64,000 nt of DNA from assembly GCA_951406725.2 (NCBI GenBank), contig OX597819.1, positions 86,490,001 through 86,554,000 of the forward strand, in the 5' to 3' direction. This DNA comes from Octopus vulgaris. Its lineage: Eukaryota. This document shows, piece by piece, positions 1 through 64,000 of the stretch; position 1 is the first letter of the stretch; the number at the start of each line of letters is the position of its first letter. The notes beneath the pieces are model-generated. The model was not told where the DNA came from. It saw only the letters and a list, made by a program, of their open reading frames with translations, and searched no databases. The translations under genes and the position numbers were made by a program.

Positions 1-1449
1 TCCCTGTGGAAGAGCAATGAGGCATTGAGAATAATATGAGGATGCATAATACTAGCTGTGAGCAGTAAGCGGTAGTTTACTAGTAACTAGTAGGCAACTA
101 TTTTTCAAATTCCTCCACTAAATTCTCCAACTTGCCATCATAACTTTGAGGATTATAGCTCAGGGGTCCACTACACCAAATTCCTTTGCTAATAAGAAAT
201 TCATATTTAATATCTCACAGTAGTGCAAAAGAGTAATCCCTGGGTGGCACAATACATTATGAATTTTGACAAGAGATCAGTGATCATAAAATGTCACTCT
301 GCAATATGATTTGGAAAATACACAGAGAACAACATTATGTTCAGCAGGCTGATACTAAAGTTGTTATGTGATATCTCCGTTCCCCAATGTAATACTTGCC
401 ATCATTTATCTTATTCCTACAATATTTATGAAGCATGAAGCTTATTGAATACTGGTCAGTCTCTATAGTGAAATGCCTATTTATCAGGTAGTGGTGCCAG
501 TGACAAGAGGTTTCATTAATAGACTGAGTTTCGTTTTCAGTCAAAGCATGGTGTTTTCATCTAAAGAAACCAGGCAATTGTTTTAAATGAGAAAGACTAC
601 AAACACTGCATCTGATAAATTTGTCTCAACTTCCAATGGTACGGACTCATTGAGAGCTTTTACCACTGATACTTCAGAGACAGAAAATTGAGTGAGTTCC
701 TATTATTGTTGACCAACTCAGGTAATATTTATTTCAATCACAACTGTTATCATATCATATAAACTTTTCACCTTAAATAGTTAGAATTATTAATTTTATG
801 ACAATTTGGACATAAAGTTACCTCAAGTTTAAAGTTTTAACAATTGCATATTTAAATGTTTTTAAATAATCAATTATATTTTCCAATATGCCAAAAAAAA
901 AAAGAAAAGAAAGAGAAAAAGAAATAATAAAAAAGGAAAAAAAAAACTTAAAATTAATATTTTAAGTTTTTGAGAGATTTGAAATGCAGCTGAGTTATAT
1001 CTACAGACAACATAATGTAAGGAAGTTCTATCACATCTTTGACAAAAATAAAGATTAGAAATTTAATACTGAAAACAGGTGGTTCTTATAACAAGAAAAA
1101 CAGAACATTTCAGGTTGTTACATAACAAGGTAATGAAAATGGTCAATAACAATAACCAACTCAAATACTTTCAAATTCTCTCATTTCTCAGAGACTACCA
1201 GTGAGGCTTCTTAAAAGACCTGCTCCCTTATGTGACATGTTAACGGGCTTGCACTTAAGAGAAGTTTGGTGAGACCAGTGTTGTTGCTTCACACTGATTT
1301 TGTTTTCAATTAACTTTGAAAATAACAGAGTATTTAATAAAATAATTGTGTGTTACTATTAACCTCATTTTTGATATATAAATTAATATTGTTTTGATGT
1401 ATGTTTTTAAATTAGTTCACTTTAAAACAAGAAGTTTATATCATAGAAC

Positions 1450-1930
1450 CAGGCAGGTTCGTATCAAAACAGTTAACCATGTTTGGCATGCAAATCTCCA
1501 GTCAAAACTTTCTCTTTATGGGTTCCACCCATCTTTCATCCCTTGGACTAATACTGCTTCCTATTGTATCACATCATTTGTAGCATGTGTTGACAGAACT
1601 CTTTCTGCCCCACTCTCAACCAACTCTGGTGCCTCACAGGGTTTGATTTTGCCTCCTTTTTTCTTCTTTCGTTACATCAATGACCTTACAACTTGCTACC
1701 ACATGCAACAACACCCACTCTTATGCTGATGACATAATTCTTTATTTAAAAGCAACAGGACTCAAGCACAACTTTCTCTCACTCACTATCTCTCTCTCAC
1801 TCACTATCTCTCTCTCACATACATATATATTTTCCTTTCCAAGGTCCTCTTTTGAAGCTAGCTTGGAAAGCATTACTGAGACATAAATTTCCAGCTGGAC
1901 ACCCATCCTGTGGCTAAACAATACTAGTTA
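1450..1930 (+). mobile_element. Decayed non-LTR (CR1/Jockey-like) reverse transcriptase fragment
   Basis: Translations KTVNHVWHANLQSKLSLYG...NSGASQGLILPPFFFFRYINDL and, after a frameshift, THSYADD resemble RT motifs KAFDxVWH / GVPQGSxLxPxLFxxYIND / YADD. Confidence 0.7.
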
Positions 1931-2596
1931 TTCAGATCAGGGAACCCTTATCCCATTTATCTCCATAGCCATAAAACCTATTTATTGATAACAAAAAATA
2001 CAACACCGCCATTTGTAGCTCCTGATTTTCAGAGATGCACGAATGTAAATAAACACACAGGCACACAGATATATGTATGTGCACACGCACACACAAATAT
2101 ACATTTGCATACAGACACACATATATACACATACACACACACACTTGTATACAAACACACACACATACACATGTGCAGGTACAAATGATGTTGAATATCA
2201 TAAGCACCAATTAGGGAAAGAACCTCAAGCTCACTCACATTACTCAGATAACCTGTCTATGTCGATTACCAAACAACATCTGTTACCAGTTATCATTATC
2301 TAATTTCAACCAGTTATTAAAGCCAAGATAGATACTAGAAAATGGTTATCTGTGATATAGCCAACTACACTGTTGAATCTCCACAAGTATCCTGCTTGCT
2401 TTCAGGAAGATAAGTCAGCTACTTAGTATTAGCTTGGTAGTATTAAATCCTAATTTAATATTTGTAACCAAAATGAACAAATCTGAAATTAATGACTAAG
2501 ATTTTAATTAGACAAAATAAGTCATAATTTCAGACAAACAAAGAAGAAAAGGTCACCAACCAAACATGAATTACATATCCATAGCTTGTTGGCAAG

Positions 2597-2632
<36 letters not shown>

Positions 2633-2635
<3 letters not shown>

Positions 2636-2845
2636 TTTTACTTGTTTCAGTCATTTGACTGCAGCCATGCTGGAGCACCGCCTTTAGTCGTACAAATCGA
2701 TCCCAGGGCTAATTCTTTGTAAGCCGAGTACTTATCCTATCGGTCACTTTTGCCGAACTGCTAAGTTACGGGGATGTGAACACACCAGCATCGGTTGTCA
2801 AGCGATGGTGAGGGGACAAACACAGACACACACACATACACACAC
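2633..2845 (-). mobile_element. tRNA-derived SINE family A, 3' half
   Basis: Near-identical to 15297-15500 and 59357-59550 (cttgtttcagtcatttgactgc...gttgtcaagcgatg). Confidence 0.75.
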
Positions 2846-2893
2846 ATCATCATCATCATCATTTAGCGTCCGTTTTCCATGCTAGCATGGGTT

Positions 2894-2942
<49 letters not shown>

Positions 2943-3828
2943 CACACATGCTAATAGGAGTATACAGTATTATAAATCCACTACAGCTGATCATACCAGT
3001 TTCACACTGAATGTTAGGTAACTGGACATATGCTCCTCAAGGATGGCTGGTATGGAAAATGTATAGAAACTTTCCATACTTGCCATTCTTGAAGATAATG
3101 ACAATATATACATAGATACATGTGTGTGTGTATGTTGTAACTTATTTGACAATTATATGAATTCTTTTATAAAAGCACAAACACATTAACTAAGAAATTT
3201 TTTATGACGACAATTGCCTAATGCACCTGTAATTTCAATATCCTTTTATGTTGGATTATTACTATCATGTTTTTTATAGCATAACATTTTAGTAGGTTGT
3301 TTGTTGACAGTTGCACTAGCTTACCTGGTTTTTAGAGCAGGTGTGTTTATTTATCATGATGAAAACAAAACATACAAAAAACAAACAAATACAAATCATT
3401 ATTGTTCCAAAACTTATTCACAGTTGTCAAGATATAGATACCTGTTTTGTAAATAACTATTTATAAGGAGAAAGCTACAGCCATGGTTATGTGGTTAGGA
3501 AGTTTGCTTCCCAACTACATGGTTTTGAGTTCAGTCCCACCATGTGTGACCATGGTAAAGTGCCTTCTACTTTAGCTCTGGGCCAACCAAAAGCTTTATG
3601 AGTGAATTTGGTTGCAAGAAAAGGTGAAATGCCTTTTATGTGTTTGTGTGCATGCAAGGGTAAGTATGCATTTGTGTCTTTTTGTCTTGATGTCACACAA
3701 TAGTTGTAAACAAGTGACAATATTAGAAGCAGATTTATTTATTTCAAACTTTCTGTTGAAACATCTGGGCATGGAAAAATATGATCTTGTTTGGAAATAG
3801 AGGACAATTGGTGACAGGAAGGGCATCC

Positions 3829-4490
3829 AGCTGGTTGTACTCGAGATTGCTCCAATCTGGTCAGCCCCAAGGAAAAACTAAGCTAAGAGCATATTAGATT
3901 CCTTGGACGAAGGCAGTGAATGTATATGAAAACAAGGATGGGAAAAAAACAGAGAATGTTACACAAATACAAATAACAGGACATAACAACAGGTGTCTTT
4001 CGACTATGGACGAATTAAATTAAGCTGGCATGTGTGGAAATAAAGCTTTACAGCATGCCTGTGAAAACTTGTATCCCTGCCGTAAGGCTTTATTTCTACA
4101 TATGCCAGCTTAATTTAATTTGTCCTTAGTCGAAAGACACCTGTTGTTATGTCCTGTTATTTGTATTTGTGTAACATTCTCCATTTTTTTTTCCATCCTT
4201 GTTTTTGTATACGTTCGCTGCTTTCTTCTAAGGAATCTAATGCTCTTAGCTTAGTTTTTCCTTGGGGCTAGCCAGATTGGAGCAATCTCGAGTACAACCA
4301 GCCGAAATTGCAAACATAATCTGGAACTCCACTGAGGAAAGAAAACTCCGAATGACCCGTCCTTGTTTTCTTTGTATCATCTATCTGGATGTTTTGTTGT
4401 CTCTTTTTTGTATCACCTGTCTGGATGTTTTGCGTTCTTGTCCCATTTTGTATTTTTTGTATATATACATATATAGCGGTGTACATACAC
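3829..4490. repeat. Asymmetric foldback (inverted repeat, ~225-bp arms), possibly a PLE pseudo-LTR remnant
   Basis: 3829-4053 is the reverse complement of ~4079-4302 around a ~25-nt spacer. The right arm continues ~190 bp into a TA-rich run. Confidence 0.8.
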
Positions 4491-5028
4491 TTTAGTCTCT
4501 TATATGTAAGTATATATATATATATCTTTAGTCTTACTCTTTTCAGTCATTAAACTGTAGCCATGCTGGGGCACCAGCAACATTCTTGCCATCACCTCCG
4601 GCAACATTTACTCCAATGTAGATGATACTATCCTTAACTGCTCCCTAATTTTCTGCACACAAACATTGTTCACATGTAATCTAAACATCTCATGCCAAAC
4701 CTGCTAACCCTTGCAAAAGAAATCACAAATGGAATCATATCTCTCTGATCCCCTTCAACTAAACAAAGACAAAATCAGCAGCTTACTCTATGCATAGACA
4801 ACATTCAAAACTTTCAATCTTAGCAAAAATGCTATCCTTCTACTCCACACTTACTGGTGACTTCTGGTAATCTCACATGCTTAACTAAACAAAAACTACA
4901 TCTTAATGACTCCCTCCCTCTTCATGACTAGAAAATACTGCTATGGAGGAAGTCTGTTCAAATGACATCTGTATGAGAAACTATAATAAATCATAGCTGT
5001 CAAGAACAGCTAAACAAACCAAGTGTTG

Positions 5029-5685
5029 GCCCTTTACATTTAAACAAGCTATATCTGGCCCAAATATTCTGTGTCTATGTTCAAACTGGCCAAATCTGGC
5101 TTGTCACACTGACTCTACAATCATCATCATCATTTAGCGTCTGCTTTCCATGCTAGCATGGGTTGGACGGTTCAACTGGGGTCTGGGAAGCCAGAAGGCT
5201 GCACCAGGCCTAATCTGATCTGGCAATGTTTCTACGGCTGGATGCCCTTCCTAACGCCAACTACTCCATGAGTGTAGTGGGTGCTTTTTACGTGCCAGAA
5301 GAGGCTGGCAAATGGCCACGATCGGATGGTGCTTTTTACGTGCCACCGGCACGGGGGCCAGGCGAGACTGGCAAAGGCCACGATCGGATGGTGCTTTTTA
5401 CGTGCCACTGGCACGAGGCCAGTCAGGGCGGCGCTGGCAATGGCCACGTTTGGATGTTTCTCTTACGTACCACCGGCAATGGTATCACAGCTGCAATTTC
5501 CATTGATGTAGATCGATTTTGATTTTGATTTTTGATTTTTTTGATTTTGGACAATGTTATTCTAAAATTAAACAGTCACAGCATCAAGACCTGAAAGCTA
5601 CAAGACAAAGCATGATTAATTCAAAACAATGCAAAGAAATAAAGCAAGGCATCTGACAGTATAATCTGAGAGCTAAAGTGTTAAG
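5029..5685. mobile_element. TTAA-type MITE interrupted by an RTE-LINE 3' fragment (5121-5550, minus)
   Basis: The flanks match, in reverse, the MITE at 7005-7209 and 55923-56149. The insert begins (CAT)n-tttagcgtctgctttccatgctagc and has ACAAT on both sides. Confidence 0.65.
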
Positions 5686-6353
5686 GAAGTGATACTTGCC
5701 ATCTTCAACGGTTCCAGTTTCATCAGTCTTTAACTGAAATGGAAAAAAGACAGTGTATAATTAGTTGAAATCCATTGTATTAATGTTAGCTGTCAAGATA
5801 TAATCTTAAAATGTTCTTTTTTCTCCATTATACACAATGGTAATTAAATGCAATACTTATACATTTTAAATAATAATAGATATTGTTCCCTAATCATTGC
5901 ACCAAATTTGTTCTAAAAAGAAAAACCTGCCATTATTAAATACAGGTATGTGTGCGAGTGTGTACATATGTTCATGCACAGACACATAAATACAAGTATT
6001 ATACATATATAACGTCATGGCCATGAGGTAAGAAGTTTCTTTCTCAACCACATGTTTCCAGGTTCAGTCCCACTGCATAGTACCTCGGGCAAATGTCTTC
6101 TACTATAGCACCAGGCTGACCAAAGCCTTCTGAATAGATTAGTTAGATAGAAACTGAAAGAAGCCTGTCATGTGCATATAAAAGTATATACTGGGCTTGA
6201 TCTATCAGACTAAAATCCTTCAGGGTCATGCCCCAGCATGGCCACAATTCAGTGACTGAAACAAGATAAAAGATAAGAGAAAGCTTTCAAAATATACGAT
6301 AACGGCAACTATAGAAGGTCTAACAAATGTAATAATTTAAACCAAAAACTTAC

Positions 6354-6465
6354 AGGGACATTTTTATTTGGAAGTAGAGTTGCATCTTCCAAAATGAACT
6401 GTTCTTCTTCATCTGTGGCTGCTCCATCATCTGTTATTACATTGGTGGGTTTGCCATTTCCAAGT
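6354..6465 (-). CDS. TRAF3IP1: Internal coding exon of TRAF3-interacting protein 1 / IFT54 (MIP-T3)
   Basis: Poly-T tract + tttAG acceptor (6466-67) and GTAAGT donor (6348-53). 112 nt encoding (Q)LGNGKPTNVITDDGAATDEEEQFILEDATLLPNKNVP, which resembles the MIP-T3 segment GSGKTVSNVIT...DNEEDDQFVVE as I recall it. Phase matches the exon at 56220-56306. Confidence 0.8.
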
Positions 6466-7004
6466 CTAAATTGAAAAAAAAAAAAAAAACAGTAGAAATC
6501 AACATTAAATTCCTAGAAAGTTTACAGCCTCAGCAAAGCAAAAGCTGTCTCTAAAACAAATTTTTTTTTCCAGAGTATTTTAGATCTCACTAATGAGAAG
6601 TTGGGAGGAGGGGGAAGGAGGAGGAGGACACAACAACAACAACAACAACATTGCCTGCAACTTGTTACTTCTGAAACTTGTTTTTTACTGATGTTTTTCC
6701 TTACTCTAGATAACTGATTCCTATCACCTTAAAATGAGTCAGCTTATAAATCTGATCAGCAGTTCAAACTCAGAACTGATCAACAGGGAACTTGATACTT
6801 TCTCAGCAAATTATTTGTGAGTTTGAAACTTAAATTAACCAATCTTATTCAGTAAAACATAAAACAGACAAAAAGTAGCATCTACCCAATCAATCACACT
6901 CCTTACAAATGAAACCAAAAATCATCACTTACAAAACATAAACACACCTCATGTACAAAAGATTTCCAAAGAAACATAACAAAATACATAAATATACTTA
7001 ATTA

Positions 7005-7209
7005 ATTAGCATTCAGATTACTCTATCAAATGTAATTCTTTTTATTCACATTGTTTTGAAGAAATCATGCATTATTTTGTATTTTCAAGATTTTGATGAT
7101 GTGACTGTTACTTATAGGATGATATTGTAGGGTAGGTGTAAGAATTTGAACAGAAAACAGGTGGATTATTTGGGCCAGATGTGGCCAGTTTAAGTGCTTA
7201 AAAGGTTAA
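7005..7209 (+). mobile_element. TTAA-type MITE (family also at 22319-22682, 44905-45691, 55923-56149)
   Basis: Shared body tagcattcagattactctatcaaatgtaat...ttgttttgaa...aaacaggt...aaagggttaa. Confidence 0.6.
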
Positions 7210-10124
7210 AAGCATTTATGAGCATCACATCGGACCAACAGAAAGAAATGATAACAGTAACTTACAAAGAATTAGATCAGATCTATCTTCCCAGTTCCAG
7301 ACTCACCACAACAGGTACACTTTACATCATCACAATCCTTTCTCCATTTACATAATGAAATAAAACCACTTAGAACAAATAAGCAACTAGTGATGCAAGG
7401 ATCACAGTGTGTTATAGCAAACTCCATTTGTCATAACATGAACAACCACTCACAAACATCCAAAAGCATCAGTAACACCCTAAAGATCTATTATAACACC
7501 AGAAGTAATACTCTATCAAAGTAATAACATGATGACATCAAGGGAATCTCTACGCAGTTGCTCAGCATGCTAGAAATGCTAGCCAGATGTCTCAAATCAT
7601 ACCCTACTATCTTATAACAGGAAGAACAAATTTTATAATGTAGATCCTAGACAGATAATGTCTAACTAAAATGTAGCTTGTTCATGGTTAAACACATTAA
7701 GGCTAATGTGGTATAAATGATACTTCAACACACTTTTGTTTGTGGTTATTGTTATGTATAGCTTAACAAGAGCTATACAGGTGAGCTAAATATAAGCTAC
7801 AACACGGTTCTAAAATCCTGATTTTCTAGACTCTGGACAAACATAAAAACACGCACACAAACATAGCAACAACATCAATAATCTAATTAAATTCCTGGTT
7901 CCCCTCTTTAAACAAAAAAAAAAAAAAAACTAATTTTACTCTCAAACCATTTTTAAAAATCATTTTTACATTGCTTTGAATTATAAATGCACTTTGAATG
8001 AATTCTAATTGGTTTCATAATATTACATAAGATGAGAAAATTTAGTTTAATGATTCTCATTGTAGAATGCTTTTATTCTGAATAGATATGCAATGTGAAT
8101 ATTTATGCAGGTGTAGGGCATAACTCATAACAGGTGAACTGTGAACAAGGACTTTTACTGTGGACTAGCTATTGAGCAGGTCTGCAGAGAAAAGACTTCT
8201 GGGTTAGGCAGTAAATGAGATCCAAGGGTAAACGGCCAATTGTACACACACACTCTCTCTCTCTCTCTCAGTGTATATGATGGCCATGGAATAAACAACA
8301 CTTTGACACACTCTAGTTTGAGGTTGTAGCTTAACAAAAGCTATACCTGTTAACTAAATATAAACAATTTTTAAAATATTCTTTTTGAAAGAAATGCAGT
8401 AGTTTTCTCTTGTTTCTCTTGATATTTGTCTTTGTCAAGCATTCTCCAGTTAGATATGTTTCAAAAACCTATGGTATAGTGATAGCTGTGATCATCTTGT
8501 TTTTATTGTGGACAAAGTGTCCTAAAATACCTAATGAATTGATTGAATGGAGTTTAGTTGCTAATTGTCCAGACCAGAGTCAGCAAAGTCAAAATAAAAA
8601 AAAAAGACAAATTACTATGCTAGAAACATTAGAGCATTATTGTGCAATCCTTTTTGCTTTTTTTAGTGATTGCGAGAAGTTGTTTGCTTCTTTTATTCTG
8701 TTTTCAAAACTTTAATTCATTAGTTTTAAAGACTCATCAATGAGCAGTATTTACATGAGCATCTACTCGAAAGTTGAAGTATATAAGACAAAATAGATAA
8801 AAGAGTATAATTATCTTCTGCTTTTGGTTATTTATAGATTTGTATATGCATGCTGTATACATTCAGTAGTGTATAAACCACATAAATATTGAGTTATAAA
8901 TATAAACTATATATGCATGTTGGCACTGGTATGTGTGTGTGTAGTTGAGAACCTTACTTTGCAGCCACATAGTTTCAAGTTCAGTCCCACTGTGCAAAAC
9001 CTTGAGCAGGTTTCTTTTACTATGGCCCCAGGTTGACTAGTGGCTTATGACTGAATGAGTTTGGTAGATACAGGCTCTGTAGAAGCCCATAGTATACATA
9101 TCTGTGTGTGTGTGTGACATTATCACCATCATCATTTAATGTCTGTTTTCTATGCTGACATGGGTTGAATGGTTTGATAGGAGCTGGCCAGCCAAAAGAC
9201 TGCACCAAGCTTCATGGTCTGTTTTGCTTGGTTTTAATGGCTGGATGTCCTTCTTAATGCCAGCTCCCTTACTGAGTGGACCTAGTGCTTTTTACATGGT
9301 ACCAGCACTGGTAAGGTCTGTTTTGGCATGATTTTTACATTGGGATGCCTTTATTTCTTTCAAATTACAAGCATGAAACAAAGTTATCGTTCTTAAAAAT
9401 CATTAGAAATATAAACACAGTGAAATCACCCTAACCAAGTACTGAAACCAACTGAAAAAAATCAGCACACTCTTTGTATTAATAATTATCACATAAATTT
9501 AGATGTGTAACAATGAAAGATTAAATCAGAAACTGAAGAGTAAATGTTTTCACTATAACAATAATGTGGAGGAGTTTTAGTCTAAAAATGTGACAAACTC
9601 TTGACTTGTGATAAACATAACTTCCCTTTCTGTCTTTTATTTTTTAATATCATTTGAATAATGATTAAATATTCACAGTTTAGAAAAAGAAAAACGAAAT
9701 GAATATAATAATTTTGGAATTTGAAAAAAATATTCAACCTAATGACAAGGTAGTGTGGTGGTTACTGAGCATCTTTAATACCAAAATTGGAAAAAAAAAA
9801 CTAAAGAAATTCTAAAACTTAAAATCAAAACCAAGTTTCTATTATTATTTATGTAAATAAATTTCAACATTTAATATATTGCAATATGTTATTTGACAAG
9901 CGATGCATATTATATTACTCTATTTGGCAAACTATTTAATGTAGACAGGAGATATGACAAGAAAAATAGTATTAAAACAGTTCTCTCAGCTGTTTTCCTA
10001 AAGTTAAGAATTTCAAAGTTATTTGAGTTTGTGGACAATTTAAAACTGAAAGTTGTGAAATCAACATATAAAAGCATTGCTATCTTTGTAGTGCTGTCAA
10101 AGGTAGAATCAAAGGAGATTGAGG

Positions 10125-11830
10125 CATTATGTTTTTATTCTTCCTAGAAGAGATACTCTTCATGAAAATGAAACATTTTTTCCTTGTGTGGTGACATTTG
10201 AGCCATTGTACTAAAAAGCACCAGAGACTGAGATGGTCATTGGAGAGTATGAGCTAAAGTGACTAACTCTGGGTATGAGGACTCACTGGCTACTATTACA
10301 GAAAAGTAGCAGATATTTACAGAACCAAACATTCAACTGGTGCTCCACCATGGTTCTGTACATTGCTTTGTAGAACATTCAGGCTATAAAATGTTTTAGG
10401 TTAGGAGGCAAAGTGAAAGTGGTCAATTTTGTAGAAAACTGGTTTGGGAGACAAACAGGCACATATGATATTGGGGATAAGAACAAGTGGAGGTTCCCAG
10501 CTGGGCAGGGCTAGAGATAATGGAAACCTTGACCAGAAGGTCATATAGATATTTGGTCCCTTAGGAGATGAGTTGGAGGCTGCAGTAAGATTCAACTGAT
10601 TACAGGGTCCAGCTGTAGTAAGTGGAGTGTATAAAGTGGGAGTGGGGAATGTTGAAGTTGCTGGTTCAGAAGGTGGAATTTTAATCTGGTCACCAAGTGA
10701 GTAAGTGAATGGCAGAAGTGCAGTTGCTCAGCAGATGGCTTGAAGTAGGTGAAAGGCAGCATCCAGGAAAGACAGGGAGAATTGTATAAAAAAATAAAGT
10801 GATTGATTTGCTCTGAGCAGATATCAAAGTCAGAGGTTCCACTATAAAAGCAGGTAGAGTCAGAGAAACCGAGAAGGGGATGGCAGATTTGATGTTTTAG
10901 GAATGTGAGGAATAAAAGTCAAGACAGGAGTCAGAGTTTATTGATTAAAAGCATAGCGGAATGGATTACTTTGATAGAAATAGAAATATCTAGGATGCTG
11001 GCAAGGGTAGTACAAATGGTGGGTGTAAATTTGAGTGTTGAGATGAAATAGTTAACTAAAATGATAAAGGAGATGAGTTGCTCTCTAGTGCTTATACAAA
11101 CTTTGATAAAGTGACTACATAGCTCAGGTTCTTGAGAATTGGGTGAAAATTTGAGTCTTAATTGTAACCTACAAATAAGTTAGCATAGTTGGCAGTTTAT
11201 CTTGGTACCCTCGACTACTGTGCTTCCACTGGAGAAGGAAAAGCAATTTTAAGTGAAGATGAATTCTGTGAGGAGAAGTATAGGTGTGCTAGGTTCAAGT
11301 TGGTGTGGTAAATAAAAAGAAATAAAAAACAACTCCAGGGCTGAGAGATAGTTGACATCGGGGATGATGGTATAAAAAGATTTTATATTCATGGTGAACA
11401 GGACTTAGGAGGGTCAGAGTAAGGATGATATTTTTGATGTGCAATCAGAAGGCAGTATTGAAGGGCACCATGAGGTTGTTGTGGTAGCTAGAGTTTAGTG
11501 AACTCACTGCAAATTAGGACAGTAAATGATGGTTATAAGGACTGTGAAGTTCCAGGAGGAAGTAGATGTTCAGAGGTCCAATGGATTGAATAATGAGATA
11601 GGTGGATGTGAATAGAACCAGAAAAATGTAGATGTGTTGGTGTATAGCTGTGTACTTTATGACAATGAAGGATGCAGTCCCTGGGTAGTCTCTAGTGTTA
11701 TAGAACTTATGGTCAATAGAGAGTCTTCTCTCTGTAGAGTTCAATATGCCAACCACAAATGCCTTGCCTTTGTCAGCTGATTTGATGACACTGGTTATGG
11801 AGCTGACAGAATGTGATGAGTTAGGGAGAG
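10125..11830 (-). mobile_element. Heavily decayed Penelope-like element (Neptune-type RT, linker and GIY-YIG remnants)
   Basis: Collinear minus-strand motifs across frameshifts: VIKSADKGKAFVV, LFTMNIKSFYTIIP, NYANLFVGY, STREQLISFIILVNYFISTLKFT...ILDISISI, IKSAIPFS, GTSTCSYPQYHMCLFV, then a degenerate GIY-YIG-like stretch. Confidence 0.7.
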
Positions 11831-12802
11831 AGATGCCTGGATGTATCTGATACTTATGGAAATTGAAATAGTCAGCACAACCAATTTTTACAAATTGTGA
11901 TTGCATAAACATAACGAACAAACTTAGTTTCTCAGTTAGTTTCTATACCTGCTCAAGGTGAATTCACATAATCAAAAACCAAATATGGCTTTCTTGTCCT
12001 CAATAGTCTATAAATGAAAATTACATACAAATGAAAATAATGCACTCTTTTAATGAATCATAGACTACCAACCATTTCTAAGGTCATCCTGATTACTTTT
12101 ATAATACTCTATAGTATTATAATACAGTTACAATAGTCTATACTTTTTAGTCATAGAAACAAAAAGTAAAAGTTTACTTCTAAATACTTTAGTTAAATAC
12201 ACCTGCAGCAACCTATTTAGTAACAATATCAATTTTCAAAGCAGACCATAGAACTCGCTTAATTTCTTAGTTACCTGACTTCTTTGTTTTTTGTTTTTTT
12301 TCCACTTTGGCTCTAATTTACTATTCACTATACATGACCATCAAACAAGGTAATTTCTAAATCAGTTTCTTGAAAACACTAAGATGCAGACAATGATTAT
12401 ATGAGTCTAGACAGCCGTAGATGTTCAAACGTATAAAATGTGTATTCATATACAATAACATAATACTGAAGGAAAGAGTGAATAATGGAAAAAGAAAGAA
12501 AAAAAAAGGTGGGAAAATATTGTTGGAATGTGAAGTTGAAAGATATGCTGAGTTTCGGAATTAAGACAGTGATTTCAAATTACACACGGTATATAATATT
12601 ATTTATTATTTAAATATTATGAAAATGAGCCATAATACTTTAAAATATCAATGAAATGATAGTAAATACCAAAGCAAAGAATATATAAACGGTAATTGGA
12701 AGAGAAAAATGAAACAAAAACAAGCTAAGATTTGATGATGGATACAAAAAGCAATCTTGTAAATTTGAAATGCCCAAGCAAAAAGAGAGGAACAATGATT
12801 AA

Positions 12803-13880
12803 CCCTTTCGTTACCAAACCGCCCAAAGCCACCCGAAAAAAATTTTGGTTAATGTGACCAAACCCGCCCGTATTTACCTATTCATATTTAAATGAGAATA
12901 TCAGAGCAAATCTCTTTAGCACATTCGTGAAAACATGTATTATACTTCGTAAACAGTTCATCTACAGTTTTGTACAAGAATCGAAGTGTAATTTTAATTC
13001 CGTGAATTTTGGGAGATTTTTTTCTGAAATTTGTTCCTATTGTGTTTTCAAAATTTGTAATTCTGACAAAAAATGGATATGAATTTCATTATATCAAGCA
13101 GCGAGTCAGAATTCGAAGGATTTTCTACTGAAGACCTTGATAAATCTAACTCTATGACTGAAAAAAAAAAAGCACGTGGTATTTGATAATGAATCTGATG
13201 TTTCATTTTCCGATAGTGAAAACAGTGAATCCGAGAGCTCCGACAGCGATAAAGAAAACGAATTGGCACCTGAATGGAGTGAAAATTTAAAAACTGTTTC
13301 TTTCAGTGATTTTTCTGAAGAAACTGGACCAAGCCACAGACTTTCCCAGGAGAATAAAGCCTTAGACTATTTCTTTTTACTTTTTCGAATGAGCCTATTT
13401 GAAATCATTACGGCGGAAACGAACCATTACGCTAAATGTAAACAAAGTGAAAGAAAGGATAGTTAGTGGTTTCCCACAACCTTAAATGAAATTAAGACTA
13501 TTTTGCCATAAATATTATTATGGCTATCAGAAAGTTACACAGAATAACAAATTCTATCGTAAAATTTTGTTGTATACCCAATTGAATATTAGCTAATAAC
13601 CCATTTTCTATAGCGCTGTTTGAACAAAATTTTAATAATTTTATATTTTGTTGAATTTACCTGTATCTACCTGCAATTAGAGTCACTTTGTGACAAAAAT
13701 TATAGTATAGAATTGGTTGAGAACATTTCATTAAATTATCTTCCGAAAATCACATTATTATATTGATAAATAAAAAAGTTATAGTTGTTTAATGAAACCT
13801 GACTAAATTTATGATTATGTTAGAAATTAATTGAAACACATAAGGGGTGTATTTTGGTCAGAAATATAGTAATGAAAGGG
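12803..13880 (+). mobile_element. Internally deleted piggyBac transposon
   Basis: TTAA at 12799-12802 and 13881-13884. TIRs CCCTTTCGTTAC / GTAATGAAAGGG. Acidic N-terminus followed by LDYFFLLF..LFEIITAETNHYA..WFPTTLNEIK, typical of the piggyBac transposase N-terminal core. Confidence 0.85.
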
Positions 13881-14019
13881 TTAATAGTGCCATTTTAAGT
13901 ATCAAATAAAATTCAGATAATAATGTTTCTTGACATTTGTTTATATAAGATAAGTAATGACATCAATAAATTACCTTATTAATAAATCAACTACATCTTG
14001 TTAATTGACTATCAAAATA

Positions 14020-14720
14020 TCATTCATTCATTTGGTTCTCACTGTGCCTTGTGGCACTTGAAGCAATAGCAAGATCATTCCATCTTTTAACTCTGAAAGC
14101 TCCTTGCTGCCATGCTTCCTTTAGTTGGCAATGTATTCTTTTACCATGTGGAACCCATTGCAAAGCAATCCTGACAATTGAGTTCAGTTTATAGCAACAA
14201 ACTTGACCCAACCATTTCCGTCTCCTTGCTTCAACAGTTTCTCTTAATGGTTTCACATTAGCCTTGGCTATTCAAAATCATATTCAGCTAGTAGACCTTC
14301 AAAATTTTTCATAACCATATATTTTAAAACGCCTCCAATTTCTTTTCAATAGTTTTGGTTGTTTTCCAACATTCGGATCCATAGAGGAGGCTGTTAAGTA
14401 TGTTGCTTTTGTAAAATCATATTTTGGTGCTCTAGCTGAGTATTGATGATTTCCTTATCAAGTTTAACATACATGCCTCAAGAGTTACAAGACAAATCTG
14501 AAAGACTTAGTCAAATACCCAATATCATAGGCCTCAAAATCAATGAGAAAAAAATGTACACCCTTTGTAAAAACATAACAGATGCTGACCATGTGACTTT
14601 GAATGACAAACCAATCACAAATGTTGAAGTTATTTAGGTACCAAAATGACAATGGATGGAGATTGTAGTCATGAAATAAATACAAGAATCAGCAAAATAT
14701 CATTAGCATTAATGAAAACT
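14020..14720 (-). mobile_element. Decayed RTE-type LINE fragment with 5' inversion
   Basis: Minus strand 14020-14465 gives C-terminal motifs (LLYGSECW-like; RRRKWLGQV..IALQWVPHGKR). Plus strand 14470-14720 gives the preceding region (LQDK..IGLKINEKK..LNDKPITNVE..YLG..RISK). Confidence 0.65.
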
Positions 14721-14819
14721 GAGCGTTAACCTCAAGTTCAGAATCTTATTACAGTCAGAGTACTGCAAAAAGAAAACAGAAGAGCCTTCTATAACAGAGA
14801 TTTATAAATTTTTTTATAG

Positions 14820-14960
14820 GGAAGGGCATCCAGCCGTAGAAACATTGCCAGATCAAACTGGGCCTGGTGCAGCCTTCTGGCTTCCCAGACCCCAGTTGAA
14901 CCATCCAACCCATGCTAGCATGGAAAGCGGACGCTAAACGATGATGATGATGATGATGAT
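14820..14960 (+). mobile_element. RTE-LINE 3' end fragment with (GAT)n tail
   Basis: ggaagggcatccagc...ccatgctagcatggaaagcggacgctaaacgatgatgatg. Confidence 0.8.
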
Positions 14961-15296
14961 ACAGATATAACAAGTACTTATTTACCTCAAGCAGTCACCT
15001 TTAGTCACCTCTAGTACTATTTCATTAAAGCTTTCTAGTATTTTCTTACTGATGATCTTCAGTATTATTTAACTGATTCTCTCTGGTGCCTATCTTACTG
15101 ATCTCCTCTAGTACTTATTTCATTGTTTTTTTTTGTGTGTACTTTATTAATCCTCTTTCATACTCATTCTACTAATCCTCTCCATATGTTATTCAACTGC
15201 TCTAGCAGATCTTTCCTAAAACTTATTTTATTTTTGTCTTGTACATATTTTGTTGATTCACTCAAGTACTTATCTTATTGATGATTTTTTTAGCAC

Positions 15297-15700
15297 TCTT
15301 TTACTCTTTTACTTGTTTCAGTCATTTGACTGTGGCCATGCTGGAGTACCCACTTTAGTCAAACAAATCGACCCCAGGACATATTCTTTGTAAGCCTAGT
15401 ACTTATTCTGTCAGTCTCTTTTGCCTAACCGCTAAGCTACGGGGACGTAAATACACAAGCATCGGTTGTCAAGCGATGCTGGGGGAACAAACACAGACAC
15501 AGAAACACATACACACACACATACATATATATACATATGACGGGCTTCTTTCAGTTTCCGTCTACCAAATCCACTCACAAGGCTTTGGTTAGCCCGAGGC
15601 TATAGTAGAAGAGACTTGTCCAAGGTGCCACGCAGTGGGACTAAACCCAGAACCATGTGGTTGGTAAGCAAGCTACTTACCACAAAGCCACTCCTGCTCC
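15297..15700 (-). mobile_element. Full-length tRNA-derived SINE family A
   Basis: tRNA-like head with B-box-like ggttctgggtttagtcccac, a central microsatellite and an aaaagagt-type tail. Copies at 44040-44470 and 59357-59752. Confidence 0.85.
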
Positions 15701-17031
15701 TAGTAGTTAACTTATTGATCTTCTCTAGTACTTATTTTATTGATCCTCTTTTAACACTTAATTCACTGACCCTCAAAACGTTGCAAAACATTTTACAGCA
15801 ACAATAAAATTTGAAGGTAGAATGTAATGAATAAATATCATCATCATCATTTTTACACCCTTTTTTCCATGCTGTCATTGGTTGGATGGAATTTCTGTTG
15901 GAGCTGATTTTCTACACCCAGATGACCTTCCTGTCACCAACCCTCACTAAGGTAATATTTTCCCAGATGTGTTTACAAGAAAAATAATTAAGAACAAAGG
16001 ATATCACCTGCATGACAGTGACATCCATTTACAACTATCCTGGCTAGGAGATAGCAAAACACTGACATACAATGTAAGCAAGGAGTGAAAAGAAAAAAAA
16101 ATCTTTGACCTAAACAGATCTATGTATCTTAAACTTCCAATTAAGTTAAAGACGAAAATCAACTTATTTCAGGTTACATATCTTTCCAATAAACCTGTTA
16201 ATTTGAATAGCATCCTTTGTAAGCTTTGAAGTATCAAAATAAAACGAAGTGCTTGTTTTATTATCAGATTAAGGTGTCATTTCTAAGAGGTGTCTCCTTT
16301 TATTTATTCAACTACATTTGAAGAGGTTCTCACCATACAAAAACCAAAAGCAAAGAAAAAAAAAAAGACAACAGTTTTAAAGAATAATGAGTTTTATCAT
16401 CAATTTACAAAGAACAAGTACAACCCACAAGAATTTCTTATGTTTATCCACATACAAAACAAATAAAAATATGCTGGATTAAGTTACAACAAAACCTGTC
16501 AATTACTGGTTAAAATGTCTAAGATCTTGTTTGCCTTTTAGCACTAAAAAGCAGCTCTGGCTTTTGCAAACTAATAAATTCTATTCCAGTCCCTTCTCTC
16601 TCTTTTACAATCTGCAACAGATCATCTCCTACATATAATATTTGGCTCAATATTATCCCACCGGTAAAGCATCATTCTGTCACTTTTCCTCTCCCCATGC
16701 ATATTCTGGAACTTCTAACTTCTAAAAATTTCAACATTGTTGTCTTAATGTCCACTTTTCCATGCTGAAATAGATTGGACAGAATTTGCTGAGGCAGATT
16801 CGCTACAGTACAGTCAGATATCATTCTTTTTACCAACCCACATTTTTCCAAGTAAAGTAATATTTCCCCATGGCTTGAGAGTGTCAAGGAAGATTGAAAA
16901 TGAAGGACACTGTATGACAATGGTGAGGCTTATTTACAGCTATCATGCAATGTCAAGATAAGGAGACAGAAGTGTACGTGTGCGGGCACAAACATAGATA
17001 CACACATACACACACACATCTATATATATAT

Positions 17032-17494
17032 CATCATCATCATCGTTTAGTGACCGCTTTCCATGCTAGCATGAGTTGGACGGTTCAACTGGGGTCTGTG
17101 AAGCCAGAAGGCTGCATCAGACCCAGTCTGATCTGGCAGTGTTTCTACGGCTGGATGCCCTTCCTAACGTCAACCACTCCGTGAGTGTAGTGGGTGCTTT
17201 TTACGTGCCACCGGCCACGATCGGATGGTGCTTTTTACGTGCCACTGGCACGGGGGCCAGGCAAGGCTGGCAACGGCCACGAACGGATGGTGCTTTTTAT
17301 GTGTCACCGGCACGGAGGCCAGTAGGGGCGGCACTGGCAACAGCCACGATCGGATGGTTCGCTTACTTCCGATTGTGGCCATTGCCAGCACCGCCCCGAC
17401 TGGCCTCCGTGCCGGTGACATGTAAAAAGCACCATCCGTTCGTGGCCGTTGCCAGCCTTGCCTGGCCCCCGTGCCGGTGGCACGTAAAAAGCAC
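17032..17494 (-). mobile_element. RTE-LINE 3' fragment ending in a foldback
   Basis: (CAT)n tail at 17032 and ~63-bp UTR repeats. 17228-17355 is inverted at 17368-17494. Confidence 0.85.
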
Positions 17495-17519
17495 ATATAT
17501 ATATATATATATATATATC

Positions 17520-18600
17520 TGTAAATGTAATATATAACAATTATTCAGTAGCCAAGATAAAACTCCGAGTTTCGGATGCCGAAGTGGAAATCCACGCCAC
17601 CATCTCTTCAGTTATCCGGCCATCGGAAAAACGCTATGAAAAATTACCGTTATACAAAGGGAAATTACTGAGTTATTGACTGCTATAAGACAAAAGAGCT
17701 ATTCGAATGGCCGCTAATTAAGGTAAGGGGGTAAAAAGTTCATAGTATTCACGTAAGCGCACTTGTTCATACCTACACATGTGCGCCCGCACACCCACAT
17801 GTGTACGCATACATTCATCCACCCTCACTAGAAAAACGTACACATATTCACTCATATCCTTCACTAAATGTATATGCATATACATACAAACCCACACACA
17901 CACACACGTGCACTGTAAAAGTTCATACATACGTCTAAATACGCACAAGCACAAGAAAAAACAGGGTTATGGGTAACAATACAGAAAAAAGGCATAAGGA
18001 AGTATACAAACAGTAAACCACGCTTATATATACACATACCCTTATGCACACACACACGCTCATATACGCACATACCCACACACGTCTAAATACGCACACA
18101 AATACAAAAAAGGATTATACATACATCTAAAAAAAAAAATGTGTAAAAACCGAGTAAAATACGTTTATATACGCACATACTCGCATGCATGCACACATCT
18201 ATATACACACATACCTGTACTTACACACACATCCACACTCGCACACAAAAGATTCCGTATACATGTCTATATAGGCACAGGGAAAAATACAGGGTGGAAG
18301 GTAGAATACAGAAAAACTTATGTGTAAAAAAAATATAACTATAAACCACATTCTCTATAATATGTAAGAAATATATGTATAAAAAATATAAATAAAATAA
18401 AAGTAAAAGGTATAATGAGATAAAAAAAACTTGTGCGTGGACACAATATAGAAAGCAAGTTCTATCTGTAGTCTTGGGGGGACCAAAAGCGTGACAAAAA
18501 TTTGGTGACATATGGACATGACCCGAAAAGTTCTGTCCTTGAGTTCAGACATGTAGCAGGGTCTAAGCTGCTTTTCCAGATGAGCCATCTTTCCATGGCA
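17520..18600 (-). mobile_element. 5'-truncated Penelope-like element 3' end (GIY-YIG C-terminus, UTR, hammerhead)
   Basis: 18600-18462 encodes MERWLIWKSSLDPATCLNSRTELFGSCPYVTKFL, resembling the PLE endonuclease tail E..I......LNxRxE...C. Hammerhead near the 3' end and TA-rich flanks on both sides. Confidence 0.75.
17551..17620 (-). ncRNA. Type I hammerhead ribozyme
   Basis: Minus strand reads GCCGGATAA-CTGAAGA-GATG(...GTGGatttCCAC...)CATCC-GAAA-CTCGGAG-TT-TTATCTTGGC. Core boxes intact, stem I 9 bp with a bulge, GUU triplet. Confidence 0.75.
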
Positions 18601-21154
18601 TATATATGTATGTATATATATACACATGTATATATGAAAAGGTTCTTTAAGTTTCTATCTATCAAATCTACTCTGAAAGCAGTTGCTTGTCCTGTTAAAA
18701 GTAGCAGCCATATCACTTTAAAAATTACCTTCTTGCCTAAAAATAAACGAAATGGTCACAGTTTGAATACCTCTGATTAAAAGTCTGCTTAATCAAGACA
18801 AACACAGAACGAAAAGATCACAACACTCGCACAAATAAATGTATTACATATAATAGATGGTACATTGCATATATATTGCAGTTCATAGCAAACAATGTGA
18901 TCAATACTTCAAAACAAACTATAAAAATTGGAAGAGGAAGAGGATTAAGAAGAAGAAAAATGATAGTCAGTTCATGGACTCATAACAGAAAATACTTTTA
19001 TCTTTTACTGCTTTCAAACATTGGGCAGTAACCAATTTGGGGCACAGCCTTGGAAGGTCTAGATGAACAAATGGATCCCAGTACTTATGTTTAAATCAGG
19101 CACTTAGTCCATTACGTCCTTTACTAAACTACTAAGGTATAGGAATGTAAACAAAGCAACAATGGTTGTCAAGTGATGGGAGATGGACAAACACAAACAC
19201 ACACATCCCAACAGACTTCCACGCAGTTTCTATCTACCAAATTCATTCACAAGGTAGGAATGAACTTGAAACCTCATGGCTGCAAAGAGATTTAAAATGA
19301 TAAAATTCTAACCTAATGATAAACATTTAACATAGCTGCTCTTATTAACTGAAATTGAAATAATATGAAAACATTTGTGCTTTGTTTTATTTCTTATTAT
19401 TTTATTCCATTGATAAGACTGCTGGGCAATAAATTTTAGTTAGATTTACACTTTTCAGAAATGCTGGCGAAACTAAAAGTTGATAAACACTTGAAATGAA
19501 AGCTATTAATTAATCATAATTATTTCATAAAAGCAGATATAAACAAATATATACAAATGAATAGAATACCTAATTACAGTTCCAGAGACAAAAAGCAAAA
19601 TAATATATATAGAAAATCTAAAATTGTGTCACATTACAGAAGACAATACTCTAAAAGAATCTTTAACTTGTAAGATATTACATATTTTCAAAATTCTGCT
19701 AATGTTTGTGTCAAATATATTTACCTATTACAATGATATAAGAACAGTACTTCAGCTTTTCCAAAACCATTTATCATTACTGAATAATAATATTTCTCAA
19801 GTAAAAGTTTCTCACTTTGGTATATACCCTGAATTTGCAACATGTCATCATAATTTCAGTTATCAGCATTGAAGGCAATGCTACTGATGATGTGCAAATG
19901 CGCAGAAATCCAGATTTAGTAATTCTACCACTATTGCTGGATGATTTTCATCCGCTACTGACATTCTTCTTTATGAAATACTTTCTTGAGAAGAGTGCCA
20001 TAGTTTTGTGGCTTTCTGCAGTATATACATGTGAAGTAAGACATACAGACTGATGGTCTTCATCTTACATTTAACATTTTTATCAAAATATTATCTTAAA
20101 AGAACAGCATCATTCTGACACTCCATGTTCACTCACTGATATCCTTTAACTCCTGAATTGCATCAAACTCAAAATTATTTATGCTAGCATCACCTATTCC
20201 TCTTAATTCCCAAGTCCATGAAAGTCTAAGGCCATAGGAATAACCTTTTCACACTGGTCTATGAAAATAAGTGAAAATCAATTTCAAGCTTCAGATGGAT
20301 TATTAACAAGTATGGCTGCATGGTTGAGATGCATGCTTTCCAACCATGTGGTTTTGGTTTCCCTCTTATTGTGCAGGAAAGCCTTGTAGGTAAAGCTCCA
20401 TGTCAAACCATCTAACTCATGCCAGCATGGAAAGTGGCCATTAAACAATGATGATGATGATGAAACTGATGAAACTGAAAAGAAGCCAATCTGTGTGTGT
20501 GTGTGTGTGTGTATGTGTGTACATGTATGCATGTGTGTGTCTTTGTTTTTGTCCTCTTTAACCACTTTAACAACCTCTTTGAAAACTAGGTGCTGCATGG
20601 TTTACATTCCTGTAACTTAGTGACTTGACAAAAGAGACTGATAGAATAAGAACATGAATTGCAAGGAGCATGGGAACAGTCCCTCCTCCAACTGAAAAAA
20701 AAAATGCTTAATGTAATAAAATACTAGAATATGAATTCAAGATTGTAACAAACTTTCATTTGAATTTGTACCATCTTATTTATTAACTCCCATTTTAAAA
20801 TTCAATAACTGTCTATCTCGAAATCGATACTCTCCAAACTTCTGCCTAATTAATTATGAGACTCTACTCTCATTTCTTACTTAAAATCTTGCTGGTTCAT
20901 TTTTTGTCTTTCACTAGTTTTAGTCATTGGACTGCAACCATGCTGGGACACCATCATAAGGGATTTTTCATTTGAATAAATCAACTCCACTACTTAAATT
21001 TTTGTAAGTTTGATATTTATATTATCATTTACGTTTTCCAAACTGTTAGGTTATGGTGAGGTAAACAAACCTATACCAGTTGTGAAGCAGTGTGTGGTGA
21101 CAAATACAAAAACACATGCACACACAAATATATATATATATACATATATATATC

Positions 21155-21387
21155 TATTTCTTTACACCCACAAGGGGCTAAACACAAAGAGGACAAACAA
21201 GGACAGAAAAATGGATTAAGTCGATTATATCGACCCCAGTGCATAACTAGTCCTTAATTTATCAACCCCGAAAGGATGAAAGGCAAAGTCGACCTCAGCG
21301 GAATTTGAACTCAGAATGTAATGGCAGACGAAATACGGCTATGCATTTCACCCAGCGTGCTAACGTTTCTGCCAGCTCAACGCCTTA
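21155..21387 (-). mobile_element. tRNA-derived SINE family B
   Basis: Head aaggcgttgagctggcagaaacgttagcac...gagttcaaattccgc followed by gtcgactttgcctttcatcctttcgggg. Second copy at 22772-22999. Confidence 0.8.
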
Positions 21388-21683
21388 TTTTTTCACAGTG
21401 AATGTACTGGCCGCCACGGATACTCGGTAAAGAGCACCCTCGGAGGGACCGTGTGGGCCGAAGTGGATGTGCTACATATATATATATTATCATCAGCATC
21501 ATTATTGTTAAACATTTGTCTTCCATACATGCATAGGCTAGATGGTTGACAGGAGCAGGACAGGTAGAAAACTACTCCGAGCCACTGTGTCTGCTTTGGC
21601 GGGGCTTTTACAGTTGGATGCCCTTCCTAACACCAACCAGTCTGCATTAGTGACAAACACGAAGACATACATGCATATACGAA

Positions 21684-22000
21684 TCATCATCATCATCATC
21701 GTTTAACATCTGTTTTCCATGCTGGCATGGGTTGGACAGTTTGTCTGAGGACTGGCAAGCCAGGAGGCTGGACCAGGCTCCAATCTGATCTGGTAATGTT
21801 TCTACAGCTGGATGCCCTTCCTAATGCCAACCACTCTGAGAGTGTAGCACGTGCTTTTTACATGCCACCGGCACAGGAGCCAGTTAGGTGGCACTGGAAT
21901 CGGCCACATTCAGATGGTACTTTTACATGCTATCAGTACAGGAGCCAGTCGGGGGGGGGGGGGGGCATCACCCAGGTTCAGATGGTGTTTTTTACATATA
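21684..22000 (-). mobile_element. RTE-LINE 3' fragment
   Basis: (CAT)n-cgtttaacatctgttttccatgctggcatgggttggac plus UTR repeats. Confidence 0.75.
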
Positions 22001-22771
22001 CGCACACAACAGATTTCTACACAACTTCTGTGTACCAAATTCACTCAGAAGGCATAAGTAGGCCCAGTGCTACAGTAGAATATACTTGTCTGAGATGTTT
22101 TGTGGTGAGAGTGAACCTGAAACCACATGGTTGCAAAGCAAGCTTCTTAACCAAACAGCCATGCTTGCACCTATAATTTATTTCAGAAACTTGGAGCCAT
22201 ACCATTTAATTCAGAACTAATGTCACACCATATCAGCTCAGTACATTATTATAGACACCAGATACATATGGCAATAAAGATTAGTTATTTGCTAATCTTT
22301 AGTATGCAAATATAAGTTTTAATCCTTCAGCACTCAGATTGCTCTGACAAATTCAATGCTTATTGATTCACATTGTTTTGAATTAATCATACATCATCTT
22401 GTAGTTTCAAGATTTCAGTGATCATCATCATCATCATTTAACATCTGCCTTCCATGCTGTGTCTGTTTTGACAGGGTTTTTATGGTTGGATGCTCTTCCT
22501 GACACCAACCACCCAGCAGAGTGGACTAAGTGCTTTTTATGTGGCACAAACACAGAAGTGATTGTTTATTTTCAAAATTACATTGTAGAATAGGAGTGAG
22601 AAGCCAGATCTGTCCAGCTTCACCATAAAACAGGTTGAATATTTGGGCTGAACATGACCAGTTTAAATGCTAAAGGGTTAATGTAGATTATTTCAAGGTC
22701 TACCACCCTTAGCCAGCTCAAATCAGAATTCATTTATTGTCTCTATTGTTCCTTTCAGGCAAGAATATATA

Positions 22772-22999
22772 TTTCTTTACTACCCTCAAGGGGCTAAACA
22801 CAGAGGGGACAAACAAGGACAGATATATGAATTAAGTCAATTATATCAACCCCAGTGAACTGGTACTTAATTTATCGACCCCGAAAGGATGAAAGGCAAA
22901 GTCGACCTCGGCAGAATTTGAACTCAGTATGTAACGGCAAACGAAATACGGCTATGCATTTCGCCTGGCGTGTTAATGTTTCTGCCAGCTCGCCGCCTT
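22772..22999 (-). mobile_element. tRNA-derived SINE family B
   Basis: Highly similar to 21155-21387. Confidence 0.8.
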
Positions 23000-23014
23000 T
23001 AAACAGTAATGCCG

Positions 23015-23053
23015 TTCCCATACCGGGAATCGAACCCGGGTCGCCTGGGTGAA
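23015..23053 (-). pseudogene. 3' half of tRNA-Glu(TTC)
   Basis: Minus strand TTCACCCAGGCGACCCGGGTTCGATTCCCGGTATGGGAA spans anticodon, T-arm and acceptor 3' strand of metazoan tRNA-Glu. The 5' half is absent and there is no CCA. Confidence 0.85.
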
Positions 23054-23759
23054 TATATAAAACAGTTGTAGGTATGGCTGTATGGTAAGCTTACTTCCTA
23101 ATCATACAGTTTCAGGGACTGTTTCACTGAATGACACTTTGGGCAAGTGTCTTCTAATCACAAGGCCTTGTGATTAGATTTGGTAGATGGAAACTTAAAG
23201 AAGCCTGTCATGTATAAGTTGTGTGTGTGTTCAGTACTGTCCCCTTGACACTGTGTGATAGTTATAAGCAAGTGTCACCATGATGCAAGCAATGCCATAG
23301 TCTCAAATCTGAGATACGTCTGGCCTTGGGGAAATATTACCTTACTTGGAAACAAGTGTTGGCAACAGGAAAGGCATCCAGCTGAAGACAATCCATCTCA
23401 ACAAATCATATCCGACCCATGAAAGCATGGAAAAGTGGATGTTAAATGATAATGATGCTACTACATAACATGATCAAATCTGTAATCAGAAATCCCTCCT
23501 CAATTAAATCCAAAAATTCTTTAGCTCTGATTAGGTGATAATATTATCTGAAGTCTTATTTCCCCCAAATAAGGGACGATTCCATATTCTTCAGTATAAG
23601 AATTGCAACTGTCAAAAATAAGGTGGAAACTAGAATGGGCAAACTTTTGGTTTAAGTGAAGCAATTGTCAAAATTTTGCCTGTGGATTTCTTAACACTGT
23701 CAGTAGTTCATGGAAAATTTGTTTTTCATTCTTTTCATGAACAGGTGATTGCTGAATAT

Positions 23760-23904
23760 TTACACACACACACAGTGTGTGTATGTATCTGTGTATGTGT
23801 GTGTATCTGTGTGCATGTGTCTGTTTGTGTGTGTGTATCTGTTTGTGTGTGTGTGTTGTGTATCTGTTTGTCTGTGTGTGTGTATCTGTGTGTGTGTCTG
23901 TCTG

Positions 23905-23940
<36 letters not shown>

Positions 23941-23990
23941 CTGTGTGTGTGTGTGTCTGTCCGTTTTGTGTGTGCATATGTGTGTGCAAG
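23760..23990. repeat. Compound (GT)n microsatellite
   Basis: Interrupted TG runs, which account for six overlapping spurious C/V or H/T ORFs. Confidence 0.95.
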
Positions 23991-25565
23991 TGAGTGTTCA
24001 CCAATCATCAGCTAATGAGGGACATTGCCAAAAATGAAAATAAACAAAAGATAGGAAAAAATTCTGTAAACTGTCAAAAACTGGGGAAATTAGCAGGCCA
24101 AATTTTGATAATTGCCCCAAAAGATTACCTAGTCTAATTTTAACCTTAATAAATAACAGTACAAGAACAGAAATGAAAAAAAAAAAAAAAATTACTGGGT
24201 CATGTACTGTTAGGAGAGCTTGAACATGCTTAGCTAAGATTGCTATTTCATTCTGCATAATTCTCTACATCTCTGGCAACAATACTGTCGATAATTTACA
24301 AAGTGGTGGATGGGTAGAATGTGGTAGAGCATTGGAAAAGAAATGCCATGTGGTATTTCCTCCAGCACTTCATGTTCTGGATTCAAGTACTGCTGAGGTC
24401 AAGTTTACTGTTTTCTTTTTTCCTTTAAGAGTTAATAAAGTAAAGTACCAGTCAAGGACTGGCATCAATGCCATTAACCAGCCATTCCACTTAAAACTAC
24501 TGGCCTTGGGCCTAAATTAGAAACAGCTGCTAATAATCTATTAATCGAGAATTTTCCAGGTAGTGTTTGTGACAAATTCTTTTGCTAAAATGTATAATTT
24601 TCATCATTCTTTTCTTTAGATAGAAAGACAAAAAGTGTATTTTCTCATCCATGTGTCTACCTCACCTATTCCACTAGTAAATAGATTCCTTTATTTCTTT
24701 TAGTGCTGGAGCACTACTTTGCAGAGCTAGTTGGACAAATCAATGCCAGTCCTTATTCCATCAGTCAGTTTTACTAAACTATTATGTTATGGCTTTATAA
24801 CCAAATCAACACCAAGTGTCAAGCAGTGATGGGGGGGGGAGCATACAAACACACACACATACACACATTCACTAGGCTTTTCAGAGTTCCCATTTACCAG
24901 CTTCAGTTACAAGTCATTGGTTGACATAAGGTGTCATGCAGTGGGAACAAACCCAAAACCATGTGGTAGCAAAGCAAACACTTTAACCACACAGCCATGT
25001 CTGCGTCTATATGAACATGCTTATTTCCATATTGTCGACCCTCACAAATCTCTACAGAATCCATATATACTTTATTGTCGATAGCTTATTCTATATTTAT
25101 TGAAGTTTCTTTTCATATCCTTATATCTTTTCTCTTGTATCTTTCACTAGTTTCAGCTATCAGAGCGTGACCATGCTGAGGCACTGCCTTGAAGAATTTT
25201 AGATGAACAAATTGACTGGCATGAATCGGATGGTTTGACAAGAGCTGGCAAGCCGGAGGACTGTATCAAACTTTATTATCTGTTTTCGCATGGTTTCACT
25301 CTTCTTCACACCAAGCAATATACAGAGTGTAGTGGGTCCTTTTGCATGGCATGAACACCAGCAAGATCACCAGGTAACTTGCAAGACAAAATCCCCTTGA
25401 GTGGGGGGAGTAGTATTGAGGGAGGTGACTTGTACTCGTTGATGAGATGTTTAAAAGTATACATGCATGTATGATACTCATATGCATGCATGTAGGTATG
25501 TATGTATGAAAGTATATGTATGTACATATGTATGTAAGTATTGTGTTTGTGTGTGTGTGTGTGTC

Positions 25566-26467
25566 TGGTGGTATCAAAAACTTCCCAGACTAATTATGGT
25601 TAATAAAAAATAACTTATTTACCTAATTTTTAACATCATATCCTTTAAAATAGTCATCTTGTGCAGCAATACACCAGTCCCAGCAATGCTTCCAATTTTG
25701 GAATCCAGTCTGGAAGACATTTCCCATAAGCAAGAGGACCTACTGTGATTCACTCTGGACCTCAACAACATTGTTAAAACAGTGACCTTTGAGCAGCATT
25801 TTCATTTTGGGAATGAGATGGAAGTCTGCTGGTGCTAAATCTGGTGAATAGGGTGGGTCCGGAAGTGATACCATGTTGTTTTTAGTGAGAAACTCATGAG
25901 TCAGGAGAGCTCAGTGACAGGGTGCATGGTTAGCATAAAGAATCCACTTTTTCGTGTTCCACAGATCCGGTCACTTTCACAGAATGTCCTTTCTCAAATA
26001 CTTTAAAACACCACGATAGAACTCTCAATTGATGGCCTGGCCCTGGGGGACAAAATTCTCAAGGCGCAATACCGTGGATGTTGGAAAAACTGATGAGCAA
26101 GCTCTTGATTCAGCTGCAACACTTTTAAAGCACTTGTGTCACTCAAAACACTGTGTATGACTCATGGCCTCATCACCATAAGTTTGCCGAAGTATGCTCA
26201 ATGTCTGAGTAGCATACTTCCCAAGTATAACACAAAATTTCACTTTGGCTCTTTGTTCCAGCTTCCTGTCCATGACAAAATCACAGACTACAACACACAT
26301 GTAATCACAAAAACACAAATTTCACAACTTGTGAAGTAAACACAGCAATATCACTTAGCATACTGCCTCATGAAGGTCATAGTTAGCTCTCACAGTGCAT
26401 GCAGCTGTGTGCTGCCATCTGTTGGTACGCTACATAACTAGTCTGGGAACTTTTTGGTACCACCTTG
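25566..26467 (-). mobile_element. Decayed mariner-like DNA transposon
   Basis: TIRs ggtggtatcaaaaacttcccagactaattatg / cataactagtctgggaactttttggtaccacc. Minus-strand C-terminus WKHCWDWCIAAQDDYFKG. Confidence 0.75.
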
Positions 26468-26810
26468 TATGTTCGTGTTTGATTTTCCCTTTGTCTTTAT
26501 ATGCTTAGTTTTCTGAAAACAAGGCAACAACCTCACTTGGTTGTGTCATATGATTATGGTCAATTAGAAAAGCATATTCAGGCTTCTTGACGAATTGCAC
26601 AGTATTTGTAAACAAAAGAGGCTCATACCTATAACCAGGATGTTTTAGTGTGTGACAGACTAAGGGACTATCACCTTCTATAGAAATAGAAGGGGTTTGG
26701 TGACTGGAAAAGCATCTAGCAGTAGAAAATCTGCCTCAATGAATTCCATCAGCTCCATGAAAGCATGAAAATATGACTGTTATGATGATGTATGTATGGA
26801 TGTATGTATA

Positions 26811-29135
26811 CCATCATCACCATCATCGTTTAACATCTGCTTTCCATACTGGCATGGGTTGACTGAAGGCTGGCGAGCCAGAAGGCTGGCGAGCCAGAAG
26901 GCTGGCGAGCCAGAAGGCTGCATCAGGCTCCTATCTGATCTGGCAAAGTTTCTACAGCTGGATGCCCTTTCTAATGCCAACAACTTTGTGAGTGTAGTGG
27001 GTGCTTTTTACGTGCAACCAGCATGAGGGCCAGTCTGGCGGTACTAGCATCGGCCACACTCAAATGGTGCTTTTTACATGCCACCTGCACAGGAGCCCAG
27101 TCAGGTGATACTGGTAATGATCACGCTTGAATGGTGCTTTTTACATGCCACTGGCATGGGAACCAGTCAGGTGGTACTGGTAACGATCATGCTTGAATGG
27201 AGTTTCTGACGTTCAACTGGCACAGGTGCCAATCAGACGGTACTGTCATCGGCCATGACAATGATTTCACTTGCCTCAACAGATCTTTGCAAGTGCAGTT
27301 TATTGCCCAATGATTGAAGGGTACTCTTAAATGGGCTGATCATACAGCACTGGCATAGGCCACAGTTATAGTTGGCTTGCCAGGTCTTCTCAAGCACAGC
27401 ATATCTCCAAAGGTTTCAGTCACTTGTCGTTGCCACGGTGAGGCCCAATGTTCTAAGGTCATGCTTTACCACCTCATACCAGGTCTTCCTGGGTTTACCT
27501 TTTCCACAGATTCCCTCAACGGCTGGTGTGTGACACTTTTTCACACAGCTGTCTTCATCCATTCGCAACACATGACCATACTAACGCAGTCATCTCTCTT
27601 GCACACCACATCTGATGCTTCTTAGATCCAACTTTTCTCTCACATCCAGTGGAGCATACTGACTTCATTCCTTGCAAGCTTATGCATGTCCTCAGCAGTG
27701 ATGGCCCCTGTTTCACTGCCATGTAGCATGGCTGTTCACACACATGCATCATACAGTCTAACTTTTACTCTGAGCAAGAGGCTCTTTGTCACCAGCAGAA
27801 GTAGGTGCTCTTTGAACTTTGCCCAGGCTATTCTTATTCTAGCAGCTACACTTTCAGAACATCCATCCGCACAACTGATTTGGTCACCTAGGTAACGGAA
27901 GCTATCAACGACTTATAGTTTTTTTCCCTGGAATGTGACGGAAGGTGTTCTCTGCACATTTTCAGTATTTATTGCTCCTGCACATTTGCCACACACACAA
28001 ACTATCTTCCCAGTTAGCTTTCCTGTGATATTGCTGTTAGCCTTCCTGTGATATTGTTGCACCTTTTATGTGTCCATAGCTTACACTGGGTACATCTTAT
28101 GGAGTTTCTACCTACGCCTTTTCTACAGATCAAGCAGAGCCATCTACCTGAAGGGATTTGTGGTTTGTTTGGCTTCCTACTTATTAAGACTTTGGTTTTA
28201 GCTAGGTTGACTCTGAGGCCCTTCGATTCTAATTCTTGTTTGCACACCTGAAACTTCTCCTCTCATTCTGATAGTGACTCAGCAATTAGAGCAAGGTCAT
28301 CAGCATAGAGAAGCTCCCAGAAGCATCCTGTCTGGAATTCCTCTGTTATTGCTTGGAGGACTATGATGAATAAGAGGGAGCAGAGGAGTGATCCTTGGTG
28401 GACCACTACCCCTACCTGGAATTTTTCACTGTACTCATTGCCAACCCTCACCTTACTGACAGCAACCCTGTACATTGCTTGTACAGCTCTCACTAACCAG
28501 TAATCCATCCCTAGTCTCCTCATTGACCACCAGATAAGGGATCGGGGGACCCTGTCAAAGGCTTTCTCCATGTCAATGAAAGCCAGGTGTGAGGTTTATC
28601 TTTGACTAGGTATTTCTCCTGCAGCTGTCTTACCAGAAATATAGCATCAGAGGTGCTTTTTCCTGGCACAAACCCAAACTGCATCTCGTCTAGATTGACT
28701 CTCTCCCTAATTAGTCTCCAAGACTTTCATTACCTGATCCAATAACCTGATACCTCTGTAATTATTTGTATCTAAAGCATCACCTTTCCCTTTGTAGCAG
28801 TTGACTATGGTGCTGCTACACCAGTCATTGGTTATGATTCCTTCATGCATCACCTGATTAATTATACGGGTGACTAGAATATAGCCTACACCGCCAGATA
28901 TTTTAAGCATCTCAGTGGTGATTCCTGATGGGCCAGGAGCTTTCCCTGTCTTCATACCCTTAATTGCTTTATCTACCAAGGTACTGTCAATTCGGATAGC
29001 TGGTCCCTCTGTTGGGTCAACGTTCGGCAGACTCTCTTTCTCCCATTCATTCTCTTCATTTAGCAACCTTTCATAGTGGCATCTCCAAGTCTCTCTCCTT
29101 GCAGCCTCATTAAATTCAAGTGAGCTGTCATCCAT
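26811..29135 (-). mobile_element. 5'-truncated RTE-clade LINE (RT pseudogene, 3' UTR, GAT tail)
   Basis: KAPGPSG, NYRGIRLL, EKAFDRVP, VHQGSLLCSLLF, LLYADDL, GLRVNLAKTK, then the 3' UTR shared by the many short copies. Confidence 0.92.
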
Positions 29136-29139
29136 ACAG

Positions 29140-29186
<47 letters not shown>

Positions 29187-29988
29187 CATATATGCACATA
29201 TACACACACACACATATATCTATAGACACAAACACATGTATTGTATTATCATTGCTGCTTCATTCAAAACAAGAAAAAATATAATTAGCATACTAGACCT
29301 TTTATTGGTAATGTTATGAATTTACACCCACCACGAAAGTAAATTTCAAGAAAGTATAAAACTAGTTTAGTCTTTAGCATATTCTTTAATTTATAAAGCC
29401 TAGCTTTTCTACTTTTGGACAACATATGAATAATATAGTAAGAAAACGGTCACTTAGTTCGTTAGAATTAGCAATGAACAGAGAAAATAGTTGGTGGTGG
29501 TGGTGGTGGTGGGGTGTATCAGAGAGATATTTAAAGCAAAACTTATATTTGCTTTGCTTGCCAGTAAAAATAGACTGTTCAATAACAGAAAATTAGTTCG
29601 AACTCTAAAACAAGGCTGATAATTTACATGCAAGCAAAAATAACTAAAAATTTTTTAAATAGTAAAGAAAAAGAAAAACAACTTAAGTATACAATGATTT
29701 TGCAGAAAATAAAATTCACTTGAAAAAATTCAGATTAACTGTTTATAAATAGACAAAAATTATATTTTGAATTGCAAAGAAGTAGCACACATGTACTTTT
29801 TCTCAAGAAAAAATGACACAAAACTCAAGTAATTAATGATTGGAAGGCTTCCTAATTGATATCATGTTTACAAGTCTAATCATAACAATAAGAATGTTCA
29901 TTTATAGAAAATAATTGTTTAATTATATGAAACCTGCACTCATTGATCATACTCTAGAAAATTCCTTTTTTTGAAACTAGAAATGATT

Positions 29989-30019
<31 letters not shown>

Positions 30020-30049
30020 GCGAGAAAGAAGCAACAAGAATGGATAGGT

Positions 30050-30140
30050 TTTTAGTACAATCGTTTCATACAAGGACAGGCTTTATTAAAAGTTGCAAAA
30101 ATTGCAGCATATAAACGTGTCCCGTACTCATCAGCTAAAA
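30050..30140 (-). ncRNA. Type I hammerhead ribozyme (copy sense to the PLE ORF)
   Basis: Reverse complement of 35778-35868. Confidence 0.8.
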
Positions 30141-31619
30141 TACATGTGAGTTCTCTAGACATCCTAGTGGTTGAGGCTATACTCATGAAGTAATGTAGAT
30201 AATTAAGTAACATAAACAGATTTCCAAAGTTCATTAAAGTTCTTTAAAGATGGTGTACAGTCTTATCACAGAATTTTAAAAAAAGTTTCAATAGCATCAC
30301 AGAGAAGGTGACTTAATCCATAGTGTACATATGAATTTCCAGAGATATGAGGAGGGATTAAATACTCACAGACGACAAATTTATCCATTGTTAATCACAA
30401 CGAGGTGGGTCTCAATTCCGGCTTATTAGCATTACAGAGAGGGTGAATTAATCCTTTGTATAGATGCACAATTTCCAATGGTGTAGATGTAAATTTCCAG
30501 AGAAATGAAGAGGAATTTCATATTCACAGGCAATAAATTTATCAATGGTTGAACACAATGAGGTAGGTATCAATTCTTGCTATATGATTAGGTATTTGCC
30601 ACATTAATCACATTACTGCTATTTACAAGAGACTGTAGCTATTTAACTTTTAAAGGCTGAAGGGCTTTCTAGAGAGGCAAAGAACAGAAAAGGGAAGGAA
30701 AGAGAAGAAAAGAGAGAAAATAAAGGAGGAGGGAGCAAAAGGGGTGGGGGACTAAAAGAGAAGAGAAAAGGAAAAAGAAAAAAAGAAAAAGAGAATAAGA
30801 AGAAGAGAAAGAAAAAGAGAAAAGAGAAAGAAATAGGGAAAGAAGGGAAAAAAAGAAAAAGAAAAAAAGATAGTTCTAGTTATACAGAAGAATTAGTAGA
30901 CGACAAGTCTGGTTTTAATTTACAGGCATCTAGGAACTAGAGGAGAATATTATTCTTTGACCAGTAAAACAGCTAATTTATTGCTGTTGAAAGCAGCTAT
31001 GAATTTAAAGAGAATCTAAAGAGATAACACGGTCAGGGGTTTAGGGGTCAAAGGCTAAAATCAAAAGAAAATACATTAGGAAAATCTAAGTATAATCTTA
31101 TCAAAAAGTCATTAAAATTTATTTATTTAATTTATTCATTTTACTGTCTTAAGGAGTTGCTGTTATTATTCATACATTGACGGACTACAGGTCAAATCTT
31201 AGAAGATCATTTACAAGGTGTTAGGGAATTGTCTATCATAATGAAGATAATCATATTATTACCGAGGGAGTAGCCTTATTTATTTAATTTTGAAATAGAA
31301 TTATGGGGCTTTATTAACTCATTTTATTTTATTAAAGTTATGCTACTTAAATTAGATTAAGTTAAGAATTAAAATTAAAAATTAAAAATTAAAATTAAGA
31401 TTTAAAATTAAGATTTAAAATTATGAGTTTGAAAATTAAATAAAGCCTCAATTAAGCAGCGTATAAGTACTATTCATTTCCCTGTTCTCAAAAAACTGAT
31501 GCAGATATAAGGAAAAAGATAACTGTAGTGTGAGAACTCTTAGTTATCTACTTAAAGTAGTGCTATACTAGTAAAAATCAAGTTATATCTATCTATCTAT
31601 CTAGTTACGAATATTCTAA

Positions 31620-33886
31620 TCATTTAAAATATTTTAAAGTCTTCAATTTAGCGTGGACACAAACTTGACCTAGTTTGATATGGTTATTCAATAAGTTTCT
31701 ATGTTTTCTATGCTTTAGAATTTCATACGTCTCCATGGAGCATAGTTGGCAACCAACCCTGCTATTTTTATACGGAATTGCTCTCCTAACTATTTCTCAA
31801 TTAAGGTTATAATTATTATTATTATTTTTGAGTTCCCAGATTTTGTTTGAAAGTGTGGTGGTACCAGCTTTATGACGTAATTTAAAAGACGAGATGTGAT
31901 TTCTAACTCTGGCTAGAAAATTAATTGTACATCCAATGTAAAAATATTTGTTATTCTCCGTGGATATGGTACATTTATAGATTACATTATTTTCCCCGCA
32001 TAGACCAGGTGCCGGGCATTTTGATTTTATTCTACACTTACACACAGGAGGAACAACTTCAGGTTTTGGATTATTCTTGGGTAGATGTCTTAGGTTCCTA
32101 TTGTTTTGATTATCATGAGTATAATTGTCCTTATTGTTATTAATATTTCTATAGTTGGTGCTGATATCTAAAGTATTGCTATTATTTATTGATCCTTCTG
32201 TTTCATCTTTTAGGTCTAAAGTCCTACCATGATTTCTTATATTATTGGTAATGTTACTATTATTGTTAGTCTTTTTATCCGACTGCATATTGTTGTTATA
32301 GATATCACTGATATTTTCATTCTCCTTATTTTCACCATTAGCCTTATTTCTATTATTTCTATTATTAACATTATTACTTCTATTAATATCTGTATTGCTA
32401 TTATTACTATTAAAGTTAATGTTATTAGTCATTCTGTGGTTACTAATTTCACCCATGTTTTGATAGTTACTATTGCTGTTTTTATTGTTGGTAGTATTAT
32501 TATAATTGCTATTGGTATTCATGCTGATATTATTATTTTTATTTCTATCTTTCCTGGCTAGTTTAATGTTGTTATTATTAATCTTAGCTATTAAAGTGGA
32601 CATATTTGGGAGGGTTGAATAAGAAATCCTAACTGTTTTCCTAGAAATAATTCTATGATATCTATGAGAGATTGGGAAATTTTTTCCAGAATTACTTTGA
32701 ATTTGTTCTGTATATCCGATTGTATCGCACAGTTGAAAGGAATATTCAGCCATAATATATCGTTTTTATTAAATTTAGGGTTCGTAGAATTATTACTATT
32801 CATCTCACCGGAGTTATTGTATTTATTACCATTATTTTTATTTTTATTTGTGTGCATCTTTGGTTTATCTACTTCGATATTATCCGAGTTACCTATGTTC
32901 TGGTCAATGCTTCTATTTGAATTGTTGGGCCTGTACGTTAGATTAGCGTTTACCGTTAATTCAATTCTACTTTTATTTCGGGCTTGGTTTGTATTGCTGC
33001 TTACGTGATTACTGATAACTTCTTTATTAGGAATACGTGAGTTCTCCTTATCAACGAATGTAATCTTTTGGTTGTATCCAGCCTTAGTTAACGCCGCATT
33101 ATAATGCTCAGAATGGGAGTTAAATATATCCTTATTGGATGATAATTTTGAAATTCTTAATGAAATATTTCTTACTAAAGATTCAATTATATTTGGGGGA
33201 TGATTTGATAATTTATTTACATAATTCGTGATGTCGCCTTCCTTTCTAAATGGGTAATGCAGCTTGGAGTTAAGGTCTAGCGTAATATCTAGGAAGTTAA
33301 CTATTTTAGTGCCCGGTTCATACGTTATACTGAGGTTGAAATCCTTAAAGAACTTATTAATTTTCTTTCTAATCCTTTCTATAACAGATTTATTATTACT
33401 AGGGATAACAAACAGAGCATCATCCCTATATAGACCCCCCTGTATTTCTGGGATATCCTTGCTTATGCATTTTAATAGATATGCGCCTACTAGGTTGGTT
33501 ACCTCAGCCGAATCACTGGAACCCATTGGTATATCAAAATAATTAGGTGTATCTGCTCTAGTCCATAATTTATCTTCAAATTCTATAAATGTCTTCCTAG
33601 CTAGTAGCACAATATTGATTTCTTCTCTAGATATGAGGGAGCGATTCATGGCAAATATTAGTGATTTGTTGAGTAAGATAGGGGAAATACTAGAGTAATA
33701 ACTATTAATATCGAACTGGATAAAGAACAGACTGCTAGTATTAGTTAGAGAGTTAAACCATTTTAGAACTTCGTCCGTACTTAGCCATAGGTTTAAGGGG
33801 AGAAGAGGGGTTATTTGGGGTAGAACAGTATCCAGGATAGATTTACTAAGTCGGCCAATGTCCGACTTAGTTGGACAGATCAGCCT
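31620..33886 (-). pseudogene. PLE polyprotein: reverse transcriptase plus GIY-YIG endonuclease (N-terminus missing)
   Basis: RLICPTKSDIG, QFDINSYYSSI, FDIPMGSSDS, GLYRDDAL, VNFLDITLDL, SNHPP, then CKCR..CP..G.C, VIYKC...YIG, R..NH. One frameshift near 32680 and one premature TGA at 31797-31799. Confidence 0.92.
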
Positions 33887-33888
33887 GA

Positions 33889-34299
33889 ATAAAATCAAAA
33901 TGCCCGGCACCTGGTCTATGCGGGGAAAATAATGTAATCTATAAATGTACCATATCCACGGAGAATAACAAATATTTTTACATTGGATGTACAATTAATT
34001 TTCTAGCCAGAGTTAGAAATCACATCTCGTCTTTTAAATTACGTCATAAAGCTGGTACCACCACACTTTCAAACAAAATCTGGGAACTCAAAAATAATAA
34101 TAATAATTATAACCTTAATTGGGAAATAGTTAGGAGAGCAATTCCGTATAAAAATAGCAGGGTTGGTTGCCAACTATGCTCCATGGAGACGTATGAAATT
34201 CTAAAGCATAGAAAACATAGAAACTTATTGAATAACCATATCAAACTAGGTCAAGTTTGTGTCCACGCTAAATTGAAGACTTTAAAATATTTTAAATGA
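33889..34299 (+). pseudogene. Stop-free duplicate of the GIY-YIG domain in the inverted arm (no N-terminal start)
   Basis: IKSKCPAPGLCGENNVIYKC...YFYIGCT...NLNWEIVRRAIPY...CQLCSMETYEI...LLN...CVHAKLKTLKYFK*. Confidence 0.85.
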
Positions 34300-35777
34300 T
34301 TAGAATATTCGTAACTAGATAGATAGATAGATATAACTTGATTTTTACTAGTATAGCACTACTTTAAGTAGATAACTAAGAGTTCTCACACTACAGTTAT
34401 CTTTTTCCTTATATCTGCATCAGTTTTTTGAGAACAGGGAAATGAATAGTACTTATACGCTGCTTAATTGAGGCTTTATTTAATTTTCAAACTCATAATT
34501 TTAAATCTTAATTTTAAATCTTAATTTTAATTTTTAATTTTTAATTTTAATTCTTAACTTAATCTAATTTAAGTAGCATAACTTTAATAAAATAAAATGA
34601 GTTAATAAAGCCCCATAATTCTATTTCAAAATTAAATAAATAAGGCTACTCCCTCGGTAATAATATGATTATCTTCATTATGATAGACAATTCCCTAACA
34701 CCTTGTAAATGATCTTCTAAGATTTGACCTGTAGTCCGTCAATGTATGAATAATAACAGCAACTCCTTAAGACAGTAAAATGAATAAATTAAATAAATAA
34801 ATTTTAATGACTTTTTGATAAGATTATACTTAGATTTTCCTAATGTATTTTCTTTTGATTTTAGCCTTTGACCCCTAAACCCCTGACCGTGTTATCTCTT
34901 TAGATTCTCTTTAAATTCATAGCTGCTTTCAACAGCAATAAATTAGCTGTTTTACTGGTCAAAGAATAATATTCTCCTCTAGTTCCTAGATGCCTGTAAA
35001 TTAAAACCAGACTTGTCGTCTACTAATTCTTCTGTATAACTAGAACTATCTTTTTTTCTTTTTCTTTTTTTCCCTTCTTTCCCTATTTCTTTCTCTTTTC
35101 TCTTTTTTCTTTCTCTTCTTCTTATTCTCTTTTTCTTTTTTTCTTTTTCCTTTTCTCTTCTCTTTTAGTCCCCCACCCCTTTTGCTCCCTCCTCCTTTAT
35201 TTTCTCTCTTTTCTTCTCTTTCCTTCCCTTTTCTATTCTTTGCCTCTCTAGAAAGCCCTTCAGCCTTTAAAAGTTAAATAGCTACAGTCTCTTGTAAATA
35301 GCAGTAATGTGATTAATGTGGCAAATACCTAATCATATAGCAAGAATTGATACCTACCTCATTGTGTTCAACCATTGATAAATTTATCGCCTGTGAATAT
35401 GAAATTCCTCTTCATTTCTCTGGAAATTTACATCTACACCATTGGAAATTGTGCATCTATACAAAGGATTAATTCACCCTCTCTGTAATGCTAATAAGCC
35501 GGAATTGAGACCCACCTCGTTGTGATTAACAATGGATAAATTTGTCGTCTGTGAGTATTTAATCCCTCCTCATATCTCTGGAAATTCATATGTACACTAT
35601 GGATTAAGTCACCTTCTCTGTGATGCTATTGAAACTTTTTAAAATTCTGTGATAAGACTGTACACCATCTTTAAAGAACTTTAATGAACTTTGGAAATCT
35701 GTTTATGTTACTTAATTATCTACATTACTTCATGAGTATAGCCTCAACCACTAGGATGTCTAGAGAACTCACATGTA

Positions 35778-35868
35778 TTTTAGCTGATGAGTACGGGACA
35801 CGTTTATATGCTGCAATTTTTGCAACTTTTAATAAAGCCTGTCCTTGTATGAAACGATTGTACTAAAA
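35778..35868 (+). ncRNA. Type I hammerhead ribozyme with extended stem II
   Basis: TTTTAG-CTGATGA-GTACGGGACA(39 nt)TGTCCTTGTAT-GAAA-CGATTG-TA-CTAAAA. Stem I 6 bp, stem II ~10 bp, minimal stem III, GUA triplet at 35860-35862. Confidence 0.8.
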
Positions 35869-36013
35869 ACCTATCCATTCTTGTTGCTTCTTTCTCGCTT
35901 ATAATCACCCCACATTACTGTATTGTTAAAACCGTATAGTTTTTTGGTGCATCTAAGTTAGGTACCATATTCAAGTAAATTCATTTAAATTAACTTGAAT
36001 CTTTATTGCTTTT

Positions 36014-36067
<54 letters not shown>

Positions 36068-36236
36068 TAAAAGTGCCTGTGCAGTGACATGTAAAAGCAC
36101 CTAGCACACTCTGTAAAGTGGTTGGTGTTAGGAAGGGAACCATGCCAAATCAGACTGGAGTTTGGTGCAGCATCCCACCTCTGGTCAAACCGTCCAACCC
36201 ATGCCAACATCGACAGTGGACATTAAATGATGATAT

Positions 36237-36275
<39 letters not shown>

Positions 36276-36443
36276 TTATTTCTATATGTGTACTTGTATG
36301 TGTATATGCATATATATGTATTGCATTAACAGTAAATATAATTTGAAATTCAAAGTAAAAATAAATTTTCAATCAGAATGATATATATAATATATATTCA
36401 GAGCTGCCAAGTATGGTAGATTTTTTCAACAACAGTCCTAGAC

Positions 36444-36969
36444 TAGGGGTTGGGGAACTTTTTTAACCAATTACCCCAAAATAGATTTATTTACGCCGAT
36501 GTTACATCCTTGATTTCAAAGGAAGAAAATCACAGATACTTTGAATCTGTTAATAAGAAGAATACAATTATAAATACAAATTATAACTACAATTATAAAT
36601 ATAAATTATAAACACGAAAAGTATAAAACAAATGAGATAAAATAAATTAATATCCTCATTATGAATAGGATTTTTCTAGAAACTTTTTCGCTTCAGATTT
36701 TGGAGAAATAATGTTGCTTCACTTTTGTTAGAATTACATCAAAATTGAGGTATTTTGATGACAGCAATTTGGGTACAGTCTTTGGGGTCCAATTGTTGTT
36801 GCAAAAGGTGGCAACTTTTTGAGTGCCTCCTCAAGCCAGAACATAAATTTCTGTTTTAAGAAGAAACATGTCTTTTATGTAATTTTACTTGTCTAATGAA
36901 TCCTTATACCCTCCAAGAATTTCATTTTTACCCCACTTGGGGTAATTTACCCTGGTTGGCCAACCTCTG
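36444..36969. mobile_element. hAT-type non-autonomous element (MITE)
   Basis: Perfect 8-bp TSD TCCTAGAC (36436-43 and 36970-77). Imperfect TIRs taggggttgggga / ggccaacctctg with subterminal attacccc / ggggtaat. Confidence 0.8.
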
Positions 36970-39900
36970 TCCTAGACAAACCAAAACCTTGAGTTGATTT
37001 AGTGGGCTTAAACACGTGTGTGTGTGTGTTTGTTTGTGCGTACCTTGTATAGACATCAAGTGCTGGTTGTAAATGAGCATCACCATTATATAAGTCATGT
37101 TGCTCATTTAGTCTTTCATCAGAAACATGTCTGGGAATAGGAAATAGTACCTCTCTTGGAAATAGTTGAGGGTTGGTGACAAGAAAGGAATCTGACCGCA
37201 GAAAATCCGCCTCAACAAAATCTGTCTGACCCATGCAAGCACAGAAAAGTGGATGTTAAATCATGATGTGGACATGGGTTGTAATATCACTAAAGTGTCC
37301 AGATATATTGAAGGGAGCCTTTTCAGTAATGGACCTCCACACCTGAGAATATTCACTCATATGAACAGAAAAAAAAAAAAAACATTACAAAATTACTGAA
37401 ACTCATTTTACAGAGGAGATTTTACATTTTACAGACGAGAACATGTTACATGATATTTGGCAGAGTTGCTGGAATGTCGATAAGTCCGACTGCCATGAGA
37501 AGTGAAATGCTTATTGTTTCTGACTCTTGTCTGAATGCAGAGAAAGATGAAGATGTAGATCTTCGCCAATTTCTTCCCTTTCTGGGTTTTAAATAAATAA
37601 TCTGTTATTAATTCAACTTCATGGTGTATCTCATAAAGAGCATGATGCAAAAAAAAAAACCTCCATCAAAACCTTTCACAGCAATCTCCTTATTACTTTT
37701 TAAGAGTGTTAGTAGGTTAATGACATTATACATCATAACTGCTTATTATTATCATCTATACAAAGAGTGTTCATCATCATCATCATCATTGTTTAATGTC
37801 ATTCTTCCATGCAGGTATGGGTTGGACAGTTTGAAAGGAGCTGGCCAGGCAGAAGACTGCACCGTACTTCTGTGTCTGTTTTGGCATGGTTTTTTTCATA
37901 GCTGAATTTCCTTCCTAATACCAACCACCCTGCAGAGTGGGCTGAGTGCTTTTTACATGACACCAGGACAGGTGAGGTCAGTTTTGGCATGGTTTGTTTT
38001 TTACAGTCGAATGCCCTTCGCAAATGCTAACCACATTACAGTGTGAACTGGATGCTTTTTAAGTGGCACCAGCACTGGCAAGTTCACCAAGTAACTTGCA
38101 AAACAAAGAATCTTTGGAGGAGGTGATCTTGTGTCACATGAAAGGTTATAGTGAAACAGATCTCTTATTGTGGAGGTTATCCAGCCAGAGAGAGAGAGAG
38201 AGGGAGAGAGAATTAACAAGAAAGGGGGCGGAAATAGGTGTGCTGCTGTAAAGGAGATACATGGCTACCAAGAGAGAGAGAGACGAAGAGAGAAAGACAG
38301 ACAGACAGAGACTGTAAAAAATAGCTCAAGAGTGTAAACTTTAGATTAAACTTCAAATATTTGTTGGGGAGCTAACAAAATGCCTAGTACAATCCCCCAG
38401 TTTCATCTAAATGTCAAATAGGTGTCGCAGCTATTTTCAAGTAAAAAAAAATCATCTACATGAAATTCTAATCAAAATTTTGCTTTGTCTAACATGTCGT
38501 AATAGTATAATGTATTTTAATTATAATTACAGTGGTAATTAAATATAAGTATAATTATAACTAAAAATAAAATATACAGCTTGCAGAAGACAAGAAAAAT
38601 AGCAGCTCCAAACTTGTCATTCTAAGCAGGAACTATGAAGACAAGCACTGAACTTGCTGAACTTTATTAGTTGTGGTATAAATACTTTTGATGCCATATT
38701 TCTTTTGAAACACACTGCTTTTGTTTCAAGTAATTTTGAAAATAATGAAGAATTTAGTAAAATATTTTGTCATTATTAATTTAGGGTTTGGAAAATAAAT
38801 TAACATGAAAATTTGATGGAAGGTTTCGATTTAGATCACTTAAAAACAAGAAGCTTATATCATTGTACCAAGAACAGCCTCAGGTGGGTTGGCATCAAAA
38901 GTTGCAACCTTAGTGTACAGTATACTGTGTTCTGTTCCTGGGCAAGATACAGCATGCTAGCTGCCCCATTTGCTTGGTTGGCCTCAAAAAATAGGTTTCA
39001 CATTGAGGGGTTTGTGATGAAATGGGACATCCAAACCAAAATGAAACAAAAAACAAAACAATTGCAGCAACAGATGCACCACACTATCCATATAAGGAAA
39101 ATGAATGCAAAACAATAACAGAAATAACACTTCACAAGGCTTAGAAGCAGAAACCAAAACTTATATAGAAACTGTGTCTAAATAAAACAAAATGATGAAG
39201 GTAAATGGAACAAAATATCAGAAAAAACTAAAGCCTACAACTCTTTTGATACAAATCCACCCAAGACTACCACCTCTGGTTCTATAACTCATTCATCATG
39301 CCTTAAAGTAGTCTAAATGTAAATCTATCAAAATTCTAGGTTAATTTGTTCCAAACATCAGCTTAATAATGAAAAATATTTTACTAAATAATTCATTATT
39401 TCCAGAACTAACTACAAAAAAGTAATGCATTTCAACAGAAATGTGGTAACAAAAGTCTTAATGTCTAAAAATATAACAGGCATGAATAGGTGCAAAATAA
39501 ATAAAGATATCCTTTTCGAAGGTACTTCCCATAATTAAGAAGAATATGGAACTTCTGAACAAATTATAAATGTTTACCAAAATATTGTGTAAGTCATAAC
39601 CACATATTTTCCATTGCACTGTAGTTGATAAACATAATTCAACTTTGTATGGAACTTTCTAAGATAATGGGCAAGGTATTTGAACTCAAGGAAAGAATTC
39701 ATTACATGGATAGCTAAATGAGTGACCAAAGAATGTATTTAAAGGTAAAAGAAATATAGGTAGAAACATCATAAGTAAATGCAGATTCACAACCTATTTA
39801 TGCTAACTTATAATGTACAAGTAATTTGGCAAGAATGCAGTCATTCAGTTCACTCACCATATACAATGCATTTGATTATTGTAATTGCAAATGTATTCAA

Positions 39901-40508
39901 TGAAGACAATGCATTCAATCAGTGAATATATATATCCTTCCAACAATTTGCTTATATGTTTGACATGAAAAGTATTTTATCAGAGAAGTCTGAAAAAATT
40001 ATGTTTGTTTTGTTTGCCAATAAAACTTGGTTGTTAAATAACAGCAAAATCTATTTGAAATAATGAGAAATCAAGCAAAACCAATAATTTGCATGAAGAA
40101 ATACAAGAACGATTATTTGAAAAGCTCTGAAAACTAAATGTCTTACTGATACATAAATGGCTCAACATTGATGATAAAATGAAAATTTTGAAGCATATAT
40201 CAGTTGTTCTTCATTAATTTTTGCAAAAACGTTTTACATTGTAGAAGTAATTTCCAAGCTACAAATCCTCCAGCAGAGAAGATGAAGAAAAAAAAAGTTT
40301 TGTTATTTGAGATGCACAAAATATATTGTCATATTGAGCATGCAATAAAGTATATGGATGTGAAATTCACAAAACGAAGAATGTATTTGTTAGCAGAAGT
40401 GAAGCCTAACACTTGCAGCAAGGTCTTTTGTGAGATAAATGAGCAGAATAACCCAACAATTTCATTTCTTCTTAGAGCACACAATCTTATTTAATTTTGT
40501 GAACTTAA

Positions 40509-40727
40509 CCCTTTTGATACCAACCTGCTTGAAACTCCCTCTGGCCCTGTCATACAAATGTCTTGTTTTCAAAAGTTCTGAATTAAAATCTTCCACCAAA
40601 CCTTAGTCACAATTTATGTTCCTAACACTAGCTTAATGATTAAGTTATTTTACTAAATTCTTTGTTATATTTAAAATTAATTGAAAGAAACACAGAGCAT
40701 CTCAACAGAAATATGGTAACAAAAGGG
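40509..40727 (+). mobile_element. piggyBac-derived MITE
   Basis: TTAA-CCCTTTTGATACCA...TGGTAACAAAAGGG-TTAA. Ends resemble 12803-13880. Decayed relatives at ~39240-39461, ~38690-38910 and ~1290-1475. Confidence 0.8.
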
Positions 40728-41370
40728 TTAAACAAAATTTCTGGATGTAGACAATCCCTTTAAATACCATTATGTTTTAGGTTGTTGTTTACCACAGTAT
40801 GATTTGCAGAAAGGTAAAAACCAAGTTTCAACTTTCATTACATCGTTATCTAATAAAAAAGATGCGGGAAGGGGCAATTATATTCATGGATTAATAAAAG
40901 GTGTAAAAAATAATTATAAATAACAAAAGTGAAACTGTGGCTGCATTTAGATAAAGTACATTCAACAATAAAGAAATAAATATAAGCAATCAATTGGCTT
41001 GAAGATCAGAAGCTAAAATGCATCATGAAACACGTTTCAATTAAGATTCAAAAAATATACAAAGAAAAAAATAATGTTGGTTGGAAATATTTAAGGTTAT
41101 CATTCTTTACCATAGCTGAAAATTTTTAGCAGAAAAGTATGAAAATAACTAACAGTTATATTGATCAATATTATCTGATAAAAATTTTGACTGATTAAAT
41201 TTACTATGCTGATGCAACAACAATATACTAAGGCTACGTATCTGGAAAGAGGAGAAAAACTTTATTGTATATTATTATGCAGGTTCTTAAAGGTGTTAAA
41301 GACATTAACAAGTGACTGTTTTAAGATACATTTATAAGTGTGTGTGTGTTTCTTTGTGTATGTTTTCTAA

Positions 41371-42095
41371 GATATAGTCATGTAGCGAGAATGGATGAGG
41401 ATAGCTGTGTGAAAAAGTGCCACACCCTAGAGGTTGAGGGAACTTGTGGAAGAGGTAGACCCAGGAAGACCTGGGCTGAAGTGGTGAAGCATGACCTTCG
41501 AACTTTAGGCCTCACTAAGGAAATGACTAGTGACCGAGACCTTTGGAAATATGCTGTGCTTGAGAAGACCCAGCAAGCCAAATGTGACCATAACCTCGTT
41601 TGCCTGTGCCAGGGGTTTAACCAGCCCACTTGTGCATACCTTTTCCTTCTCTGCTTGCGAAGACCTGTTGAGGCAACTGAAATCGAAACCGAAATCAAAA
41701 TCAAAGTGAAATTCGATGACGGGCACAAGCACCATCTGAGCGTGATTGTTGCCAGAGCGGCTAACTGGCTTCCGTGCTGGTGGCATGTAGGAGGCACCAT
41801 TCGAGCGGGATCGTTACCAGCATCACCTTACTGGCACCTGTGCCGTTGGCATGTGTAAAAAATTCAAGTGAGGTCGTTGCCAGTACCGCCTGACTGGCAA
41901 CCGTGCCAGTGGCACGTAAAAGCACCCACTACACTCTCGGAGTGGTTGGCGTTAGGAAGAGCATCCAGCTGAAGAAACTCTGCCAGATCAAGACTGGAGC
42001 TTGGTGCAGCCATCTGGTTTGCCAGCCCACAGTCAAACCGTCCAACCCATGCTAGCATGGAAAGCAGACATTAAACAACGATGATGATGATGATA
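41371..42095 (+). mobile_element. RTE-LINE 3' fragment (ORF C-terminus, UTR, GAT tail)
   Basis: HVARMDEDSCVKKCHTLEVEGTCGRGRPRKTW...DRDLWK followed by the family UTR. Confidence 0.9.
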
Positions 42096-43022
42096 TATAC
42101 TGAAAGCACACTAATTAAATTAGCATTTAGTAGAAATATTTTTGGTTTATTATTAAACTGATGGGAAAGCACTTGTAATCAGGAAAATATTTCCTGATAG
42201 ACTTTGTCCATATTCAATTCTTGAAAATAAGCTAAAGTAATAGAAAAATTTTAATTATTTTTTCTGACACATAATCTCCACACATCTCTTCCCAGAATTT
42301 CTTGAGAAAATTATGCATAATGAATATTATTTATTTTCTTATCTCTGAGAATTCTTTCAGTATAGTCTTAGATTAATTACATGATCAAGAAATAATAAAA
42401 ATACATTTCTACTCACAAACAAAGAATTTAATAGTTATCATAGGAAGAAAAATTTAATAGTTATCATAGGAAGAAAAATTTAATAATGCTTAAGATAAAG
42501 TTGACAAACAAGCATGAAAAACATAAGGGAAATACTCTAGGGTTAACAATAATGCTTGAAGAAACTTATTAAAGTAAATTTATGTCTATAAAAGCAGAAA
42601 ATGTATTTTGAGACAATACCAGATTTTGTTTGTGCAAAAGATAGGAATCTGGAAGCCCAAATAAATTAGTTATTGATAAGGCACTTAAATACTTATGATT
42701 ATGTATTTGTTCAATATTCACTATGTGCTAGGACAATGATGAAATGATATGAAGATATAGAAAAGTATAAGGAGAGAAAGGATGATAAATATAAAAGTTA
42801 GTAATGTCCAAATATGATTTAAAATCGATGATTAGTTAATGTTCTTCAACAACATACACAGACATGGCTATGCGCTTAAGAAGTTCACTTCACAACAATG
42901 TGGTTTCAGGTTCAGTCCCACTGAGTGGCACCTTGGACAAATGTCTTCTGCTATAGCCTATTGAGCCAACCAAAACCTTGTAAGTGAATCTGATAGGTGG
43001 AAACTGCATGGAATCCTATATA

Positions 43023-43807
43023 CAAGGGAGTACCCAAAAGAAACTGGAATTTTGAAATATCATTTTATTCACTTACTTTTGCATGTTTACACTTTTATCA
43101 CCTTCAGAGTATTCTCCATTTGAAGCAATACATCAGTCCAGGTGCGTTTTCCACAGTTCAAAGCAGTGCTGGAACTCTTGCAAAGTGACACCTTTTAACA
43201 CCTCAGTCATTTTTTTTTTCACCTCTTCTACATCTGCAAATTCCATAACACCAACTTTCGTCACCAGTTATGATCATTAAAAAAAGGTCTGGATCAATTT
43301 CCAACTGTTTTTTCCGTTCCCGACACACAACTCAGTCCTGACTGCTTTTGGTCTTCTGCAAGCAAGTGAGGCACAAATTTTGCTGCAACTCTTTTCATCC
43401 ACAATTTCTCACTCAAAATTCGTTGGCAGGAGCTCCAGGACACACCAGTCATATCAGAAAGTTAGTCAATTGTTCAGTGATGGTCCTCCTAAGGCATGAA
43501 AACCATTTGTAAACTTTTGCTCATAGCGGCACCCTCGTAAGCTGTTTGAGGCATGACAACTGTTTCAACTGCCGTCGTCCCCAGCAGAAAACAGAATCTC
43601 ACAGAAACATGCTGTTCTTTCGTTTCAGCCACTGCACAAATCGATGAAATAGGGAGAAGCACCACGTGGAAGTAGGATTACACTACACAACGCCGGTCAG
43701 CATACTGATGCCTCAGGGTTGCATCAAGGCTCCTAGTGGTGGAAGCCTGAACTACAATGGACTTGTCCCACAGAGAACATTTCCAGTTACTTTTGGCTAT
43801 CCCCTTG
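43023..43807 (-). mobile_element. Decayed mariner-like DNA transposon
   Basis: TA-flanked TIRs caagggagtacccaaaagaaactggaa / ttccagttacttttggctatccccttg. Minus-strand C-terminus WKTHLD*CIASNGEYSEGD. Confidence 0.78.
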
Positions 43808-44039
43808 TATATGTATGTATATATTTATATACGAATGCATGCATGCATATCTGCACTACATGTCTTTGACAACCTGTGCTGATTTGTTTATATCACCACA
43901 ACTTATCAGGCAGGCAAAATAAGTACCAGACTTTAAAATAAATGTTCTTTGGAAACTAACTTCAGAGAGTGAGGATGCTTGAGTTTAAGAGTCATCATGT
44001 ATGTTACCAAAAGAAATCATGAAAAATGTGTAATAGATG

Positions 44040-44197
44040 AACAGAGTGGTTGTGTGGTAAGTAGTTTGCTTACCAGCTACATGGTTCTGGGTTCAGTCCC
44101 ACAGCGTGGCACCTTGGGCAAGTGTTTCTACTATAGCCTCGGGCCAACCAAAGCTTTGTGAGTGGATTTGGTAGACAGAAACTGGAAGTAGCCCATC

Positions 44198-44249
<52 letters not shown>

Positions 44250-44470
44250 GTGTGTATATGTTTGTGAATCTGTGTTTGTCCCTCCAGCATTGCTTGATAA
44301 CTGATGCTGGTGTGTTTATGTCCCCCGTAACTTAGAGGTTCGGCAAAAGAGACCGATAGAATAAGTACTAGGCTCACAAAGAATAAGTCCTGGGGTCGAT
44401 TTGCTCGACTAAAGGCAGTGCTCCAGCATGGCTGCAGTCAAATGACTAAAACAAGAAAAAGAGTAAAAGA
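44040..44470 (+). mobile_element. Full-length tRNA-derived SINE family A
   Basis: Reverse complement of 15297-15700 with an expanded central (TA)n. Confidence 0.85.
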
Positions 44471-44964
44471 GACCCATTGTTGTGATGTAGCATCCAGGCT
44501 TTGTTTGTCCCTACTTTAGGCCTCTTAATTTAACTGCCTCTCACAAATAACTCAGTATATCTTTATTGATCACATAGCCATGTAGAAAAATCTCATGTTG
44601 AACAATACCCTACCAATCCAAAATTAAGTTAACAACCAAAATATCTGAGCAAATCTGTCATTCGTATTTTTTTAATTTTTGGTTGCATTGACAATGATAC
44701 ATTCAACTGCAATAAGTGCTTTATTGTTTTGATGTCGAAGCCACACATCCACGCTTAGTCACATGGGACAACATTTTTAGGAAGTTATTATCAACATTTG
44801 AAAGATCAAACCACTCTCCTGACTGTGAGTATCCCTACTGATACAAAACAGTTTCAGTCAAAACCCTTCTTAGATGAGCATTTAATTTTCCATTTTCTAC
44901 AGAAACCTTAGCCATTTAGTATTCAGATTATTCTGTCAAATGTGATGTTTTGTTAATTTATATT

Positions 44965-45510
44965 CATCATCATCATCATTTAACGACCGTTTTCCGTGCT
45001 AGCACAGGTTGGACTGTTCAACCGGGGTCTGGGAAGTCAGGAGAGAAAGGATGATAAATATAAAAGTTAGTAACACTCTGTGAGTGTAGTGGGTGCTTTT
45101 TACATGCCACTAGCACAGAAGCCAGTCAAGGCAGCGCTGGCATTGGCCACATTCGGATGGTGCTTTTTACGTGCCACCGGCACAGGTATCACAACTACAA
45201 TTTCCATTTGATATATTTTGATTTTGATGGAATGGCTCAATGTCTCCTCAAGCACAGCAGGTCACCCTACAATCCAAGGTAAGGTAAGCACAGCAGGTCG
45301 TTCTGCAATCCAAGGTACTTTGGATGGGCTGGGGCTGCTATGTGAAGCTGGTGCAGGAAACAGCCATGAACTCACGTTATTTGTCGGGTCTTCACAGTCA
45401 CAGCATATCTCCAGAGATCTCAGTCTTTCGTCATTGCCTCTGTGAGGCCCAACGTTCGAAGGTCATGCTTGACCACCTCATCCCATGTCTTCCTGGATCT
45501 ACCTCTCCCT
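44965..45510 (-). mobile_element. RTE-LINE 3' fragment nested in a TTAA-type MITE (44905-45691)
   Basis: (CAT)n tail, UTR and ORF C-terminus. MITE halves flank both sides. Confidence 0.8.
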
Positions 45511-46769
45511 CACATATTGTTTTGAATTAATTATGAATTATCTCATTGCCTTGAAATTTCAATGTTGCAATTGCTTAGATTTAGAATGACATTGTAGGAA
45601 TGAGGTGAGAGGCCAGATCTGGCCATTTCTAACATAAAACAGGTTAAATATTTTGGCGAGATATAAAAGGTTTGAATACTGAAGGGTTAAATTAGAAAAT
45701 ACTACACATAAAATAAACATTAGTAAATAATAGGCATCGATACATTAGTGTGAAAACACATAGCATGGTATAAAGGTGTTGAGCTCCCAACTGTTAAGTA
45801 TTGGGTTCAATTCTCAGACTGCTCAGCACATTGTGTCATTGAGCAAAACAATTCATGTTGCTCCAGTACACCCAGTTGTCTACAGTGAAGAATTTTCTCC
45901 ATAACAAAACACAGGGAAAGACTTTTTTTATGAGTTTCAATATGCCCCAAGCATATTTGAACTGCTAATAACCTTGTTTTTATACAATCACTGCTTAGCA
46001 CTGCCACCCCAAAATTTTCATTGTGATGAGCTGTCAGTTAGTGCTATAATGGGAATATCAAAAGAGAGACAGTCTCTCCTATGAGCTTGTAGCACACCCT
46101 ATCTAGTTTCTGTAATTGAAGAGGAGATAACCATTTCAAAATGCTCATATCTCACACTCAAAGTAGGTGGTGCTGCAAGTTGATTTGGTGTATTTCTCTG
46201 TATATTTGTCTACAGTGAGAAATTTTCTCCATGACAAAGCAGAGTGAACAGCTTTCTTATGGGTTTGAAGATGTCCCAAGCATACTTCAACTAGTAATAA
46301 CCTTGTATTTATACTCAACTGAAAATGAGTACTTATAACATTTGGGTTAGCTCTGTGCAACAGACTGACATACCCTACAGTGACGACTCTTCCACTATAC
46401 TTTGAAAATCCAGATAAACTCCAGCATCATGAGCCTGTAGGCACAAGACAATTAAAACACCTGATTACTACATCAGGCCATAAAGCAATACAGGAACATC
46501 AGGCCATAAAGCAATTGACATTAAACAAACAGATGCAACACTACGACATATATCATACAAGAACCAAATGAATAATTCATTAAAACACTCATAAAACAAC
46601 ACAAACTTATCATAAGCATGTATTATGATAACACCAGAGTGAATGACTATATTATAGTTAAAGAGTTGGTATTCCTCATACAAGATGAGAAAGGGCCAAT
46701 TTTTATCCCAAGCCATCAAGAGCAAGAGCAAAGATCACGCTATAAAGCCTTTGGACAAACTCAAGCATC

Positions 46770-47475
46770 CCCTCTATCCAGGCAGGCTTTGGTATTTCTC
46801 AGACAAGAATAATTTCTAACAGCACCACATGGTGAACACACAGAAAAAGCCGTTGGCTTGTTGTGTCCACAAAACATATACTGTGAGTGATAAAAATCGA
46901 ACATCCAGTCAACATCATGGTGTTTGGAGTGATCACTAGTGATGGCGACATTATGCTTCCATTCATCTTCCCACATGACCTCAGACTCATTAAGTGCATG
47001 GAGAAGGTGGTGCTGCCCTGGGTCAAGAAAGTGACTGATGGAAGGCCCTATGTCTGGCTACAGGACTCTGCACCATGCCACACAAGTAGTAGAACCCAGT
47101 CATGGCTGTCAGACAATTTCTGTGACCACATCACCCCTAACTTGGCAGACTGCAACCCTCTTGATTATTATGTGTCGGGTGCAGTTGATTGAGAGACCAA
47201 CAAAACTCCTTGTAACACCAAAGATGAACTGACAGTAAGGATTATGGCAGCATGCACCAACTTAAACAAGTGACTGTCCCAGACGAGTTGCAGGAAATTC
47301 CAAAGTTGTCTGGAGGCCATAGTTGAAGCCAATGGTGATTTTATTGAATAAATTTACTATTTAGTATTTCAAGATATTTTATGTAATTTTGGTAAATATA
47401 CCTGTTAAAATGAGATGTCAGTGTTATTTTCATTTTTGTGTAATTTAGACAACAATTTATTCACTGCAACCTGTA
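46770..47475 (+). mobile_element. Tc1/mariner-superfamily (DD37D/maT-like) transposase 3' fragment
   Basis: HPVNIMVFGVITSDG...YVWLQDSAPCHTS...DCNPLDYYVSG...VEANGDFIE*. Ends ...gcaacctg-TA. Confidence 0.8.
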
Positions 47476-47510
47476 TATATATATATATATATAAATTGTA
47501 TGTGTGTATA

Positions 47511-47744
47511 CATCATCATCATCGTCTAATGCCTGCTTTCCATGCTGGCATGGGTTGGATGGTTTGACTGAGGGCTGGCGAGATAGAAGGCTGCACCAGG
47601 CCCCAATCTGATCTGACAAAGTTTCTACAGCTAGATGCCCTTCCTAACGACAACCCCTAAGAGTGTAGTTGGTGCTTTTCCATGCCACCAGCACGAGGGC
47701 CAGTCAAGCGGTACTGGCATCAGATATGCTCAAATAGTGCTTTG
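47511..47744 (-). mobile_element. RTE-LINE 3' fragment
   Basis: (CAT)n tail plus family UTR. Confidence 0.75.
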
Positions 47745-48052
47745 TATACTCTTATTCTGTGAAATGGACAAGCTGAGTATCATTTCAATATTCCATGGAT
47801 TGAACCTGCAACAGGATAAGCAATTGCAAACAAAAAGGTGTTGTCAAATGACTCCTATTCTTACCAACTGATGTCAAGACCAAAACAATCAAATCAATTA
47901 CACATGTCAAATAAACTTTATTTTCATTTACATATTTTCTACATCATTTCAATAACTGGTTATTTCAAATACACTTCTCTACAACAAACAGATTTCAATC
48001 CATGGAATATTGAAATGATACTCAGTTTGTTCATTCCACAGAATAAGAGTAT
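47745..48052. mobile_element. MITE with ~62-bp TIRs
   Basis: tatactcttattctgtgaaatggacaagctgagtatcatttcaatattccatggattgaa is inverted at ~47994-48052. Confidence 0.75.
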
Positions 48053-48308
48053 ACTAGAGAGCATGTTAAGAGGGATGAATGTGTGTCTTGAACACGAATG
48101 AGAATATCATGATTTTCATGGTGATCACCAAGTATAAGAATGGCTACTCCATTAGATGTGGCCTGATTAAAACAGAGTAAAATATTCTTTACTATAGTTT
48201 ACTTTAGACATAATGAACGCAGAAAGACACACACACACACTCATAGAATTGATAATATTGAAAACAGCAAAATGTACACATACGAACTTCAAGTGAGATG
48301 AAATGTAG

Positions 48309-48630
48309 TCGGTGGGACTGCAAAACACTCATCCCAATCAACTAAACTGACCTTCCTGATTTTTTTTTAAAACCAGATTGCTATGTTTTTGATGACAGAT
48401 TCCGAATATGCAAAAAACCATATTTTCAAACTTTTTAATTCCTCCTCCCCCACCCCACCAAATTTCTAACTTTTAAAACTTTTTTCAAAGATTAAATTAA
48501 AAATTTCGAAAACGTGTTTTTTTTTTGCATGTTCAGAATCTCCGTCATCAAAAACGTAAGAATCCAGTAAAAAAAAAAAAATCGGAAAGGTCAGTTTAGG
48601 GTGGGGTGACTGTCTTCCAGTTCCACCAGC
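48309..48630. mobile_element. Foldback-type MITE with ~130-bp imperfect inverted arms
   Basis: ctaaactgaccttcc...tttttgatgacagattccgaatatgcaaaa is inverted as ttttgcatgttcagaatctccgtcatcaaaaa...gaaaggtcagtttag. Confidence 0.65.
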
Positions 48631-49529
48631 AAAAGTTACTAAATGTAGTCAATATAGGTGCAAAACATACTTTCAGTAGCATAGTTTTGCTACAAAAAAA
48701 AAGGAAAGTCACCAATTTAGCAAAAGCTACTAGGAGTCACCAATGTAACAATGTACAGAAAGTTGATATTTATTTGGAATATGTACTAAATGCTATAAAA
48801 TTAATGACCGAATGAATGTAACGGTGAAGAAAGTCAAAGTCCAAGAAAATTCAGGAGGCATAATTCAATTTTTCATACGAAAATAATTTATTTTACAATT
48901 TTGAAACAAACACTGAACCAAGTGTATAAAAAGGAAGATGCCGTTTTTAAACTGTGTAACATTATAGGCTGTAGAACAAATATTGACAGTAACAAGATTG
49001 TGCAACGTTGATACTAACAGTGATGAAGAAGCTTAGGAGAACTGTTAAAAATTATCTTGAAACTGGTTACAAGGAGTGGAATAACATTTCTGTAATTATA
49101 TTCAAAGAGCCGGTGAGGCTATCTACTTTGTCAAGTTTCCAAATTTGTTATAATAACCAGAATAATATATTTTCCTCAGATATACTTGCAAGCATTGTGA
49201 GTGGTGTTAAATCAGCCAAATCTTCATGTTGGTAGTATTTGAAAGAGAACATTGTTGTTTGTTTGAAGTCCAGGCCGCGAGTAAACTTTCTATATCAGTG
49301 TGTTCCACTGATGGTGGGGGAGGGAGAAATTGCATACATAAACTAAGAGACACAAACACACACACACATACACATATATGTACATTAACGCACACCTGAA
49401 GCCTATCTCTGTCCCTGTGTGTGTGTCTGTCTCTGTCTTTAGATGTGTGTGTGTCAGTCGTCACAAAAAAGGATGTATACTGACAGTCACATACACCATC
49501 ACACACACACATACAAACTCTCTTTTATA

Positions 49530-49597
49530 GTTATAGATATATAAATATAGATATATATATGATGTATGTATATATATAAAAATATATAATGATTATA

Positions 49598-49637
<40 letters not shown>

Positions 49638-49935
49638 CATATATATATATATAATAATTTATTTTATAATCATATACATAATTATAACAAGGGTCAGCTT
49701 TATGCCTCACCACGCACTGCAAGAAATAGACGCTAAAGCCCTAGTTACCAAATTAAAATCTCCGAGAATAACACTATATTGTAGGTGAGCAAAAGAAAAA
49801 TAATGAATCAACATATATATATATATATAATTATATGTATATAATTATAAAATATCTCGTAAAATTTACCTATGAGGTTTTTATTTCTGCACTGACCACC
49901 TGGTGAAACTATTATTGATTTTACCCTTTTATTAT

Positions 49936-49967
<32 letters not shown>

Positions 49968-50096
49968 TATATAAAGATAAATTAAATAGATACTATTGAC
50001 AATACAATAATTTACTTATAATATTACATGATATACTATGAATATGATTTAACATAACATTATATAACATAAACAATTATTTAAAAAAATCATGTT

Positions 50097-50136
<40 letters not shown>

Positions 50137-50968
50137 GCATGTGGTTATGTATATATAAACTTACTTTGAAATGGATGCGTAGCATTCAATTTAATAATAC
50201 GATATATATATATACATATATGTGTACAGGATATCACCAACTGTGTAAGCAACATGAATTATGAAAACAAACGATTTAATATGCAAACAACATGAGAAAA
50301 AGTGGAAAATGGACAACTAACGCCACCCATCTATCTCCAAGTAAGTTTATCTTGACCTTTTTGATACGACTCTATTCTTTACTGTTTTCTTCCTCCATCC
50401 TTCTCTAATTCCCTTTTTCTCCCCCGTTACAGTTTGCTCTCTCTCTTTCTCTTTTTCTCTCATTGCACACGCGTGACCATCATCCATCTTTCTTTTCCTG
50501 CATGGCCATTCAAAGGACTGGATGTTTTCTTTCTCTCTCTTCTATCATTCCTCTTTTCAAAGAAAATATTTCTCCTGCCATTCACTATTTTCCTCTAGTT
50601 CTGGTCTAACAATCCCCCATATTTCTTTTCATTTGGTTTCCTTGCATGTCTCCACTGTCCAGTTTTTGTTCCCAACCTTTGGGAATTTATGGGAGCAACT
50701 GTCTTTGAAGACTCATATTGTCGTTGAATGCTCGAAATGAGGAGTAGTTAGACAGCCAACAACCAATGAAGGGTCATTCGCTGTGTTTTCTTGTCCAGTT
50801 TTCCATTTTTTTTCTCGTTGTTTGGATATTTAACTTGTTTGTTTTCGAATTTGATGTTGTTTACACATTTGCTGATGTTCTGTATCCATATATGCATATA
50901 TATATACATACATATATATATATATAATGTACATATATACATACATATATACACACATATATGTGTGT

Positions 50969-50999
<31 letters not shown>

Positions 51000-51065
51000 T
51001 ACACACATATGTGTATATAAATATATATATATATATTATATACATATATACATATATATATATCA
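49530..51065. repeat. (TA)n-rich microsatellite cluster with embedded repeat fragments
   Basis: Multiple TA/TACA runs separated by 200-700-bp non-simple inserts. Confidence 0.85.
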
Positions 51066-51138
51066 ACAATTGAAGGTAAAATTAATTAATTAATTAATCT
51101 CACCAAGTGTTCAGTATGTAAAAGGACCATTTAAGGCG

Positions 51139-51561
51139 AATTCAAAATATTACATTATATAATTAGGGCTTAGTAAAATAAATTACTTTGCCACATACTG
51201 GACTTAGTAGAAATAGCAGCCCCAAAAAATTTTTTTTTTTCTTAGCATTTCTACTACTTAAAGAAAATTTCTCTCAGATAATGTTTACTCCAGACAGCTC
51301 ACGAAGGTTTGGGGGTAAATACAGAAAAATATCACAAGTACATAGATCGTACGATCTATGTACTTGTGATATTTTTCTGTATTTACCCCCAAACCTTCGT
51401 GAGCTGTCTGGAGTAAACATTATCTGAGAGAAATTTTCTTTAAGTAGTAGAAATGCTAAGAAAAAAAAAAAAAAAAAAAACTGCTATTTCTACTAAGTCC
51501 AGTATGTGGCAAAGTAATTTATTTTACTAAGCCCTAATTATATAATGTAATATTTTGAATT
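51139..51561. repeat. Spacer-less palindrome (~210-bp arms)
   Basis: Centre gatcgt|acgatc at 51350/51351. The arms match except around the poly-T/poly-A tract. Confidence 0.92.
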
Positions 51562-51589
51562 ACATATATATATATATATATATATATAT

Positions 51590-51932
51590 CGAATTGAACC
51601 AGCCAGGATCCCTGGTCTGGTGGTACGTAAAAAGCACTATCCGACTCGTGGCCGATGCCAGCACCGCCTCGACTGGCTTCCGTGCCGGTGGCACATAAAA
51701 TACACCAATCCGACCGTGGCCATTGCCAGCCTCGCCTGGCACCTGTGCCGGTGGCACGTAAAAAGCACCCACTACACTCACGGAGTGGTTGGCGTTAGGA
51801 AGGGCATCCAGCTGTAGAAACATTGCCAGATTAGACTGGAGCCTGGTGCAGCCTTCTGGCTTCCCAGATCCCCGGTCGAACCGTCCAACCCATGCTAGCA
51901 TGGAGAACGGACGTTAAACGATGATGATGATG

Positions 51933-51935
<3 letters not shown>
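51590..51935 (+). mobile_element. RTE-LINE 3' fragment, CpG-rich (young)
   Basis: Family UTR and tail ...ggacgttaaacgatgatgatg, inserted in (TA)n. Confidence 0.85.
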
Positions 51936-51964
<29 letters not shown>

Positions 51965-53880
51965 CTATCAAATATTCTTATTGATAACTTTTTCCCTCTC
52001 TATTCTTGTTTTATGAATATGCAGTATACTACACATATGTCTTATTAATTGGATAATATAGTTTAAAAAAATGATGCTGTATTTCATCAGGGAATCACAT
52101 CCTCACATCATCACTTTAAATCTCTGCTATGGTCAATTTGTGCTCTGCTTACAGATGTACCTTATAACTTACTCCCACAGTGTTTTGTTGTTCTGTTTAT
52201 CCCTTTTTTTTTCTTTGTTTCTGCTCCTGTTTCATTTATTTCTATATTTCCTATCATGAATGCGACTCTCAAAGGAATGGCTTGCTATCTGCTTAACTTT
52301 ACAAACTGACATTATCCAAGCACATTACAATATTTTTGAAAAATCTGAAATTGACATGTAATTTACAAGTGCACTGGCATGCCCAACATTGGTGTTTTAT
52401 AATTTGGCAATATTCAAAGGTATAGAATATACAGAAAAAATACTAAGCTTTATCTGACAGTTTCAGCTTGAAGGTCGTAACGAACAATTAATAATTATTT
52501 TCAGTTACTTGCTAGTTTCAAAAATAAAAAAATAAAATAAATATAAACGAAAGCAAAAAGTTACAGTTAACATATCGGTTTGGCAGTAAAAGTTGACAGC
52601 TACTGTAGGTGACACGTACCATTTATGTGCCCAGATGAGCAGTAGCATATTGTCTGGTATATAAGTCAATTATATTATAAACCACTAAAATCATAAGCAA
52701 TCAACTCATTGAAATGATCCTTTGCTATGCTTTTACAGTACTTGAACCTGATATGATAGAAATTCTAGAGACAAATTTTTGCTCTGGTGGTATTACCTTT
52801 CAAAGTTTATCCATTGCGCAACATCATATGATTAAAGGTTACACAATTTTCAGACAGACTGTGAGATTTTCAAATTCATCATTTTTGTTTTTAAATCATT
52901 GCTGCTGCTGTTGTTGTTCTTTAACCTCAAGCCAGCCTTGACCAAGTATACCTATGACATCACAAATGTCCATCACATCATTTAATATGCTCAGGAATAT
53001 ATTATCCACCATGTCTTCTTATTTAAGATGGTAGGATGTGGTTGTTATTTCTAGTACACTAAGCAACCATGTTAGGCTTTCTCACTGGTTCAATTTAAAA
53101 CATGAAGAGGAATGGTAATGATTACCTGCCTCAGACAAATTTTATTTCGCTCGACATAGTTTACAAGTGTGCCACATGGGCCATATTTTTCAGAAGCTAC
53201 AAAATTTGGCTCTCTCCAGGTCACAAACCACAGCTAGGGTAAACTCTCAGCCTGCTTGCCTATCTATTTCACTGTCTGTCTAAGTATCTAATAATATATC
53301 TCCTCTTATAACCATAAACTTTTTATATATACTTAATCATTTACAGCCATGAACCTGTACTACTTTCATTGCATTGTATCTTGTTTTATTTTATTTCATT
53401 TTATTTTACCGTTCACCTTCCTAACCCCTTCAACTAATGACATTAACCTGTTATCTTACTATAATGATATCTGTATATTTGGAACAGTTTTTGCATTTGG
53501 TTCATTTTGTGTTTGGTTCGCAAGATTCTTGATGTGTATTTGTGTATGCGTTGAGAGAAATTATGTCTTGGGAGAGTCATTATGCCAATAATAACAGACA
53601 TATGCACTGGTTCAATATCACTTCAATATCGTTAGTCAACTGGTTAATTATTTAACCAGCTAACTAATTGATCATTTGCTTAATGTGTTGGTTAATTGCT
53701 TAATCAGCTGTTTGTTTGTCAATGTCCTTTCATTGCTATTCATGACTTACTATCACTCCTCCCAGTCTGCTTTGAATCTGTCTGAGAATTAGCCACATGC
53801 CTGTGTGTATGCATGCAGGGTATGTGTGTATGGAGATAAGTAATTGCTTACAAAAGAATAGAAGTGTGAGAGTAAAAGAA

Positions 53881-53912
<32 letters not shown>

Positions 53913-54404
53913 GTCCACTCATATGTCTCTCTGCATATGTGTTAGAGAGTGTTTTATATAAAATATATCTTTCAATCATGAGTGTTTGATGATCGCACTA
54001 ATTAATCAGTATTTTTAAAATTTGATTTGGTATTTTTACTCTTCAGATATGGCCAGTGGTACATTTTGCTTTCAATATTCTTAACTAAATTCATACTTGA
54101 GCACTAATATTTGGTTTTATTTAATCAACTTTGGGTTAGACTGTTGCAGATATAAAAAAAAGTTTTAACAATATCATTAGTATAGAACACATGAAATGTC
54201 ATTACAATTTCCATATTTTGAAAAACAAAATAAGGACTAGAGTGTAAATTTTATCATCAGTTAGAGTGTCAACTTTATATTTATGTAACATACCTTTAAT
54301 ATTACAGTCAGAGTAATGAAGATCTAGATTCTGATATTCTGATCTTCTCCTGGAGCAAAAGTATCTGCACAGACAGCATTGGCAAACAACTTATCAGATT
54401 TTGA

Positions 54405-54776
54405 TAATCAGAATTGAAAACTAGTATGATCGTTGCCAGAGTAGCTAACTGGCTTCTGTGCCGGTGGCATGTAAAAGGCACCATTCGAGCATGATCGTTA
54501 CCAGTGCTGCTCTACTGACACTTGTGGCGGTGGCATGTGGAAAAACATTCAAACAAGGTCATTGCCAGTACTGCCTGACTGGCCCCCATGCTGGTGGCAT
54601 GTAAAACCACCCACTACACTCTCAGAATGGTTGGTGTTAGGAAGGGCATCCAGCTGTGGAAACTCTGCCAGATCAAGACTGGAGCCTGGTGCAGCCATCT
54701 GGTTCGCCAGTCCTCAGTCAAATCATCCAACCCATGCTAGCATGGAAAGCGGATATTAAACGATGATGATGATGAA
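54405..54776 (+). mobile_element. RTE-LINE 3' fragment
   Basis: Matches 41740-42095. Confidence 0.8.
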
Positions 54777-54821
54777 GATATTTTCTTGTTTATTAAATTC
54801 TAAATAAAAAAATTAATAAAT

Positions 54822-55120
54822 AAAGATCCCCTTCAGTCATGAATGACCATGGGAATGCACCTAGAAAGTTACCCTCTGAGGCAAAAGTCTGGGCAAGGTC
54901 ATTTATGGAAGATCAGTAGTCACCCATGCATAACAGCCTCTCCTCTCCTAACAACCAATGTTATACAAGGGAAAGGCAAAGGTCAATACAGCTCAGCACC
55001 AGTGACTCATTTCTACAGCTGAGTGAACTGGAGCAACATGAAATAATGTGTTTTGCTCAAGAACACAACACACAGCCTGGTCCAGGAATCGAACTCTCTA
55101 CCACTGAGCCATGTGCCTTC
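54822..55120 (-). mobile_element. Probable tRNA-derived SINE (third family)
   Basis: Minus-strand head with B-box gagttcgattcc, body ...tccagttcactcagctgt..., and a (TTTA)n-like tail. Confidence 0.5.
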
Positions 55121-56219
55121 TAAAAGAATGAGTGTATATGTGTGTATATGAGTGTGTGTAAATGAGTAATCATGTGATGGTTGTAAATGTATGTCACACA
55201 AATGAGGTCATTTGTTTCCAGTCACTTGTGAAGAAACACGTTTAGTTAAGGGAATGCATCACTTTACTTGGAAACAGGTAAGAGTTGGAAACAGCAAGGG
55301 CTTCTTGCCATAGAATATCTGCCTTGAAAAATTTTGTCTGACTCATGGAAGCATGGAAAATTGGACATTTAGTGATAATGATTTAAGGTTCCAGTTCCTC
55401 TAGCTAAGGAAATTGGTACCATACGAGAATGCCATCTGGAAAACTTCCATCCACTTACTGCTGTGAAAGTCAAGCTAGACAGCGACTTTTAAAAGTCCTT
55501 TAGAATTACATGAAGTATTTAAACAAAGTAGGAATGTTTATATTGACAATGTTTGTTAAACTCATGAATTAATGAAACAAAACAAAAAACTGAGAGACAA
55601 GTGGTTCTTAGCCATGTTTAGCCTCCAGACCCTTTTGATTCCTATTTAAATCTACTGGACCTCTATATCCATTCAATATATGTATATATATGTGAATGTA
55701 AAAAGGATCCTACAGCATTTTTATAATTAAATATTGCTAGGAATTGTAGAAAAAAATGTTAAAATGCTTTGTGTACTGTAGAAGTAGAACCAATTTATTG
55801 CATGTAAACCTTAACAACAGAATCTTACATGGACCCCTAAGTGCCAAATGAGGCCTGATTTAGAACCACAGCTCTAGATAGACTCATTACTTTAAAAATT
55901 TATTGAAACAAAGGCTGTGTATTTAACACCTTAGCATTCACATTATTCTGTCCTATGTAATGCTTATCTACTCACACGTTTTGAATTAAGCTTGCATTAT
56001 CTTGTAGCTTCGAGATTTTGATGAGGTAACTGTGTATTTTTAGAAGGATATTGTAGGGATGATGTGAGGGGCCAGATCTGGCTAGTTTTAATATAAAACA
56101 GGTAGAATATTTGCGATGGATATGTCCTGTTTAAATACTAAAGGGTTAAACAGAAATATAGTAATACAAAGGTTAAAGGTTAGGCCACTGTTATGTTTTG
56201 TCCATTAAAGATAACTTAC

Positions 56220-56306
56220 TGTATCATAGGATCGTCAATAACTTCTGATGTTCTCAGTTTAGGCGGTGCACGCCGTGCGCTACCAACTCGATTTAATGAT
56301 GATGAG
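56220..56306 (-). CDS. TRAF3IP1: Internal coding exon of TRAF3-interacting protein 1 / IFT54 (MIP-T3)
   Basis: ttttacAG acceptor (56307-08) and GTAAGT donor (56214-19). 87 nt encoding SSSLNRVGSARRAPPKLRTSEVIDDPMI(Q), containing the MIP-T3 motif GSARxAPP[R/K]. Confidence 0.82.
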
Positions 56307-56409
56307 CTGTAAAAACATTAAAAAAATAAATGAAAGAAACAAATAAAAAATTAGATGTTAGGTACAAGTTTTAGAAATAGTTAAACATTATAATGCTCTT
56401 TTAATTATT

Positions 56410-56930
56410 CATCATCATCCTCATCCTCTTCATCATCATCGTTTAACGTCCGCTTTCCATGATGGCATGGGTTGGACGATACGACTGAGGACTGGCGAAC
56501 TAGATGGCTGCACCAGGCTCCAATCTTGATCTGGCAGAGTTTCTACAGCTGGATGCCCTTCCTAATGCCAACCAGTCTGAGAGTGTAGTGGGTGCTTTTA
56601 CGTGCCACCAGCACGAGGGCCAATCATGTGGTACTGGCAATGGCCACGCTCAAATGGTGTTTTTTACATGCCACCTGCACAGGATCCAGTCCAGCAGCAC
56701 TGGCAACGACCTTGCTCGAATGTTTTTTCACTTGCCACTGGCATAAGTGCCATTAAGGCAATGCTGGTAACAATCATGCTTGAATGGTGCTTTTTACATG
56801 CCACTGGCACGAAAGCCAGTTAGCCGCTCTGGCAATGATCATGCTTGTATGGTGCTCTTAGCGCCCCACTAGCATGGATGCCAGTCATCAAATTTGATTT
56901 CGATTTCACTTGCCTCAACAGGTCTTCGCT
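56410..56930 (-). mobile_element. RTE-LINE 3' UTR fragment with ~63-bp internal repeats
   Basis: Matches 26811-27290. Confidence 0.85.
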
Positions 56931-57670
56931 GTTTTAATTATTATATTCAATTTTTATTTTACCTTTTAACAAGTGAAAAATTTTGGTGGGCAACATTTCA
57001 AGATAAAACAAGCATAAATTTAGTCACTCCTGAAATGCTTTAAATTTTGAACCTTCTTGCTTAAGCATAAAGACTTTTAGTCATTGTTTAACATCTAACA
57101 ATAGTACTGAATTGTCAAAAAAATAAATAAATAAATAAAATTCTTTACAATAAAAGAAAACATATTTCCAGAGGAACATGTGTGATTAAGAAGTGCACTT
57201 TGTAACATCATGGTTTCAGATCCAGGTCCTTAGGCTGACCAAAGCCTTGTGAGTCATCGTCATCAACATTTAGCATCAATTTTTCATGCTGGCATGTGTT
57301 GGAAGGCTTGATAGGAACTAACAAAGCTAGGGTTTACACCAGGTTCCGTAGTCAAGTTTAGCTTGGTTCCTATGGCTCAATGCCCTTCCTAACATCAATC
57401 ACTTTAGAGAGAGAGAGAGAGAGAGTGTACTAGGTGCTTTTACATGGCACCAGAACCCATGCCAATATTTTTATGTGGCACCTTGGCTTCAGGATCTCAA
57501 TTCTGTTGTGGTGGGTGGGTCTTTGCAAGTACAGCAATGCACCTCTTATCTCAGTCCTCTGTCATCTCCTTCCTAATGTTCAGTTTTGAGATCAGCCTTC
57601 AATACTTCATCCCATGTCTTCCTGGGTCTTCAAGAGTGAACTTAGTAAACAGAAACTGTATGTAAGCCTG

Positions 57671-57707
<37 letters not shown>

Positions 57708-59356
57708 TTATATTGCTGTTAAATTAAGAAAAAAAAACATTTGGAATTGTGTGCACCTTATTTTTGTTCACCACCTCTTGACAACTGGTTTCGGTTTGTT
57801 TACCTCTCTAAATTACATAACCAAATTAAGCTATACATGCACTACAAGTACCACTTTCTACCTTTACATTCACACACACTTCACAACCTACTCATCACAT
57901 CACCACCCCTATGATGTATTGTTCTTAACACCCACAGCCCTATACCATATCTACAGCAACACATTTATTCCCCACAATTACACACACACACAACACTCTT
58001 TCTCACACACACTTTTTCACACATCAACTATGCTGCTCCACTGCTTATTTCTTTAACCCCCAATTTCTCACATACATCCTTCTTCCACAACTCATCTTCT
58101 AGCAACAAACCTTCCATCAATCTTCTGCAGTACAACTCACTTGAGTGCTGTAAATGACACAACTTTGTACCCCTACTAGAGTCCCTTGTTACCTCATCCT
58201 CCTTCTTGCACTCCAATTTCCTTTCTTTCACTTCCCCTATTCCGATACTCATTGCATCCAAATCTAATGCACTTATCTATCTACCCACCTTTTTTCTATC
58301 GTATTCTCTCTCTCAAAACACTGTGTAAAACGATTTTTGTCATTGGATAGCAACTGTTATTTCCTAGTTGCTTACCCCTAGAACGTATGAAAAATGGTTA
58401 ATATTTCCTTCAAACTTTGCTTTTCTTATATTTAATCAAACTTCAAAGAATTCCTGTCAACACATGCCTATGATGATCTCCAACTATTCCTGCTCATGAT
58501 CAAAGAAGCATTTATTGTCAGCCACTAAGGGACATGCTCAAGTGGTTTTGGCCAATCAAGTGACAAGCAAATCTATGGTATTAAGCAGAATATTTGCTAT
58601 AACGATATTTCTGCTTCAGCAACTCAGTGCTAAATCTGTCAGAAATGTAATGGAAAATAGATCAGTTTCAAAACATCGATGTCCAGGAAACAAAAGCAAA
58701 GTGTGAAGAAAATAGTAGTCTTTTTCTTTGTTTTCTAGATAGAAGCAAAGGAAATAACACTTACTGACCAAGCACAAAAGCAAAAAATAGTGTAGTCACT
58801 TTGTACCTTACCACACATAACTCTCTCTGTCATTCCTGATGGAGAAGCCATACATTCGCATTTCCAGCAAGACACCTGCACCTATCCCTCTATCACAATT
58901 TCATACCCCTCAATAAATACTATACCACATTCAGTTAAAGGGTCTTATCTTGCAGATACTTGGTGACCTTACCAGTGCTGGTGCAATGAAAAATAGTACC
59001 CTATACTTTTTGTTAAGTGATTGGGCATTAGGAAGGGCATCCAGCTGTAGAGATCATGGTAGAGCAGACATTGCATCTCAATGCAGCCTTCTGCTTGCTC
59101 AGTTCATGTCAAACTGTTCAACCTCTGCCAACATGCAAGGGATGTTAAATGACAATGATGATAAACACACACCTGTTTCAACTATACTCCTCTGGTGCTT
59201 ATCTCTCTAACTAGATGTTTAAACTTTATTAGAAACAGCTGACTCTCTTCTATTTTAGCCACTTCCTGTCTGCCATTCCAGTATGCTTCATCTCTGAATC
59301 TTACATTATAGTCCTATCTCACCACCCCATGCTATTTCTTTCAGTCAGCTATACTC

Positions 59357-59752
59357 TCTTTTTACTCTTTTACTTGTTTCAGTCATTTGACTGCGGCCAT
59401 GCTGCAGCACCGCCTTTAGTCGATCAAATCGACCCCAGGACTTATTCTTTGTAAGCCTAGTACTTTTACCGAACCACTAAGTTACGGGCACATAAACACA
59501 CCAGCATCGGTTGTCAAGCGATGTTGGTCGGACAAACACAGACACACAAACATACACACACATATACATACACACATATATATATATACATATATACGAC
59601 AGGCTTCTTTCAGTTTCCGTCTACCAAATCCATTCACAAGGCTTTGGTTGGCCTGAGGCTATAGTAGAAGACACTTGCCCAAGGTGCCACGCAGTGAGAC
59701 TGAACACGGAACCATGTGGTTGGTAAGCAAGCTACTTACCACAGCCACTCCT
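59357..59752 (-). mobile_element. Full-length tRNA-derived SINE family A
   Basis: Matches 15297-15700 with a small internal deletion. Confidence 0.85.
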
Positions 59753-60989
59753 ATCAACATTTTACACTTGTTCATTATTTCTGTTTTTTTGTCTATATAT
59801 TTGTTTTTTGCTTGTATCTTATCTTTTCAAGTTAGTGTAGCTATACAAATCTTTTCTCCAAATCCTTTTGAATGATGTGAAACTAAAAGCAATTTTCTTA
59901 ACTCACCCAAACTTAGTTCTTTGAATTCCATACAAACTGATATAACCCACTCCATACCCTTGCTTAAAGTTTCATACCTGTATACTATCAACTCTGCAAT
60001 TGGCTTTCTTTGACCATTTCATTGAAAATAATTGACTTATCCACATTGTTTAGGCTAAAATCTATGCTTTAACAATATATTAAATATCAACAAAACTTCT
60101 TCAATATACTCTCACATATACATGAATAAACTGAGTGAGCATCATTATATAATAGGCAAACAGCTATCTGCAGCCAAAATATTCAAAGTTCAACATTTTA
60201 GAATTGCAGTTATCAACAATGTCTCTATAACCTCCAAGTAGCAAAGAATTAGAATGAACTGTTGACCATCGAGTGATTTAGCTGCCACAGCATCTAATTA
60301 GTGCTATGAACTTTCATGAAAATACCATACTGTCTGATGTTTACAAAAGCAATTTTATACGAAGTATATTCTATAACAGTTGCAACCAAATAGCAGTGGG
60401 TTTTACCTTGAACATGTGATATATAAATAAAATCATTATATATATATATAAGGCGGTGCTCCAGCATGGTCAGTCAAAACGACAGAAACAAGTAAAAAAA
60501 ATATACATGTTAATGCTTGTTTTATGTTCAGCTATAATAAAAACAATTTTACATTAATCTGATGGGTTACTCAGTAATTTTGTACACTACAAATTTATTA
60601 TTCTTGTTGACAGTGACTTCGAAGTTTCACCTAGCTGTATGAATGCATATATAAGTACACACATTTTTTTCTCTCCTTGTTTCTTTCTGTGTTCTTTTCT
60701 ATGGAAGACTTTTTCAATTCCCGAGCGTCATACTAATACATCTGTTGTTTTCTACACCACCTGTCTTCGTCTTTTGTTTTTTTGTGAATTCTCCCTATAC
60801 ATATATATATATATTTTTTCAAAATGTGACTGCGTGTGTACCGTTGGTGATTCTTTTCCTCCGTCTTCCCTTCCTTCCTGAGCATCCAATAATACTATAT
60901 TTGTTCCATGTCCTCACGTTGTTGTGTTTTCTCTTGGTGTTTTCATGTTTGGATTAACTTTATATATATATATTCTCCCTATACATATA

Positions 60990-61231
60990 TCATCATCATC
61001 ATCATCATCGTTTAACGTCCGTTTTCCGCGCTAGCACGGGTTGGACGGTTTCGACCGGGGTCTGGGGAGCTCGGGACTGCCCCAGGCTCCAGTCTAGTCT
61101 GGCAGTGTTTCTACAGCTGGATGCCCTTCCTAACGCCAACCACTCCGCGAGTGTAGTGGGTGTTTTTTACGTGCCACCTGCACAGGTGCCAGAGGGGTCT
61201 GGTATCGGCCACGTTCGGATGGTGCTTTTTA
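60990..61231 (-). mobile_element. RTE-LINE 3' end, CpG-rich, fused to tandem repeats
   Basis: (CAT)n-cgtttaacgtccgttttccgcgctagcacggg...ggtgctttttat abuts the G-rich repeat directly. Confidence 0.85.
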
Positions 61232-61900
61232 TGGGGGGGTGCAGAAATATAGGGGAGCACCAGTGGGAGGGGTGGTTCAGAGGACAGGTACTAGGCAAGT
61301 AGAACGTAGGATATCGAGAGAGGGGTAATGCATGGTGAAATAGCGTATTGAAGAGGGGGGTTCAAAGAGTAGACACCTATAATGGTGGTGGGGGGTGCAG
61401 AAATATAGGGGAGCACCAGTGGGAGGGGTGGTTCAGGGGACAGGTTCTAGGCAAGTAGAACGTAGGATATCGAGAGAGGGGTAATGCATGGTGAAATAGC
61501 GTATTGAAGAGGGGGGTTCAAAGAGTAGACACCTATAATGGTGGTGGGGGGGGTGCAGAAATATAGGGGAGCACCAGTGGGAGGGGTGAGCACCAGTGGG
61601 AGGGGTGAGCACCAGTGGGAGGGGTGGTTCAGAGGACAGGTTCTAGGCAAGTAGAACGTAGGATATCGAGAGAGGGGTAATGCATGGTGAATAGCGTATT
61701 GAAGAGGGGGTTCAAAGAGTAGACACCTATAATGGTGGTGGGGGGGTGTAGAAATATAGGGGAGCACCAGTGGGGGGTGGTGGTTCAGAGGACAGGTTCT
61801 AGGCAAGTAGAACGTAGGATATCGAGAGAGGGGTAATGCATGGTGAAATAGCGTATTGAAGAGGGGGGTTCAAAGAGTAGACACCTATAATGGTGGTGGG
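61232..61900. repeat. G-rich tandem repeat, ~156-bp unit, 4 copies
   Basis: Unit marker g(c/t)agaaatatagggg at 61241, 61397, 61555 and 61748. Unit 3 has a triplicated 19-mer gagcaccagtgggaggggt. Confidence 0.95.
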
Positions 61901-61979
61901 AGAAAACGACATCCGGTATAGTTGGAGCAAATATAGAGATATCCGGTATTGGTGGTGGGGGTGGGTAGGGCGGACGCGC

Positions 61980-64000
61980 CGCGAAGAATCGGCAGCCAAT
62001 TTCTAATCAGCCCTGTAAGGGAGATAGATCTTAATATCTATAACGATAACTAGTGAATTATACAGAATATGCAAAAACGAGGCGAGGCTGAAATAGTAAA
62101 CAGAGTGGCGACTAGGGGGATCAGAATAATAATAATTAATAGATAATAATAATAAATAGAGATACGGATGAATTAAAGTTCAAAGATTTCTTATCTTGAG
62201 ATCACTTCGTTTACGGACAGACTTGGCAAAAGAATTCGGAATCAAGAATGAGGCAGTTTACTAGCTTAAGTATGCATAGCCATGGCGGGTGGTAGGAAGA
62301 GAGGAGTCCAGACAGACGACAATGTAAAAAGAGGGGGAGAGAAGGGAAGAGAAAAACCCCACGAAGAATCGGCAGCCAATTTCTAATCAGCCCTGTAAGG
62401 GAGATAGATCTTAATATCTATAACGATAACTAGTGAATTATACAGAATATGCAAAAACAAGGCGAGGCTGAAATAGTAAACAGAGTGGCGACTAGGGGGA
62501 TCAGAATAATAATAATTAATAGATAATAATAATAAATAGAGATACGGATGAATTAAAGTTCAAAGATTTCTTATCTTGAGATCACTTCGTTTACGGACAG
62601 ACTTGGCAAAAGGAATTCGGAATCAAGAATGAGGCAGTTTACTAGCTTAAGTATGCATAGCCATGGCGGGTGGTAGGAAGAGAGGAGTCCAGACAGACGA
62701 CAATGTAAAAAGAGGGGGAGAGAAGGGAAGAGAAAAACCCCGCGAAGAATCGGCAGCCAATTTCTAATCAGCCCTGTAAGGGAGATAGATCTTAATATCT
62801 ATAACGATAACTAGTGAATTATACAGAATATGCAAAAACGAGGCGAGGCTGAAATAGTAAACAGAGTGGCGACTAGGGGGATCAGAATAATAATAATTAA
62901 TAGATAATAATAATAAATAGAGATACGGATGAATTAAAGTTCAAAGATTTCTTATCTTGAGATCACTTCGTTTACGGACAGACTTGGCAAAAGGAATTCG
63001 GAATCAAGAATGAGGCAGTTTACTAGCTTAAGTATGCATAGCCATGGCGGGTGGTAGGAAGAGAGGAGTCCAGACAGACGACAATGTAAAAAGAGGGGAG
63101 AGAAGGGAAGAGAAAAACCCCGCGAAGAATCGGCAGCCAATTTCTAATCAGCCCTGTAAGGGAGATAGATCTTAATATCTATAACGATAACTAGTGAATT
63201 ATACAGAATATGCAAAAACGAGGCGAGGCTGAAATAGTAAACAGAGTGGCGACTAGGGGGATCAGAATAATAATAATTAATAGATAATAATAATAAATAG
63301 AGATACGGATGAATTAAAGTTCAAAGATTTCTTATCTTGAGATCACTTCGTTTACGGACAGACTTGGCAAAAGGAATTCGGAATCAAGAATGAGGCAGTT
63401 TACTAGCTTAAGTATGCATAGCCATGGCGGGTGGTAGGAAGAGAGGAGTCCAGACAGACGACAATGTAAAAAGAGGGGGAGAGAAGGGAAGAGAAAAACC
63501 CCGCGAAGAATCGGCAGCCAATTTCTAATCAGCCCTGTAAGGGAGATAGATCTTAATATCTATAACGATAACTAGTGAATTATACAGAATATGCAAAAAC
63601 GAGGCGAGGCTGAAATAGTAAACAGAGTGGCGACTAGGGGGATCAGAATAATAATAATTAATAGATAATAATAATAAATAGAGATACGGATGAATTAAAG
63701 TTCAAAGATTTCTTATCTTGAGATCACTTCGTTTACGGACAGACTTGGCAAAGGATTCGGAATCAAGAATGAGGCAGTTTACTAGCTTAAGTATGCATAG
63801 CCATGGCGGGTGGTAGGAAGAGAGGAGTCCAGACAGACGACAATGTAAAAAGAGGGGGAGAGAAGGGAAGAGAAAAACCCCGCGAAGAATCGGCAGCCAA
63901 TTTCTAATCAGCCCTGTAAGGGAGATAGATCTTAATATCTATAACGATAACTAGTGAATTATACAGAATATGCAAAAACGAGGCGAGGCTGAAATAGTAA
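61980..64000. repeat. Tandem array, ~381-bp unit, more than 5 near-identical copies, open at the window end
   Basis: Units start at 61980, 62360, 62741, 63121, 63502 and 63881. Differences are mostly homopolymer length. Confidence 0.97.

Follow-up and report, generated by a model that had tools for sequence, protein, structure and literature searches.

We identified a type I hammerhead motif in Octopus vulgaris whose stem II is extended into a 60-nt rod, and found that this long-armed form makes up the majority of genomic hammerhead pattern matches of its stem III type. The motif lies at 35778-35868 (plus strand) of the window, the 64,000-nt stretch of DNA analyzed here, within the terminal repeat of a broken Penelope-like element (PLE) of the Hydra clade. 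Comparison of related families indicates that the pairing of stem I, of basal stem II and of the hairpin at the tip of the rod is conserved. The reading we favor, to which we give an even chance, is that the motif acts as a dimer and that the rod likely docks the element's own reverse transcriptase (RT)-endonuclease (EN) protein.

The motif opens with the 5' strand of stem I (TTTTAG, 35778-35783), which forms 6 bp with CTAAAA at 35863-35868. The type I core CUGANGA...GAAA...UH is complete (35784-35790, 35851-35854 and 35861-35862): read from the sequence, CUGAUGA occupies 35784-35790, GAA 35851-35853, A15.1 35854 and the GUA triplet 35860-35862. GAA, the self-complementary stem III ACGAUUGU and A17 together span 35851-35862, and the cut is predicted to fall after 35862. 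A preliminary description had listed an intact CUGAUGA/GAAA core, a GUA site, a 6-bp stem I and a two-pair stem III around GAUU, all of which read as it stated. Domain II (35791-35850, 60 nt) consists of a basal helix, an irregular middle helix and an apical hairpin. The basal stem II helix (35791-35800/35840-35850) has the 10 bp originally claimed but is imperfect: a U is bulged out and two of the pairs are G-U, one of them G10.1-U11.1 at the base. The inner 39 nt had been taken for a cap loop; folding instead gives an irregular bulged rod capped by the TGCAA/TTGCA hairpin of the same description (35812-35816 with 35820-35824, 3-nt loop between). The full apical hairpin (35810-35826) has 7 bp and a 3-nt loop; its one C-A mismatch in the window family is C-G, U-A or A-U in relatives. 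The arm's 3' strand contains AATAAA (35831-35836), a candidate poly(A) signal 26 nt before the cut.

The folding energy of the 91-mer is unremarkable (z = -0.32; z = -1.97 for 35791-35851 alone). The hammerhead fold lies 1-2 kcal/mol above a minimum-energy structure in which the core is mispaired, and when flanks are included CUGAUGAG pairs upstream. No candidate for a tertiary contact between loops I and II was seen by eye. A chance origin of the motif can be rejected, as the descriptor gave 0 matches in 2.3 Mb of shuffled loci (7 in 6 Mb at looser settings) and a genome search with the exact family pattern gave 1,348 matches versus 0 in a reversed control.

The surrounding insertion is a broken Hydra-clade PLE (30015-35903) with hammerheads in its 2-kb inverted ends. 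One end is a 3' pseudo-LTR (pLTR; 30015-32032, minus strand) that comprises the end of the EN coding region, the 3' UTR and a hammerhead, and abuts (TA)n. The other is an inverted copy of this 3' end (33887-35903, plus strand), identical at 2012 of 2016 aligned bases. The RT and GIY-YIG open reading frame (31797-33886, minus strand) is 5'-truncated, starting near codon 203 of 957, and frameshifted, with a premature stop in EN. It retains the motifs CKCRIKSKC, CQLC and CVH, and its only Pfam match is a weak one to RVT_1 (E 0.0015). At 30050-30140 (minus strand) a hammerhead copy with 0 differences is sense to this ORF, with the 3' end of the element about 35 nt away. The 35778 copy is antisense to the ORF, a placement that the preliminary description had not mentioned. 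Inverted arms are described as typical of PLE insertions (PMC8557442); since the 35778 copy lies in the inverted arm and the ORF sense is carried by 30140-30050, we regard it as part of such an arm. A 'tail' of about 113 nt (35904-36016, plus strand) corresponds to the 5' UTR of the next tandem unit, is followed by (TA)n and fits the second of two preferred family 3' ends; it starts at an AC-rich stretch. Being within a broken insertion, the 35778 copy likely does no work, and a transcript across both arms would lock it in a 2-kb duplex with its exact complement. Two further features were seen nearby: a 104-nt sequence present twice (80% identity between the copies, 158 nt between them) in the pLTR just upstream of the hammerhead (35339-35600, mirrored at 30320-30581), and, just left of the PLE, a fragment that by eye is a LINE-type RT ORF (28707-29219, minus strand).

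Intact family members encode a 957-aa protein with RWK, DKT, CxCx5C and CxxC-E-N-CxH motifs and sit in (TA)n, as do most copies of the family and both ends of the element in the window. IRWKTY and PADKTGN are present in the intact loci L106-L110, and the C-terminal GIY-YIG EN has the CxCx5C linker, CxxC and CxH and, judged by eye, lacks CCHH. These motifs and (TA)n targets are marks of the Hydra clade in the account of PMC8557442, and on these features we assign the family to that clade. The family is young: its 40 best copies are 98-100% identical, and the 1,348 exact matches belong to it. Tandem hammerhead pairs occur in L106, L107, L110 and L310; the pair in L106 is separated by 4,650 nt, and its upstream cut site precedes the ATG by about 210 nt. 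The intact ORF of L106 (3377-6247) exceeds most metagenome relatives by about 250 aa and has Asn-rich stretches in the thumb and linker, and the 3' UTR of this copy is about 1.6 kb. A piece of an ankyrin-repeat gene model of Octopus sinensis (P0018) is 70% identical to the element's RT and may reflect either an artefact of annotation or the exonisation of a copy. No relatives were found among viral contigs.

Family copies end at two preferred places past the cut site. Among 82 distinct 3' contexts, the end falls at +35 to +41 in 31 and at +149 to +157 in 40, with 7 elsewhere and 4 with no end in view. The RNA that was copied thus appears to have been uncut, or re-joined, at the cut site, and reverse transcription likely starts at the two preferred places. 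In the lizard PLE Poseidon PAc (Anolis) two internal RT start sites define the tail (PMC11167929). The two octopus 3' ends match this two-start signature, with a longer tail in octopus, and in both elements the hammerhead lies shortly upstream of the start sites (PMC11167929).

Copies within the window family are 98-100% identical and thus uninformative about covariation. From 163 motifs that share the downstream CTTGTTGCTT tail we obtained 29 clusters at 94% identity, 23 of which were aligned (A1); the six left out were chimeric joins, carried large indels or nearly duplicated another cluster. CUGAnGA is invariant in 23/23 rows, a feature imposed by the search pattern. The named structure pairs 89.5% of cells versus 80.6% in shuffled alignments (0/500 as high), and slid controls pair 27-54%. 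Four of the six stem I pairs have changes on both sides. Unaided RNAalifold recovers stem I, six basal stem II pairs and the 7-bp apical hairpin; it mispairs the core and gives no middle helix.

A tree-aware test on A1 counted about 57 changes at paired sites, 71% of which keep the pair versus 42% under a null built from the alignment's own substitution spectrum. At the level of single helices, pair-keeping changes amount to 66% versus 39% for the apical hairpin (p=0.017), 66% versus 43% for basal stem II (p=0.0095) and 69% versus 43% for stem I (p=0.04). Three helices, with stem I open, are thus backed by helix-level covariation, and single pairs mostly are not significant: an underpowered per-pair, R-scape-like test placed 1/21 pairs, in stem I, at E<0.05, and 13 of its 15 top-scoring pairs are not structure pairs. 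The pairing evidence is at helix level and comes from few independent events; the structure was drawn from the same sequences that were tested, and a pattern that imposes GTAC..GTAC supplied some of the basal-stem rows. The apical hairpin was imposed by no filter.

Hammerhead residue numbers and the roles of core residues are used here in their conventional sense. A G10.1-C11.1 closing pair is typical of type I hammerheads and is not universal, and G10.1-U11.1 together with an A-U-rich stem I suggests slow cleavage. Across the 23 rows of A1 the closing pair (column 17-77) is G-U in 7, G-C in 6, A-U in 1 and unpaired in 9, and published Hydra motifs vary in a like manner (PMC8557442).

Arm pairing extends to sequences with little likeness to the window family. 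A second long-arm group (A2, 18 hand-picked variants) has a 10-pair stem in which 5 pairs show two-sided changes, and RNAalifold finds no consensus apical hairpin in this group. Domain II of 59 cluster representatives has a median z of -2.3 (-1.2 with 6 nt trimmed from each side), and sequence upstream gives +0.13. Arm sequences differ widely, with no sequence motif shared between the arms of different families, and by eye A1 contains no conserved pairing of the arm with its flanks of the pseudoknot kind.

Stem III ACGAUUGU can form an 8-bp intermolecular duplex (-5.8 kcal/mol). PLE hammerheads have been described as having an unstable helix III and cleaving as dimers (PMC4209133). Genome-wide, the long-spacer pattern with a palindromic stem III, R..Y at its inner positions, has 36,568 matches (control 302), versus 1,145 (control 418) for R..R. 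The palindrome is thus a genome-wide feature and fits the dimer signature of PLE hammerheads. Since the R..Y pattern itself supplied many of the loci, the tree-aware value for stem III is in part circular. Further features of dimer-type PLE hammerheads are present, namely the short palindromic stem III itself, a location in the pLTR sense to the ORF (30140-30050, minus strand) and tandem copies.

The long-armed form is abundant. Spacers of 45-75 nt account for the 36,568 matches above, in dozens of families, and spacers of 8-37 nt for 11,396 (control 340), a ratio of about 3 to 1 among motifs of the same stem III type; these counts are restricted to the 8-nt stem III type and reflect pattern matches rather than verified folds, with altered-core copies outside the tally. 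Sixty ten-kb stretches at round coordinates, two of which adjoin the window, contained 15 motifs, 7 of them with a domain II above 50 nt (shuffle control for this descriptor scan: 7 in 6 Mb). Clustering at 88% identity sorts the motifs with arms of at least 43 nt in fetched loci into 59 clusters, of which a few are probably spurious. Several long-arm families adjoin Hydra-type ORFs, and some occur in 530-590-bp tandem arrays. Head-to-tail long-arm arrays of this kind, about 530-590 bp per unit and resembling non-LTR retrozymes, were seen on contig C1 of genome G000 at 5011305-5012441, 10836774-10838643, 13783445-13784583 and 16526555-16528224. The minus strand of another locus, L023, carries near its position 3042 (minus-strand count) a palindromic rod whose TGA..CTCGGAGT / GAAACTCTGAGT pieces give it the look of a rearranged hammerhead core.

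A second hammerhead in the window (17551-17620) had been put forward as an unrelated motif that also has an enlarged stem II. It does belong to a different family, with a GUU triplet and stem III ACUCGGAGU, and lies on the minus strand; its domain II is only 31 nt long, barely above the 10-29 nt of the outgroups described below, and does not sustain the second part of the claim. A first look gave 3,931 genome candidates for this family, and a Hydra-type EN lies upstream of the motif in L053. Directly beside the second hammerhead, at 17200-17500, is an inverted pair of a GC-rich SINE-like repeat.

Metagenome relatives provide a short-armed comparison. Using a profile of 36 proteins, we took the best 78 of 495 metagenome loci and allowed a domain II of up to 130 nt. 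A hammerhead match was present in 53/78, all with arms of 10-29 nt (0/53 of at least 30 nt). In a quick tree, 8 long-arm RT rows from the octopus genome fall on one side of a branch and 48 metagenome rows on the other (SH-aLRT 100). The tree has a midpoint root and two long-branch rows, includes no other PLE clades and leaves out L256 and five short metagenome rows. Because of the root, the long branches and the confounding of host with arm length, the branch is compatible with one origin without showing one. The hammerhead of locus L337 reads like the published Penelope-1_NV motif, and the relatives used in the tree are all metagenome rows. The proposal of a lineage-specific architecture is supported by the tree and the arm lengths, host and arm length being confounded in the tree.

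The expectation that searches for short stems could miss this form was borne out. Rfam hammerhead models gave no match to the motif at the gathering score or at E up to 10, which is likely due to the arm and marks a detection limit rather than a class criterion. The published min-HHR descriptor, as given in PMC4209133, allows a stem II of 3-7 bp, a loop 2 of 3-10 nt and no loop 3, which limits the arm to near 26 nt. The statement that PLE hammerheads usually have a very short stem II was itself overstated, as several groups described in the same source have a helix II of 6-8 bp (PMC4209133).

In the mechanism that we propose, two RNA copies would pair through the self-complementary stem III, and cleavage is predicted only then. 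The product of dimer cleavage would be an RNA of unit length that contains the complete ORF and may be circularised. Reverse transcription likely starts at two places, 35-41 and 149-157 nt past the cut; the arm, which adjoins them, would help the protein to fold the ribozyme or to time it. Docking is suggested by the conserved distal hairpin, by the similar arm length in deep lineages and by the lizard PLE Poseidon PAc, where protein-assisted hammerhead cleavage has been demonstrated (PMC11167929). In that same element, RNA starting at +20, inside stem II, still supports insertion, and hammerhead mutants are without effect on insertion (PMC11167929), which argues against stem II as an essential binding site. 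The lack of a sequence motif common to the arms of different families also speaks against docking.

The main rival to docking is neutral expansion, in which an active dimer hammerhead has an arm without a job of its own: a permissive stem II would have gained AT-rich sequence in an ancestor, with pairing kept only for folding of the junction. We think this unlikely, though it is the strongest of the alternatives. It would readily account for arms that vary in length between 43 and about 100 nt and are unrelated in sequence across the 59 clusters, for the abundance of short-armed motifs in the same genome (11,396 versus 340), for single copies with duplications or deletions inside the arm and for a middle helix that changes register between families. 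It is harder to reconcile with the apical hairpin, which lies about 20 nt from the core and keeps both its pairing and its 3-nt loop, or with an arm length confined to 51-60 nt across three deep RT lineages. Within the long-arm RT group, moreover, no short-arm derivative was seen, the fetched short-arm loci L315-L317 having no placeable ORF.

A different role for the arm would be to house a poly(A) signal, so that the ribozyme and the 3'-end processing of the host would compete at almost the same position. In the window family group the start of AATAAA or ATTAAA lies 29-32 nt ahead of the cut (21/23 A1 rows), both lineage-fixed changes inside the hexamer yield ATTAAA, and a U/GU-rich CTTGTTGCTT follows the cut, but that tail was also the selection filter. 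Outside this group the pattern dissolves: among 46 long-arm clusters a hexamer lies at most 60 nt from the cut in 20 on the sense strand and 30 on the antisense, where shuffles expect 11.4, and in A2 the hexamer comes after the cut and outside the arm. A general poly(A)-signal role of the arm is thus unsupported across the 46 clusters. The A/T changes in the hexamer also fit pairing of the middle helix, and no loose poly(A) ends appear among the run-contig rows listed, which are contigs only. We consider this explanation improbable.

Least probable of all is a motif that no longer or hardly cleaves and is kept as a three-way recognition structure near the RT start sites, since the palindromic stem III is best explained by dimer catalysis and a full core with a cleavable NUH and this stem recurs genome-wide (36,568 versus 302, by a pattern that cannot count altered cores), even though genomic copies reach 35-157 nt beyond the cut site, the lizard PLE mainly uses uncleaved RNA as its template and yields no reads ending at the cut (PMC11167929), and PLE hammerheads are reported to be slow in vitro (PMC4209133).

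Contigs from sequencing runs that cover 35806-35877 show frequent A-to-G differences on the hammerhead sense strand (10 places in X3 and 11 in X8, without T-to-C; 1 in X11). A-to-G at 35854 (A15.1) and 35862 (A17) occurs in X1, X3, X6 and X8, and at 35852 in X8; among deep unlabelled runs there is none at 35854 or 35862 in X15 and X17, and none at 35852 in X15. One of the two comparisons of run contigs showed no joints, and the other a single skip, in a DNA run. The A-to-G pattern looks like A-to-I editing and might disable the ribozyme; we treat it as a lead only, the runs being guessed to be RNA from other individuals and unassignable to a genomic copy. A more far-reaching version of the docking reading would hold that the octopus Hydra-clade radiation turned stem II into a 50-80-nt protein-docking, cleavage-controlling domain, that this is the main hammerhead form in the genome and that the host switches it off by A-to-I editing of core adenosines. 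We consider this unlikely.

Hammerheads of PLEs, their dimer-type variant and the presence of Hydra elements in octopus were known before. As in the window family, the Hydra-clade hammerheads described in PMC8557442 lie on the sense strand near the 3' end and have a short palindromic stem III; they also tolerate a pair other than G-C at the base of stem II, with G-U in Penelope-13_HM, and their elements share ORF motifs and (TA)n targets with the window family. The Hydra motifs listed there, including Hydra-1_oBim from octopus, have a stem II of 3-7 bp and a loop 2 of 3-10 nt, whereas the window motif has a 60-nt domain II with an apical hairpin. The octopus unit is also longer (4.65 kb versus <3 kb), as is its tail (about 115 nt versus 30-40) (PMC8557442). 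The closest listed precedents for the arm are type I PLE motifs from spike mosses, PLE-X1_sMoe and PLE-X1_sTam, in which loop 2 is enlarged to 34 and 29 nt and marked as deviating; these are single EN-minus plant families, listed without covariation or copy-number analysis, whereas the octopus form comprises many families and tens of thousands of copies (PMC8557442).

Other described systems share parts of this picture. The minimal, palindromic hammerheads of metazoan PLEs resemble the window motif in their unstable helix III, predicted dimer activity and pLTR location, but their helix II reaches 6-8 bp at most in the account of PMC4209133, and the descriptor used there cannot match the window motif. 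In viral type I hammerheads, likewise, a 'long helix II' means one of 6-8 bp (PMC13725137). Poseidon PAc belongs to another PLE clade and its ORF starts inside stem II; protein-assisted cleavage, demonstrated there, is proposed here for octopus (PMC11167929). Non-LTR retrozymes of animals resemble the octopus motifs in that their type I hammerheads are very numerous (126,247 in axolotl), but the parts of these accounts considered here describe no long arm, and the window copy belongs to a coding PLE (PMC7229834; bioRxiv 10.64898/2026.07.22.740005). In the literature that we searched there was no account of a conserved 50-80-nt PLE hammerhead arm or of its abundance; Lunse et al. (PMC5785218) and Arkhipova et al. 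(PMC5850863) may list long-arm variants.

The window copy itself is an inert-looking transposon remnant, and the interest of the finding lies in the family around it. Censuses that use short-stem descriptors can miss the majority hammerhead form of an animal genome. Published accounts describe the role of the hammerhead in PLEs as still open (PMC8557442; PMC11167929). The octopus family is young, has intact ORFs and tandem copies, and carries a large arm that can be removed, which offers a direct handle on that role.
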